Source: an uncultured delta proteobacterium (GTDB taxonomy: Bacteria; Myxococcota_A; Polyangia; Polyangiales; Polyangiaceae). From it: DNA of 64,000 nt. Below are positions 1 through 64,000 of the stretch, piece by piece (the first letter of the stretch is position 1; the number at the start of each line of letters is the position of its first letter). The translations under genes and the position numbers were made by a program. The stretch is from the NCBI GenBank assembly GCA_963782055.1, contig CAWAIF010000002.1:64001-128000 (forward strand), given 5' to 3'. Below the pieces are notes generated by a model that saw only the letters and a list, made by a program, of their open reading frames with translations, was not told where the DNA came from and ran no database searches.

Positions 1-1
1 C

Positions 2-1946
2 CTCGCCGCGCTGGCGCTCACCGTCGCCGCGGCGGCGTGCACCTCCAGCCCCGCCACGCAGTTCACGGTCGGCGTCGTCTCGCAGATCCGCGTCCCCGAC
101 GACATCCAGACGGTGCGCATCACCGCCTCCACCGGCGGCACCCGCGGGTTCTGCGCGACCTACCCGGTCGTCGACGGCCGGGCGCGCCTGCCGCAGTCGC
201 TCGCCCTGGCCCCGGAGTCCACCAGCAGCCCCGACTCGCCCGTCACCGTCACGGTCGTCGGCTTCCGTCGCAGCAAGGACGACCTGACCAACCAGGCGGA
301 CATCACCGGCGCCGACGACTGCATCATCCCGACGATCTCCACCGCGAACGACCCCAACAAGAACGTGGGCCAGCTCCTGCGCCGCTCCACCCAGCCGTAC
401 GTGCAGGACAAGAACCTCTACGTGCCGATGCCGCTCCGCTACTCCTGCTACGGCGTCGACTGCCCGGGCGATCAGTCGTGCCGCGGGGGCACGTGCATGC
501 CCTCGCTCACCGACGTGGCCGCGCTCCCGCCCTACGCCGATGATTCTGATCTTCGGCTCCGGCAACACCTGCTTCGACGAGAACGCCTGCCTCGGCGACG
601 CCGTGGGCCCGACGGTCGTCGACGCGCAGAACTGCGTCTACGAGGTCCCCGACGGCGCGAGCCTCGGGACCGCCGGCATGAACGTCCGCGTCATCTACGA
701 GGGCTACCGCGCCGAGGTGCTGGACGAGGACCACGACGAGGGCTTCTTCCTGCCCGACCCGCAGGGTCACCCCAACCGCTTCCAGCTCGCCGACGGCCTG
801 TGCCACGGCGACGCGCAGGGCCACGCCCCGCGGGTGCTCAGCGTGGCCGCGAGCCGCACCTGCGCGTCGAAGAACGTCTACCAGCCGCTCTGCGCGCACG
901 ACCAGAACACCGTCGCGCTGCGCCCGGCCCGCGCCGCGCTCTACCTGCTCGTCGACCGCGGCGCCACGATGGCCTCGTATCTCGGTCCGCAGCAGTCGGG
1001 GCAGGCCAAGCTGGTGCAGCTCCTGGACGTCGCCCTCGCGGATCCCGTCTTCGCGGCGACCGTCGCCGGCTTCCGCTTCCTGCCCTCCGGCACCACCCTG
1101 GGCGACTCCTGCAGCGCCGGGGGATACGCGACGCCGCTCACCGTTCCCGGCGTTCCGGCGAGCAAGCAGCTCGGCGCCTACGCCGAGCTCGGCGTGCTGA
1201 AAAACCCCCTCGTCGCCCTCTTCGACACCACCGCCACGCTCCCACCCGGCGCGCCCCTCGCCCTGGATGCCGCGCTCGACCCGGCGGGCGTCTTCGCGGC
1301 CCAGTTCCCGACGATGATCGATGGGTCGAGCGTCAGCTACGAGAAGCGCGTCGTGGTCGTCGCCACGAACCGATCGCTCACCGACCCGGGCATCGAGTGT
1401 GGCTCGGGCAACGCCGCGCTCGCGGTGAAGAACGCGGCGGCGACGACCGAGACCTTCGTCCTGTCCCTCGAGGACCCGAGCGAGGCCTCGCCGCTCGCGC
1501 GGCAGGCGGCGGCGGATCAGTTCGCCCAGGACGCGGCGCTCCCCTCCGACCACATGATCCACGCGGAGGACCCGCAGACCTCCGACCAGAACGTGCTGCA
1601 GGGCGTCGGCACGATCATCGCCGACCTCGCCTCGTGCGCGTACGAGAAGCCGGGCAACCTCTCCGACCCTTCCAAGGCGTCGATGACCCTTCACGTGCCG
1701 CCCGTTCCGGTGCCCGGCGGCGTCCCGGTGTCGGTCCCGATCCCCATGGACGCGACGTGCGGCCTCGCCAACAACTCCGCCGACGGCTGGAACGTGGTCG
1801 GCGGCGTCGTGCGGGTCTGCGGCGGGTCGTGCCAGACCATCCGCCAGGCGATCCAGGCGAACGGCGGCGTCACGGTGAGCCGCTTCGGTGGCGGCGAGGA
1901 CGCGATGGCGGGTCAGGTGCTGGTGGACATGACCATCGCCCCCTGA
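2..1946 (+). CDS. Cys-rich myxobacterial lipoprotein with C-terminal vWA-like domain; 5' partial, apparent +1 frameshift at ~545
   Basis: Frame +2 reads LAALALTVAAAAC (lipobox) TSSPATQ...PPYADD. Removing one T in GATTC (542-546) joins it to ORF 540..1946 (LIFGSGNTCFD...). ALYLLVDRGATM resembles a degenerate vWA DxSxS motif. Start lies outside the window. Confidence 0.7.
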
Positions 1947-1969
1947 CGCACGGTGGCTCCGCCTGCTCC

Positions 1970-3013
1970 TCAGGGGCCGAACTGGGCGCCGACCATCGGG
2001 CCGACGAAGAACTGCGTGCCGCTCGTCAGCGCGTAGTCCGGCGTCCGGATGGGAACGCCCGGGTTCTGCGCGTTGTAGAGGTACCGCGCGGGGTCCGACG
2101 GCGTCACGATGGCGGTGCCGGCGTTCTCCAGCCACACCACCAGACCTGCGACCAGGGCGAAGGTCCGACCCATACGCAGGTGCAGGTCGGCCTCCAGCGA
2201 GAGCGCCGGCGAGAGGTAGGTGAGCGGGTCGGGCGTGAAGTAGTCGACCAGGTTCTGCCCGTCGGTGGACGTCGCCAGCCGGTCCATCGCCACCACCCGG
2301 TACGCGAACCCCAGGCCCACGGCGAAGCTCGCCCGCAGCCGCTCGCCGTGCGTGGTGACCCGCGCGCGGATGGCGCCGAAGCCGCCGCCGCGCAGGATGC
2401 GGAAGTCCTCCACCCGCGCGACGCCGGTGAGGAGGGCGTTGCTCCCCGGCTTCACCTGGCCGTCGAAGGTGGCGTTGGGGTTCTGGTAGTCCAGGCTCCC
2501 ACCGAAGTAGAGCTCCAGCGCCACGGGGTCCCAGGAGTAGCCCACGTAGCCGGCCAGCCCGCCGCCGTACGGCGCCGCGGTGTCGCACGCGGAGGCTCCG
2601 AGGAGCGCGCACGAGGTGTCCAGCGTGCCGCCCGCCCCCGCCGGGAGGAACTGAGCGAAGAGCTGCACGCCGCCGTAGAACCCGGCGAGCGATCGCTCCT
2701 CCACCACCACCGGCGCCGCGCTCACCCGATGGAGCGTCACCGTCTCCACCAGCGTCTTGCCGGCCTGCACGCTCACCTTCTTCTCGAAGCGAACGAACCC
2801 CTCGCGCGCCACCGCGACGAGGTGATCGCCGGCGGCGACGTCGCCCTGGAAGGAGCCCTCACCGACGGACTGGCCGTCGAGGAAGATGCTCCCCTGGCCG
2901 TCGCTGGTGGTGATCTCCACCGTCCCCTTCGGCGCGACCGCGCCGTCGTCCGCCAGCGCCGCGTGCGCCGGGACGGCGAGCGCGAGCCCCAGCACTGCCG
3001 CCCACGCCTTCAC
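1970..3013 (-). CDS. PEGA domain-containing exported protein with C-terminal beta-barrel-like region
   Basis: Signal peptide (AHA-AL); GTVEITT...SIFLDGQSVG...GDHLVAVAREGF is PEGA-like. GTGA overlap with the kamA stop. Confidence 0.75.
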   Translation of the reverse strand: MKAWAAVLGLALAVPAHAALADDGAVAPKGTVEITTSDGQGSIFLDGQSVGEGSFQGDVAAGDHLVAVAREGFVRFEKKVSVQAGKTLVETVTLHRVSAAPVVVEERSLAGFYGGVQLFAQFLPAGAGGTLDTSCALLGASACDTAAPYGGGLAGYVGYSWDPVALELYFGGSLDYQNPNATFDGQVKPGSNALLTGVARVEDFRILRGGGFGAIRARVTTHGERLRASFAVGLGFAYRVVAMDRLATSTDGQNLVDYFTPDPLTYLSPALSLEADLHLRMGRTFALVAGLVVWLENAGTAIVTPSDPARYLYNAQNPGVPIRTPDYALTSGTQFFVGPMVGAQFGP

Positions 3014-4164
3014 GAGCCCTCGTCCGGCGGATCGACGTAGTCCACCAGCTCCCCGCGGAAGGTGCGCAGCGTCGTCCGCCCCGGCGCGCGACGCGCGACG
3101 TAGTCCGGCGCGAGCGGCACCTTACCCTTGCCGCCCGGCGTGTCGCACACCAGCCGCGGCAGCGCGATACCGGTGAGGCGGCCCTGCAGCCGCTCCATCA
3201 GCGCCACGCCGCGCGCGAGGGGTGTCCGGAGGTGCGAGGTGCCGCGCACGGGGTCCATCTGGAGCAGATAGTACGGGCGGACGCGCGCCCGCACGAGCCC
3301 CCGGAAGAGCGCCTCCAGCGTCGGGGCTTCGTCGTTCACCCCGCGCAGCAGCACGGTCTGGTTCATCACCGGGAAGCCGGCGTCGGCGAGGCGCGCGCAG
3401 GCTCGCACCGCCTGCGGCGTGAGCTCCTTCGGGTGATTGAAGTGCGTCATCACCCAGAGCGGGTGCAGCGGCCGCAGCGCGCGCACCAGCTCCGCCGTCA
3501 CGCGCATGGGCAGCGTCACGGGCACCCGCGTCGCCAGCCGGATGGTCTCCACGCTGGACACCGCGCGGACCGCCGCGACGACACGCACCAGTCGCTCCGT
3601 CGCCATCGCCAGGGGGTCGCCGCCGCTGACGATCACGTCGCGCACCTCCGGGTGCGCGCGCAGGTAGGCGAGCGCGGGCGCCAGCGCCTCCAGCGACGCC
3701 GCCCCGCCGCCGTGGCCGACGATGCGCGAGCGCGTGCAGAAGCGGCAGTAGACCGCGCAGCGATCGGTCGCGAGCAGGAGCGCGCGGTCCGGGTAACGCT
3801 GCACCAGGTGCGGCGCCACCTCGTGCGCCACCTCGCCGAGAGGGTCGAGCAGGTCCCCCGGCGCCTCCAGCGCCTCCCGGCCATCCGGCACGCACTGCAG
3901 GCGCACCGGGCATCGCGGGTCGTCGCGATCGGCGAGCGAGAGGTAGTACGGCGTGACCGAGATGGGCAGCCCCTGCCGCTCCGCCCGCCGCGCCCCGGCG
4001 AGCTCGCGCGGCGTCAGGCGCAGCGCGCGGTCCAGCGCGTCCACCGAGGTCAGCGCGTTGCGCACCTGCCAGCGCCAGTCTCGACGCCCGGGCCGCGCGC
4101 GCGCCGCCGGCGCCAGCGGCAAGGACCGCCCCGGCGTGGCCCCGACGTGCTGCCGCATCGCCAC
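3010..4164 (-). CDS. kamA: KamA family radical SAM protein (lysine 2,3-aminomutase-like)
   Basis: DWRWQ, DPLGE, radical SAM motif CAVYCRFCTR, SGGDPL, THFNHPKE, NQTVLLRGVND, PLP-lysine motif PGGKGK. Confidence 0.9.
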   Translation of the reverse strand: MAMRQHVGATPGRSLPLAPAARARPGRRDWRWQVRNALTSVDALDRALRLTPRELAGARRAERQGLPISVTPYYLSLADRDDPRCPVRLQCVPDGREALEAPGDLLDPLGEVAHEVAPHLVQRYPDRALLLATDRCAVYCRFCTRSRIVGHGGGAASLEALAPALAYLRAHPEVRDVIVSGGDPLAMATERLVRVVAAVRAVSSVETIRLATRVPVTLPMRVTAELVRALRPLHPLWVMTHFNHPKELTPQAVRACARLADAGFPVMNQTVLLRGVNDEAPTLEALFRGLVRARVRPYYLLQMDPVRGTSHLRTPLARGVALMERLQGRLTGIALPRLVCDTPGGKGKVPLAPDYVARRAPGRTTLRTFRGELVDYVDPPDEGS

Positions 4165-4168
4165 GGCG

Positions 4169-5170
4169 CTACTCCGCGCCGGCGTCGGAGGCCAGGTCCA
4201 CCTTGACCGTCGCCAGCGCGGCCTCGTCCACCTTCACCGGGTACTGCGTGCGCAGCCGCGCCAGCGCCTCGTCTTCCTTGGCGCGCGCCTTGTCCTGCGC
4301 CAGCTTCACCCGGATGCTCCGCTCCGCCTCGGCGAAGGAGCGATCGTGCGCGTCCACCTTCTGCGTGAGGCGCACCAGGTAGAACTTGCCGCCCGCGGCG
4401 ACGGGGTGGTCGAGCACGTCACCCACCTTGGCGATCTGGAAGGCCGCCGCGCGCACCTCGGAGGGGATGCGCGGGTTGTCTCCGCGCGTGTCCCCCGGGG
4501 GCGCGACCATGCCGAAGTCCCCCGCCAGGTCGACCGGCACGTTGGCGCGCGCCTGCAGGTCGAGGGAGTGCGCCCGCACGAGCTGGCCCCACTCCGCGGC
4601 GTTGGCCTTCATTGCTTGACCCATCAACGATTTGGCCGACGCCTCGTCGTGCAGGACGATGAGCGACAGCCGGCGGCGCTCCGGGTCGTGGTAGTCCGCC
4701 TTGTGCGCGTCGTAGTAGGCGTGCACCTCGGCCTCGGGGATGGCGTTCGGCTGCGGGACGCCCTGCTTCGCGTCCTTCAGGAAGGCGTCGCGCAGGGTCG
4801 CGCGCAGGGTCTGCTGCGCCACCGGGTCCTTGTCGTAGCCCTTGGCCGTCGCGTCCTGGGCGAGCAGCTCCACCTGCACCAGGTCCTCCAGCAGCTCCTT
4901 GCGGCGCTCCGGCGACTGGTAGCGCAGGCGATCGAACTGATCCATGTGCTCCAGCGCGGCCACGTAGTCGCCCAGGGTGATGGTGGCGTCACCCACGTGG
5001 GCCAGGACCTTGGCCGACTGCTCAGGCGTGAGCTGGGACGTCGCGGCGCCGTCCCCGGGGCCGGCGTCCGCGGAGAGGGCCTCCTCGTTGCAGCCGTTGC
5101 ACCCGGCGGAGGAGGCGGCGAGCGCCAGCCCGAGCGCCAGAGCTGCCCCGACTCGCGACCGCCACCTCAT
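4169..5170 (-). CDS. PpiC/parvulin-type peptidyl-prolyl isomerase / PrsA-like foldase lipoprotein
   Basis: Lipobox SAGC; VLAHVGDATIT, PERRRLSLIVL, GDFGMV and FQIAKVGDVLDHPV match the PrsA/SurA architecture. Start at ATG 5170 or 5188. Confidence 0.8.
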   Translation of the reverse strand: MRWRSRVGAALALGLALAASSAGCNGCNEEALSADAGPGDGAATSQLTPEQSAKVLAHVGDATITLGDYVAALEHMDQFDRLRYQSPERRKELLEDLVQVELLAQDATAKGYDKDPVAQQTLRATLRDAFLKDAKQGVPQPNAIPEAEVHAYYDAHKADYHDPERRRLSLIVLHDEASAKSLMGQAMKANAAEWGQLVRAHSLDLQARANVPVDLAGDFGMVAPPGDTRGDNPRIPSEVRAAAFQIAKVGDVLDHPVAAGGKFYLVRLTQKVDAHDRSFAEAERSIRVKLAQDKARAKEDEALARLRTQYPVKVDEAALATVKVDLASDAGAE

Positions 5171-5194
5171 GGGGCGACTATGTAGCACGGAGCG

Positions 5195-5223
5195 TTGCGG
5201 CCGGCGCTCCTAACAGGTAACAC
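5195..5223 (+). promoter_or_regulatory. Putative sigma70-type promoter of pyrH (TTGCGG-N17-TAACAC)
   Basis: -35 TTGCGG at 5195-5200, 17-nt spacer, -10 TAACAC at 5218-5223, 8 nt before ATG 5232. Confidence 0.4.
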
Positions 5224-5231
5224 CAGGGCGC

Positions 5232-6002
5232 ATGCGCCCCGACCCCGAACGTGACGAGCGGAGCATCGTTCCCCCTCCGCCGCACCCCGGACTCCGCTAC
5301 CGGCGCATCGTCCTCAAGCTGAGCGGCGAGGCGCTCTGCGGCACCGAGGGCGGCTTCGGCATCAACCCCGACTTCCTCCGCGAGACCGCGAGGGAGCTCG
5401 GCGAGGTGCACGCCATGGGCGTGCAGATCGGCATCGTCGTCGGCGGCGGCAACATCTTCCGCGGGCTGAAGGGCGCGAGCGCCGGGATGGACCGCGCGCA
5501 GAGCGACTACATGGGCATGCTGGCCACGGTCATCAACTCCCTCGCCCTGCAGGACGCCCTGGAGAAGCAGAGCGTGCCCACGCGCGTGCAGACGGCCATC
5601 GAGATCCGGCAGGTCGCCGAGCCGTACATCCGCCGTCGCGCCATCCGCCACCTGGAGCACGGGCACGTCGTCATCTTCGCGGCCGGCACCGGCAACCCCT
5701 ACTTCTCCACCGACACCGCCGCGGCCCTGCGCGCGATGGAGATCCACGCCGACGCCCTCTTCAAGGCCACCAAGGTCGAGGGCGTCTACGACCGCGACCC
5801 GGCCCGCTTCCCCGACGCGTCCATGTTCACGCGCATGACCTTCGATCGCTTCCTGGCCGATCGAATCGGCGTCATGGACCAGACGGCGGTGACGCTCTGC
5901 CGCGACAACGGCATGGCCATCCGTGTCTTCAAGCTCTCGCAGCGCGGCAACATCAAGCGCGTCGTCTTCGGCGAGCCCGTCGGCACCATCGTCGAGGCCT
6001 GA
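5232..6002 (+). CDS. pyrH: UMP kinase
   Basis: [51 protein letters not shown]. Confidence 0.97.
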
Positions 6003-6011
6003 GCGGCCGCT

Positions 6012-6479
6012 TCAGGCGTACTCGGCGCGCTCGGCGGCGTGGCGCAGGAGCGAGGCGACGTGCTCCTCGTCCTCCTCCGAGAAGCCGGCGACCAGGCCGT
6101 CCACTTCGAAGGCCGTGCGGCCCACCACCGCGCAGGCCTCGTCCAGGAGCCTCTCGCAGGCGGGGTCCAGGCGCACGATGGCGTTGGCATCGGCGAGCGC
6201 CAGCGGCCAGAGCGGCGCGTAGGCGGGCACCAGCGGCAGCCCGATCAGCACCATGTCCAGGTCGTCGCCGAGCGGCATGAGCGCCACGGCGTAAGGCACC
6301 GGCGCCAGCGGCGCGGCGACCGGCGGCGGGCGGAACGCGGCGATGCGCAGCGACGCCCTCGCCAGGGTGGAGATGCGCGCGGGCGCGCCGCACACCACGA
6401 TCTGGATGCGCGACACGTCGGGGTGCGCCGACCGGACCACGTCCCGGAAGCTGCGGATGCGCTCGGACGGGGACGTCAT
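6012..6479 (-). CDS. Hypothetical protein, degenerate small-GTPase (MglA/CvnD-like) fold
   Basis: ATG at 6479 overlaps the upstream stop (ATGA). IQIVVCGAPARISTL and DDLDMVLIGLP...WPLALADANAIVRLD resemble the G1 and G3 regions of conservon/MglA GTPases without the catalytic residues. Confidence 0.6.
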   Translation of the reverse strand: MTSPSERIRSFRDVVRSAHPDVSRIQIVVCGAPARISTLARASLRIAAFRPPPVAAPLAPVPYAVALMPLGDDLDMVLIGLPLVPAYAPLWPLALADANAIVRLDPACERLLDEACAVVGRTAFEVDGLVAGFSEEDEEHVASLLRHAAERAEYA

Positions 6480-8107
6480 GACGCCTTCCCCTCCCTGATC
6501 GCCGCGCGCTCCAGCTCCCGCATCAGCAGCGCGGCGAAGGTCGGGTCGCACGAGTGCACCACCCGCAGGCGCTCCGGCCCGGCGCGGCCGATCATCGACC
6601 ACGAGGCCCGGGCGCCGTGCACCACCAGCACCTCGATCCCCTCGCAGCCGGGCGCGCCCTTCACGTCCAGGGTGCGAAGCTCGGCCTTCGTCGCGGCGCA
6701 CCCGTCGGCCGCCGCGCCGGCGAGCCGCGCGGTGTCGCTGGCGGCGACGTGAGCCGACACCGCGCCCGCGCGCAGCGCGTGGCGGAAGGCGTGAAGGACG
6801 ACGGACCGCGCGGCGTCGAGGGCCAGGTCGAGCGGGAAGGCGGACGACAGGTACTGCTCCACCAGCGGCTTCTGCAGCACGCGGTCGGCGATCTCGGCGA
6901 GCGAGGCGCCGGAGAGGTCGTGCGCACGCACCGGAGAGTGCCGGGACTCCAGCGCGCGCGCCCGCGCGAGGCGGATGAGCGCCATCGCCCGCACGCCGTC
7001 GGCGGGGACGTCCGCCAGCCCCACGCACGCCGCGAGGTCGAGCAGCATCGCCCGCGCCTGCTCGGCGGACACCTTGGGCATCAGCACGTAGGCCTCGCCG
7101 GCGGCCGTCGTGCCGAGCGCGCTACCCGCCACCGAGAGGGCGGGCGAGAGGGCGCCCGTGTCGACGCCCGCGCCGCCGGCCGGGGAGACCGCCGCCAGGA
7201 TGGCGAGGGGCGCGCCCCCGGTGCGAGCGAGGTCCACCTCGCGCTGCACCAGACGTTCGAACACCTCGATCGGCAGCGCGCGGCTGCGCGGCACCGTCGC
7301 CTCCTCCCCCACGGCGGCACGCGCCATCGCGGCGAGCGGGAGCAGCGTGCTCGCGAACTCGATGCACCGGTGCACCCGGGCGGTGCGCGCCGGGTCCGCC
7401 TGCTCCAGCAGCACGCACCCGAGCGAACGAGACTCGCTGGACAGAGAGAGGATCTCCCCCTGCCGGTTGGCGGCGAGCTGCGAGAGCTCCAGGTCGTTGT
7501 AGCTGTCGCGCAGCTCGAGGGCCGTGCCGAACACCGCCAGACGCGGGCGCGACCCGTCGGCCGCGCTCTCCGTCCCGAACACCGCCACGCCGCGCGCCCC
7601 GCTGGCGATCTGGAAGAGCGCCACCGTCGCCTCGGAGAGGGCCTGCGCGTCCACCGTGCGCGCGGCGGACACCGCCTGCGTCATCGCGTCGATGAGCTCG
7701 CTCTGATCGCGGGCGTCCGCGGCGAGCCGCGCGATGCGCTCCTCCACCGCCGTCCGTGCGCGCACATCGGCCACCGCGCGCAGCACCGCGTCGCCGGTGG
7801 GCGGCGCCACCAGCATCCCCGCGGCGCCGAGCGACATCGCCTCCGCCGCGAGCCCGAAGGTGGGCGGCGCGGCCAGCGCGTAGACCGCGATCTGCGCCGA
7901 GCTGGCGACCAGGTGATGCACCAGCGCGAGCCCCGCGGCGCCGGAGAGCGCCAGGTCCACCACCGCCACGCGCGGCAGCTCGTCGACCGCGGTCGTCAGC
8001 GCGGCCGCCATGTCGGTCGCGAGCAGGAAGGTCTCGCCGCCCTCCATGAGCGACGCCTCCATGGTGGCGCGCGTCGCCTCGTCCTGCGTGACGACCAGGA
8101 CCTTCAC
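6476..8107 (-). CDS. Atypical response regulator: pseudo-receiver, GAF-like, degenerate GGDEF and DICT-like C-terminus
   Basis: N-terminal REC fold (MKVLVV...VAVVDL...AMSLGAAGML). FERLVQREVDLAR..GAPLAIL...YVLMPKVSAEQA...VGLADVPADG is GGDEF-like without the GG(D/E)EF motif. Confidence 0.7.
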   Translation of the reverse strand: MKVLVVTQDEATRATMEASLMEGGETFLLATDMAAALTTAVDELPRVAVVDLALSGAAGLALVHHLVASSAQIAVYALAAPPTFGLAAEAMSLGAAGMLVAPPTGDAVLRAVADVRARTAVEERIARLAADARDQSELIDAMTQAVSAARTVDAQALSEATVALFQIASGARGVAVFGTESAADGSRPRLAVFGTALELRDSYNDLELSQLAANRQGEILSLSSESRSLGCVLLEQADPARTARVHRCIEFASTLLPLAAMARAAVGEEATVPRSRALPIEVFERLVQREVDLARTGGAPLAILAAVSPAGGAGVDTGALSPALSVAGSALGTTAAGEAYVLMPKVSAEQARAMLLDLAACVGLADVPADGVRAMALIRLARARALESRHSPVRAHDLSGASLAEIADRVLQKPLVEQYLSSAFPLDLALDAARSVVLHAFRHALRAGAVSAHVAASDTARLAGAAADGCAATKAELRTLDVKGAPGCEGIEVLVVHGARASWSMIGRAGPERLRVVHSCDPTFAALLMRELERAAIREGKAS

Positions 8108-8123
8108 CTTTCCCCCCGGGAGG

Positions 8124-8927
8124 TCATCCGCCGACCCCGGGCGCGAGCTCGCCGGTGAAGACGCGGCGCGCCGGCCCCGTCATGAACGTCCGGTCTCCCT
8201 CCTGCTCCACCTCGAGCGCGCCGCCCGGGAGGCGCACGCGGACGGCGCCGTCCGGGACCAGTCCTCTCGCCCGCGCCACCGCCACGGTCGCGCACGCGCC
8301 GGTGCCGCACGCGAGCGTGAGGCCGACGCCGCGCTCCCACACCACCAGATCGATGCCCTCCGGCCGCACGCGCGCCAGCTCCACGTTGATCCCCGCCGGG
8401 AAGGCGGGGTGCGTGGCGATCGCCGGCCCGAGCCGCAGCACGTCGGCGCGCGCGTAATCGCCGAAGAGCACCGCGTGCGGGTTGCCCGCGTCGGCGAGCG
8501 CCACGGTCACGCCGAGGTCCGCGAGGGCCCGCTCGGCCGTGAAGCGCACCCGTCCCATGTCGACACGGACCGTCGCCTCGTCCTCCCCGCGATGCAGCAC
8601 GCGGCACGCGCGCGGCCCGGCGTCCGTCTCCACCACCAGCTCGCGCTCCGGCAGCTCGCGCCCGATCGCCAGGTGCAGCGCGAGACAGCGCAGTCCGTTG
8701 CCGCACATCTCCGGGACGGAGCCGTCGGCGTTGACGACGCGCATGCGCCCGGCGTGCGCCGGATCGCGCGGCGGCAGGGAGAGGATGACGCCGTCCGCCC
8801 CCACACCGAAGTGCCGGTCGCAGATCCGCGCGGAGGCCTCCTGCCCCACCTCGCGCTCGTCGGCCGCGTCGAAGACGACGAAGTCGTTGCCGAGCCCCTC
8901 GTACTTGACGAAGCCGCGCCGCGCCAT
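8124..8927 (-). CDS. dapF: Diaminopimelate epimerase
   Basis: [54 protein letters not shown]. Confidence 0.97.
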
Positions 8928-8971
8928 GGGGCGTCGAGCCTACCCAACCGCCGTGCCGGCGTCACGCGCGC

Positions 8972-9274
8972 TCACCCTCGCGCCAGACGGCGGAGCAGCT
9001 CCGCCTCGTCCAGGTCGGAGAGCGCCACCACCTTCCGGCGCGATCCCTCCCCGCGCACCAGTCGGACGGCCGACCGCGGGAGGTCCAGCCGCCGGGCCAG
9101 CACCCTCACGAGCTCCTGGTTGGCCGCGCCGTCCACCGGCGGCGCCGCCACGGCCACCTCCAGTGCGCCCTCGCGCACGCCCCGCACCTCGCTCCGTCCG
9201 GCGCGAGGCTTGACGTGCACGTCCACCCAGAGCTCCCCCTCCCTGCTCGAGACCTTCAGAGAAGTCGCGTCCAC
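8972..9274 (-). CDS. DUF167/YggU family protein
   Basis: VHVKPRA...[23 protein letters not shown]...[14 protein letters not shown] start inferred at 9274. Confidence 0.88.
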
Positions 9275-9289
9275 TGGTACGTTCCGAGG

Positions 9290-10456
9290 ATGGCACGTCT
9301 GCGCTGGATGACGGCGGGGGAATCGCACGGTCCGCGCGTGACGGCCGTGGTGGAGGGCGTGCCCGCCGGACTCAGCCTGCTCGCCGAGGACGTCGACGCC
9401 GACCTCGCGCGGCGCCAGCGCGGCTACGGACGCGGCGGTCGCATGAAGATCGAGACCGATCGCGTGTCCTTCGCGGGGGGCGTGCGCGACGGCAAGACGC
9501 TCGGCTCCCCCATCGCCATGCTGGTGGAGAACCGCGACCACGCGAGCTGGCTCGCCCGGATGGCCGCGAGCCCCTTGCCCGAGCCGGCAGAGCCGCTGAC
9601 GCGCCCGCGCCCCGGCCACGCCGACCTGGCCGGCGGCCTCAAGTACGACACCCACGACCTGCGCAACGTGCTTGAGCGCGCGAGCGCCCGGGAGACCGCG
9701 GCGCGCACCGCCGTCGGGGCGGTGGCCAGGCGCCTGCTCGCAGAGGCCGGCGTCGACGTGTTCGCCCACGTCCTGTCCATCGGCGACGTCGTCGCCGACG
9801 TGGGCTCGGTCGATCACGCCGAGCTCCGGGCGCGCGCCCGCGCCTCCGATCTGGCCTGCGCCGACAGTCGCGCGGAGGAGGCCATGCGCGCCGCGATCAA
9901 GGCGGCCGCCCACGACGGAGACACCCTCGGCGGCGTCTTCGAGGTGGTGGCGACAGGGGTGCTCCCCGGCCTGGGCAGCCACGTCCAGTGGGACCGCAAG
10001 CTGGATGGCCGGCTGGGTCAGGCGCTCATGAGCATCCAGGCCATCAAGGGCGTGGAGATCGGCGCGGGCATGGGGGCCGCGCGACGCCGCGGCTCCACCG
10101 TCCACGATCCCATCCACTACGACGCCAGCCACCATCGCTTCACCCGGCCGTCCAACCACGCCGGAGGCCTGGAGGGAGGCATCACCAACGGCATGCCGGT
10201 CGTGTGCCGGGCCGCCATGAAGCCCATCGCGACGCTCAAGCGCGCGCTGCCGAGCGTCGACGTCACCACCAAGGACCCCTTCCAGGCCGCCTTCGAGCGC
10301 AGCGACGTCTGCGCCGTGGCCGCCGCCTCGGTCGTGGGCGAGGCGATGGTCGCCATCGTCCTGGCCGATGCCCTGCTCGAGAAGTTCGGCGGCGACTCCA
10401 TGGCGGAGCTCACCCGCAACGTCGTAGGGTATCGCCAACAGATCGAGGCGTACTGA
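9290..10456 (+). CDS. aroC: Chorismate synthase
   Basis: [62 protein letters not shown]. Confidence 0.97.
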
Positions 10457-12058
10457 TGACCATCCAGCGCAGCGTGATGCTCTCCGGCTTCATGGCGACC
10501 GGGAAGAGCACCCTCGCGCCCCTCGTGGCGCACCGCCTCGGCGTTCCCTCGGTGGACACCGACGAGGCCATCGCCAGGCGCGCGGGCAAGTCCATCCCGG
10601 AGATTCTGGCGCTCCGAGGGCGAGGCCGCCTTCCGGTCCATGGAGCGCGAGCTGGTCGGGGAGCTGCTGGAGGACGGCAAGCCCCGCGTCGTCGCGCTGG
10701 GCGGGGGGACGCTCACGCTGCGCTCGCTGCGTCACCGCGTGCTCGACGCCGCGCTCCTGGTCACCCTCACCGCGTCGCCCGCGGAGACCATGCGCCGGCT
10801 CGGTCACCTCGGCTCGCGGCCCATGCTCGCCGGCCGGGATTCGTCGGGTCGCGTGCGCGAGCTGCTGGAGTCCCGGGCCGACGCCTACGCGGAGGCCCAC
10901 CTCACGCTGGACACCGAGGGCGTGGACCCGGAGGTCCTCGCCGACGCCGTCGTGGCGCTCGTGGACCGCGACCCGCTCCTCGTCCCGCTCGGCCGGCGCA
11001 CCTACACGGTGGACCTGGTGCGCGACGTTCCGGCCGCCCTCACCGACGCCCTCGCGCGGCTCGCCCCCTCCTCCGTCGTGGCGGTCACCGACACCTCCGT
11101 GCTGCGCGCGCGCGGCGCCAGCATGCACCGAGCACTGGAGCCGCTCGCCCTGCGTCACGTGGAGGTCACCCTCCCCGCCGGCGAGCCGCACAAGAACCTC
11201 ACCTCCGTGCAGATCCTCTGGGACGCGGCGCTCGGGGCGGAGGTCGATCGTGACACGGTGGTGCTGGCCTTCGGGGGCGGCGTGGTGGGAGATCTCGCCG
11301 GGTTCGCGGCGGCCACGCTCCTGCGCGGCGTGCGCTACGTCCAGGCGCCGACGACCCTGCTCGCCATGCTCGACGCGTCCGTCGGGGGCAAGACGGGCTT
11401 CGACCACCCCGCCGGAAAGAACCTGGTCGGCGCGTTCCACCAGCCCAGCGCCGTGGTGATCGACCTCGCGCACCTCGCCACGCTCCCCGCGCGGGAGACG
11501 CGCGCCGGCCTCGCCGAGGCGGTCAAGGTGGCGGTCGGCCTGGACGCCTCCCTGCTCGATCTGCTCGAGGCGCACGCGGAGGCGCTCGCCGCGGGCACCG
11601 CGCCGGTGCTCGCCGAGGTGGTCCGCGCCAGCGTCGCCGCCAAGGCCCGCGTCGTGCGTGACGACGAGCTCGATCGCGGCAGGCGCGCGGTGCTCAACCT
11701 GGGCCACACCGTCGGGCACGCGCTGGAGGCGCACGGCCGCTTCGCCGATCACCTCCACGGCGAGGCGGTGGCCGTCGGGCTGGTGGCGGAGATGCGCGCG
11801 TGCGCCGTGCTGGGCATGACGCCCGCCCCCCTCGCCGATCGCGTCGAGCGCATTCTTGGCCGCATGGGCCTCGAGACGTCGGTGGACGCCGCGACGCTGG
11901 AGAGCGCGTTTCGCTTCGTCGGCGCGGACAAGAAGCGCACCGCCGCCGGCGGGGCCCAGGTGATCGGCCTCCCGGTGGTGACCGGGCCCGGAACCTTCTC
12001 CGTGGCCAGGGTCGAATCGGGCGCTTTGCGCCGTGCGCTCGGCGTGGGTTCGGGCTAG
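10456..12058 (+). CDS. aroKB: Bifunctional shikimate kinase / 3-dehydroquinate synthase; apparent +1 frameshift at ~10604
   Basis: N-terminus LSGFMATGKST..DTD (AroK). Removing one T in GATTC (10602-10606) gives EIWRSEGEAAFRSMERE and joins ORF 10640..12058, which has GGGVVGDLAGF, DASVGGKTG and LNLGHTVGHALE (AroB). Confidence 0.92.
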
Positions 12059-12096
12059 ATTCGATGTTGGGAGGCGCCTGCCTTCCACCCGCTTTT

Positions 12097-12144
12097 TTGG
12101 CTCCTGCCGGGGCCTCGGCTACGCTGGCGTGGATGCTCGGGAGG
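12097..12144 (+). promoter_or_regulatory. Putative sigma70 promoter (TTGGCT-N17-TACGCT) and RBS (GGGAGG) of the 12153 lipoprotein gene
   Basis: -35 at 12097-12102, -10 at 12120-12125, GGGAGG at 12139-12144, ATG at 12153. Confidence 0.5.
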
Positions 12145-12152
12145 CAGCGCCG

Positions 12153-12908
12153 ATGAAACGGATTCTTGGCACGACGCTCGCGGTCCTCGTCGCTTCGCTC
12201 GTGGCGAGCTCGGCGTGCGTGGCAAACAACGGTTCCATCTTCGTGCGCGGGGTCCTCGCGCCCCCACAGACCTCGCAGGCCGGCGGCTGCGTCTACCAGG
12301 CGAACGCCGACGGTCCGTTCATCAGCGGCGGCGTCATGGACGTCTCGTTCACCAACGCCTACCAGGCGGAGCTGCTCGTCGGGAACCAGATGAACCAGCG
12401 CGGCAACTCCGACGAGTTCCGGGTGGAGACCAACCGCGTGCAGCTCCAGGGCTCGGTGGTGCGAGTGACCGACTCGTCCGGCGCCCAGCTCTCGACTTAC
12501 ACTGTAGTCGGCGGCGGCTTCGTCGACCCCGGCAGCGGCGGCTCGCCCAGCTATTCCACCTTCGGCACCACCCTCATCGACGAGAACACCGGTGCCCAGC
12601 TCGCCCAGAAGGGCATCGGCTACAACGATCTGGTCCGGCTGATCGCCTACGTGAAGGTGTTCGGTACCACCCTCGGCGGGCAGCACGTCGAGTCGGACGA
12701 GTTCGTCTTCCCGGTGAGCGTCTGCTACGGCTGCCTCGTCTCCTTCCCCTCCGGCTCCGACGACCCGAGCCTCGCGCAGCAGCCCAACTGCCTGGGCACG
12801 CCGAGCAGCTCGAGCGGCACCGTGACGCCCTGCATCTACGGCCAGGATCAGCCCATCGACTGCACGACATGCCAGGGAAACGCGGTGTGTGACCCGGCCA
12901 ATCGGTAG
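12153..12908 (+). CDS. Conserved-looking Cys-rich myxobacterial lipoprotein
   Basis: MKRILGTTLAVLVASLVASSAC lipoprotein signal; VCYGCLV and C-terminal CxxGQD..DCTTC..C motifs; strong codon bias. Confidence 0.85.
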   Translation: MKRILGTTLAVLVASLVASSACVANNGSIFVRGVLAPPQTSQAGGCVYQANADGPFISGGVMDVSFTNAYQAELLVGNQMNQRGNSDEFRVETNRVQLQGSVVRVTDSSGAQLSTYTVVGGGFVDPGSGGSPSYSTFGTTLIDENTGAQLAQKGIGYNDLVRLIAYVKVFGTTLGGQHVESDEFVFPVSVCYGCLVSFPSGSDDPSLAQQPNCLGTPSSSSGTVTPCIYGQDQPIDCTTCQGNAVCDPANR

Positions 12909-13506
12909 GGAGCCTGCGCTGCACATCGGCTGGCCCAGCCTGGAGCGCGGTGCCCGCCCGGCGCGGGCGTGGCTGGTCGCGGCTCTCACCTCGCTCGCCG
13001 CGACCTCCCCGGTCGCTGCCTGGGGTGCGCCCCAGATCAGCGCGGGCGTGGAGGTGGGCGGTGGTGCCACTGACCTGCGCACCGACCCGGCGGCTGCCTT
13101 CTGGCTCGGCGCTCGCGGCGACGTCCTCTTCCTCCGGCGGGGGGATCGCGACATGGCGCTCGGCCCGTACGTCGAGGTGCTGGGCCGCAACTTCGACGAC
13201 TTCGAGGCTGGCGGGGGGTTGAGCTGGCTCATCCCGCTCACCGACCAGGTTCCGCTGATTCTTTCCGCGGGCGCCCACGCCCGGGGCGGCGCGTTCGGCT
13301 GGGAGCCCGGCGTCGACGGCGGCTTCTTCATCGGCTCGCGCAGCTACGACTTCCACTCCATCTACGGCTACGCCATCGGGGTCTTCGTCCAGGGACGCTA
13401 CGGCCTCGGCGATGGCCAGCAGGCCGACGTGTGGGGCGGCCTCTACGTCGACGGAGAGATCCTCGCCCTTCCCTTCGTGCTCCTGTACGCCGGGATCTTC
13501 CAGTGA
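12889..13506 (+). CDS. Hypothetical exported protein, outer-membrane beta-barrel-like
   Basis: Hydrophobic signal ending in AWG/A; alternating Gly/aromatic beta-strands; start uncertain. Confidence 0.65.
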   Translation: MTRPIGREPALHIGWPSLERGARPARAWLVAALTSLAATSPVAAWGAPQISAGVEVGGGATDLRTDPAAAFWLGARGDVLFLRRGDRDMALGPYVEVLGRNFDDFEAGGGLSWLIPLTDQVPLILSAGAHARGGAFGWEPGVDGGFFIGSRSYDFHSIYGYAIGVFVQGRYGLGDGQQADVWGGLYVDGEILALPFVLLYAGIFQ

Positions 13507-13540
13507 GCGGGACCCCTCTTTTTGGTATGGTTCGGGCGCA

Positions 13541-13900
13541 ATGGACCGGCGAACCGTTCAGCTCCGCGTGGCAGGTCAGACGTACAAGGTCGTGAGCTCG
13601 GCGGACGAGGACGAGCTGCACCGCCTGGCGGGTTGCGTCGAGGACAAGGTCGGGGAGCTGGTGCCGAAGGGCAAGGCCGTGCCCCCGCAGGCCGTGCTGC
13701 TCGCGGCGATCGCGCTCGCGCACGATCTGGAAGAGGAGCGCGGCCGGCGGACCGCCCTGGAGCGCAAGACGCGGGACCTGCTCCGGCGCGTGCTGATGCG
13801 CATCGACGACGCCCTCGAGCCGGACACCGACGGCGAGCCCGATCCGGGCCCCGGTCCGGCGGCGCCCCCCGACGCCGGCGAGGCGCTGGTCCAGGAGTAG
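13541..13900 (+). CDS. zapA: Cell division protein ZapA
   Basis: VQLRVAGQTYKV...DELHRLA..VEDKV...AVLLAAIALAHDL followed by a coiled coil. Confidence 0.85.
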   Translation: MDRRTVQLRVAGQTYKVVSSADEDELHRLAGCVEDKVGELVPKGKAVPPQAVLLAAIALAHDLEEERGRRTALERKTRDLLRRVLMRIDDALEPDTDGEPDPGPGPAAPPDAGEALVQE

Positions 13901-13914
13901 TTTCACGTGAAACA
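13899..13914. other. parS centromere-like site
   Basis: AGTTTCACGTGAAACA, 15/16 match to the canonical TGTTTCACGTGAAACA; overlaps the zapA stop and the bioF GTG start. Confidence 0.85.
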
Positions 13915-15047
13915 GTCGGAGGCCCCCGCGGCCCTTTCGTACCTGGAGGCGGAGCTGGAGCAGCTTCGCGCGGGCGGGCGGTTGCGGGGCCGGCCGCCGG
14001 TCACCCCGCACGGCGCGGTCAGCTTCTGCTCCAACGACTACCTGGGCCTGGCCGCGGAGAGACTCCCCGCGGCGGCCGTGACAGCCTCCGGAGCGGGGGC
14101 CTCCCGCCTGCTCGGGGGTGAGCGGGAGGAGCACCGCCGCCTGGAGTCGAGGCTCGCCGCCTGGCTGGACGCCGGGGCGGCCCTCGCCTTCGTCAGCGGG
14201 TACGCCGCGAACCTGGGGGTCCTCTCGGCGCTGGCGGGCGAGGGGGATTCTGGTGGTCAGCGACGCTCTCAACCACGCCTCCATCATCGACGGGGCCCGG
14301 CTGGCGCGGGCGCGGGTCGCGGTGGTGCCCCACCTGGACGTGTCGGCCGTGGATGCCGCCTTGCGGAGGCGGACGGGGGGACGGGCGTTCGTGGTGATCG
14401 AGTCCTACTTCAGCATGGACGCCAACTCCCCCGACCTCCGGTCCCTGCGGGCCGTGTGCGACGAGCACGGGGCTGCGCTGGTGGTGGACGAGGCCCACGC
14501 GCTGGGGGTCCTCGGGCCGGAGGGGCGTGGCCTCTGCGCGGCCGCCGGGGTCCGGCCGGACGTCCTCATCGGCACCCTCGGGAAGGCGTTCGGCGCCGCC
14601 GGCGCGTTCGTGGCCGGTGCCCCTGTCCTGATCGACTGGCTCTGGAACCGCGCCCGCTCCTTCGTCTTCTCGACCGGCATGAGCCCGCTGCTGGCTGCCG
14701 CGGCGCTGCACAACCTGGAGCGCGCCTGCCGCGAGGCGGACCGCCGGGGCCGGGTGCTCGCGCACGCCGGGGCGCTCCGGGCCGCCCTGGCGGCGGAGGG
14801 GCTCGCCGTCGGGGGCCATGGCCACATCCTTCCGTGGGTGCTGGGGGACGAGGCGCGAGCGATGGAGGCCGCCGCGGCACTCCGCGAGCGCGGCGTCCAC
14901 GTCCTGGCCGTGCGACCCCCGACAGTGCCCGCGGGCTCCGCGCGCATCCGGATGACCGTCTCCGCCGCCCACGCCGAAGCAGATGTTGCCCGGGCGGCCG
15001 CCGCGGTGCGAGAGGTGGCCAGGTGCCTGGGTCCCTCGTCGTCGTGA
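13907..15047 (+). CDS. bioF: 8-amino-7-oxononanoate synthase; apparent +1 frameshift at ~14248
   Basis: SFCSNDYLGLA, GAGASRLLGG, SGYAANLG. Removing one T in GATTC (14246-14250) gives GDLVVSDALNHASIIDG, then VDEAHALG, GTLGKAFG (PLP lysine) and RPPTVP. Confidence 0.92.
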
Positions 15048-15688
15048 CCGGAGTGGGGACCGAGGTGGGCAAGACCCACCTCGCCTGCACCCTCCTGGTG
15101 GCCGCTCGCCACGCCGGGCTCCGGGTGGCGGGCTACAAGCCGGTGGAGAGCGGGGTGGGAGACGCGCCGACCGACCAGGACCGCCTGGACGCCGCCGCCC
15201 CGTTTCACGTGAAACGTCCCCGCCCGCGCCTCGCCCTTCGCGCCGCCGTGTCACCCCACCTGGCAGCCCGCCGCGAGGGCGTCCAGGTGAGCCTCCAGCC
15301 GGAGGTCGACTGGGCCCACACAGTGCGCCAGGAGGTGGACGTCCTGGTCGTGGAGCTGGCAGGCGGGCTCTTCTCCCCGCTGTCCGACACCGAGCGGAAC
15401 ATCGATCTGCTCTCCAGGCTGGACCCCACTCACACCGTGCTCGTCGCGCCGGACAGGCTTGGTGTGCTTCACGACGTGGAGGCGGTCCGGCGGGCGGCTC
15501 CGGGGATCTCGCTCGCTGCTGTGGTGCTGATGGCACCAGCGACGCCGGACACCTCTACCGGTTCCAACGCGGACGAGCTGGCTCGTCTCGGCCACGAGGG
15601 ACACATTGTCCCGCTCGGGCGGGGGACGCCGGATGAGCTGGCCTCTGCGGCAGGCGCGGCTGAGCTATACCGGATCCTCGGCTGGTGA
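15023..15688 (+). CDS. bioD: Dethiobiotin synthase
   Basis: VVTGVGTEVGKT, YKPVESG, SPHLAA, VVELAGGLFSPL, LGVLH. Confidence 0.9.
   Translation: MPGSLVVVTGVGTEVGKTHLACTLLVAARHAGLRVAGYKPVESGVGDAPTDQDRLDAAAPFHVKRPRPRLALRAAVSPHLAARREGVQVSLQPEVDWAHTVRQEVDVLVVELAGGLFSPLSDTERNIDLLSRLDPTHTVLVAPDRLGVLHDVEAVRRAAPGISLAAVVLMAPATPDTSTGSNADELARLGHEGHIVPLGRGTPDELASAAGAAELYRILGW
15201..15216. other. parS centromere-like site inside bioD
   Basis: Perfect palindrome CGTTTCACGTGAAACG with the same 14-bp core as the site at 13900-13913. Confidence 0.85.
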
Positions 15689-16303
15689 GAGCCGTCCCCG
15701 CGCCATTCGCATCCGACGGCCCCCCAGCACAGACGCAAACTTTGCGTCATGGGTGATGACGACGATGGTGCATCCCCGCCGGGCCTCTTCCCTCACCACC
15801 CCGACCAGCACCTCCACCCCCTGCGCGTCCAGCCCTGTCGACGGCTCATCCAGGAGCAGCAGGACCGGCTCATGCACGAGCGCACGCGCCAGGGCCACGC
15901 GCTGCCGCTGGCCGCGCGAGTACGTGCGGACGGGGCGGGTCGCGAACGCGCCCAGCCCGAACCGCTCCTGCGCACGCCGGAAAGCTTGCGGGGCGTCGCG
16001 GCCGTTGAGCCGCGCGGCGAGCTCCACGTTCTCGCGACCGGTGAGGTCCGCGTAGCAGAGCGCCGCATGGCCCACCCAGCCCATCCTGGCGCGGACCTGC
16101 TCCCGCGTCGCCCCGAGCTCGCCGTGCGACACCTTCCCCAGTGTCGGCCGGACCAGCGTCGCCACGATGCCGAGCAGGGTGCTCTTCCCCGAGCCGTTGG
16201 GGCCCTCCACCACCGTCACGCCCGGGTCGAAGCGCGCTGACACGTCGACCACGGCGCGCACGGCGCCGAAGATCTTCGTCACGCGATCGAGCTGCACGGC
16301 CAC
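15665..16303 (-). CDS. ccmA: ABC ATP-binding protein, heme exporter CcmA-like
   Basis: Walker A GPNGSGKST, LCYADLTGRENV, signature YSRGQRQR, Walker B LLLDEP; stand-alone 212-aa ATPase typical of CcmA (assignment is inference). Confidence 0.65.
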   Translation of the reverse strand: MAVQLDRVTKIFGAVRAVVDVSARFDPGVTVVEGPNGSGKSTLLGIVATLVRPTLGKVSHGELGATREQVRARMGWVGHAALCYADLTGRENVELAARLNGRDAPQAFRRAQERFGLGAFATRPVRTYSRGQRQRVALARALVHEPVLLLLDEPSTGLDAQGVEVLVGVVREEARRGCTIVVITHDAKFASVLGGRRMRMARGRLSPAEDPV

Positions 16304-16381
16304 CTTGCCCTTGTGCCCCGCCGCCGTTCGCGGCGCAATCCTTGGCTTCGACGCCCCCTGCCCCGCGCGCCCGCCCGGCTA

Positions 16382-16399
16382 CCGAGCCTTTCGGCTCGG
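16382..16399. other. Short inverted repeat in the divergent ccmA/moxR intergenic region
   Basis: CCGAGCC-TTTC-GGCTCGG, perfect 7-bp stem just upstream of the moxR -10 element. Confidence 0.5.
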
Positions 16400-16427
16400 G
16401 CCCAGTTTCCATGCTACGCTCGACCCC

Positions 16428-18401
16428 ATGACGGCTGCGGCCGCGGTTCGAAGCGAGGAGCTCCCGATTCTCCAAGACCTCCGGCGGGCCGTCGAAGGGG
16501 CCCTCGAAGGCAAGCAAGACGCCGTCGAGCTCGCGCTCGTCGCGCTCCTCGCACGCGGCCACCTGCTCATCGAGGACGTGCCCGGCGTCGGCAAGACGAC
16601 GCTCGCCAGGGCGCTCGCGCGGGCCGTCGGCGGCGACCTTCGCCGCGTCCAGTTCACCAGCGACCTGCTCCCGAGCGACGTGCTCGGCGTCTCCGTCTAC
16701 GACCAGCGCTCCGGCGAGTTCGTCCTCCGGCAGGGGCCGGTCTTCGCCAACGTCCTGCTGGCCGACGAGATCAACCGCGCGTCGCCGCGCACGCAGTCCG
16801 CCCTGCTCGAGGCCATGAACGAGGGACAGGTCTCCCTGGACGGCCAGACCATCCTGCTCCCCGACCCCTTCCTCGTCATCGCGACGCAGAACCCTCAGGA
16901 CTTCGCCGGCACCTTCCCCCTGCCGGAGTCGCAGCTCGATCGCTTCCTGCTCCGCATCCGCATCGGGTACGCGCCCCCGCAGGTGGAGATGCGTCTCATC
17001 CTGGAGGGCCACAACGACGCGGTGCAGGACGTGCCCGTGGTGCTCGACCCGGCGCGGCTGGTGGGGCTGCAACGCGACGTGGACCGCGTGGTGCTGGACG
17101 GCGCGCTGGGCAACTACCTGCAGGCGCTCGTGCTCGCCACGCGCTCGGCGCCCACCCTCTCCCTCGGCGCCTCCACGCGCGGCGCCATCTCCCTCGCCAA
17201 GGCGGCCCGCGCCCGCGCCCTGCTGCGCGGGCGGACCTTCTGCATCGCCGACGACATCCACGACCTCGCCCTCCCGGTCCTCTCGCACCGCGTGCGCCTC
17301 GCCTCGCACGCCGACGGCTTCGCGCCCACCCGCGACGAGGCGGAGGCCGCCGTCCGGGAGATCGTCGGCCGCGTCCCGGTGCCGATTTCGAGGTCGACCG
17401 CGCCGAAGGCCTCGTCCCTCTGGCGCCGCCTGCGACGAAGGCTGCGCGCGCCGCGGAAGCTGAAGTTCACCCGGGACGGGAAGTTCTTCGTGGGGATCAC
17501 GCTGGGCGTCGGCTTCGCCGCGCTCAACACGGCGAACAACCTGCTCTACCTGCTGCTCGGGATGCTGCTCGCGCTCATCGTCGTCAGCGGAGTGATGAGC
17601 GAGCTCTCCCTGCGTGATCTCACCGTGGTGCGGCGGCTGCCGCTGCGCGCGCAGGTCGGCCGCGCGCACCTGGTGGAGATCGAGGTCTTCAACCACAAGA
17701 AGCGCGTGCCCTCGTACGCCATCGAGGTGGAGGACCTGCGCGCCGGGCAGCCGGCCGACAAGCGCTGCTTCTTCCTCAAGATCAGCCCCAAGTCGGCGCA
17801 GGTCGCCGCGTACCGGCGCACGCCCGTGCGGCGCGGCAGGGACGTGCACGTCGGTTTCCGCATCGCCACGCGCTTCCCCTTCGGTCTCTTCGAGAAGTCG
17901 CGGGAGGTGCCCGCGGAGGGCGAGCTCATCATCTATCCCGCGGTGGACGACGTGCAGCTCCCGCCGGCCGGAGCGGGGCGCGCGCCCGGCACCGACGCCA
18001 TCCACGGGCGCGGCCGCGGAGAGGACTTCCTCGGCCTGCGCATCCTGCGCGACGGAGAAGATCCGCGCGACGTGCACTGGCGCAAGAGCGCGAGCCTGCA
18101 GCAGCTCGTCGCCCGGGAGCGCGCGCGGGAGGCGCGGCCGGACGTCAACCTGATGCTGGACAACGTCCGGCCCGCCGGCGCCGGCGAGGAGTGGGACCTC
18201 GCCTTCGAGCGGCGGATACGTGACGTGGCCTCGCGTGCCGTGGCGTACATCAAGCGGGGGGACTCGGTCACGGTGCGGTCCACCGGGGGGGCGGTCGCGC
18301 GCGGGGATCGCACGACCGGCGCCGACGCGCTGCTGCGCTTCCTCGCCCTGCTCGAGACGCTGCCCGCCGCGACCACCGCGCCGGCCAAGGAGGTCGCGTG
18401 A
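16428..18401 (+). CDS. MoxR family AAA+ ATPase fused in frame to DUF58 protein
   Basis: HLLIEDVPGVGKT, QFTSDLLPSD, LADEINRASPRTQSALLEAM, ATQNP, LDRF (MoxR, to ~17390). Then AALNTANNLLY, TRFPFGLF and GEDPRDVHWRKSA (DUF58). No stop codon between them. Confidence 0.88.
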   Translation: MTAAAAVRSEELPILQDLRRAVEGALEGKQDAVELALVALLARGHLLIEDVPGVGKTTLARALARAVGGDLRRVQFTSDLLPSDVLGVSVYDQRSGEFVLRQGPVFANVLLADEINRASPRTQSALLEAMNEGQVSLDGQTILLPDPFLVIATQNPQDFAGTFPLPESQLDRFLLRIRIGYAPPQVEMRLILEGHNDAVQDVPVVLDPARLVGLQRDVDRVVLDGALGNYLQALVLATRSAPTLSLGASTRGAISLAKAARARALLRGRTFCIADDIHDLALPVLSHRVRLASHADGFAPTRDEAEAAVREIVGRVPVPISRSTAPKASSLWRRLRRRLRAPRKLKFTRDGKFFVGITLGVGFAALNTANNLLYLLLGMLLALIVVSGVMSELSLRDLTVVRRLPLRAQVGRAHLVEIEVFNHKKRVPSYAIEVEDLRAGQPADKRCFFLKISPKSAQVAAYRRTPVRRGRDVHVGFRIATRFPFGLFEKSREVPAEGELIIYPAVDDVQLPPAGAGRAPGTDAIHGRGRGEDFLGLRILRDGEDPRDVHWRKSASLQQLVARERAREARPDVNLMLDNVRPAGAGEEWDLAFERRIRDVASRAVAYIKRGDSVTVRSTGGAVARGDRTTGADALLRFLALLETLPAATTAPAKEVA

Positions 18402-20605
18402 GGTTCGGGCTCGTCCACCGCGTGATGACCGACGCGCTCGCCGTCCTCGGCGTGCTCGCGGTCGTCAGCACGGCGGCGCTCGGGCCGTGGGTCAACGCGC
18501 TCCTTCTCCTGGGCATGGGCTTCGCGCTCGCCACGCCGGAGTCGTGGCAGAGCAAGCCCGTCTTCCACCACGCGGCGACGCTCGCCGCGGTGCTGCTCGT
18601 CGTGGTGCAGGGCGCGCGCCTGGTGGCGGGGCAGCCGCCCATCGACGTGATGGTGGAGCTCGCCGCGCTGCTGCAGGTCATCCGCGTCGCCTCACGCCGC
18701 GGCGCCGCGCACGACCACCAGATCATCGTCCTGTCCCTGCTGCACTTCGTGGCCGGGACCGTGCTGGGCGGTGGCCTCGCCTACGGCCTGTGCTTCCTCG
18801 GCTTCCTGATCGTCGCCCCCGGCGCGCTCGTGCTCTCGCACCTGCGTCGCGAGGTGGAGGGCAACTACCGGCAGGGCGCGCGCGATCGCACCGGCCTCCC
18901 GGTGGACGTGCCGCGCATCCTCCGGAGCCGCCGCGTCGTCGGACGCGGCTTCCTCGCCGCGACGTGCCTCATCTCGGTGCCGGTCATCGTCTTCACCGCG
19001 CTGCTCTTCGTGCTCTTCCCGCGCGTGGGCTTCTCCCTGCTCTCCATCACGCACCCGCACGGCGGCCGCCTCATCGGGTTCTCCGACCACGTGGACCTGA
19101 GCGAGGTCGGGATGCTGCGCGCCGACCCCTCCGTGGCGCTGCGCTTCGTGACGAAGGACGTGCCGGACCCGCCGCCACCGCTCCTGCCCATCCGGCTGCG
19201 CGGGACCGCGTTCGACTCCTACGACGGCCACGCGTGGGCGCGCACGCTCGCCGACCGCCACGCGGCCGAGCACGTGCCGGGGATGACCGACGAGTACGTC
19301 GTCGTGCGCTCGCCCAAGTCCACCGATCACAAGGTGACCTTCGACGTCGAGCCGATCGACCCGCCGGTGGTGTTCCTGCCTCCGCGCGCGGTCGCGCTGC
19401 ACATCAAGCCGCAGGCGCAGACGCTCATCGGCGACCCGCTCACCCTCCAGCGCGGACCGGAGGGAGAGCTGCGCTACGCCGGCGGGGACGGGCGCGGCAT
19501 CCGCTACGAGGTCTACGTCGCGCCGGAAGGGGAGGTGCTCCCCTCCGCGCTCTCCAGCCAGGACCGTGTGCGCTACCTGGCCTTGCCCGATCTGCCCGCG
19601 CGCATCGGCACGCTCGCCCACCGGTGGGCTGACGGAGAGCCGACGGAGGCCCTGAAGGCACACGCCATCCTCGTGCACCTCAGGCACGAGTACCGCTGGG
19701 ACAACAACTCCCCCTCCAACGGCAAGCCGCAGCCCATCGACGACTTTCTGTTCGTCTCGCACCGCGGGCACTGCGAGTTCTTCTCCACCGCGATGGCGCT
19801 CATGCTCCGCGAGGTGGGCATCCCCTCCCGCAACGTGACCGGCTTCGTGGGCGGCAGCTACAACCGATTCGGCCACTACTACGCCGTGCGCCAGCGCGAC
19901 GCGCACTCGTGGGTCGAGGCGTACATCACCGACGGCCCGCGCTCCGGCTGGCGCACCTTCGACCCGACGCCCGGCATCGGCGCGCGGCCGATGCGCGACG
20001 ACGGCGGGCCGTGGATCTACCTGCGGGACCTGATCGAGGCGCTCTCGCAGCGCTGGGAGAGCTACGTCGTCGGCTACGACCTGCCCACGCAGGTGCGCAT
20101 CATCGAGGCCCTGGGGCGCCGCTACGATCACCTGCGGGAGCGCGCAGGGCTCCGCCACGGAGCGTGGGGGAAGCTGACGCGCGGGCCCGTCGTCGCCGCC
20201 GCCGCCCTCGCGCTGATCCTCGCGGCGTACGCGTTCTGGCGCCGCCGAAGGCGCAAGCGCGGCGCGGGCGAGTCGGGGTCCAAGCCGGTGACGACGCGAG
20301 AGATGGCGCTCGCGGCGGCGATGTACCGCGCGCTGGAGGCCGCGCTCTCCGGCCACGGCCTCACCCGGCCGACGTCGCTTCCACCCCTACGGTTTGCCGA
20401 GGAGCTCTCCGCGCGGGCCCACCCGCTCGGGGAGGAGGTCGTCGAGCTCACGCGCATCTACCTCGACGCGCGCTTCGGGGGAGTGGTCCTCTCGGAGGAC
20501 GAGACGCGGACGTTCGACCGGCGAGTGCGCGCGGTGCGGGCGTGGAAGCCCGCACCCCTGCCGCCGAAGACGAGGGACGCTCAGCCGGAGAGCCTGGCGA
20601 GCTGA
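18398..20605 (+). CDS. Transglutaminase TgpA family membrane protein (DUF3488 + TGase + DUF4129-like)
   Basis: Multi-TM N-terminus, LFPRVG, GFSDHVDL, RGTAFDSYDG; catalytic motifs RGHCEFFS, DAHSWVE and FDPTP; GTGA overlap with DUF58. Confidence 0.9.
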   Translation: MRFGLVHRVMTDALAVLGVLAVVSTAALGPWVNALLLLGMGFALATPESWQSKPVFHHAATLAAVLLVVVQGARLVAGQPPIDVMVELAALLQVIRVASRRGAAHDHQIIVLSLLHFVAGTVLGGGLAYGLCFLGFLIVAPGALVLSHLRREVEGNYRQGARDRTGLPVDVPRILRSRRVVGRGFLAATCLISVPVIVFTALLFVLFPRVGFSLLSITHPHGGRLIGFSDHVDLSEVGMLRADPSVALRFVTKDVPDPPPPLLPIRLRGTAFDSYDGHAWARTLADRHAAEHVPGMTDEYVVVRSPKSTDHKVTFDVEPIDPPVVFLPPRAVALHIKPQAQTLIGDPLTLQRGPEGELRYAGGDGRGIRYEVYVAPEGEVLPSALSSQDRVRYLALPDLPARIGTLAHRWADGEPTEALKAHAILVHLRHEYRWDNNSPSNGKPQPIDDFLFVSHRGHCEFFSTAMALMLREVGIPSRNVTGFVGGSYNRFGHYYAVRQRDAHSWVEAYITDGPRSGWRTFDPTPGIGARPMRDDGGPWIYLRDLIEALSQRWESYVVGYDLPTQVRIIEALGRRYDHLRERAGLRHGAWGKLTRGPVVAAAALALILAAYAFWRRRRRKRGAGESGSKPVTTREMALAAAMYRALEAALSGHGLTRPTSLPPLRFAEELSARAHPLGEEVVELTRIYLDARFGGVVLSEDETRTFDRRVRAVRAWKPAPLPPKTRDAQPESLAS

Positions 20606-21021
20606 ATCCGGACCTGCTCGCCGCGGGCGAGGCCGACCATGCTGCCCGCGTTGGGGCGAGCGAGGCGGGCGTCCAGCTCCAGATCGGGCTTGCCACGCTC
20701 CACCCAGGCCACGACGAGGGGCTGCGTCCGCGCGGCGGAGCCGCCGGCGAGCTGCACGAGGCTCACCTCCACGCCGGTGCGCAGCTCCTCCGCCGTGACG
20801 GCGCGCTGAACCGACGCCAGCGGGCGCCCGCGCTCGGGGATCTCCCCGGCCGAGGCCTCGTACGTCTGGACGATGAGCCGCATGGCGCCGGTGGAGACCG
20901 GCTCACCACGGATCTCGGCGCGCACCGTCGCGGCGCCGCTCACTCCGAGCGTGGCGGCGGCGAGCAGGCTCATCCATGAGCCGGCTTGCGAGCGTGTCGG
21001 GGGCACGTTGCGAGGGGACAT
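20581..21021 (-). CDS. Hypothetical protein, possibly exported
   Basis: Codon-biased ORF (MRLIVQTY...SVQRAVTAEELRTGVEVSLV...AWVERGKPDLELD); start at ATG 21021 uncertain. Confidence 0.55.
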   Translation of the reverse strand: MSPRNVPPTRSQAGSWMSLLAAATLGVSGAATVRAEIRGEPVSTGAMRLIVQTYEASAGEIPERGRPLASVQRAVTAEELRTGVEVSLVQLAGGSAARTQPLVVAWVERGKPDLELDARLARPNAGSMVGLARGEQVRIQLARLSG

Positions 21022-21248
21022 CGGCTCAACCAGATGCGAGAGGCGTGCCAAGAGACGTCCGGGCGGCAGGCGGGGAGTCGATCGGGGCCTTTCCCTGGTG
21101 AAATGACGGGAGTCCGCGATCATTCCCTGGATGCGACGGATGGGTGGACCCCTGTCACCCCCGTCACCCATGTCGTGTCCGGGACAGTTGATGTCGCTCG
21201 GGCATCCCGGAATGACACAGCGTGTGTGCGGGCGTCCGGCGCTGCGGG

Positions 21249-22058
21249 TCACGGGACGCAGCCGGAGACCTGGTTGGACCAGAGCTTGGACACAGTCCAC
21301 GCGTCCACGTCCACGACCGCCGGAAGGATGCAGAAGTCGGCGATCTCACCGCCGTTCTTGGGCTGGTCGGCGTCGCTGTACCAGCCGTGGAAGCCGGGGT
21401 CGGTCGCCATCTCCACCAGCTCGTGGGCGATGGCGAAGGAGCTGCGCCCCTTGTCGCACGGAGGCATCACGGCGTACGGCTCCTGGCCGTCGAAGGCGTG
21501 GTAGCCGCTCTCGTCGACGCACGTGCGGAAGGTGTAGGTGCCGCGGGTGCCGAGCGAGACGTTCACCCCTTCGGGCAAGAACACCAGGTACGCCTGCGCC
21601 GGCGGCACCGCCGCCGTGTGAAGCAGCGCGTGGATGCTCTGGTTGAGGTCGAGCGAATCGATGAGTCCCCCGGAGACCTTGCCCTCCATGTCCAGCGCGC
21701 CGAGCGGCACCCGCACGCTGCCGGCGCGCGTCCCTGGCCCCACGCCGTACTCCGTCAGGTGGCCCCAGTACGCCGACCCCAGCATCCAGTCGACGAGACC
21801 GTCGACGCTGGGCGCGCCGCCCTCGCTCGCCTCTCCGACGTACACCACCGTGAGGGTCATCGCCGAGAGCACGTCGCCGTCGTGAGGGGTGACGCGATCG
21901 CCGCCATCGTAGGCGCCCGCGTAGGCGTCGCGCGCGTTGACGCCGTAGGCGTCGGGGCCGGCGTCGACGGGCTCCTCGCCGGGGCCGGCCACCTCGCCGC
22001 CGCAGCCCGCGAGCCCCAGCATCACGCAAGCGAGCACCGCCGGCGGCGTCGACCCCAC
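21249..22058 (-). CDS. Lipoprotein with Phi-1/EXORDIUM-like domain
   Basis: Lipobox LAGC, DAG linker; PHDGDVL, GYH, IAHELVEMATDP, GWY and GGEIADFC motifs; GTG start at 22058. Confidence 0.7.
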   Translation of the reverse strand: MGSTPPAVLACVMLGLAGCGGEVAGPGEEPVDAGPDAYGVNARDAYAGAYDGGDRVTPHDGDVLSAMTLTVVYVGEASEGGAPSVDGLVDWMLGSAYWGHLTEYGVGPGTRAGSVRVPLGALDMEGKVSGGLIDSLDLNQSIHALLHTAAVPPAQAYLVFLPEGVNVSLGTRGTYTFRTCVDESGYHAFDGQEPYAVMPPCDKGRSSFAIAHELVEMATDPGFHGWYSDADQPKNGGEIADFCILPAVVDVDAWTVSKLWSNQVSGCVP

Positions 22059-22165
22059 GCCCCGAGCATGCTCGCGCTCGCCCTCACGGTCGAGGTGCCG
22101 CCCGTCGATCGGTGAGAGCCTCTCCGACAGCGCCCCACCCGGCGACCCGCGGAGGCGAACCCCGC

Positions 22166-24841
<2,676 letters not shown>

Positions 24842-24944
24842 TCATTTCAACCGATTATGCATGCGTCGCCGGGGCAAATCCGCCCGTGATTCCCCGCCCG
24901 CGGGCGCGCCGCGCCGGACACGTCGGGCGAGGCTGCGAGCACCG

Positions 24945-26072
<1,128 letters not shown>

Positions 26073-26088
26073 GACGAGCCGGACGGGC

Positions 26089-27223
26089 TCAGATACGCAT
26101 GGGCATGACGACTGCGAGGAACTGCATGTCGCTCGCCGGTCGGACGACGGCGGGGTCCAGGTCCCCGCTGAGACAGAGCACGACGTCTTCCTCGTCGAGG
26201 GCGCCGAGCACGTCCAGGAAGTACTTGGCGTTGAATCCGATCGTCATGGGAGAACCGGCGTAGTCGACGGGCACCTCATCGGAGCCCTCCCCGCTGTCCG
26301 GCGACTCGCTGGAGATGCGCATCACCGAGGGGCCGATGGAGAGCTTGACCCCCCCGGTGCGCTCGCTCGCCGCGATGGATACTGCCCGCAGGGCATCGGC
26401 GAACGCCGCGCGCGCGACGCGGATCTTCTTCTCGCTGTTCTGCGGGATGACCTGCGCGTACGGGGGAAACTGCGCGTCGACCAGCTTCACGCTGAACGTG
26501 GTGCCTCCCGACTGGAAGAAGGCGCTGGAGCTGCTCTGCGTGATGGAGATCTGAGCCTTCTGGTCCTTGGGGCCGTCGGCCATGACCTCGTCGCAGAGTC
26601 GCCGGAGCTCCTGGATGGCCTTGAGCGGAATGAGCATCGTCGCGGAGGCCTGCCGGCCGGCGACCTTCATCTCCATCTTGGAGAGGCGATGGCCATCGGT
26701 GGACACCATCCGCACCACGTCGCCGTCCCACTCGAAGAGCGCGGAGTTGAGGTGCGCCCGCGTCTCGTCCGTCGAGATGGAGAAGTGCGTCTTGGCGATG
26801 AGCTCGGCCAGCACGTCGACGTCGAGCGCCAGCGTGGGGGCGCCCTCCGCCGGCGCGGGGAGCGGAGGGAAGTCGTCTCCGGCCATGCCGCGCAGGCTGT
26901 AGCGCCGCGCGCTGCCGGCAGCCTTGAGCACCGTCGTGGAGTTCTCCTGCGTCGCGATCTCGGATCGTCCCCTCGGGCATCATCCGCACGCGCTCGAACA
27001 GATCCTTCGCCGGGACGGCGACGCTCCCGCCCTTCTTCACCTCGGCGGGGACTCTCCCGGCTATGGACAGGTACAGGTCGGTCGCCGCGAGCCTTAGGGC
27101 GTTGGGGCCATCCACGGCGAGCAGCACGTTGGAGAGCACCGGCATCGTGCTCTTGCGCTCGGCCACGCCCTGCATTCGCGCCACCAGCTTCAGCAGGTCC
27201 TTCTTCGCGACCGACAGTTCCAT
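26089..27223 (-). CDS. dnaN: DNA polymerase III beta sliding clamp; apparent +1 frameshift at ~26962
   Basis: N-terminal half MELSVAKKDL...TMPVLSNVL...ATDL. Removing one base at GATCTCGGATC (26956-26966) gives PEGTIEIATQENSTTVLK and joins the C-terminal half with STDGHRL, FPPY, GFNAKY and VVMPMRI. Confidence 0.96.
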
Positions 27224-27310
27224 GGGCCTCCCAGTCAACGGCGACCCGCCCACGGGAGGGCCGACCGCTCTGGGCTCGTTTACCAGAATCCCGTTCCGGT
27301 GGCGTGGGCC

Positions 27311-27562
27311 AAATCCACACCGAGGCGTCTCCGGCGCTCCGCTCTCATACAGTGTTAATTTAAAGAAAATAGTGGTGGTGATAGGGCCTGTGGAATGTGG
27401 GGATATCTCGAAAAGGTCAACGAAACCCGACGCTTGGTCTCGGTCGGCCTGTGGGGACAGCGGCTCGCCGGGGCTTGGCGGGGGAGGGACAAACGCCCGA
27501 CCCCGGTTATCCAGAGAGAACCGCGTACCTACATCCCCATCATTGTGGACACCTTTCCCACA
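27311..27562. other. Chromosomal replication origin (oriC): DnaA boxes, DnaA-trios and AT-rich unwinding element
   Basis: DnaA-box-like 9-mers at 27311-27319, 27389-27397, 27396-27404, 27450-27458, 27507-27515, 27544-27552 and 27554-27562. GGCC spacer at 27385-27388, trio-like TAG TGG TGG TGA TAG at 27370-27384, AT-rich TTAATTTAAAGAAAAT at 27355-27370. Lies immediately upstream of dnaN. Confidence 0.85.
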
Positions 27563-27591
27563 CGGGGGAAAGGTGCGCCCGAGGGCCCTCG

Positions 27592-28983
27592 TCAGGCCTC
27601 TCCCGCCTGGGCCTTGCGCGCCAGCCAGCGGGCCAGCTCATCCACCAGCTCCCGGTGGGCGCGCTCGTAGGTCCGGGGGCCGACATCGCCCACAGTCCGT
27701 GCGCGTTCCAGCTGCTCCAGCTCCTCCAGGAGGCGGACCCGCTCCGACTTCTCGGCAGCGGCCTTGCGCTCCCCCTTGCGCTGCAGCGCGAGGTAGATGC
27801 CCAGCGCCACGGCCAGCCCGGCGGCGATGGTGGCGTAGATGCGCCCAGGACCGGGCGTTGGCAGGTCCTGGAGGCTGATGTGGAGCATCCGCATGGGGCG
27901 CTCGCCCTGCCGGAGCTGGCGGCCTGTGACGAGCATGCGGCCCCCTTCCTGGTCGGTCTGGGGCATCGCCGTGGGGAAGCCGTCGACCACCAGCTTCATC
28001 CCCTGCGCGGCGGCGGCCCGGACGGTGAAGGCGGCGGCGTTGGGGGGCGCGCCGATGTCCATGTCCACCTGATGAGTGCCCGCGTACGGCAGCTGCCAGG
28101 AGAAGACGACCATGCTCTCCCCCGGGCCGAACGTGCCGCGAAGCTTCGCCCCGCGGGAGGGGACGGCGTCGACTCCCTGATCGCTCATCTGCTTCTGCGA
28201 GTTGAGCGCGGTAAATTCGGGGGGGAGCGCCAGGATGACGTCGCGAGGCACCCACGCGACGCGCCCGGCGTTGAAGATGCGGACGGCCTCCTGGGCCTGC
28301 ATCCTGTCGTCCTTCATCTCCAGGTAGACGACGCCCTTGCTCACGACGACGACATCGCGCTGGAGGTCGTGCCCCACGGGGTAGACGTGCAGCACCACGT
28401 GGATGCCGTGATCGAGCGGGAGGCGGAAGGGCATGGCGGCGAAGGTGCCGCCGTCCACATCGACGGTGACGCGGTAGGCGATGTTGCTGCCCGTCTGCTT
28501 GCCGGTGAAGATGTCGCGGCCTTCGGCGTCGGTGATGGCGGGGAGGTGCTCGTGCTTCTCTCCCTTGGCGACCGACTGGTGGACGATGGCGAGCGTGAAC
28601 GCCTGGTTCGGCAGCGGCTTGTCGTCGGGATCCCTCAGGTCGACGACGATGGTGCCAGCGGCGAGCTTGGGGTCCTCTTCACTGGTGTCCTTGGGCACCG
28701 TCATGCCGCCGGAGGCTCCGTTCATCGGCGGGTGGCCGGGAGGCAGCGCTGTCGACGACGGCGCGGCGGAGGGGGACGCCGACGCGGAGGTGGACGGCCG
28801 GGCCGTGGCTGCCGCGGCGCCCGACGCGGCTGGTCCTGCCGACGAACGGGGCTTCGCCACCGGGGACGACGTGGATGCGGCGGGAACGGCGGGATGCCCG
28901 GCGGGCAGAGACTGCGCCAGCGCCGGCACCGAGGCCGCGGTGGCGAAGAGCATGGCGACGAGCGCACCGCGGAGGCTCTTCAT
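27592..28983 (-). CDS. Exported membrane-anchored protein in the ccm operon (LPxGHP motifs, carboxypeptidase-regulatory-like beta domain, C-terminal CcmI-like helices)
   Basis: Signal peptide ALA-Q; LPAGHP and LPPGHPP; TDAEGR motif; TM helix followed by RVRLLEELEQLERARTVGDVGPRTYE. Confidence 0.7.
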   Translation of the reverse strand: MKSLRGALVAMLFATAASVPALAQSLPAGHPAVPAASTSSPVAKPRSSAGPAASGAAAATARPSTSASASPSAAPSSTALPPGHPPMNGASGGMTVPKDTSEEDPKLAAGTIVVDLRDPDDKPLPNQAFTLAIVHQSVAKGEKHEHLPAITDAEGRDIFTGKQTGSNIAYRVTVDVDGGTFAAMPFRLPLDHGIHVVLHVYPVGHDLQRDVVVVSKGVVYLEMKDDRMQAQEAVRIFNAGRVAWVPRDVILALPPEFTALNSQKQMSDQGVDAVPSRGAKLRGTFGPGESMVVFSWQLPYAGTHQVDMDIGAPPNAAAFTVRAAAAQGMKLVVDGFPTAMPQTDQEGGRMLVTGRQLRQGERPMRMLHISLQDLPTPGPGRIYATIAAGLAVALGIYLALQRKGERKAAAEKSERVRLLEELEQLERARTVGDVGPRTYERAHRELVDELARWLARKAQAGEA

Positions 28984-29741
28984 GCGTCCGCCTCTTCTCC
29001 AAGGGGCGCTCCACACTTCTTGCAGAACGTCGCGTCGGGCTCGTTGGACGTGGCGCACTTCGCGCATTCCAGTCGTTCGGTGCCGGCCGGAGTGGTCGCG
29101 TCGGGGGAAGGGTCGGAGTCGGCGGCGGGCGTCTGCGGCTCGTCCGGCTCGTCCGGCGCAGGCGCCGGGACGTCCTTCGTCGGCTGGGAGGCGGCTTGCT
29201 TCGCCGCCGCGCCCTTCTTCCCGAGCCCGCGCTTCGCCAGGTGGGCGCGCGCGATCTGCTCCGCCTTCTCCCTGTAGCCATCGATGGCGACGTCCATCTC
29301 CTTCATCAGCACCTTGGCCTGCTCTCGATAGTCGGCGACCAGGTGGTCGTAGTCCTCGTCGTCGATCTTTCCCACGGAGTGCTCCAGCTCCAGGTCCTTC
29401 AGCGAGCGGAGCACGATCCGCTTCTTCTCGGCCGTGGAGCTCGAGCGGCGCATCATGGTGGCCTGCGCCTCGTCCAGTGCGTCGTCGATGGGGGCGTCCC
29501 CAGCGAGCGAGCGCAGGCTCGTCCAGAGCAGCAGGATCGCCCCGAGCAGCATGCCGGTGACCACCACCAGCACCGCCGGGCCGAGGCTGGAGGAGAGCCC
29601 GACCGCGATGGCGCCGAAGAGGGTGAGGAGCGGCAGCCCGATGGCCACACCCCGCGCGAGGAGGCTCTCGGCGTCCGGAGGGGGAGGAGCGACCGGAGGG
29701 GCAGGTGCCGCGGGCTTCGCCTGGCTGCGGGCCTTAGCCAT
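28980..29741 (-). CDS. CcmI-like membrane protein with C-terminal zinc ribbon
   Basis: Two TM helices; KKRIVLRSLKDLELEHSVGKIDDEDY; CAKCATSNEPDATFCKKCG. Confidence 0.7.
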   Translation of the reverse strand: MAKARSQAKPAAPAPPVAPPPPDAESLLARGVAIGLPLLTLFGAIAVGLSSSLGPAVLVVVTGMLLGAILLLWTSLRSLAGDAPIDDALDEAQATMMRRSSSTAEKKRIVLRSLKDLELEHSVGKIDDEDYDHLVADYREQAKVLMKEMDVAIDGYREKAEQIARAHLAKRGLGKKGAAAKQAASQPTKDVPAPAPDEPDEPQTPAADSDPSPDATTPAGTERLECAKCATSNEPDATFCKKCGAPLGEEADA

Positions 29742-32730
29742 CGAGATCCCGGAGCTCCTCGTCCAGGCGATCGTCGTAGGCGTCGCGCTCGGCGCGCGTC
29801 GTCGACTTGGCTTTCGTCCCCGCGAAGCGCTTCGCCTCGCGGGCGGCGCCGCCGGCTTGCCACTTGCGGATCATCCGGACGACGCCGAACCCGCCTGCGG
29901 CGATGGCCACGAGGGGGACGGCGTAGATGGCGCGCATGGCCCCCTTGTTGGGCGGGACGGCGAGCGAGTCTTCCCCGTACTGCTTCTCGTACTCCAGGAT
30001 GATCTGATCGTTGGTCTCCCCGGCGGCGAACTTCTCTCGGATGGCGTCCCGAGCTTCCTCGGCCGTCTCGCACGTGCACGTCGAGAGCAGATCGCGCGCG
30101 CAGGTGCCGCACATGCACCGGAGCGCGCCGAACACCGCGCGCTCCCGGGCGTTGCGGATCTGCACCGTGCCGGTGTCCTCGTGCATCGTTTTTGTGGGCG
30201 TCTGCGCCCACGCTGGCGCAGGGAGCGCCGCGAGGACGATGCCTATCGTCACGCTCGCCGCGACGGCGGCGCCGGTACGACCGAAGGCCCACAGGCGAGA
30301 CTCGGCAGGCTGGAGCTCCGGCCACATGCAGACGATGCTCCCGAAGATGAGGATGATCGCCCCGAGCCAGATCCACGAAACCAGCGGGTTCACGTGCACC
30401 TGGAAGGACGCGACCTTCGTCTGCGGGTTGATGCTCCCGACGACGAGGTACAGGTCGTCGCGGATGGAGTGCATCATCGACACCTCTGTCGTCGGCGACT
30501 CGGGCATCTTCTTGTAGATGAACTTCGCCGGGGAGGCGATGCCGAGGGAGGTGCCGCCCTTCGTCACCTTGAGGTCGGCGAAGACCATCCGCTTGGTGTT
30601 GTCCACCTCCATGCGCGGGCCGAGGTACTCCAGCGTGTAGCCCTCGACCTGGTAGGTGTCGTGCGGAGACATGGACGTCTCGCGGTCGACCGTCCACGAC
30701 TTGCCGGTGAAGCCGATGAAGGCCATCACGATGCCGAAGTGGACGATGTAGCCGCCGTAACGGCGGCGCGAGGTGTGCGGGAGGGTGACCAGCGTGTAGA
30801 TCAGGTACGGCCCGCCCAGCGCCACGAGCGAGGCGCCGATCGAGACCGCCACGAGCGCCGACCTGGAGGGGAAGGAGTGCCGCATCAGCACCACCCCGGT
30901 GAGGGTGACGGCGGCGAGCGCCCCGCCCAGGCCGAGCAGCCAGCCGGAGCCCTTCGACGCGCCGCTGCGCTGGCGCGAGCGGAAGAGCATGACGTACTCC
31001 TGCACGATGATCGTCGCGTTGAAGACGACGAGCGAGAAGCCCATGACGGGCGTGAAGGCGTTGAACGCCCGCAGCGCCTTGCCGAGCGGCCCGCCGTAGA
31101 TCGGGTCGGACCACACGACGGCCGGGAAGCCCACCGCCTTGCCGATGAGGAAGTGCAGGATGATCGCGAGACCCATGGCGGACAGCGGGATGGTGAACGC
31201 CCGCTTGAGCGCGCCGGGGCTCGTCTTCTTCCACCCGAAGAGCGTGCCGATGCCCATCAGGGCGAAGATGGTCAGGGCGATGGGCTGCACCCAGGCGTTG
31301 TAGTAGGGCGGTCCGACGGTGACCTTCTCCCCGCCGAGCGCCTCGGTGAGCATGGGGAAGGTGGTCGCCACGAGCACGAAGGACATGAACCCCATGAGCG
31401 CCCAGTTGTTCAGCAAGAAGGTGAACTCGCGGGACCAGATGGACTCGATCTCCGGGCGGGTGGACTGGAAGCCGAGCGGCTGCGTCATCCGGCGGTAGAC
31501 GATCTCGATGCCGGTGTAGGTGGCCGCGCCGACGATGCCGGCGTCCAGGAGGACCTGCACCGCCGAGGTGACGGGGAGCTTGCTCAGCGCCCAGATCCCC
31601 GGGGCGCAGATGCCGAGCATGACGTAGCCGGTGGTGAGCGCGGCGATGCGCAGCTTGTGGACGTACGCGCGCGCCTGCGACGAGGGGAGGTCCTCCGGCG
31701 CTTCCAGGTTACGGAGCTCCGGCCAGCGGTACAGGATGAGGGAGAAGGCGAAGACCGCGAGGATGACCAGGAAGTAGACGAAGTACGTCCCGATGCTGGA
31801 CTGCGCGAAGGAGTGCACGCTGGCGATGGCGCCCGACCGTGTGAGGAAGGTGCCGAAGATGGTGAGGAAGAACGTCAGGCATATGAGCGCGACGTTCCAC
31901 ACGCGGAGCAGGCCTCGCCGCTCCTGGATCATCACCGAGTGGACGTAGGCGCTGGCCGTGAGGAAGGGCAAGAACGCCGCGTTCTCCACCGGGTCCCACG
32001 CCCAGTACCCGCCCCAGCCGAGCTCCTCGTAGGCCCAGAGCATGCCGAGGGTGTTGCCGATGGCGAGGAACATCCACGCGAAGAGGGTCCACTTGCGGCT
32101 GGCGACGATCCACTCCGAGTCCAGCCGCCCCGTGACGAGCGCCGCCACGGCGAAGGCGAAGGGCACGGTGCACCCGACGAAGCCGGTGTAGAGGCTCGGC
32201 GGGTGGATGATCATGTAGAAGTTCTGCAACAGGGGGTTGAGGCCCTCGCCGTCCACCTTGGCCCCGCCGATGCTCGTGGCGAAGGGGTTGGCGGAGAAGG
32301 TCATCAGGATGCAGAAGAAGAGGACCACGGCCATCAGCGTGGCGATGATGTACGGCTGCAGCTCCAGGTACCGGTTACCCAGCCACTTCACGCACGCGCC
32401 GATGTAGACGCTCAGCAGGAAGGTCCACCAGAGGAGCGAGCCGTCCTGCCCGCCCCAGAGGGCCGTGAGCAGGTAGCCGACGGACATCGACCGGTCGGAG
32501 TAGTGGGAGACGTACCGGACGCGGAAGTCGTGGCTGACGAAGGCGTAGGCGAGGCAGAGCACCGCGACCGCGATGAGGCCGACCGTGCCGTACGCCCCGT
32601 AACGCGCGGCCTGCAGCGTGCGCACGCGGCCAGACGACCCCGCCGCCAGGGCGACGGCGAAGGTGTAGCTCGCGGCGAGCATGACGCAGAGGAGCAGCGC
32701 GCTGCCGAACAGGGGGAATGTATTCCACAT
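29734..32730 (-). CDS. ccmF: Cytochrome c biogenesis heme lyase CcmF fused to a CcmH-like domain
   Basis: WGGQDGSLL, GLNPLLQN, HPP, WWD motif WAYEELGWGGYWAWDPVENA, FGTFLTRSG, SVHSFA, NPLVSWIW. C-terminal LRCMCGTC...CTCETA...IREKFAAG...YGEDSLAVPP is CcmH-like. Confidence 0.92.
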   Translation of the reverse strand: MWNTFPLFGSALLLCVMLAASYTFAVALAAGSSGRVRTLQAARYGAYGTVGLIAVAVLCLAYAFVSHDFRVRYVSHYSDRSMSVGYLLTALWGGQDGSLLWWTFLLSVYIGACVKWLGNRYLELQPYIIATLMAVVLFFCILMTFSANPFATSIGGAKVDGEGLNPLLQNFYMIIHPPSLYTGFVGCTVPFAFAVAALVTGRLDSEWIVASRKWTLFAWMFLAIGNTLGMLWAYEELGWGGYWAWDPVENAAFLPFLTASAYVHSVMIQERRGLLRVWNVALICLTFFLTIFGTFLTRSGAIASVHSFAQSSIGTYFVYFLVILAVFAFSLILYRWPELRNLEAPEDLPSSQARAYVHKLRIAALTTGYVMLGICAPGIWALSKLPVTSAVQVLLDAGIVGAATYTGIEIVYRRMTQPLGFQSTRPEIESIWSREFTFLLNNWALMGFMSFVLVATTFPMLTEALGGEKVTVGPPYYNAWVQPIALTIFALMGIGTLFGWKKTSPGALKRAFTIPLSAMGLAIILHFLIGKAVGFPAVVWSDPIYGGPLGKALRAFNAFTPVMGFSLVVFNATIIVQEYVMLFRSRQRSGASKGSGWLLGLGGALAAVTLTGVVLMRHSFPSRSALVAVSIGASLVALGGPYLIYTLVTLPHTSRRRYGGYIVHFGIVMAFIGFTGKSWTVDRETSMSPHDTYQVEGYTLEYLGPRMEVDNTKRMVFADLKVTKGGTSLGIASPAKFIYKKMPESPTTEVSMMHSIRDDLYLVVGSINPQTKVASFQVHVNPLVSWIWLGAIILIFGSIVCMWPELQPAESRLWAFGRTGAAVAASVTIGIVLAALPAPAWAQTPTKTMHEDTGTVQIRNARERAVFGALRCMCGTCARDLLSTCTCETAEEARDAIREKFAAGETNDQIILEYEKQYGEDSLAVPPNKGAMRAIYAVPLVAIAAGGFGVVRMIRKWQAGGAAREAKRFAGTKAKSTTRAERDAYDDRLDEELRDLDG

Positions 32731-32781
32731 GAGTTGGGGGGACCTCGGGTGGGGAGTGTAGCTCACGAAGCACGCGCTACA

Positions 32782-33330
32782 ATGCGCGCGGTGCGGTTGA
32801 TCGGACTCTTCTTTCTGGCGTGCACGGCGTGCGGCGCGAGCACGCGCGCGCTGCCCGACGACGTGATGCCTCTGCCCGGCTCGAGCGCTGCGCCGCTGCC
32901 CGTGCTCGCCACGGCAGAGCGTCCCGACGCGGGCGGAGGCCGTATCGCCGAGCTCTCCGACTCCGCCGATGAGCCCGCGCCGCGCTGCGCGGCTCGTGTG
33001 CGGCGTCTTGCCGCGGACCACGTGGTGGTGGGGCGGAGCATGCTCTCTCTCCTCCGTCGCGAGCGCAGCGCCTCGATGGGCCCCCGCGTCGACCCGAAGA
33101 CGCAGCAGATCGACGGGCTGCTCATCGAGTCGCTGGAGCCCGGCTCGTGCCTGGTGGCGCTCGGCTTCCTGCCGGGGGACGTGCTGGTGTCCCTCAACGG
33201 GATCCCCATCGACGGCGTGCCCTCGCTCATGCGAGCGTACGCGTCCGTGCAGAAGGACGGGTCGGCGCTGGTGACGCTGGAGCGGCGCGGGACCACCCTG
33301 CGCGTGCTGTACGAGATCGACTCTCGGTGA
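32782..33330 (+). CDS. Lipoprotein with GspC-like PDZ domain
   Basis: Lipobox LAC/TAC; IDGLLIESLEPGS..ALGFLPGDVLVSLNG...VTLERRG is PDZ. The true start may be GTG 32791. Confidence 0.75.
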   Translation: MRAVRLIGLFFLACTACGASTRALPDDVMPLPGSSAAPLPVLATAERPDAGGGRIAELSDSADEPAPRCAARVRRLAADHVVVGRSMLSLLRRERSASMGPRVDPKTQQIDGLLIESLEPGSCLVALGFLPGDVLVSLNGIPIDGVPSLMRAYASVQKDGSALVTLERRGTTLRVLYEIDSR

Positions 33331-34304
33331 CCGCGCCCTCCCTCGCATCCTCCCCCGCGCGCCCGGCGGGCGCGTACCGGACCCACCTCGCGCTGGCGGT
33401 GGTGCAGATCGCCTTCGCGTCGCAGGCCGTGGAGGGCAAGATCGTGATGTCGCCGAGCGCGCTCGGCGGCGAGGCGGTGGCGCCGGTCGCGCTGGCGATG
33501 ACGCGGATGGCGGGCGCCGCGCTCTTCTTCCTCGTGGTCACGCGCGTGGCGCGTCCCGGTCGCGCGGCGAGCTGGCGGACGCGTACCCCGACGACGGCGC
33601 GCGATCACCTGGCGCTCGCCGGGCTGAGCGTGCTGGGCATCGTGCTCAACCAGACGCTCTTCTTGCTGGGGCTGCGGCTCACCACGCCGGTCTCCGCGGC
33701 GCTGCTCTCGGTCACCATCCCGGTCTTCACCGCGGCGCTCGCGGTGCTCTCGCGCGTGGAGCGGCCGAGCGCGCGGCTGGGCGTCGGTCTGGTGCTCGCG
33801 CTCTTTGGGGTGCTCTGGCTCGTCGGCGTGCGGTCCGTCGATCGCGGCGCGCTGCTCGTGAGCATCAACGCCGTCTGCTACTCGACGTACATCGTCTCGG
33901 CGCGCTCGGTGATCCGGCGGCTGGGCGCGCTCACTGTCGTCACGTGGATCTTCGTGTGGGGGGCGCTCCTGTTCGCGCCCGTCGGGGCGCCGGCGCTCGT
34001 GCGCGACGTGGTCCACTGGTCGCCGCGCGCGTGGGCGTTCGTGGCGTACATCCTGCTGATGCCGACGATCGTCGCTTACTCGTGCAACGCGTGGGCGCTC
34101 GGGCGATCGTCCCCCACGCTGGTGACCATCTACATCTACGCGCAGCCGGTGCTCGCCGCGCTGCTCGCGTGGGTGCAGCTCGGGCAGCCGCTCTCGGCGC
34201 GCCTCGCCTTCGCCGCGGCGCTCATCCTGGCCGGGGTGGGCGTGGTGGCGACGCGGCCCGCTAGGGCTTCGTCGCCTTCGCCTCGAACGTCGCCTCGCGG
34301 ATGA
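33327..34304 (+). CDS. DMT/EamA family transporter
   Basis: About 10 TM helices, two EamA repeats (NQTLFLLGLRLTT..AALL...PVFT; YIYAQPVLAALLA); GTGA overlap. Confidence 0.88.
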   Translation: MTAPSLASSPARPAGAYRTHLALAVVQIAFASQAVEGKIVMSPSALGGEAVAPVALAMTRMAGAALFFLVVTRVARPGRAASWRTRTPTTARDHLALAGLSVLGIVLNQTLFLLGLRLTTPVSAALLSVTIPVFTAALAVLSRVERPSARLGVGLVLALFGVLWLVGVRSVDRGALLVSINAVCYSTYIVSARSVIRRLGALTVVTWIFVWGALLFAPVGAPALVRDVVHWSPRAWAFVAYILLMPTIVAYSCNAWALGRSSPTLVTIYIYAQPVLAALLAWVQLGQPLSARLAFAAALILAGVGVVATRPARASSPSPRTSPRG

Positions 34305-34779
34305 TCTGCGCCTGGTACGCCGAGAGGTGCATGGTGCCCTGCACGGTGCCGGCGTCGTCCAGCGTGCCCACGCCGGTGCCGGTGACGCCCTTGTCCTCCG
34401 GGTCCTTGCGGATCACGCTGAAGGTGACGTCGGGGCCGCGGACGATCCCGCGCAGCAGGACGGGGCCGAGCGGGCCCTCCCCCTCGCCGGAGAGGGTTCC
34501 GGCGTCGGGCCCCACGGTGAAGTGGAGCTTGCCCGCGCCGAGCGCATCGCCCGCGTCGTCGCCGCGGAACTTCACGCCGGACCACGCCGAGCCGTCGGGG
34601 ACGTAGAAGGTGGCGTGCTTGGACGTGTAGGTGCCGGCGTAGGTCTTCGGCCCGGGCGGGGGCTCGGGCGCGGCGGACGCCGACGCCGACGCCGCGGGCG
34701 CGGGGGGCGGCGTCTTCTTGTCGCACCCGAGGGCGAGCGCGAGGAGCGCGGCGAGGACGAGCGGCGCGCGCGAGGTCAC
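34261..34779 (-). CDS. Hypothetical lipoprotein
   Basis: Lipobox ALGC, Pro/Ala/Ser linker, beta-rich domain; translationally coupled to the upstream sctQ-like gene. Confidence 0.75.
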   Translation of the reverse strand: MTSRAPLVLAALLALALGCDKKTPPPAPAASASASAAPEPPPGPKTYAGTYTSKHATFYVPDGSAWSGVKFRGDDAGDALGAGKLHFTVGPDAGTLSGEGEGPLGPVLLRGIVRGPDVTFSVIRKDPEDKGVTGTGVGTLDDAGTVQGTMHLSAYQAQIIREATFEAKATKP

Positions 34780-35906
34780 GAGCTCGCCCCGGCGCGGGAG
34801 ACGACGCGGACCGCCACCTCGCCCTCCACGTCCACCAGCTCACCCCGCGCGACCTCCACGCCGCCGACGCGCAGCACCACCGGCTCGCCGATGCGGCGCC
34901 CCAGCGCGATCACGTCGCCCGGCGCCATCGCCGCCCACTCGCGCGCGGACAGCTGCGCGGTGCCAATCTCGACGCGCACGAGCACCGGCACCTCGCCCAC
35001 TGCATCGAGAAGCGCGTCCTTGTCGGTCATCGCCCGGTCCTCCTCCTCGCCCTCGAGCTCCGCGAGCGGCTCGGTGCCGTCCCCTAGCACGAGTCGGCCG
35101 TCCTCGCCGAGCCGCGCGCGCAGGCCGCGGTCGGATGTGGGCGCCGCGAGCAGGACGTCACCGGTCCAGCCCGCCTCGCCGCGCGCGACCCCGCCGCCGA
35201 TGACCAGGGCGTCGCCGGGGGCCAGCGCGGCGAGCTCCGCCGCCGGAAGGGAGGTCACGGCCCCGACCACAGTCAGCCCGAGCGGGAGCTCGCCGAGCGC
35301 CTCGAGCGTCGCGGCGTCGAAGTCCGGCGGCGGCGACTCGCGGAGCGCCTCGCGCGGGACCACGGCGTGCGCGAGGTAGGCGTCGTGGTCCACGACGACG
35401 GTGAACGTCGCGCACGCCGGCGCGGGATCCAGCACGAGCACGTCGGCGAGCAGCCGCGCGCCGGCGCTCGCCGCGAGCACGGTCAGCGGGGCCTCGGCGC
35501 CGCGGCGCGCCGCGGCCACCAGCACCGCGGCGGCGGCCCCGGCGAGGGCGGGGGCGTGCTCCCTCGACGCGTCCACCACCCGCGGGGAGCTCCGCTTGAG
35601 CGCGCGGGCGACGAGCGCGGCGGCGAGCGCGCCCTCCATCACCACCAGCATGCCCTGCCGAGCCTCCGGCCGCTCCGCCGGGGCGAGCATCGCCCCCACG
35701 GCGTCGGCGTCCAGTCGCGGGGGGCCGGCGGTGACGCCACGGAGGCGCACCTGCACCTCCGCGCCGAGCAGGTCGGCGAGCGCCTGCCGCGCGGACGAAG
35801 GCCGCACGGCGCGTGCGGCGAGGCGGCGCAGAGCGGCGAGCACCGGGACATCGGTGCGCCGCAGCGAATCCAGGGAGGCCCAGGGGAAGGGAGAGGCTGG
35901 GCTCAT
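34776..35906 (-). CDS. SctQ/FliM-FliN (SpoA domain) type III secretion sorting-platform protein
   Basis: Two SPOA domains (LPLGLTVVG...ELAALAPGDAL; VPVLVRVEIG...APGDVIAL...VVLRVGGVEVARGELVDVEGEVAVRV); start ATG 35906. Confidence 0.8.
   Translation of the reverse strand: MSPASPFPWASLDSLRRTDVPVLAALRRLAARAVRPSSARQALADLLGAEVQVRLRGVTAGPPRLDADAVGAMLAPAERPEARQGMLVVMEGALAAALVARALKRSSPRVVDASREHAPALAGAAAAVLVAAARRGAEAPLTVLAASAGARLLADVLVLDPAPACATFTVVVDHDAYLAHAVVPREALRESPPPDFDAATLEALGELPLGLTVVGAVTSLPAAELAALAPGDALVIGGGVARGEAGWTGDVLLAAPTSDRGLRARLGEDGRLVLGDGTEPLAELEGEEEDRAMTDKDALLDAVGEVPVLVRVEIGTAQLSAREWAAMAPGDVIALGRRIGEPVVLRVGGVEVARGELVDVEGEVAVRVVSRAGASS
35028..35048 (-). promoter_or_regulatory. Internal RBS and ATG producing a short SctQ-C product (34776..35030, 84 aa)
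   Basis: Minus strand GAGGAGGAGGA-CCGGGCG-ATG directly before the SPOA2 domain (MTDKDALLDAVGEVPV). Confidence 0.7.
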
Positions 35907-36006
35907 ACGACCTTCCGGCGTGTCACCGCTCGACAGTAGATCATGGCGCTGCGCCCGGCGAGGGCGCGGTTGAGGCGCGGCTCCGGGGTCTGGTACGCTT
36001 CGGGCC

Positions 36007-36639
36007 ATGAGGCTGCGCCCCACCCTGGTCTTGCTCGCGGGCACCGCCGCCGCGGCGCTGCTCGTCTCCACGGCGTACGCGGCCAAGCCGAAGCCGAAGG
36101 CCAAGGCCGCCGCGCCCGCCGCGGCCGACAAGTACGACCCGGACAACCGCGCGCACATCAGCCACTTCATGGAGACGGTGGCGCAGGGCAACGCCAAGGT
36201 CGCCGCGCGAGACTTCCCCGGCGCGATCGAGCTGTACCGCAAGGCGATCCAGCTCGCGCCGAACGACCCGCTCGGTCACTACCTGCTGGGCGAGGCGCAG
36301 CTGGAGAACGGCAACATGACGGAGGCGGAGGCCTCCTGGCAGCACGCCGCCAACGCCGCCGGCAAGGACGACCCCCTCCACGCGAAGGTGCTCTTTTGCC
36401 TGGCCGATCTGCGCGAGCGCCAGAAGAAGTGGGACGACGCCAAGGCGGCGTGGCAGCAGTACGCCGACTTCGCCAAGTCGCACACCGACGCCGGGGCCTT
36501 CCCCGACTCGGCCACGCAGCGCATCGCCGCCATCGAGGCCATGCAGAAGCAGGACAAGGCGTACGAGGTGGTGCGCAAGCGCATCGCCGACGAGGAGAAG
36601 GCGGCGGCGAAGGGCGGCGCGAAGAAGGGGAAGAAGTAG
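36007..36639 (+). CDS. Exported tetratricopeptide repeat protein
   Basis: Signal peptide AYA-A; TPR repeats (GAIELYRKAIQLAPNDPLGHYLLGEA...). Confidence 0.85.
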   Translation: MRLRPTLVLLAGTAAAALLVSTAYAAKPKPKAKAAAPAAADKYDPDNRAHISHFMETVAQGNAKVAARDFPGAIELYRKAIQLAPNDPLGHYLLGEAQLENGNMTEAEASWQHAANAAGKDDPLHAKVLFCLADLRERQKKWDDAKAAWQQYADFAKSHTDAGAFPDSATQRIAAIEAMQKQDKAYEVVRKRIADEEKAAAKGGAKKGKK

Positions 36640-36640
36640 G

Positions 36641-39600
36641 TCAGCGGCCGAGGACGATCTCTCGTTCGAGGGCGGCGTCGGCTTGCTGGACGAACTTCTG
36701 GAAGGCGGCGTACTCGGCGCCGGGCTGGACACGCCCGGCGGGCAGGTCGATGACCCGGTCCAGGTGCAGCTCGTGGCCGCGCACCGCGTCCTTCACGGTG
36801 ACCACCCGCTCGCCGTTGTGCAGGTCGAGCGGCGGCAGGCTCGCCGGCATGCGCAGCGAGGCCGGCGCGACCACGTCGAAATGCGTCTCCACGTGCGAGG
36901 CCGCGCCGAGCAGCAAGGGCGTCTGCCGCGTCGGCAGGGTGGCGAGCTGCGCCAGGTGCACGCCGAAGAGCGGCTTGAGCACGACGTCCTTGCCAGTGAC
37001 CCTCGCGATGGACGGCACGTCGGCGGTGACGTGCACGACGACAGGCTCGTCCAGATCCGCCTTGTGCTCGATCTTCAGCGTGCGCACACGCGCGCCGGGG
37101 AGCGTGCCGGCGAGCAGCCGTGACTCCACGAAGGTGTGGAGCTGGCTTCCGGGCACCTTGTCCAGCACGTTGCGCATGCGGATGCCCAGCTTGCCGCTGT
37201 AGCTCTCCGAGAGGTCCACCTTCGCCGAGCCGTCCGCGGCGAGGTCGGCGCGGCCGGAGAAGGCGACGCCGTCCTGGATGCCCGCGGCGGGCGTGGTGTC
37301 ACGCGGCGTGCCTTTGATGAGGCGGATCGCCGGCTGGCCGCGCACATCCGCGGGGAGGTAGCCGAACGGCGCGAACTTGTCCGACACGGTGAGCCAGCGC
37401 GTGCCCTGCTTGCCGAGGTCCAGCCGCAGGACGAGGCTGTCGTAGTCCTCCACCTCGCTCATCTTGCCGATGGGCGGCAGCGCGAGGCGGTTCTTCACCA
37501 GCGCCAGCTCCACCGGGATGCCGAGCTCGCGCATCAGGTAGTGGAAGGCGGCCTGTCGCGAGCCGGACTTGCCGAAGATGACGCGCCGGCCGTCCTTCTC
37601 GTTGCCGTCCTGGATGTTGTCGAGCACGGCGCGGTAGACACGCTTCGCGCGGGTGGCCAGGTCCTTCGCGGGCACGCCGGCGACGAGCTTCTGCGCGTAA
37701 GCGGCGAGGCGCGGGTCGAGGGGCGTCTCGTCGCTGACCAGGTCCGCGAGGCGGAGCAGGGTATCGTCCAGGGAGATGCCCCAGCCGATGCGCACGCTGG
37801 GCAGGTACTCCTGCGCCGGCACCGAGTCGGGCTCCTCCGGCAGGGGCGGGCTCTCGTCGACGCGCCACCGGCGCTCCACGAAGGTGCCGCGCTCGCGCAT
37901 CTTCGGGGCGCCGACGCCGCCTCGCGTCTCCACCTCCAGGTGCTTGTCCTTCGGGCTGATCACCACGAACTCGCTGCGCCAGTAGCCCTTGTCCTGCTCG
38001 CGGAAGAGCCACATCGGCCCGCGGTAGCGCTTGCCGTGATCGCCCGTCGCCTGCGTGGAGGAGACGTGCTCGATCTCCAGGTAGTCACCCACCTCCAGGT
38101 TGGGCATGGTGAGCGTCGGCTTGCCCGCGACCGGCTCCGGCTCCAGCGTCGTGCCGTCCGGCTTGATGACGCGCAGCCGGAGCACCAGGCCGCTCGGCGG
38201 CTGCTGCTCCGACTCCGCGCCCACCGCCTCCTGCGACTGGATCTTGAGGATCTCGTGCTCGAGCATCTGACTGGAGCCGTCGGGGTGGATCCAGAGCGCG
38301 GAGTAGTCGAGCACGCGCGCGCTGACGCCCGCCATCTTCTTGCCCTTCTTCTCCCAGGCCTCGAACTCGCGGATGACCTTCTTGCCGTCGATGCGGTACG
38401 GCTCCAGGTCGGTCGTGCCCTCCAGCAGGTCGATGGCGTCGCGCAGATCGTCGCCGCTCGCGCCCACCTGGAGCGACTCGGCCAGGGCGCGGCGCAGCGC
38501 GTTGTCGTCGCCCGCGGCGTAGGCGCGATCGGCGAGGCGGAAGCGCGACGTCGCGTCCTTGGGGTTCTTCTTCAGCGCCTTGCGCAGCTCGGCGGCGGCC
38601 GCGCTCGGGTCGCCCGCCTTCTGCAGCACGTCGGCGATGCGGCTCGCCATCTCCTTGCGGTCCGGCCTCCGTGCCTGGATGCGCTTCAGCTCGGCGATGG
38701 CGGCCTTCCAGTCCTCCCGCGCGAGGGCGCGATCGAGCGTCACCTCCGAGTCGGCGTCCAGCGACTGCACGCGCTTGGCGACGGCGTCGGCCTCCTTCGC
38801 CGATCCGTCGGCGTCCAGGGCGTCCAGGAAGGCGCGCTGGGCGCGCACGTCGTCGGGGAAGCGCTTCACCAGATCGCGCAGCGCCGTCATGCGCTCGGCA
38901 CGCCAGCCCAGCTTGCCGTACACGCGCGCCAGCTCCTCCAGGAGCTCCGGCTCGGAGCGGAAGGAGTCGGCCAGCTTCCGCAGCGGCTCCACCGCGTCGA
39001 CCATGCCCTTCTGCTCCGAGTCGTCGAGCACCAGCCAGACGCGCGCGTACCAGAGCCTGGGGTCCTTGGCGGCGGAGCGGAGCATGCGCTCGCGCTCCCG
39101 CCGGTGGCGTGCGTCCTGCGGGTAGGCGGGATCGCTCGAGGCGTAGGAGGCGGCGGCCTCCAGCGTGGTGCCTGCGGCGTCCTTCGGCTCGGCGTACGGC
39201 TCGATGAGGACCGAGGCGACATCGTCCAGCCCCTCGACGTGGGCGAGGAAGGCGGCGACGTACGCCTCGGCGGGGCCGCTGGCCTTCTGCGCGCGCACCA
39301 TCGGGTCGAGCGCGTTGGGGTCGGGCAGCAGCTTCGGCGGGACGAGGCGGTAGGCCGAGCGCGGGTCGGTCACCGAGGTCACCGGCGCCGGGCGGCCGTC
39401 CAGGTCCAGCACGCGGATGGCCGAGCGGTCCTCCAGCGTGCGCGCGAGGATGCGGTGCCTGCCCGCGCCGAGGTGAACCGAGACGCCGAAGCGCTGCCAC
39501 ACGCCCCAGTCGCGCAGGTCGCGCGAGAGGACCTGCGTGTCGTCGACCCACACGGCCAGGCCGCCTTGCACCGCGAGGATGACGTCGCGGTCAGCGCTCA

Positions 39601-40405
39601 GGTCGAAGTAGCCCTGGATGTAGAAGACGCCGGGGGCCGTCTCCTCGGTGCCGGCGACGAGGCACCCTGTCTGCTTCGCCTTGACGACGTGCGGCGGTGC
39701 GGTGCGCGAGGGATCCGGCGGCCACGACGTGGGCCACGGCCCCGGCTGCTCGGCCGGGAAGCTGCGGCGCCTGTCCGGCGCGGTGCCGCGGCCGAAGGGG
39801 CCGGCGATCTGCAGTCCGGTGAGGCACCCGCTCGTGCGCACGACGAAGGCGTCGTACGCCTTGCCCTTGTACTCCGCGGTCCGGTACGCCTCCGACTCCA
39901 CCCAGTCGGAGAGCTCGGCGACGGCGCGCCAGCCGAGCGAGCCCGGCTGCTCCAGGAGCGACTTCACCGCGGCGCGGTGCCGGGCGTAGAGGCCGGCGAC
40001 CGAGCCGCGCAGCCCGCGCACGCGGTTGGCGGCGAGCCAGGCGTAGATGGAGGTGTCCCTCTCGGCGCTCTTGCGCGCGGCGACGAGCACCGCCATGTAC
40101 GCGTCGGCGGCGTTGGCGGGCAGGCCGTGCTCCTCCGACCAGAGGGCGCGCGCGAAGCTGGCGACCATCCCGGTGGCGTGGATCGCGTCCAGCCGGTGCA
40201 GCGCGGCGACCGCCTGCGTGGCGTCGCCGCCGGGGGCCACCTGTTCGGCCAGCGCCCAGCGGCCGACCTCCTCGCCGTCATCGGAGCTCTTGCCGGCGTC
40301 GCGCAGCGCGGTGACCGGCGTGTTCGGCGCGAGGCCCTGCGCCGCGCCGCCGCACGCGGCGACAGCGACCGCCACGGCCAGGAGGAGGAGGAAGCGGCGG
40401 ATCAC
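36641..40405 (-). CDS. Large TPR lipoprotein with DUF3857-like and degenerate transglutaminase-like domains
   Basis: GTG start overlapping the upstream stop; MIRRFLLLLAVAVAVAAC lipobox; RVIKPDG, LEVGDYLE; architecture parallels the upstream paralog but lacks the Cys/His catalytic motifs. Confidence 0.8.
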   Translation of the reverse strand: MIRRFLLLLAVAVAVAACGGAAQGLAPNTPVTALRDAGKSSDDGEEVGRWALAEQVAPGGDATQAVAALHRLDAIHATGMVASFARALWSEEHGLPANAADAYMAVLVAARKSAERDTSIYAWLAANRVRGLRGSVAGLYARHRAAVKSLLEQPGSLGWRAVAELSDWVESEAYRTAEYKGKAYDAFVVRTSGCLTGLQIAGPFGRGTAPDRRRSFPAEQPGPWPTSWPPDPSRTAPPHVVKAKQTGCLVAGTEETAPGVFYIQGYFDLSADRDVILAVQGGLAVWVDDTQVLSRDLRDWGVWQRFGVSVHLGAGRHRILARTLEDRSAIRVLDLDGRPAPVTSVTDPRSAYRLVPPKLLPDPNALDPMVRAQKASGPAEAYVAAFLAHVEGLDDVASVLIEPYAEPKDAAGTTLEAAASYASSDPAYPQDARHRRERERMLRSAAKDPRLWYARVWLVLDDSEQKGMVDAVEPLRKLADSFRSEPELLEELARVYGKLGWRAERMTALRDLVKRFPDDVRAQRAFLDALDADGSAKEADAVAKRVQSLDADSEVTLDRALAREDWKAAIAELKRIQARRPDRKEMASRIADVLQKAGDPSAAAAELRKALKKNPKDATSRFRLADRAYAAGDDNALRRALAESLQVGASGDDLRDAIDLLEGTTDLEPYRIDGKKVIREFEAWEKKGKKMAGVSARVLDYSALWIHPDGSSQMLEHEILKIQSQEAVGAESEQQPPSGLVLRLRVIKPDGTTLEPEPVAGKPTLTMPNLEVGDYLEIEHVSSTQATGDHGKRYRGPMWLFREQDKGYWRSEFVVISPKDKHLEVETRGGVGAPKMRERGTFVERRWRVDESPPLPEEPDSVPAQEYLPSVRIGWGISLDDTLLRLADLVSDETPLDPRLAAYAQKLVAGVPAKDLATRAKRVYRAVLDNIQDGNEKDGRRVIFGKSGSRQAAFHYLMRELGIPVELALVKNRLALPPIGKMSEVEDYDSLVLRLDLGKQGTRWLTVSDKFAPFGYLPADVRGQPAIRLIKGTPRDTTPAAGIQDGVAFSGRADLAADGSAKVDLSESYSGKLGIRMRNVLDKVPGSQLHTFVESRLLAGTLPGARVRTLKIEHKADLDEPVVVHVTADVPSIARVTGKDVVLKPLFGVHLAQLATLPTRQTPLLLGAASHVETHFDVVAPASLRMPASLPPLDLHNGERVVTVKDAVRGHELHLDRVIDLPAGRVQPGAEYAAFQKFVQQADAALEREIVLGR

Positions 40406-43400
40406 TTCGCGCCCCCGACGAGGAGACGCTGGCCGAGTCCCTTGTCCACCTGCTCGCACCACGCGCGGAAGGCGGGGTACTCGGCGACCGGGATGCGCAT
40501 CTTGGAGAAGACGACGGTGGTGTGGACGTGCACGCCCCCGGGCACCGTCTCCACGGTGACATGGTGCGAGCCGAAGGGGCTGGTGGAGCTGGAGGGCGAG
40601 GGCGAGGAGAGCACCTTGGCGCCGGGCGGCAGCTTCACCACGTAGTCGGTCTCGCTGGTGGTCCTGGCGTGGAAGCGCAGGTCCAGCTTGCGCGTGGAGA
40701 GCGAGGCGAAGTCGCGCACCATGTGCTCGCTCGGTCCGACCGGGACGCTGAGCGACGTGCCGTCCTTGCGGGCGAAGGCGGCGACCTTGCCGCGCACCTT
40801 CAGCGAGGGCGGCGTCTCGACGTCCTCCAGATCGTTCGCCTGGACGGACTGGACGGCCAGCCCGGAGAGATCGGAGCCGAGATCCTCCTGCACGCGATCC
40901 TTGCGGGTCGCGTCGGCGTGGTAGCGGACGCGCCACGACGCGGCGGCGGCGCCGGTGACGGAGCCGCTCCAGTCCAGCTGCGCCGAGCCGTCGGGCGCCA
41001 GCGTGGCGACGATGGAGCGCGAGACCACGCTCGCGCTCGCCGGCGGCTGCGGGAGGTGCACCAGCTTGGGCTTGCCCTGGTTGACCTGCAGCGCGAGCGC
41101 GCCGCGGTCCATCGCGGGCAGCTCGGTGGAGCCGGTGTACTCGGCGGTGCCGTCCAGGTACATGTCCAGCGAGGGAACGTACGCGATGGCGTGGTCGAAG
41201 GGCGCGAGGCTCGCCGGGTAGTCCTCGAAGTCCCCGCGCAGCCCGGTGCGGACGATGACGATGGTGGCGGGGATGCCCGCCTCCTGCAGCATGGTGACGA
41301 TGAGCGTCGCCTTGTCTTTGCAGTCGCCGTAGCCCCGCGCGAAGATCTGCGCGCACCGGTACGGCTTGAAGCCGTGGATGCCGAACTCCAGCGCCACGTA
41401 GCGCGTCTTCTGGACGACGTAGTCGTAGATGGCTCGCACCTTCTCGATGTCCGTCTTCTTGCCCTTGGTCACCATCGCCACGCGGCGGCGGACCTCGTCG
41501 TCGGCGGTGAACTGGTCCTTGACCAGGCCCCAGTACCACGCGCCCATCTCGTCCCAGCTCTTGTACGTGGAGACGTGCACGTGGCCGAGCAGCTCGGTGT
41601 AAGGCGGCTGGTTCGGCTCCGGCTCGATGGGCGGCACGTTCTCCGCGACGAAGCGGTAGACGCGGGTGTCGCCCTTGTCCTGCACGGTCTTGTGGAGGCC
41701 GGGCACCTTCGGCTGGTTGAAGTAGAAGGTGCGCGTCTTGGGCGTGAGCAGCACGTACTCCGCGTGGTGCAGCGGCTCGTCCGACTGCAGGTACCCCACG
41801 TCTCCGAAGTAGTCGGCGAAGGCGTTGCGCTGCGCCACGTCCTCCACGCGGTAGTCCAGCTCCACCACGTCCCCCGCCGAGAGCCGCGGGAACTGGACGC
41901 GGTACGTCGCCGAGCTGGTGTACGTGGCGATGGACGGGTCGTCCGCGCCGCCGACGGAGGAGTCGAAGGTGTCGTCCACCTCGCCGCTCTTCCGGTAGAC
42001 GTGCACCCCGCGGAGCTGCACCGCCTGCGAGTCGGTCTCGTAGGCGAAGGCGTACACGCGGGACGACTGCGCAGCGCGGTCGGTGAGCGGCTGGAACACC
42101 ACCTGGTGGAACTTGCTCGACAGCCCGTTGGGGAAGACCGTCGTCACGGTGAGGTCGACGAGGGTGCGGCGATCCCGGCCGGCCGCCGGCGCGCCTCGCC
42201 ACGCGAGGAAGGTCTTGGAGGGCAGGGCATAGGCCTCGTCCGGACGCGGCTTGCTCGGCTCCAGGTGGGCGAGGTGCTCGCGCACGTCCTTGTCCTGCGG
42301 GCGCAGCGCCAGCACCTTCTTGAGCAGCGCCACCTGCTCGCCCTGCTCGCCGCCCAGCGCGTACAGATCGGCCAGGCCCGTCATGGTGTCGACATCCTCC
42401 GGGGCGTGCTGCAGCGCCAGCTTGTAGAGCGCGACGGCGCGCGCGCGGTTGCCGAGGGTCACGTAGGCCTGCGCCGCGCTGACCAGCTTGTCGGTCCCGT
42501 CGGGGTCGGTCGCCACCAGCCTGTCGATCCAGCGCTGGGCGGCCTGCGTGTCCCGCCGCGCGACCGCGAGATCGATGCGCCCCTGGAGGAAGGTGGAGTC
42601 GTCGAAGCGGAGCTGCGCGTAGCGGTCCTCCATCTCGTCCGCCTCGGTGGTGCGGTCCTCCTGGCGCAGGGAGTCCACCATCGCCCGCACGAGCGCCACG
42701 CTGCGAGGGCGCCGCGCGAGCGCGTGCCGCAGGAAGGTGAGGGCGGTGGCGCGCAGGTTGGCCTCGCCATAGAGCTCCACGCGGGCGAGCACCGCGGCGA
42801 CGTTGTCCGGGTCGATCGCCAGCACGCGGTCGTAGTACGGGACGGCGTCGCGCCAGTTGGTGCCGGAGCGCTCGTGCGCGGCCCGCGCAAGGAGGGTGTG
42901 GATGCGGTCCTCGCTGGACACGCCGCCCTTCTTCACCAGCGCCTCCGCCTTGGCGATCCACTCGGCGCTCTGGTTGCGGCCCTCGACGAGCTGCGCGGCG
43001 AGCAGCAGCCTGCGCACCGTGGGGGCCTTGGTGGCCGCGCGCGTGGCGAGGTCCCGGGCGAGGTGATCCGACTCGTCGTCCGACTGGGTGAGCACCAGGT
43101 ACTCCGCGTCCGCCTCCAGGGTGGCGGGCGAGCCGCCGTACGCTTCGGCGCCCGTCGCGTCCTTCTTCCCCGTCCCCGCGCCGCGCGCAGCCTTCTCCAG
43201 CGCGGCCAGGGGGCCGAGCACGCCTCCCGCGGGGAGCGGGGCCTTGCTCGCCCACGTCGCCTGCGCGTCGGCGAAGTGCGCCGCCTCCACGTCCGCCTCG
43301 ACGCTCGGGTCCGGCGAGCCGTCGGCGGCGCCCACGCGCAGCGCGAAGACGGGCGCGGACCCGCTGCCGCACACCTTGACCAGGATACGGTTGTATCCTG

Positions 43401-44148
43401 CATGCATCGTGACCGCGCGCCCCTCCCTGTCGGAGTCGAAGTCGCGGTACTTGCCGTCGTCGATGGCCAGCGTGCCATCGAACCACACGCGCACCGCGCC
43501 GGAGCTGCCGACCCAGAGCGTCGCGCGGCGGCTCCGCCCGGCGGCCAGCTTCGGATCGCGCACCAGGGTGGTCGCGTAGACGCACACGTTCTCGGTCGGG
43601 CGCACGAGCGCGCCGGTGTCGACCCAGCCGTAGGGCGAGCGGCCCGGCGAGACGCGCCACTTCACCTTCCGCTCCTTGCCCTCGTACGTCTTCGTGAAGA
43701 TCGCGCCGTCGGCGGCGGTCTCCGGCTGGAAGGCGCGGGTGAGCCCCGTCTTGCCCTCGTTGTCGAAGGACCCGACGATCGCCCACTTGCCGACGTAGCC
43801 GAGCGCGGCGATGCGCGACCGGGCGCCGTCCAGGTCCCCGCGGCGGCGGCGGGCGTAGGCCTGCAGGAGCTCGGCGTAGACGCGCGTGGCCCCGCGGCGG
43901 GCGTGGGCGATGGCGTCCAGCGACGCCTCCACCTCAGCCGGGTCCCCCCGGTCCCACTGCAGCCAGACGCGCCGCATGGCCGCGTAGGACTGGGCGTCGG
44001 GGGCCCGCTCCGCCTCGGCCGTGAGGCGAGCCAGGCGGGGGAGGTGATCGCCCACGTCGGCCCGGGCGGGGCTGACGCCGGCGGCGGTAGCGACGAGGAC
44101 GACGGCCGCGATCAGACCGAGAGGTGCGCGCACGGCACGCAGTCTCAT
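40402..44148 (-). CDS. Large exported TPR protein with DUF3857 and transglutaminase-like domains
   Basis: Signal peptide ARA-D; PA14-like GSFDN...VRVWFDG...GYNRILVKV; TPRs; LSAGDVVE; RYVALEFG, catalytic GDCKDKA, FDHAI and LDGT. Confidence 0.88.
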   Translation of the reverse strand: MRLRAVRAPLGLIAAVVLVATAAGVSPARADVGDHLPRLARLTAEAERAPDAQSYAAMRRVWLQWDRGDPAEVEASLDAIAHARRGATRVYAELLQAYARRRRGDLDGARSRIAALGYVGKWAIVGSFDNEGKTGLTRAFQPETAADGAIFTKTYEGKERKVKWRVSPGRSPYGWVDTGALVRPTENVCVYATTLVRDPKLAAGRSRRATLWVGSSGAVRVWFDGTLAIDDGKYRDFDSDREGRAVTMHAGYNRILVKVCGSGSAPVFALRVGAADGSPDPSVEADVEAAHFADAQATWASKAPLPAGGVLGPLAALEKAARGAGTGKKDATGAEAYGGSPATLEADAEYLVLTQSDDESDHLARDLATRAATKAPTVRRLLLAAQLVEGRNQSAEWIAKAEALVKKGGVSSEDRIHTLLARAAHERSGTNWRDAVPYYDRVLAIDPDNVAAVLARVELYGEANLRATALTFLRHALARRPRSVALVRAMVDSLRQEDRTTEADEMEDRYAQLRFDDSTFLQGRIDLAVARRDTQAAQRWIDRLVATDPDGTDKLVSAAQAYVTLGNRARAVALYKLALQHAPEDVDTMTGLADLYALGGEQGEQVALLKKVLALRPQDKDVREHLAHLEPSKPRPDEAYALPSKTFLAWRGAPAAGRDRRTLVDLTVTTVFPNGLSSKFHQVVFQPLTDRAAQSSRVYAFAYETDSQAVQLRGVHVYRKSGEVDDTFDSSVGGADDPSIATYTSSATYRVQFPRLSAGDVVELDYRVEDVAQRNAFADYFGDVGYLQSDEPLHHAEYVLLTPKTRTFYFNQPKVPGLHKTVQDKGDTRVYRFVAENVPPIEPEPNQPPYTELLGHVHVSTYKSWDEMGAWYWGLVKDQFTADDEVRRRVAMVTKGKKTDIEKVRAIYDYVVQKTRYVALEFGIHGFKPYRCAQIFARGYGDCKDKATLIVTMLQEAGIPATIVIVRTGLRGDFEDYPASLAPFDHAIAYVPSLDMYLDGTAEYTGSTELPAMDRGALALQVNQGKPKLVHLPQPPASASVVSRSIVATLAPDGSAQLDWSGSVTGAAAASWRVRYHADATRKDRVQEDLGSDLSGLAVQSVQANDLEDVETPPSLKVRGKVAAFARKDGTSLSVPVGPSEHMVRDFASLSTRKLDLRFHARTTSETDYVVKLPPGAKVLSSPSPSSSTSPFGSHHVTVETVPGGVHVHTTVVFSKMRIPVAEYPAFRAWCEQVDKGLGQRLLVGGAK

Positions 44149-44287
44149 CCCGCGGTGTCGGTCAGGCAAGCCCAGACGCGGCCGGGGCGCAGCTCTGGCG
44201 GAGAGCCCTCTTCCCCCGGACCAAGAGGACGAAGTAGGCTCCTTTTTGTGGCATTTCGCCTGGCGCGCGGTATGACGACGCGGTGCG

Positions 44288-45307
<1,020 letters not shown>

Positions 45308-45311
45308 GGCC

Positions 45312-46094
45312 TCAGAGCACCAGGACCCAGACGTCGTAGAGGGCGTGGGCCCACACGGCGGCCGCGAAGCCGCGGAATGCGTAGATGAGGCTCAGGAAGA
45401 CGCCGAGCACCATCCGGAAGATGAAGGTCTGGAGCTGGAAGGGATCCCCCAGCGGGCCGATGTAGTGGACGGCGCTGAAGACGGCGGCGGAGACGAGTCC
45501 CCAGGCGACGGTGATCATCGCCGACTTGAAGGTGAAGCCGGAGCCCTTGGCCACGCTGACCTTCTGCCGCGTGAGCAGCCACACCAGGAGCTTGCTGCCC
45601 AGGCCGAAGAGCAGGACCCGGTAGGTCACCTCCTCGTAGAAGCCGGCGCCCATCGACATGATGAAGCCCGGGAAGCCGCCGAGGGTGATCTTGCCCGCGA
45701 AGAGGGAGCCCACGACGTACGCCCCGCCCAGCCGCATGAGCAGCGCGTAGACCACCCCCTCCAGCGCGATCTGCAGGAACTTGCGCGCGCGGAAGGCCTG
45801 CCCGCGTCCGAGCCAGGTGAAGATGCCGGCCAGGACCACGCCGATCGCCGCGGTGAAGATCAGGTAGAGCGCGCGGCTGCCCTCGGCGAGCTGCAGCACC
45901 AGCCCCGTCACCACGTCGGAGGCGTTCTGCACGTTCAAGAAGACGACGCCGAGCTGGTAGGCGAGAAAGACGGGGAGCGTCAGTCCCAGGTCCACCCACG
46001 GCCCCGGCCGCGCCGTCAGCTTGCTCCCGGCGGGAGGGCTGGCCTTCGGCGCGCGGCCTGCGGCGGGCGAGAGCGCGGGCGCGTCGTCGGTCAT
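45312..46094 (-). CDS. CPBP family intramembrane glutamic endopeptidase
   Basis: GAGFYEEVTYR, FSAVHY and AVWAHALYD motifs; multiple TM helices. Confidence 0.88.
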   Translation of the reverse strand: MTDDAPALSPAAGRAPKASPPAGSKLTARPGPWVDLGLTLPVFLAYQLGVVFLNVQNASDVVTGLVLQLAEGSRALYLIFTAAIGVVLAGIFTWLGRGQAFRARKFLQIALEGVVYALLMRLGGAYVVGSLFAGKITLGGFPGFIMSMGAGFYEEVTYRVLLFGLGSKLLVWLLTRQKVSVAKGSGFTFKSAMITVAWGLVSAAVFSAVHYIGPLGDPFQLQTFIFRMVLGVFLSLIYAFRGFAAAVWAHALYDVWVLVL

Positions 46095-46125
46095 GCCCGA
46101 AGCATGGCCCTTCCGGCGGTGCGTC

Positions 46126-46542
46126 TCAAACTTCCTGATCGTCCTCGCCGGCGATCTCGTCGAAGCGGGCCTGCCACGAGCGCAGAGACGGCGAGCTCTC
46201 CGCCTCCAGGTCCAGCACTTCGTCGCTCTCGCAGTCCACCGCGCTCGCCCCGAGGGCGGTCGCGGAGGTGCGCAGCACGCCGTACGCCGCGTCGGAGCCC
46301 AGGATGTGGACCAGCACGTGGTCGAGCACCTCGGCGGGCCCCAGCTCCAGCTCCACCACGAAGTCGTCCTCCCTGACCACGGCCAGGAAGGTGCCGAGCG
46401 GCTCCAGCGCGGGCAGCGCGTCGGACAGCGCCCGCGCCACCTGCTCTCGCGGCCCGAGCGGATGGGGCGCAAAGTCCGCGGGGAGCTCGCGCAAGGACGC
46501 CGTCCCCTCGGGCAGGCGGAGCAAGAGCACGTCCCACGTCAT
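46126..46542 (-). CDS. Hypothetical protein
   Basis: 138-aa acidic ORF with typical codon bias (MTWDVLLLRLP...PLGPREQV). Confidence 0.65.
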   Translation of the reverse strand: MTWDVLLLRLPEGTASLRELPADFAPHPLGPREQVARALSDALPALEPLGTFLAVVREDDFVVELELGPAEVLDHVLVHILGSDAAYGVLRTSATALGASAVDCESDEVLDLEAESSPSLRSWQARFDEIAGEDDQEV

Positions 46543-46627
46543 CGCGGCCTGATACGCCGCGCGGTGGACGACCTTCCCTTAACCCGGGCGGCCAGCGCGC
46601 CGTTTCTAGGGGGGTGAGGAGCTGCCC

Positions 46628-46927
46628 ATGACCGCACCCGAGCCCATGCTCATCGAGCTGCTTACCGTGACCCGCGAGCTCGTGGAGCTCGGCGACGATG
46701 GGCTCGCCGACCCCCCGTCCCAGCGCTGCGCCGTGCTGCGCCTGCGCCAGAAGGCACTCTTCGAGCTGCTCTACGTGACCATCGAGCGCTCCCGGCAGAC
46801 CGACGCCGCCGATCTCGTCGAGCAGCGCGAGGAGGAGCGGCGGAGCCGCCCCACGGTCAGGCCGGCGAGCCGGAGCTCGCGGCGGCCTGTGAGCCAGGTC
46901 CGGTGCGTGGACCGCCGCTCGTCATAG
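46628..46927 (+). CDS. Hypothetical protein
   Basis: RBS GAGGAG upstream of the ATG; 99-aa helical ORF. Confidence 0.5.
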   Translation: MTAPEPMLIELLTVTRELVELGDDGLADPPSQRCAVLRLRQKALFELLYVTIERSRQTDAADLVEQREEERRSRPTVRPASRSSRRPVSQVRCVDRRSS

Positions 46928-48652
46928 GAGGCGCAGCGCCTCCACGCAGAAGGCGAGCACACGCTCGCCGGCGCCCAGGTGCGCCATCGTCGCGTGGAGG
47001 GTGGCCTCCGGACGCAGCGCGTCGGCCCAGCGCCTGTCCAGGCCCAGAAGGGCGATCGCCGCGTCCAGCCAGCTCCCCGGCGCGGGGGTGCGCGGCACGG
47101 GCAGCGGCAGGACGCGCGTCAACGGCGGCCGCACCGTCGCCGGCTCCAGCCGCGCCCCGGCGGGGCCGACCCGCGCGCGCACGGCGGCGAGCGCCGTCCG
47201 GAACCCGCCCAGCTCGTCCACCAGGCCGTGCGCCAGCGCCGCCCGTCCCGTCCAGACGCGCCCGCGGGCGACGCGGTCGATCTCCTCCGCGGACCGCTTG
47301 CGCCCCTGCGCCACCACGCCCACGAAGGCGTCGTAGACGCCGCGCATCTCGCCGAGCAGCGCCTCGCGGTCGCTCTCGGTGATCTTGCGCAGCGGGTCGA
47401 GCAGGCTCGCGCGCGCCCCCCGCGAGAGCGTCTCGGTGGTCACGCCCAGCCGGTCGAGCAGCGCGTCGGCCGACAGCCGCGCGGAGACCACGCCGATGGA
47501 CCCGGTGATGGTGGTGGGCTGCGCGACGACGTGGTGCGCCGCCGCCGCCACGTAGTACCCGCCGCTCGCCGCCACGTTGGTGAAGCAGGCCACGACCGGC
47601 TTCTCGCGGGCGAGCTGCGCGACCTCGTGGTGGATGCGGTCGGAGGCGAGGGCGCCGCCGCCGGGGGAGTCGACGTGGAGCACCACGCCGCGCACGCGCT
47701 TGCTCGCCCGCGCCACGCGCAGGGCCGCCATCACCCGCTCGTCCATGGCCAGGGGACCCACGCCCCCCGCGATGACGCCGTGCACTCCGACCACGCCGAT
47801 CACCGGCGGCCGGACCAGCCGAGGGAGCAGCCGGCTCCGCTTCCCGCGGAGGTAGCGCGTCGCGTGCATGATGGGCGCCGCGCCCTTCTGGTCCGTGAGC
47901 CACGCCGGCAGCTCGTCGTCGTAGAGGGCGGCGTCCACCAGCCCGAGCTCCACCGCGCGCGACGCCCGGTGCGGCGAGTCGTCAATGACCGCGCGCGCCT
48001 GCTCCTCGGTCATGCCGCGGCCGTGCACCAGCGCATCCAGCAGCGCGCCGTGCATCTCGTCCAGGATGGCGCCCACCTGCTCGCGCTGGGCGTCGCTCAT
48101 CCCGTCGCGCACGAGCGCCTCCCCCGCGCTCTTGTACTCCCCGCACGCGAGCACCGCCGGCTCCACGCCCACCTTCGCCAGCGCGCGCTTCACGTACCGC
48201 GCCGCGCTGGCGAAGCCCACCGGCGCCAGCGCCGCCTGCGGCCCCATCACCACGCGGGTCGCCGCCGACGCCACGTACACCTCCTTCGACCCGCCGCCTT
48301 GCGGCAGGTGGACCACCACCTCCTTGCCCAGCTCACGCGCGCGCGCGAGCACGTTGCGCAGGGAGGTGGCGGTCGCCATCCCGGCGTGGAGCGGCTGGAG
48401 CATCACCAGGAGCCCGCGGACGCGCGGGTCGCCGTCCATGGCGTCCACCAGCGTCTCCAGCGCGTGCAGCGAGGTGACGCCCCGCCCGGCCCACCGCGCG
48501 AGGAAGCGCGAGGGCGGGAGATCTGCCACCGCTCCGTCGATCTCCACCAGCAGCCACGCGCCGCGCGTCACGCGGCCGCGCAAGACCCAGAAGGGCAGCC
48601 AGACCGGCAGCGTCACCAGGCGCACGACGAACCAGAGCAGGCGAGGGATCAT
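46922..48652 (-). CDS. sppA: Signal peptide peptidase SppA (S49, two-domain)
   Basis: GEYKSAGE, HVDSPGGGALASD, AASGGYY, TITGSIGV, GRVWTG, GLVDELGG. Confidence 0.9.
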   Translation of the reverse strand: MIPRLLWFVVRLVTLPVWLPFWVLRGRVTRGAWLLVEIDGAVADLPPSRFLARWAGRGVTSLHALETLVDAMDGDPRVRGLLVMLQPLHAGMATATSLRNVLARARELGKEVVVHLPQGGGSKEVYVASAATRVVMGPQAALAPVGFASAARYVKRALAKVGVEPAVLACGEYKSAGEALVRDGMSDAQREQVGAILDEMHGALLDALVHGRGMTEEQARAVIDDSPHRASRAVELGLVDAALYDDELPAWLTDQKGAAPIMHATRYLRGKRSRLLPRLVRPPVIGVVGVHGVIAGGVGPLAMDERVMAALRVARASKRVRGVVLHVDSPGGGALASDRIHHEVAQLAREKPVVACFTNVAASGGYYVAAAAHHVVAQPTTITGSIGVVSARLSADALLDRLGVTTETLSRGARASLLDPLRKITESDREALLGEMRGVYDAFVGVVAQGRKRSAEEIDRVARGRVWTGRAALAHGLVDELGGFRTALAAVRARVGPAGARLEPATVRPPLTRVLPLPVPRTPAPGSWLDAAIALLGLDRRWADALRPEATLHATMAHLGAGERVLAFCVEALRLL

Positions 48653-48697
48653 GGGGCGAAGGGTAGGTCGCCGCGCCCGCCCCGGCCACGAAAGCGA

Positions 48698-49204
48698 TCA
48701 CTCCTCCGCCTGCCGGAGGGTGCGCGTGAGCAGCACCCGGAAATGGCCCGCGCGGGGCTCCCAGCGATGACCCGCGGGGACGTCGGTCTCGAAGAGGACG
48801 AGCTTCATCTCCGCCGCGTACCGGGTGCCCGCCTGCGGGATGCCGTCCTGGCGTGTGTTCCACACCGACTGACCCACGTCGAAGGACGTCCCGGAGGTGT
48901 AGCCGCGGCGCGGCGCCCCCGCCGTGCCGTGTCCGTCGCGCGGGAACACCCGGGTCTCCGACTCCACCCCCAGCACCATGCCCGGGTCCGCGCGCACCGT
49001 CGTGTCGGCGCCCGCCGCCGGGTCGATCTCGACCGAGAGCGTGTCCAGCCCGCGGGCGAGGCGGAGCGCGCCCGGGACGCGCACGGCGATCGCCCCCGAC
49101 GCCGTCGCGTCCCCCGCGGGTGAGCCCGCCGTCTCCCGGCACGCCGCCAGCGAGGCGGCGCACGCCACGAGAATGAAGATCCGTCTCCCGGGTGCCCGAG
49201 CCAT
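48698..49204 (-). CDS. Hypothetical lipoprotein
   Basis: RRIFILVACAASLAAC lipobox; C-terminal LFETDVPAGHRWEP. Confidence 0.6.
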   Translation of the reverse strand: MARAPGRRIFILVACAASLAACRETAGSPAGDATASGAIAVRVPGALRLARGLDTLSVEIDPAAGADTTVRADPGMVLGVESETRVFPRDGHGTAGAPRRGYTSGTSFDVGQSVWNTRQDGIPQAGTRYAAEMKLVLFETDVPAGHRWEPRAGHFRVLLTRTLRQAEE

Positions 49205-49287
49205 GAGACAGGCTAGCGCGATCGGAGGCTGGAAGACCCGGCGCGGGTGCTAGCCTGGTCGCCTCACCGAGCGAGGCCAGTGATCCT

Positions 49288-50766
49288 GTGACCCAAGCCA
49301 CCGAATCCGTGCCGGCCGGAGGCCCCGGCGGCAGCGAGAACGCCCCCGCCACGTCGCTGCGAGCCTACATGCTCATCGTCGCCGTCGGCGCCTTCGCGAC
49401 GACGTTCGCGCAGCAGCGCGTGACGCTCGGCAACTACCCCATCCTCTTCCACCTGAAGAACAACCTGCACTTCAGCCGGCAGCAGGTGAGCACGTTCTTT
49501 CTCTGGGCGACCTTCGCGTGGAACGTCAAGCCGCTCGCCGGCGTCCTCACCGACGCCTTCCCCATCCGCGGCTCGCGGCGGCGCGTGTACATGATCCTCG
49601 GCGGCCTCGTCGGCGGCGTCGCGTGGGCCGTGCTGAACTTCGTCCGCTTCGACTACTCGCTCTTCCTCGCCACCTCGGTCCTGCTCAACGTCGGCCTGGT
49701 CTTCGGCAGCACCGCGATGGGCGGCCTCCAGGTCGAGGCCGGCCAGGTCTACGGCGTGTCCGGGCGCGTGTCGTCGCTGCGGCAGGTGGTCATGTCGGCG
49801 TCGGGGATCGCGGGGCCGCTCATCGGCGGCTTCCTCGCCGAGCGCTGGTTCGGGTACACGGCGGGCGTCGGCGCCTTCGTGATGCTCATGCTCGCGGTCT
49901 TCGCCTTCGCCTTCTTCCACGAGCCGCGTCTGCCCCCCCCGCCGAAGGTGAGCGACGAGGACCTGACGCGCCCGCGCTACAGGCCAACGCCGGCGATCCT
50001 CGTGGCGATCGTCGTGATCGCCAGCGCGGGGACGGTGGGCGTCATGGTCCACGGGATGCTCAACATCGGGCTGTCGCTCTTCGCGCTGCTCGCCGTGTTC
50101 CTCCTCGTCCTCGGCCTCGCGATGGCGCGCGTGCGCAACGCCGTGCTCTTCAAGGCGCAGGGGCAGCTCTCGCAGATCTTGAGCTCCAGGACGCTCTGGC
50201 TCGCAGTCGGCATGTTGCTCCTCGTGTACATGGTGCCCGGCCTGTACACCGCGCTCACCTTCCGGCAGAGCGACAAGCTGCACTTCTCCGACCACTTCAT
50301 CGGCACCCTCGCGAGCATCGAGGGGGGCTCGGGTGTCCTCTGCGCCATCCTCTACGCGGTCATCTGCCGCAGGTTCACCCTGCGCACGCTGCTCATCGGC
50401 GCGATCGGCCTCAACGCCGTGGCCACGCTGCTCTACCTCGTCTACAACGCGCACACCGCGATGTACGTCCACGCGACGGTCGGCGGCATCGGCGTGATGG
50501 CGGAGCTCTCCCTGATGGACCTCTCGGTGCGCTCCACCCCGCGCGGGTGCGAGGCGCTCGGCTTCGCCCTGATGATGAGCGTCCGCAACTTCGGCATCGG
50601 CGTGAGCGACGTCGTGGGCTCCAAGCTGATGGACCAGCTCCACTTCCGGTTCAGCACGCTGGTGCTCATCAACGCCGGCACCACCTTGCTGGTGCTCGCC
50701 TTCGTCCCGCTGTTGCAGAAGTCCCTCGTCAATCGCAAGGAAGGCGAGATCGGCGACGCGGCGTGA
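49288..50766 (+). CDS. MFS transporter, folate-biopterin transporter (BT1)-like
   Basis: WNVKPLAGVLTDAFPIRGSRRRVY and P.GCEALGFALMMSV.N motifs; 12+ TM helices. Confidence 0.8.
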   Translation: MTQATESVPAGGPGGSENAPATSLRAYMLIVAVGAFATTFAQQRVTLGNYPILFHLKNNLHFSRQQVSTFFLWATFAWNVKPLAGVLTDAFPIRGSRRRVYMILGGLVGGVAWAVLNFVRFDYSLFLATSVLLNVGLVFGSTAMGGLQVEAGQVYGVSGRVSSLRQVVMSASGIAGPLIGGFLAERWFGYTAGVGAFVMLMLAVFAFAFFHEPRLPPPPKVSDEDLTRPRYRPTPAILVAIVVIASAGTVGVMVHGMLNIGLSLFALLAVFLLVLGLAMARVRNAVLFKAQGQLSQILSSRTLWLAVGMLLLVYMVPGLYTALTFRQSDKLHFSDHFIGTLASIEGGSGVLCAILYAVICRRFTLRTLLIGAIGLNAVATLLYLVYNAHTAMYVHATVGGIGVMAELSLMDLSVRSTPRGCEALGFALMMSVRNFGIGVSDVVGSKLMDQLHFRFSTLVLINAGTTLLVLAFVPLLQKSLVNRKEGEIGDAA

Positions 50767-50962
50767 TCGCGCAGGACGACCTGCCCGACGTGGACCGCGA
50801 GAGCGGCACGGCGTTCGGCTTCCGGGGCGGGGACTCCTGGCCGTGCACCACGCCCGACGTGCAGACCGCCACGCGCTACGACCCCGCGACCGAGACGGCG
50901 ATCACGACCGCCACGACTCCGCGCCCATCGTCGGCGCCGGCGTCTCCACCTGCGCGCCGAAC

Positions 50963-52297
50963 CTACGCGGCGCCCCCCGCGTGCTTCTGCGGAAGGCTCA
51001 CGCGGATCGTCCGTCCGGTGAGCTTGCGGTAGACCGTCTCCACCGTCACCGAGAGTCCCACCAGGGCCGCGAGGACCCACAGCCGCGCGGGCGCGGTGGT
51101 GGCCGTCTCCCAGACGAGCGCGGCGAGCGCGGCGAGGCACGCGACGACGCCCACGACACCAATCCACCGGCGCGCGCCGGTCTCTGCGGCGAGGCGCACG
51201 TTCGCCGCGTTGACGGCGGCGAAGACGAGGAGGAAGCCGGCGCTCCCCATCGTGGAGATGCTGGAGAGGTCGAGCAGGTTGGACACGAGCAGCGCCGCCC
51301 CCGCCGTCAGCAGCAGACCCTCCGCGGGCTCGCTCCAGATCTTCTTCTCCAGCGCCTCCGGGAGCTCTCCGTCCTTGGCCATGACGTAGCTCAGCCTCGC
51401 CGACCCGTAGAGGGTGGCGTTGATGGCGGACGCGGTGGAGAGCATCGCGGCGACGGCGATCAGCGTGAAGCCGGCCTGGCCGAGGAAGGGGCGCGCCGCG
51501 GCCGCGAGGGCGTAGTCCTTCGCGTCGACGATGCGCGCGACGGGCAGGTTGCCCACCGTCACGATCGCGACGAGCACGTACAGGGCGATCACGAACCCCA
51601 CCGACACGAAGAGCGCCCGCGGGATGGTCTTGCCCGGATCGCGCGCGTCCCCCGCGGCGTTGGCGATCAGCTCGAACCCCTCGTAGGCGAGGAAGATGAT
51701 CATGCCGCCGGCGGCGAGGTGAAAGGGCGACTCCCACGTCGCGGGGGCGAGCCGCGCGGTCTGGACGCCGGACATCCCCACCGCCACGAAGAAGAGGAGG
51801 ATGGCGATCTTGATCCCTACGATCCAGTCCTCCACCTTCCCCACCACCTCCGCGCTCAGCAGGTTGAGCCCGGCGATCACGACGATGGCGCCGCTGACGA
51901 GGACGTGCTTCCACACGCCCTGCGTGCCGGCGGGGAAAAACGTCGCCCCGTAGCTCCCGAAGGCGAAGGCGTAGAGGGAGAGCATGACGATGTAGCTGAG
52001 CCACAGGAGGACGTTGAGCGATCCGGTGACGGACCCCTCGCCGAAGGCGCGGTTGAGATACGAGACCGTCCCTCCCTGGCCGGGGAACGTCACGGCCAGA
52101 CGGCTGTAGGAGTAGGCCGTCACCAGCGCCACCGCGCCGGCGACGAGAAAGGCGACCGGGGTGCCGCCGCCGGCGAGCTTCACCGCCAGGCCGAGCACGG
52201 CGAAGATCCCCCCGCCGACCATCCCCCCCACGCCGATGGATGTGGCCTCGAGGAGGCCGACGCCTCCGGATCGCTTCGCCGCGCCACGCGCGCTCAT
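50963..52297 (-). CDS. APC family amino acid permease
   Basis: GVGGMVGGGIFAVLG, YEGFELIAN, STASAINATLYG; 12 TM helices. Confidence 0.9.
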   Translation of the reverse strand: MSARGAAKRSGGVGLLEATSIGVGGMVGGGIFAVLGLAVKLAGGGTPVAFLVAGAVALVTAYSYSRLAVTFPGQGGTVSYLNRAFGEGSVTGSLNVLLWLSYIVMLSLYAFAFGSYGATFFPAGTQGVWKHVLVSGAIVVIAGLNLLSAEVVGKVEDWIVGIKIAILLFFVAVGMSGVQTARLAPATWESPFHLAAGGMIIFLAYEGFELIANAAGDARDPGKTIPRALFVSVGFVIALYVLVAIVTVGNLPVARIVDAKDYALAAAARPFLGQAGFTLIAVAAMLSTASAINATLYGSARLSYVMAKDGELPEALEKKIWSEPAEGLLLTAGAALLVSNLLDLSSISTMGSAGFLLVFAAVNAANVRLAAETGARRWIGVVGVVACLAALAALVWETATTAPARLWVLAALVGLSVTVETVYRKLTGRTIRVSLPQKHAGGAA

Positions 52298-52384
52298 CGT
52301 CACCTCCGTGCGCTCGCAGGAGCTTGGATGTCACGCGCCGCCCGCGCGTCCCGGCGCGCGCAGGAAATGCTCACCCGGGAGCGG

Positions 52385-54199
52385 TCAGAGCGCGACGACC
52401 TGATCCTGCGGGACGAGGATCATCGCGCTCTGCGCGGGCACCTGCACGGTGAGCGAGCCGTCGCTCGCGACGGTGTAGGTGGCCTGGTTGGGATCCAGCA
52501 CGTCCACCAGCACCGTCCCCGGCGCCGCGGTGAGCTTCAAGGGCGTGGTGCCGTCGGTCGTCGAGCTGGTCTTTCTGCCGTTGGTGTTCAGCACGACGAG
52601 CGCGTACTGGCTGCCCGCGTCCCCGCCGGTGCGCTCGAAGGCGAAGATGCCCGCGTCCCCCTCGCTGCCGGTGTGCGCGGTGGCGTAGACCACGTTGGTG
52701 TCGCCGCGGCGCAGCGCGAGGTACGCCTTGCGGATGCGCGTCAGCTTGGCGACGTGGCGGAAGGTGTCGCCCGTCGTGTCGAATCCGGTGTTCCAGAGCA
52801 CCTCGCGGTTCGCCGGGTCGTTGCCGCCGGAGAAGTCCTGCTCGGTGCCGTAGTAGATGCAGGGGATGCCGTCCTCGGTCAGCAGCAAGGTGAGCGCGTT
52901 GCGCAGCGCCGCCTTGTCGCCCTGCGCGTCGAAGAGGAAGCGCGCGACGTCGTGGTTGTCGAGGAAGTTCACCAGCGCCTTGGTGGGCGGGATGCCGATG
53001 CCGCCGTCCTGCGGCGTGGTGCCGTAGTTCTGCGGGCGCGACTCCCAGAGCGCCTTGATCTGGTCGGTGCCCTTCTGCGCGCTCGGGTCGTGCGCGTTCT
53101 CGAAGACGTCCTGGAAGACCTGGTAGTGCTGCGAGAAGTAAAAGACGCTGTCGAGCTCGCCCGGCACCGTGTAGCTGCCGAGGAGCTGGTCGTTGCCGTC
53201 GAAGGCCTCGCCGAACATGAGGAAGTTGTTCTTCCCCTCCGCCGCGAGGCGCTGGCGCACGCCCTTGGTGAAGACCTGCCAGAACTCGTGCTCGACGTGC
53301 TTCACCGTGTCGATGCGGAAGCCGTCGAAGTCCGCCAGCTCCACCCAGCGCGAGTACGCGTCGATCATGAGCTGCCGCACCTCCGGCAGCTCGGTCGCCA
53401 CGTCCTTCAGGCCGCCGGGGAAGTCGCCGAGGGTGCGCTGCTTCGGGTCGTCGTAGTTCAGGATGCGGCCGAAGCCGTGGTACGCGCGCGCCGTGCCGAG
53501 CAGGCCGGGCGGGGGCACGCGGTTGATCGACGGCATGTTCAGGAAGATGATCGGCGCGCGCCCGGCGGGGCCCGCCGAGGAGAAGGACTGCACGCCCTCC
53601 GGGTTCCAGTCCGGGTCGTACTCGCTGATGCGCGTGACGGGCGAGGTGGAGCCGGTGCCGCCGATGTACTCGTCCGGCTGCCCGTTGCGGTTGATGTCGT
53701 AATAAAAGAGCTGCCCCATGTGGTTGGTGACGATGTCCAGCACCACCTTCATGCCGCGCTCGTGCGCCGCGGCGACGAGGCTGCGGAGGCTGGCGATGTC
53801 GCCGAAGTGGGGGTTGGGCTGGTAGAGGTCCTGCGACCAGTAGCCGTGGTAGGAGTCGACGCCGGCGTCGGTATCCACGTTCTTCACGACGGGGGAGATC
53901 CACATCGTGGTGACGCCGAGCGCCTGCAGGTAGCCCAGGTGCTCCTCGAGGCCCTTCCAGTCGCCGCCCTGGAAGCGCGCGAGGTGGCCGGGCTGCACCG
54001 TCCAGTCGTTGTTCAGGTCGCCGTCGGCGAAGCGGTCGACGAGGACCTGGTAGATGACCTCGTCGCGCCAGTCGTCCACGTGGGTGGCGAGCTGCGCGGG
54101 CTTGCCGGTGTCGGGGAGGCCGACGCACGCCGTCTCGGGGAGCGCGGCGCTCGCGATGGCGAGCGCGGTCAGAATCCCGCGTACGAGCCCTAGACGCAT
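52385..54199 (-). CDS. GH13 alpha-amylase family lipoprotein
   Basis: Signal ending in TAC; DWRDEVIYQVLVDRF, YHGYW, DIVTNH, GFRIDTVKH, GE, FLDNHD, GIPCIYYGTEQ. Confidence 0.92.
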   Translation of the reverse strand: MRLGLVRGILTALAIASAALPETACVGLPDTGKPAQLATHVDDWRDEVIYQVLVDRFADGDLNNDWTVQPGHLARFQGGDWKGLEEHLGYLQALGVTTMWISPVVKNVDTDAGVDSYHGYWSQDLYQPNPHFGDIASLRSLVAAAHERGMKVVLDIVTNHMGQLFYYDINRNGQPDEYIGGTGSTSPVTRISEYDPDWNPEGVQSFSSAGPAGRAPIIFLNMPSINRVPPPGLLGTARAYHGFGRILNYDDPKQRTLGDFPGGLKDVATELPEVRQLMIDAYSRWVELADFDGFRIDTVKHVEHEFWQVFTKGVRQRLAAEGKNNFLMFGEAFDGNDQLLGSYTVPGELDSVFYFSQHYQVFQDVFENAHDPSAQKGTDQIKALWESRPQNYGTTPQDGGIGIPPTKALVNFLDNHDVARFLFDAQGDKAALRNALTLLLTEDGIPCIYYGTEQDFSGGNDPANREVLWNTGFDTTGDTFRHVAKLTRIRKAYLALRRGDTNVVYATAHTGSEGDAGIFAFERTGGDAGSQYALVVLNTNGRKTSSTTDGTTPLKLTAAPGTVLVDVLDPNQATYTVASDGSLTVQVPAQSAMILVPQDQVVAL

Positions 54200-54218
54200 G
54201 GCGAACCCTCCACTCCTC

Positions 54219-55787
54219 TCACGGGTACGACGACGAGTTGAACCACCACTCCACCTGCAACCCCAGGTAGTGCTCCACGTCGCGCTGCGAGCGCACGTCG
54301 CTCGCGGGGTAGAGCTCGCGCGCGCCGTCGTCGGGCACGCTGAGCGCGTAGACCACGCGGAACTGCGGGCGCTTGTAGGATCCGCGGCCGCTGGGGGAGA
54401 AGTAGGGGAGCAGGGCGAAGCGCCACATGGATGCGACGAGCGGGCCCTGGCCGCCGCTCGCCGGGTCGGGGAAGGCGTAGCGGCGCGCCTGGTAGCTCGC
54501 CTCGCCGGCGACGCCGAAGTAGTTGCCCAGGAAGAGCTCCGGGCGCAGCACCAGCGTCCCCTCGTCGTAGCGCTGCAGGGAGGTGGGAGACTGGCTGCCG
54601 TCGCTGAAGTAGCGCAGGTAGCCGCCGGCCAGCAGGCCGAAGGCGCCCGTCTCCCAGTTGCCGCTCACCGCGAAGAGGGCCTCCTGCGCGTCGCCGGTGG
54701 TGCGGTCGTTGGCGAAGGTGGTGGGCGCCTCCAGCGTGTCGTACGCCGCGAGCCCGTGCGCGTAGCGCAGGAACATGTTGACGTAGGTGTCTCGCTGGCC
54801 GGTCCAGAAGCCCACCTGCGCCCCCACCAGGAAGCCGGTGTCGGAGGGGAGGCCGACGTCCTGGTTGCTGACCGGGTCGCGGTAGACGCCCGCGCCGATC
54901 TCGTGCGCCTCGCCGTAGAGCGCAGCCTTCATCCCCGCCTTCGGGTCGTGGAGGAGCCGCCCGTTCTGGAAGAGCTGCAGCACCTTCAGCGACTCGACCA
55001 TGCGCGGGCGGTCGAGCGACTCCACCCCCACCGAGCCGATGCCGAAGGGCGCCACGTCCTGCGTCGTCTGGTGCTGGTAGGGATCGTCCAGGCGCTGCAT
55101 GCCGACGTGCAGCGCCACGCTGGTGCCCGTCTTCTGGAAGGTGTACCCGCCGCCGCCACCGATGGTGTTCTGGTTGTCCAGCGGCCACCAGTCGAGCAGG
55201 TAGATGTCGTCGCCGCGGTACATGCGCGAGCCGATCCAGACGACGGCGTTCTTGTAGCGCGCCTGCGCGTACAGGTTGCGGACGAGGATCCCCTGCTCGG
55301 GGTGGCCGGTGAAGTGGAAGAAGGGCCCGGCGAAGGCCACCGTGGCGACCACGCGGGAGTCGATGTCGCCGGAGAAGGTGTCCTCGCGGCGCAGCTCCAG
55401 CTCGGCGTAGCTCTCCTCGTCGATGCGGGTGCCGTGCGACACCACGTTGATGGGCTGGGCGATGCGCCCCTCCAGGTCGCTGGCGATGCCCACGCGCCCG
55501 TAGGAGCCGAACTCGAAGTGGCCGGTGTGCGCCTGGCGCGCGGCGGGCGCGGCGCCGGGGGCGCGGGCGAGCCCCGGGTTGGTGGTCCCGCCGGCCGTGG
55601 CGTCGGGAGGTGCGTCGGTGCCGGCGGCGGGCGCGGGAGGCGTCGCCGGAGGCGGTGTGGCCGCCGCCGCGGTCGCCGACGCGCTCGGCGCGCTCGGCGC
55701 AGGAGGCGCGCCGGACTGCGCCGCCGCCGTGGCGCTCGCCAGCAGCAGCGCCGCCGCGGCGCAGGTCGTTCGGAGGGTTCGCATCAT
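54219..55787 (-). CDS. LamB/maltoporin-like carbohydrate porin
   Basis: Signal peptide; FGSYGR, EESYAEL, WIGSRMYRGDDIYLLDWWPL, RPQFRVVY, GLQVEWWF. Confidence 0.85.
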   Translation of the reverse strand: MMRTLRTTCAAAALLLASATAAAQSGAPPAPSAPSASATAAAATPPPATPPAPAAGTDAPPDATAGGTTNPGLARAPGAAPAARQAHTGHFEFGSYGRVGIASDLEGRIAQPINVVSHGTRIDEESYAELELRREDTFSGDIDSRVVATVAFAGPFFHFTGHPEQGILVRNLYAQARYKNAVVWIGSRMYRGDDIYLLDWWPLDNQNTIGGGGGYTFQKTGTSVALHVGMQRLDDPYQHQTTQDVAPFGIGSVGVESLDRPRMVESLKVLQLFQNGRLLHDPKAGMKAALYGEAHEIGAGVYRDPVSNQDVGLPSDTGFLVGAQVGFWTGQRDTYVNMFLRYAHGLAAYDTLEAPTTFANDRTTGDAQEALFAVSGNWETGAFGLLAGGYLRYFSDGSQSPTSLQRYDEGTLVLRPELFLGNYFGVAGEASYQARRYAFPDPASGGQGPLVASMWRFALLPYFSPSGRGSYKRPQFRVVYALSVPDDGARELYPASDVRSQRDVEHYLGLQVEWWFNSSSYP

Positions 55788-55791
55788 CGGG

Positions 55792-58700
55792 TCAGGGCGC
55801 GAGGATCGCCGCGCCGCGCGCCCCCAGCGTGAGGGAGATCGCGCCGCCGGAGACCACGACGTCGGGGCCGCCGAGCTTGTCTTTCAAGTGCGTCCCGTCT
55901 GCAAGGAAAAGCGTGACGGGCAGCGCGGTGGCGAGCGACTGCGGACCGTCGGTGTCGTTGATGGCGACCAGCGCCACGTCGCTCCCCGCCTGCCGCGCGA
56001 AGACGAGCACCTGGTCGGAGGCGTAGACGTGGCGATAGGCGCCGCGGCGCAGGGCGACCAGATCGCGCCGCGCCTCGCCCACCTTGCGGGTGAAGTCCAG
56101 CGTCGCCTGCTCGTCGGCGGAGAGGGTCTGCTCTCCGCGCCACATGTGGCGGTTGTTGGGGTCCGCCCCGCCCCACTCGCCGTACTCGTCGCCGTAGTAG
56201 AGCATCGGCGCGCCGGGCTGGGTGAGCAGCCAGGCGAGCGCCTCGCGGTGACGCGCGTACGGCTCAGCGTCGCCCGGCGCCTGCGCCACGTTCGTCCACT
56301 GGTTGCCCGGGATGCCCATGTCGTGCGCCTGGTCCTGTCCGCGGTAGTCCGCGAGCGTGACGTCGCGCGCGGTGTCCTGGCTGCCGATGTACGGCGACAT
56401 GATGGCGCCCTGCGGGTACTCCCACCCGCTCGCCTGCGCCCAGTAGTCGGCGTGGATCATCCCCTTCTGCCCGTAGTCGAACACCCGGTACGAGACGGCG
56501 TGATAGAGGACGAAGTCGAACTGGCCGTCCAGCTGGTACGGGCCGATGTAGCGCGAGATGGTGTCGTACTGGTCCTGGTTGCAGGCGAGACCGCAGTCGC
56601 TCCAGCCCATCGCCGTCTCGCCCGTCAAGAAGAACTTGGTGCCGCTCGCCTCGAACTCGTGACGCAGGCGGGTGCTCACGTTCATGACGGCGGCGTCCTG
56701 CAGGTGCTTGACCGCGTCGATGCGGTAGCCGTCCAGGTCGTAGGTGCTGGCCCACCAGACGGCGTCGTCGGTCCACTGCGCGCTCACCTCCGGCTTGGTC
56801 CAGTCGACGCGGGGCAGGTACGAGGCGAAGACGCAGTCCAGCCGGTGCGTCGTCCAGTCGCAGTTGTTGGTGCCGCACACGCAGCCCTGGATGAACCAGT
56901 CGGGGTGCGCCTTCACGTACTCGTGGTCCTTGTGCACGTCCCCGAGCATCAGGTCCATGATCACGCGGATGCCGTGCTCGTGCGCCGTCTTCACCATCGC
57001 CTTCAGGCCGGCGTCGCCGCCCAGGCGCGGGTCCACCTCCCGGGCCTTGATGGGCCAGTAGCCGTGGTAGCCGGTCACCTGGGTGACGCCGTCGGCGGCG
57101 GGGAAGGCGTCGGGCGTCGCGGTGTAGAAGGGCGTGAGCCAGATGGCGCGCACGCCCAGCTTGTCGAGGTCCCCGGCGGCGATGGCCTGCTGCACGCCCT
57201 CCAGGTCGCCGTTCTGGAAGTTGGCGCGCACGTCGACGCCCTGCACGGGCGGCACGTCGTTGGAGGTGTCGCCGTTCTTGAAGCGGTCGGTCACCGCCAT
57301 GTAGATGAGCGCGTCGTGCCAGTCGAAGGTCTCCGCCTCGACCCAGAAGACCAGGCGCAGGGTGGGCGCGGCGCGGCCCAGGCGGTCCTTCGCGTCGACG
57401 AACAGCGTGTACTTGCCGTCGGCGAGGTTCTGCAGGTCGAAGGCGATGGTGTCGCCCACGGCGTCCACCTGCGCCGGGGCGTCGCCGTCGGCGAAGTCCT
57501 TGCGGAGGGTGCCCTTCACGGTGGCGGGGTCGACGCCGGTCTGCGCCCAGCCGGGGAGGAAGTCGACGGTCGCCTGGTAGCGCCCCTGCCCCGGTGCTTG
57601 ACGGGTCAACGAATGCGTCTTCAGCGCGAGGGAAGGCGCGTAGCAGTCGGTCACCTGCACCGACGAGTTCTCCGTTCCGCCGACGAACTTGCGCGTCGTC
57701 GACGCCGGGTCGAACTGCCAGTTGCCGTCGACGACGAGCTTGTAGGCGTACAGGCCGGGTGACAGCGGGACCTTCGCGGTGAAGGCGCCGCTCCCGTCCG
57801 GGCCGGTCATCACCGCGCCGGGGGACTGGAATCCGTCCCACTCCCCGGCGACCGAGACGCTCTTGGGGATGGTCCCCGCGGCGGGGACGTAGCGGAAGGT
57901 GGTGGTGCACGCGCCGGCGTCCACGTCGACGGGCGGCGGCAGCGGTACGTCGGCACCGGCGTCGATCGGCGTCTGCCCGTCGCCGCCGGCGTCCGCGCCC
58001 GGGGGTGTGTCGGGGTTGCTGGAGCAGCCGAAGAGCGCGAGGGAGACGGCCGCGGTCGCCGCGACAATCCCGGCGCGCCGGCGCGCGCGGCGCAGGACGA
58101 GCAGCACACCGAGGAGCAGGATGGCGAGGGCGCCGGAGGGGGAGGCCGCGCCGGTCCCGATGGAGCAGCCGCCGTCGTTGCCGGGAGGGGTCGACGCGCC
58201 CGCGTCGGCGCCGCCGCCCGCGTCATCCATCGGGCCGGCGTCGCCCGCGTCGGGCGTCGCGGCGTCGGCGCCGGCGTCGCCCGGCTCGTCCGGCTCTGCG
58301 GCGAACGCGCCGCAGCTCGGCGTCACCGGCTCGCCGCGGTCCAGCAAGGACAGGAGGTACGCGCCCGCGCCGAAGCCGACCATCGGCGCCTCACCGGCGT
58401 AGTCGGCGGTGACGCGGTCGTGCAGCTCGGAGAAGAGGCCGAAGTTCTCGGCGGCCTGGTCCACGTTCCACGCCAGGCCGTCGGTCGCCGCCTGCGTGGC
58501 GCCGGTGAGCTCCAGCGCGTGGCCCGCGCGCAGGTCGACGAAGACCCACTCCTGCGAGTCGTACCAGCCGCCGGAGTCGTTGCGCATGAAGCCGCGGCCG
58601 CTCGGGGGCACGAGGCCCGCCTGCATCGCGTGGACGGTCGCCCTCGCGGTGTGCTTGGCGGGGTCGAAGAGGCCGAAGTTGATCGCCTCCACGGCCGCGG

Positions 58701-60384
58701 CGTCCAGCCACGCCTTGTCGGCGGCGAGCGACTCGGTCGCCTGCCCGATGGTGCCGTCCGGCGCGCGGAGCAACCCGAGGATGGCGTCGCGAGCCTTCTC
58801 GCCGGCCGTGAGGTACTTCGCCGAGTCGGCCGCGTCGTTCATCTGCGTGGCGAGCCCGGCGGCGGCGCACAGGCCGCGCGCGGCGGTGATGGTGGTGTAG
58901 GCGAAGTGCTTCTGCTGCCCGTTCCAGTGCACCTCCCAGATGCTGGAGTCCGGCGCGATGAGCCCGCTCGGCTCCTGCAGGCCCGCGAGCACGTCGGCGA
59001 CCTTGGACTGCACGGTGGGCCACCAGGCGGTGAGCGCCGCGGTGTCGTTGGACGCTTGCACGTACTCCGCGAGCTCCCACAAGAAGAGGCCGAAGCCGTC
59101 GAACTCGACGTTGGGGCCGTCCTGGTTGGTGTCGCTCTCCTCGGTGCCGTCGCCGTAGTAGCGCACGACCGAGATCTGGTACGGGGCGCCGACGTACGAC
59201 TCGTAGCCGCCGACCGTCGCCTTCATCTGGAAGTCGATGGCGCGCTTCGCCTCCGCCAGGTGTCCGCTGCGCGCGAGCGCGACGGTGGCGTAGGCCATGT
59301 CGCGCACCCAGGCGATGTTCCACTTGCCGGGGGCGATGCTGGCGAGGATCTGCCCGTCGCTCTTGTCCCCGGCGGCGACCTGCGCCATCCGCAGCACCGC
59401 CTGCGCCTGGGCGGCGTCGGCGGCCTCCACGGCCGTCGTGCCCTGCGGCGCGGGCTTCTGCCACGCGCTCCACGCGGCGATCTCGTCGGCGAGGATCTTG
59501 TCCGGCGCGCGCCCGGCGATCCAGGTGCGCACGCGGTCGACCGCGGCCTGCGCGTCGGCGTCGGCGGCGAGCACCGAGAACCACCCGGCGTACGCAGTGG
59601 CGTTCTGCGCGATGTCCCCCAGGCTGGACTGGAAGCCGCACACCGCGTCGTTGGTGGGGCTGCCCGGGCCCGCGTCGTCGGCGAGGTTCTGTCCGTTGAC
59701 GAGGCGCGTGTACGGGTTGTTCGGCGTCGCCCCGTGGTGCGTGGACGCCGCGATGCTCGCGTGCCCGAAGGCGACGCCGCTCGGCCCCCACTCGTAGTAG
59801 GCGTCGCGCCCGGCGTTGTACGCCATGCCCTCCGCGGTGGAGCTGGGCGCGGGGCTGCCGCTGCCCAGGTGGTAGTTCATGAGCGTGTACGCGTCGATCG
59901 CGCCGGAGCCGCTCTGCCGCGTCACCTTCAGCACGGTGAAGGCGGCGTTCTCCGCGAGGCCCATCGGCGCGAAGTCGAACTCCTCCACGGTGAGGCCCTG
60001 CCAGGAGCGCACCACGTGGATGATCCCGGTGCCCGGCACGTACTCGATCTTGCTCGGCGTGATGGTGTTCAGCCACGCGCCGGTGGTGCCCACGCGCAGG
60101 CCGGGGTACGCGTCGTAGAGGAAGTTGCGCGACTCCACCCCCGCGCTCGGGTACCGGTAGGGGTGCTCCAAGAACTGCGTCAGCTTGAAGGCGTTCGTGT
60201 CGAAGGCGATCGCCGCGCGGCCGTTGGAGGACGGGAGGGCGCCGATGGAGCGGTGAGGCTCGGCGGCCCGCGCCGTGGAGGTGGTCAGGAGGGCGAGCAC
60301 CGCGCCGAGGAGGAGCAGGCGCGCCCGGAAAGACAGGACCCAGAGCTTCGATACGGCCACCACGCCTCCTCCCGGAAGAGCCAT
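55792..60384 (-). CDS. Fusion: GH15-like glucoamylase + internal MYXO-CTERM + lipoprotein signal + CBM48-like + GH13 alpha-amylase
   Basis: GH15-like motifs AWVRDMAY, DSSIWEV and LFSE; DAG linker; GCSIG...LLLGVLLVLRRARRR; AVSLALFGC; VSVAGEWDGF...GLYAYKLVVDGNW (CBM48); IYMAVTDRF, YHGYWP, GYRIDAVKH, GET, PGAPMLYYGDE (GH13). Confidence 0.88.
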   Translation of the reverse strand: MALPGGGVVAVSKLWVLSFRARLLLLGAVLALLTTSTARAAEPHRSIGALPSSNGRAAIAFDTNAFKLTQFLEHPYRYPSAGVESRNFLYDAYPGLRVGTTGAWLNTITPSKIEYVPGTGIIHVVRSWQGLTVEEFDFAPMGLAENAAFTVLKVTRQSGSGAIDAYTLMNYHLGSGSPAPSSTAEGMAYNAGRDAYYEWGPSGVAFGHASIAASTHHGATPNNPYTRLVNGQNLADDAGPGSPTNDAVCGFQSSLGDIAQNATAYAGWFSVLAADADAQAAVDRVRTWIAGRAPDKILADEIAAWSAWQKPAPQGTTAVEAADAAQAQAVLRMAQVAAGDKSDGQILASIAPGKWNIAWVRDMAYATVALARSGHLAEAKRAIDFQMKATVGGYESYVGAPYQISVVRYYGDGTEESDTNQDGPNVEFDGFGLFLWELAEYVQASNDTAALTAWWPTVQSKVADVLAGLQEPSGLIAPDSSIWEVHWNGQQKHFAYTTITAARGLCAAAGLATQMNDAADSAKYLTAGEKARDAILGLLRAPDGTIGQATESLAADKAWLDAAAVEAINFGLFDPAKHTARATVHAMQAGLVPPSGRGFMRNDSGGWYDSQEWVFVDLRAGHALELTGATQAATDGLAWNVDQAAENFGLFSELHDRVTADYAGEAPMVGFGAGAYLLSLLDRGEPVTPSCGAFAAEPDEPGDAGADAATPDAGDAGPMDDAGGGADAGASTPPGNDGGCSIGTGAASPSGALAILLLGVLLVLRRARRRAGIVAATAAVSLALFGCSSNPDTPPGADAGGDGQTPIDAGADVPLPPPVDVDAGACTTTFRYVPAAGTIPKSVSVAGEWDGFQSPGAVMTGPDGSGAFTAKVPLSPGLYAYKLVVDGNWQFDPASTTRKFVGGTENSSVQVTDCYAPSLALKTHSLTRQAPGQGRYQATVDFLPGWAQTGVDPATVKGTLRKDFADGDAPAQVDAVGDTIAFDLQNLADGKYTLFVDAKDRLGRAAPTLRLVFWVEAETFDWHDALIYMAVTDRFKNGDTSNDVPPVQGVDVRANFQNGDLEGVQQAIAAGDLDKLGVRAIWLTPFYTATPDAFPAADGVTQVTGYHGYWPIKAREVDPRLGGDAGLKAMVKTAHEHGIRVIMDLMLGDVHKDHEYVKAHPDWFIQGCVCGTNNCDWTTHRLDCVFASYLPRVDWTKPEVSAQWTDDAVWWASTYDLDGYRIDAVKHLQDAAVMNVSTRLRHEFEASGTKFFLTGETAMGWSDCGLACNQDQYDTISRYIGPYQLDGQFDFVLYHAVSYRVFDYGQKGMIHADYWAQASGWEYPQGAIMSPYIGSQDTARDVTLADYRGQDQAHDMGIPGNQWTNVAQAPGDAEPYARHREALAWLLTQPGAPMLYYGDEYGEWGGADPNNRHMWRGEQTLSADEQATLDFTRKVGEARRDLVALRRGAYRHVYASDQVLVFARQAGSDVALVAINDTDGPQSLATALPVTLFLADGTHLKDKLGGPDVVVSGGAISLTLGARGAAILAP

Positions 60385-60420
60385 CGCCTAGCATTGTCCT
60401 GCAGCGGCGCCACCAAAAAA

Positions 60421-60440
60421 GTAACTCACGCCTGCGTTAC
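60421..60440. promoter_or_regulatory. Imperfect palindrome upstream of the alpha-glucan operon (candidate operator)
   Basis: GTAACTCA-CGCC-TGCGTTAC (7/8 paired), preceded by an A6 tract, 36 nt from the ATG at 60384. Confidence 0.45.
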
Positions 60441-60491
60441 GGTTGGCGGCCGCGGGAGATCGTTAGCCGGCGAATGAGCGCCCATGCTCGC

Positions 60492-62255
60492 CTAGCGGAA
60501 GGGACCGGCGCCGGCCAGGCCCCGTTTCGCGCGCAGGAGCCGGGCGATCGCCTCCAGCCGGGGGCGCAGCGTCTCGGGGTCGGGCGTGGGCTCGGGGACC
60601 AGGTAGCCCGCCTCCTCCCGGCGCACGTGGAGGTGGACGGCCTCCTCCAGCTCCTGGAGGAGCTCGCGGGTGGCGGGCGAGAGGGTGGGATCGTCCGGGC
60701 TGAGGTCCTGCTCGAGGGGCGGGTCGATGGGGAAGCTGACCAGCGTCCCCATCAGGGTGCCGTTCGGCTGCCAGACCGTGCCCACGTCGAAGCGGTCGAC
60801 CCCCAGCGCGCCGCCGTGCACCCACATGCGGCCGGCCTCGAAGTGGCCGCCCACCCGCTCGGCGAAGGCGCGCCACGCCCCCGCGTCCTCGGCCATCGCC
60901 GCGGGGGGAGGCACCCGCGCCACCGCCTGCGCGAGCGCCTCCAGCAGGGCCACGGCCTCCGTCGCCAGCTTCTCCAGGCTGGCGGTGGACCCTGGCGAGC
61001 CGCTGAAGGTGACGACGGCGCCGTCGTCGTCCATGGTCACCGAGGCGCCGCGCACGAGCCGGTCCAGCAGGTCGTCGTCGAAGAAGGCCTCGATCTGCGC
61101 CGCCTCCCGGCCGCGGATGGTGAAGCGGTCCCCCGCCTTCCCCGGCGCCGCCCAGGTGCGCCCCAGCACGTCGGTCCAGCGCTTCTCGCCGACGTGCAGG
61201 TCCAGCCCGAGGTGCGGCCACGCGTAGCGCGCGGCGGTGGCCAGCGCGCCCTCCCGCAGCTCTCGCCCGAGCTGCAGCTTCACCTCGCCCCGCTCGGCGT
61301 GAAGTGAGCCCCTGCCGGGGTCGAACTCCAGCTCCAGCCGCTCGCCCACCTGCGACCAGATGCGTGCCATCCGGTCGCGCCCCACCGGCCACACGCGCCC
61401 GGAGGGCTTCTTGCGCGTCGCGCCGGGAGGGGGCCGCAGCACCTTGAGGGGGATGCTCACCACCAGGTCGCGCCCGAGCACCACGTCGGCGCGCACCTCC
61501 ACCCGCCAGTCGAAGCCGAAGAAGCTCGCGCGGAAGGTGGGCGGCGCCTCCGCCGGCATCGTCACGCGGAAGCGCAGCGGCTCCCCCTCCGGCGGCGGCC
61601 CGGAGACGACGAGCGCGCGGTAAAAGCGCGTGTCGTACGCGCCCAACGTCGGCTTGAAGATGCGCTCCGTCCCGACGAAGGTCACGTACACCGCGCGGAT
61701 GCGCGCCGCGTGCACGTTGTTGAAGGAGACGGCGCCGGTGAGCGCGTCGCCTGGCGCGAGCTGCGTCGTGTCCACCGACACCTCGGCGTAGACGGCGCCC
61801 GGCTGGGGGCCCTTCGGCGAGCTGGCGACCAGCACCGGCGCGGTCGGCTCGGGGAGGGCGAAGGTCGGCGCCACCGAGAGGGTGAAGCTGGTGTGCCTGT
61901 CCGGCCACCACGGGATGTCCACGTGCACGTCCACCGTGTACGTCGACTGCGCGTGCTGCCCGGTGAAGGTGGGCGGCGACCCGGCGGGCACCGAGAAGCG
62001 GAAGCGCCGCTTGTACTCCCCCACGCCAAGCTCCCCCGGAGTCCAGCGCTGCGGCAGGCGAAGCCACGGGCGGTGGAGGACCTGCATCCCTCGACCGTCC
62101 CCCACCACGGTGCGCTCGCTCGCGGAGAAGACGAGGTCGACGAAGCGGGTCGGCGTCGCCGACCGGCTCCCCAGCACCACGATGAGCTCGAACGGCTCCC
62201 CGGCGACGAGCGGCTTCTTCGACACGAGGAGCCTCACCGTCGGCCGACTGCGCAT
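60492..62255 (-). CDS. Hypothetical protein with tandem arrestin/SpoOM-like domains
   Basis: Two repeats: GEYKRRFRFSVPAGSPPTF..Y.VDVHVDIPWWPD and LRFRVTMPAEAPPTF...WRVEVRADVVLGRD. Confidence 0.7.
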   Translation of the reverse strand: MRSRPTVRLLVSKKPLVAGEPFELIVVLGSRSATPTRFVDLVFSASERTVVGDGRGMQVLHRPWLRLPQRWTPGELGVGEYKRRFRFSVPAGSPPTFTGQHAQSTYTVDVHVDIPWWPDRHTSFTLSVAPTFALPEPTAPVLVASSPKGPQPGAVYAEVSVDTTQLAPGDALTGAVSFNNVHAARIRAVYVTFVGTERIFKPTLGAYDTRFYRALVVSGPPPEGEPLRFRVTMPAEAPPTFRASFFGFDWRVEVRADVVLGRDLVVSIPLKVLRPPPGATRKKPSGRVWPVGRDRMARIWSQVGERLELEFDPGRGSLHAERGEVKLQLGRELREGALATAARYAWPHLGLDLHVGEKRWTDVLGRTWAAPGKAGDRFTIRGREAAQIEAFFDDDLLDRLVRGASVTMDDDGAVVTFSGSPGSTASLEKLATEAVALLEALAQAVARVPPPAAMAEDAGAWRAFAERVGGHFEAGRMWVHGGALGVDRFDVGTVWQPNGTLMGTLVSFPIDPPLEQDLSPDDPTLSPATRELLQELEEAVHLHVRREEAGYLVPEPTPDPETLRPRLEAIARLLRAKRGLAGAGPFR

Positions 62256-62383
62256 CGCGCCGAGCATACCCCAGCGCGTCCGGCCCCGAACCGCCGCGGC
62301 CCCAGGGCCGATACGCACGGCTGGGTCCGGTCGTTGAGGTCTGGCGCGGCGGCTCGTCCCGCGCTAACACCCCCGCCGGACCC

Positions 62384-63667
62384 ATGCCCCAGAAGTCAAA
62401 AGTCGCCATCCTCCGCACGAAGCCCGAGACCGTCCTCGCCGACTACCACCGCCTGATGAACCTGGCGGGTTATCAGGATGTCGTCGCCAAGGACGCCGAC
62501 ACCGGCCTGAAGGTCAACATCTCCTGGCACTTCTTCTACCCGGCGTCCTCCACGACGCCGTGGCAGCTGGAGGGCGTCATCGGCGCCATGGAGGAGGACG
62601 GCTACAAGCGCGACCTCATCCACGCCTGCCACAACCGCACCGTCGTCATCGACGCCCACCTGGGCGAGCGGGAAAACAAGCAGATCGATGTGGTGCAGGC
62701 CCACGGCCTGCGCAACGTGCACCTGTACGAGGGCGAGGAGTGGATCGACGTCCGCGATGCGGTGGGCGATCTCACCAAGAAGTTCCTCTGCCTCAACGAC
62801 GTCTACCCGAAGGGCTTCAGCATCCCGAAGCGCTTCATCGGGGAGAACATCATCCACCTGCCGACGGTGAAGACCCACATCTTCACCACGACGACAGGCG
62901 CGATGAAGAACGCCTTCGGCGGGCTGCTCAACGAGCACCGCCACTGGACCCACCCGGTCATCCACGAGACGCTGGTCGACCTCTTGATGATCCAGAAGAA
63001 GATCCACCGCGGGATCTTCGCGGTCATGGACGGCACCTTCGCCGGGGACGGCCCCGGCCCGCGCTGCATGATCCCGCACGTGAAGAACGTGCTGCTCGCC
63101 AGCTCCGATCAGGTCGCCATCGACGCCGTCGCCGCCAAGCTGATGGGCTTCGACCCCATGCGCGACTGCAAGTTCGTGCGCCTCGCGCACGAGCAGGGGC
63201 TCGGCACCGGCGACCCGCGCGACATCGAGATCGTCGGGGACGTGGACGCCGCCTCGCAGAGCTGGAACTTCGAGGGTCCGTTCAAGAACATGACCTTCGC
63301 CTCGCGCAACCAGCACCGCATCTACTGGGGCCCGCTGAAGAAGCCGGTGGAGTGGTCGCTCAAGACGTGGCTGGCGCCGTGGGCCTACGTGGCCAGCGTC
63401 ACCTACCACGACATGTTCTGGTACCCGTTCCACGGCAAGCCGCGCATCCAGGCGGCGCTGGAGAGCGAGTGGGGCCGCCTCTTCTCCAACTGGGGCAAGG
63501 TCCAGCGCACCAAGGAGGGCTTCCCCGAGGTGGGCGACGCGCACCCGGAGCTGGTGCGCATGGGCCTCAAGCACTTCATGGAGGGCAGCCGCCTGGTGGG
63601 CATGGCCGTCGCGGAGTCCCCGGAGATGAAGGCGCGCAAGCGCCGCCGGGAGATGGCTCACCCCTGA
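62384..63667 (+). CDS. DUF362 domain-containing protein (putative Fe-S)
   Basis: LKVNISW, TTPWQLEGVI, HLPTVKTH, TTGAMKNAFG, VMDGT..GDGPGP, DQVAIDAVAAKLMGFDP. Confidence 0.88.
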   Translation: MPQKSKVAILRTKPETVLADYHRLMNLAGYQDVVAKDADTGLKVNISWHFFYPASSTTPWQLEGVIGAMEEDGYKRDLIHACHNRTVVIDAHLGERENKQIDVVQAHGLRNVHLYEGEEWIDVRDAVGDLTKKFLCLNDVYPKGFSIPKRFIGENIIHLPTVKTHIFTTTTGAMKNAFGGLLNEHRHWTHPVIHETLVDLLMIQKKIHRGIFAVMDGTFAGDGPGPRCMIPHVKNVLLASSDQVAIDAVAAKLMGFDPMRDCKFVRLAHEQGLGTGDPRDIEIVGDVDAASQSWNFEGPFKNMTFASRNQHRIYWGPLKKPVEWSLKTWLAPWAYVASVTYHDMFWYPFHGKPRIQAALESEWGRLFSNWGKVQRTKEGFPEVGDAHPELVRMGLKHFMEGSRLVGMAVAESPEMKARKRRREMAHP

Positions 63668-63716
63668 CCTCACCCCCCGGCCCCCTCTCCCTACGAGGGA
63701 GAGGGGGAGAAGAGGG
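63661..63716. repeat. REP-like palindromic element between convergent genes (possible bidirectional terminator)
   Basis: CCTCACCCCCCGG followed by the 12-bp stem CCCCCTCTCCCT-ACG-AGGGAGAGGGGG (63681-63707); matches the widespread CCCTCACCC...CCTCTCCC..GGGAGAGGG repeat type. Confidence 0.65.
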
Positions 63717-63721
63717 GACGC

Positions 63722-64000
63722 TCAGGGCTTGGCGTAGATGCGGACCTGGCGGGCGGGGATGGTGACAGTGGGGCCCGTCGTCGGCGTGCCCGTGATGAGC
63801 TCGTTCAGCGCCTGCGACGGGAGGCCGCCGAGGGTCTTGTCGCTGTCGCCGCGGTTGATGGCGACCCACACCTGATCCTTCGGTGTCACCACGGTGAAGA
63901 GCCAGTGGTCGGCGCTGGAGCTGATGGTGGTGCGCAGGCCGTGGCGGATGGACTCGTGCGCGGCGCGGATGGCGAGCAGCGCCTTCACCCGGTCGTGCAG
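63722..64000 (-). CDS. C-terminal part of a GH13 alpha-amylase family protein (5' partial)
   Basis: KALLAIRAAHESIRHG...VWVAINRGD...TIPARQVRIY resembles the GH13 C-terminal beta domain, like the two paralogs in the window. Confidence 0.6.
   Translation of the reverse strand: MHDRVKALLAIRAAHESIRHGLRTTISSSADHWLFTVVTPKDQVWVAINRGDSDKTLGGLPSQALNELITGTPTTGPTVTIPARQVRIYAKP

Follow-up and report, generated by a model that had tools for sequence, protein, structure and literature searches.

A single stop-free gene in the window, which is the whole 64,000-nucleotide stretch of DNA analysed here, encodes a GH15 and a GH13 enzyme joined by an internal MYXO-CTERM tag that shares its Arg cluster with an internal lipoprotein signal. 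The chain is probably a secretory polyprotein that myxosortase and Lgt/LspA would cut into two lipid-anchored enzymes, a cleavage that we infer from its sorting signals. Judged by sequence comparison, the architecture is real, conserved and widespread; it is a variant of known sorting systems and was partly anticipated in print.

Gene organization and the two enzyme halves

The features of the gene and its neighbours are collected in Table 1. The sole stop in the translated ORF is the terminal one (1530 aa), and the domain order proposed in the initial annotation was borne out by translation, hydropathy, Pfam and TIGR03901. Translation probably begins at the GTG at 60360, giving 1522 aa; its ribosome-binding energy is -12.1 kcal/mol versus -4.0 kcal/mol for the ATG, and the database entry for the fused protein has 1522 aa. 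The Pfam matches span residues 354-527 (GH15), 841-912 (AMPK1_CBM, CBM48-like), 1032-1407 (alpha-amylase) and 1448-1527 (C-terminal domain). A bacterial arrestin-fold protein with Arrestin_N and Arrestin_C matches is encoded directly upstream of the fused gene (60492-62318, minus strand), and a further GH13 lipoprotein-like gene runs into the window at its right end.

Table 1. Positions of the fused gene, its predicted parts and neighbouring genes in the window
Feature	Position	Strand	Basis or remark
Fused GH15-GH13 gene, predicted secretory polyprotein	55792..60384	-	Stop-free ORF, 1530 aa from first ATG
N-terminal Sec signal peptide	60265..60360	-	Hydropathy; predicted cut after ARA (aa 40), site read from sequence
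GH15 enzyme, beta-sandwich and helical barrel	58309..60261	-	Pfam PF00723, fold model, Foldseek, motif conservation
Asp/Ala/Gly-rich linker ahead of tag	58174..58308	-	Sequence
Internal MYXO-CTERM	58075..58173	-	GGC740 motif, helix aa 751-764, RRARRR aa 765-770; TIGR03901
Internal lipoprotein signal	58024..58092	-	n-region is the shared Arg cluster, h-region aa 771-786, LFG-C787, Ser at +2
Asp/Ala/Gly/Pro-rich tether behind lipobox	57910..58023	-	Sequence
CBM48-like glycogen/starch-binding domain	57649..57864	-	PF16561, E 8.8e-9
GH13 catalytic domain and C-terminal domain	55804..57291	-	PF00128; triad Asp1223, Glu1256, Asp1337
LamB-family porin	54219..55787	-	PF02264, E 8.7e-27; begins 4 bases past the stop of the fused gene
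Second GH13, stand-alone, secreted, same cluster	52385..54199	-	PF00128, E 1.4e-53

The fold model of the GH15 half has a pLDDT of 96. A sequence search of solved structures with this half found nothing, and the match came instead from the fold search, in which 9ju0, 1ug9 and 1lf6 were the best Foldseek hits. The fold resembles dextran dextrinase, glucodextranase and bacterial glucoamylase at 12-17% identity. Both the helical barrel of GH15 and its two glutamates are present; Glu484 and Glu653, which we take from familiar motifs to be the catalytic pair, are invariant in 53 aligned sequences. The half stays below the cut-off for TIGR01577 and for the trehalase models, and its fold matches dextran-active and starch-active GH15 enzymes alike. 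Of the initial description as an exo-acting glucoamylase, the GH15 fold is retained, but the name is too specific, as dextran-active enzymes match equally.

The nearest solved relative of the GH13 half is the alpha-amylase 4e2o (E 1e-42). Its Asp, Glu and Asp triad (conserved regions II-IV) is present and is kept in all fused sequences covering those positions. In conserved region I, Gly1148-Asp1149 (56938-56943) replaces the usual Asn-His, a feature common to one other of 95 sequences, and activity or calcium binding may differ on this account. The GH13 half also has six cysteines that never vary among the fused sequences not gapped at those positions (37/37 for one, 41/41 for the other five), and their conservation fits an oxidising compartment.

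The junction and its conservation

At the junction, GCSIGTG occupies residues 739-745, with Cys740 at nucleotides 58165-58167, and is followed by RRARRR (residues 765-770, nucleotides 58075-58092) and by LFGC (residues 784-787, Cys787 at 58024-58026); the positions first given for RRARRR and LFGC787 proved exact on re-translation. The Kyte-Doolittle mean exceeds 1.9 only in the N-terminal signal and the two junction stretches. TIGR03901 spans residues 738-769 with 18.7-19.1 bits by hmmscan and 20.7 bits in the genome search, which is borderline against the cut-off of 20. The NF058595 'invert_tail' model matches the junction weakly (14.3 bits, cut-off 37).

The tag resembles the MYXO-CTERM/myxosortase system (TIGR03901; MrtX, MrtC) in its Cys motif, hydrophobic helix and Arg cluster, in the N-terminal signal peptide of the protein, and in a genome that holds many tags (28 above the cut-off) and a cognate protease. 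It departs from that system in position, with 761 residues behind it in place of a C-terminus, and in sharing its Arg cluster with the downstream signal. The predicted myxosortase of the genome, MrtC, scores 274.5 bits against a cut-off of 195, and a myxosortase core above the cut-off was found in five of five relatives tested. The MrtC type of this enzyme and the labels of homologs would place the genome in Polyangiaceae or close by within Myxococcota. The genome also encodes two LspA and three Lgt proteins.

Around Cys787, a basic n-region, an h-region and a lipobox with a small residue before the terminal Cys, followed by a flexible tether, are shared with bacterial lipoproteins (Lgt, LspA, Lnt). 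Unlike in those proteins, the signal lies inside the chain and lacks its own initiator Met; the Cys is residue 787, and there is no credible in-frame start upstream. A Phe at position -2 of the lipobox falls outside the textbook pattern. The same Phe is also seen in the stand-alone signals of split orthologs, whose GH13 proteins are ordinary predicted lipoproteins, and in one of them (G033) the stand-alone lipoprotein signal has LFGC itself.

Both signals are kept in 38 of 39 fused protein clusters, 34 by a scripted test for the first Cys, the helix, the Arg cluster and the second Cys, and four by eye with a short h-region. The lipobox Cys is present in all 39, including the one cluster whose hinge has collapsed. 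In 12 aligned junctions the only invariant elements are Gly-Cys, one Arg and the lipobox Cys, and among the fused homologs the linkers have diverged while both sorting signals stay intact. In the 34 scripted cases the distance from Arg to Cys is at least 16 residues, with a median of 22, and the median hydrophobicity of the h-region is 2.0 in fused versus 2.16 in stand-alone signals. On this comparative evidence both junction signals appear to be still functional. The collapsed hinge belongs to a same-genus protein (P0014 of G002; L034, junction near 6707-6996 of the reversed locus), which has a single hydrophobic stretch between the two Cys residues and no Arg cluster, and which carries a frameshift further on in the GH13 half that may be an error. 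The collapse may be due to decay once the second signal had been lost, or to an assembly error.

Fused and split relatives

The initial annotation had asked whether orthologs are fused or split, and both states occur: the fusion recurs in many relatives, and the split ones have a stop and a new start. Four of the six same-genus genomes are fused (G001, G002, G003 and G006); of the other two, G005 is cleanly split, and G004, with several frameshifts, appears split. Fusions in G048 and G050 add two further families. Of 81 genome loci (the window and 80 others), 10 are fused and 41 split, 22 have no adjacent GH13 gene and 8 are cut by contig ends; one of the 10 (L119), scored as fused by the script, has a junction interrupted by an N gap and was excluded from later counts. 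The 56 metagenome loci comprise 6 fused, 23 split, 22 without an adjacent GH13 gene and 5 unusable ones. GH15-to-GH13 fusions make up 39 of 80 protein clusters (841-2678 residues), a share in which fusions are over-represented, the protein search having chosen long proteins through its length limit. These three sets partly overlap and contain related sequences, so their counts are not independent.

In the split orthologs the tag stands in its usual place at the end of the GH15 gene, and the GH13 gene opens with a lipoprotein signal. Stop and start overlap in 49 of 64 split loci, and the ribosome-binding site often lies within the Arg codons. The fused form would have arisen from two ancestrally overlapping genes, one for GH15 with its MYXO-CTERM and the next for the GH13 lipoprotein, that came into one frame, and a small indel at the stop/start overlap would yield it. 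The two-gene state is seen in the orthologs, and the direction of change is inferred from the tree.

Fused and split states were placed on a GH15 tree of 110 rows, of which 42 were used. They require at least six changes, five of them forced by well-supported branches. The clade of the window contains 12 fused and two split rows (support 96), and the split rows are nested inside, which points to a re-split within the genus. From the state changes on the tree and this re-split, the fusion is seen to be repeatedly gained, tolerated rather than required, and reversible. The 1:1 stoichiometry first offered as its rationale is not supported for this locus, since most split orthologs already have overlapping stop and start codons and a return to two genes has taken place in the lineage. 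A selective advantage of fixed stoichiometry was rejected as the origin of the fusion.

One of the nested split rows has a palindrome with 42-base arms at the break. Palindromic repeats of this kind sit in the cytoplasmic loop of the hinge at L074:2633-2823 and L054:6157-6268 and in L133, P0006, P0016 and P0022; they preserve the frame where the locus is fused and lie at the break where it is split. Other arrangements of the same enzymes were met with as well. P0038 and P0040 are fusions in the reverse order, GH13 to GH15, through an EGF-like segment and without a membrane hinge, and in P0068 and P0070 the same hinge joins GH15 to other partners, a large Ig-repeat lipoprotein and a xylose-type ABC sugar-binding protein.

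Proposed processing of the chain and its parallels

In the proposed mechanism, the N-terminal signal would export the GH15 domain, and the helix 751-764 would halt transfer, with RRARRR staying in the cytoplasm. The second hydrophobic stretch would then resume export, and Cys787 would reach the periplasm together with the CBM48-GH13 half. Cys740 would be lipidated, after which MrtC would cut behind it, as proposed for terminal tags, and Cys787 would be handled by Lgt and LspA as the start of a lipoprotein. The outcome would be a C-terminally anchored GH15 enzyme of about 700 aa (41-740), an N-terminally anchored GH13 enzyme of 744 aa (787-1530) and a discarded hairpin of 46 residues; these sizes correct the first estimate of about 740 aa for each product. 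Both enzymes would act on alpha-glucans beside the LamB porin. That the internal tag scores only about at the family cut-off and that MrtC is a myxosortase by prediction were counted against this two-cut reading. The scheme calls for no dedicated machinery, which would account for the repeated gain and loss of such fusions.

It is conceivable, if unlikely, that only one cut is made: myxosortase would free the GH15 enzyme, and the exported CBM48-GH13 half would stay tied to the inner membrane by the hairpin, lipidated or not. Of the two cuts, the one at MYXO-CTERM alone has experimental precedent (PMC11980579); cleavage by MrtX requires the Cys of the tag and works in E. coli. A literature search that covered few subscription papers found neither internal lipobox processing by Lgt/LspA nor a tag-plus-signal polyprotein. 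The terms 'internal', 'fused' and 'polyprotein' are absent from the accessible part of 10.1101/2023.06.07.544157, and fused TraAB is not mentioned in the accessible part of PMC6372800. Against a single cut stand the retention of the lipobox Cys in every fused cluster, even the collapsed one, and the Ala-x-Ala signal peptidase I sites that other chained proteins hold at the same place.

Another alternative, quite unlikely on present evidence, is loss of the stop codon combined with an internal restart, in which a separate in-frame start would serve the GH13 lipoprotein and the tail added to GH15 by read-through would be removed with the tag. As the ORF contains no stop, translation from the 5' start must in any case yield the full-length chain. 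Ribosome pairing was computed with an anti-Shine-Dalgarno motif that we assume to be the appropriate one. An in-frame start at -6 or stronger was found in 6 of 16 fused loci, against a background of 21 of 82 internal start-like codons in the fused ORF, and long-insert loci (e.g. G003, G048) carry a Met before the h-region. Yet in 4 of the 16 the interval 12-35 codons ahead of the lipobox Cys contains no candidate start, the candidates elsewhere are not conserved in position, and the ancestral start is gone together with its purine-rich site. The sole candidate in the window is the GTG of Val760, in mid-helix and without a ribosome-binding site; its pairing energy is -0.3 kcal/mol, whereas the 49 overlapping starts of split loci have a median of -9.5. 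An internal restart in this gene is thus unlikely as far as these predictions go, though it may occur at some of the other fused loci.

Improbable, too, is a chain that is not cut, a bifunctional inner-membrane enzyme on a helical hairpin with both domains in the periplasm and the two Cys residues vestigial or disulfide-linked. The hinge-free fusions P0038 and P0040 suggest that a single bifunctional chain is workable, but the tag retains the full tripartite consensus of terminal tags in the same genome, and the same hinge joins GH15 to unrelated partners, including the sugar-binding protein (P0068, P0070). Finally, removal of a stop codon by an assembly error has a negligible probability and is effectively refuted as the origin of the fusion: although no public contig placed on the gene spans the junction, two G5 runs (at 58001 and 58138) lie inside 58000-58200 and some long-contig relatives have frameshifts, dozens of independent assemblies are fused with diverged junction DNA, and in-frame GC3 runs unbroken at 0.94-0.96 across the junction. 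By these comparisons the fused ORF is genuine and not a sequencing error. The reported lack of GATC and GATTC at the junction holds for 58000-58200, which is also free of GAATC, the nearest GATC being at 57964. Small shares of the gene were found in three public DNA runs of one study, and no RNA run is listed.

The hinge of tag and following signal also occurs in other proteins. Internal tags account for 2 of the 28 tags above the cut-off in the source genome (G000), and in two other genomes for 1 of the best 30 of 46 tags and for 2 of 18. The search suggested earlier, for an internal MYXO-CTERM followed by a lipobox, succeeded for all five internal tags in the three genomes, with the best 30 of 46 considered in one of them. 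The second internal-tag protein of the source genome, P0081 (tag at G000:C3 2859744-2859848; L188:8116-12336, minus strand), is unrelated to the GH15-GH13 protein; it is 1406 residues long and carries one lipobox at its N-terminus and another behind an internal tag, and neither half matched in a Pfam search. Across the order, 28 of 30 loci of its family carry the fusion, one is split and one is cut by a contig end; the P0081 fusion is probably older and more stable than that of the amylase gene.

A profile search with the junction yielded 48 representatives, 46 of them new, and in 22 of the 46 the script flagged a tag at a distance of over 60 residues from the end. These 22 mostly continue with a lipobox or an Ala-x-Ala signal, and a few have no recognisable signal. 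P0083 is a chain of four tagged units and P0082, P0112 and P0118 have three; the chain partners, known here from protein sequences alone, include amidases, carboxypeptidases, and Ig-repeat and propeller proteins. The three- and four-unit proteins end with a further terminal tag, which would make no sense unless the later units were exported. In the multi-unit chains (P0082, P0083, P0112, P0118 and P0108) the second signals are mostly of the signal peptidase I type. Among the terminal-tag genes of the source genome (e.g. C3:5049022, 5078372 and 5048387), 5 of 33 overlap the start of the next ORF, and three of the five overlapped ORFs look signal-bearing, as in a pre-fusion state. It is slightly more likely than not that these chains follow a general polyprotein grammar of Myxococcota, in which a tag and the next signal share an Arg cluster, one ORF yields two to four exported proteins, and housekeeping enzymes, including Lgt/LspA deep inside the chain, would separate them.

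Several known precursors show parts of this arrangement. Bradyrhizobium japonicum FbcH, the precursor of cytochromes b and c1, likewise gives two proteins from one bacterial ORF by way of an internal signal peptide. It differs from the two-anchor scheme considered here in that signal peptidase I makes one cut, the first half is a polytopic membrane protein, and no lipid anchors are known. The beta/alpha-amylase precursor of Paenibacillus (Bacillus) polymyxa resembles the present chain in holding two starch-degrading enzymes in one secreted precursor; it is cut by extracellular proteolysis and is not known to have a membrane hinge or anchors. The closest precedent in print for an internal MYXO-CTERM, which the initial annotation had regarded as a departure from the normal, is MXAN_5598 of Myxococcus xanthus, described in a passage of PMC11980579 as a likely fusion of two overlapping genes. 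Both the internal tag and the proposed origin are thus shared with the present gene. The N-terminal half of MXAN_5598 is proposed there to be processed and anchored, with no test reported in that passage, and the protein is among the vesicle proteins listed in PMC4158809. Its second half is described as an outer-membrane barrel with OmpA, whereas here it is a lipoprotein enzyme, and the MXAN_5598 passage of PMC11980579 mentions no second signal peptide, lipobox or fate of the second half.

If the two-cut reading is true, bacteria have signal-peptidase-processed polyproteins, as enveloped viruses do, assembled from standard sorting signals. An N-terminal signal would then not be a requirement for lipoprotein maturation, and annotation tools that read protein ends alone would mis-call a class of surface proteins. 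The locus offers a convenient test, with two assayable enzymes and natural fused and split alleles in one genus, to which the function of a myxosortase in E. coli adds. The hinge could also serve to display several enzymes from one ORF.
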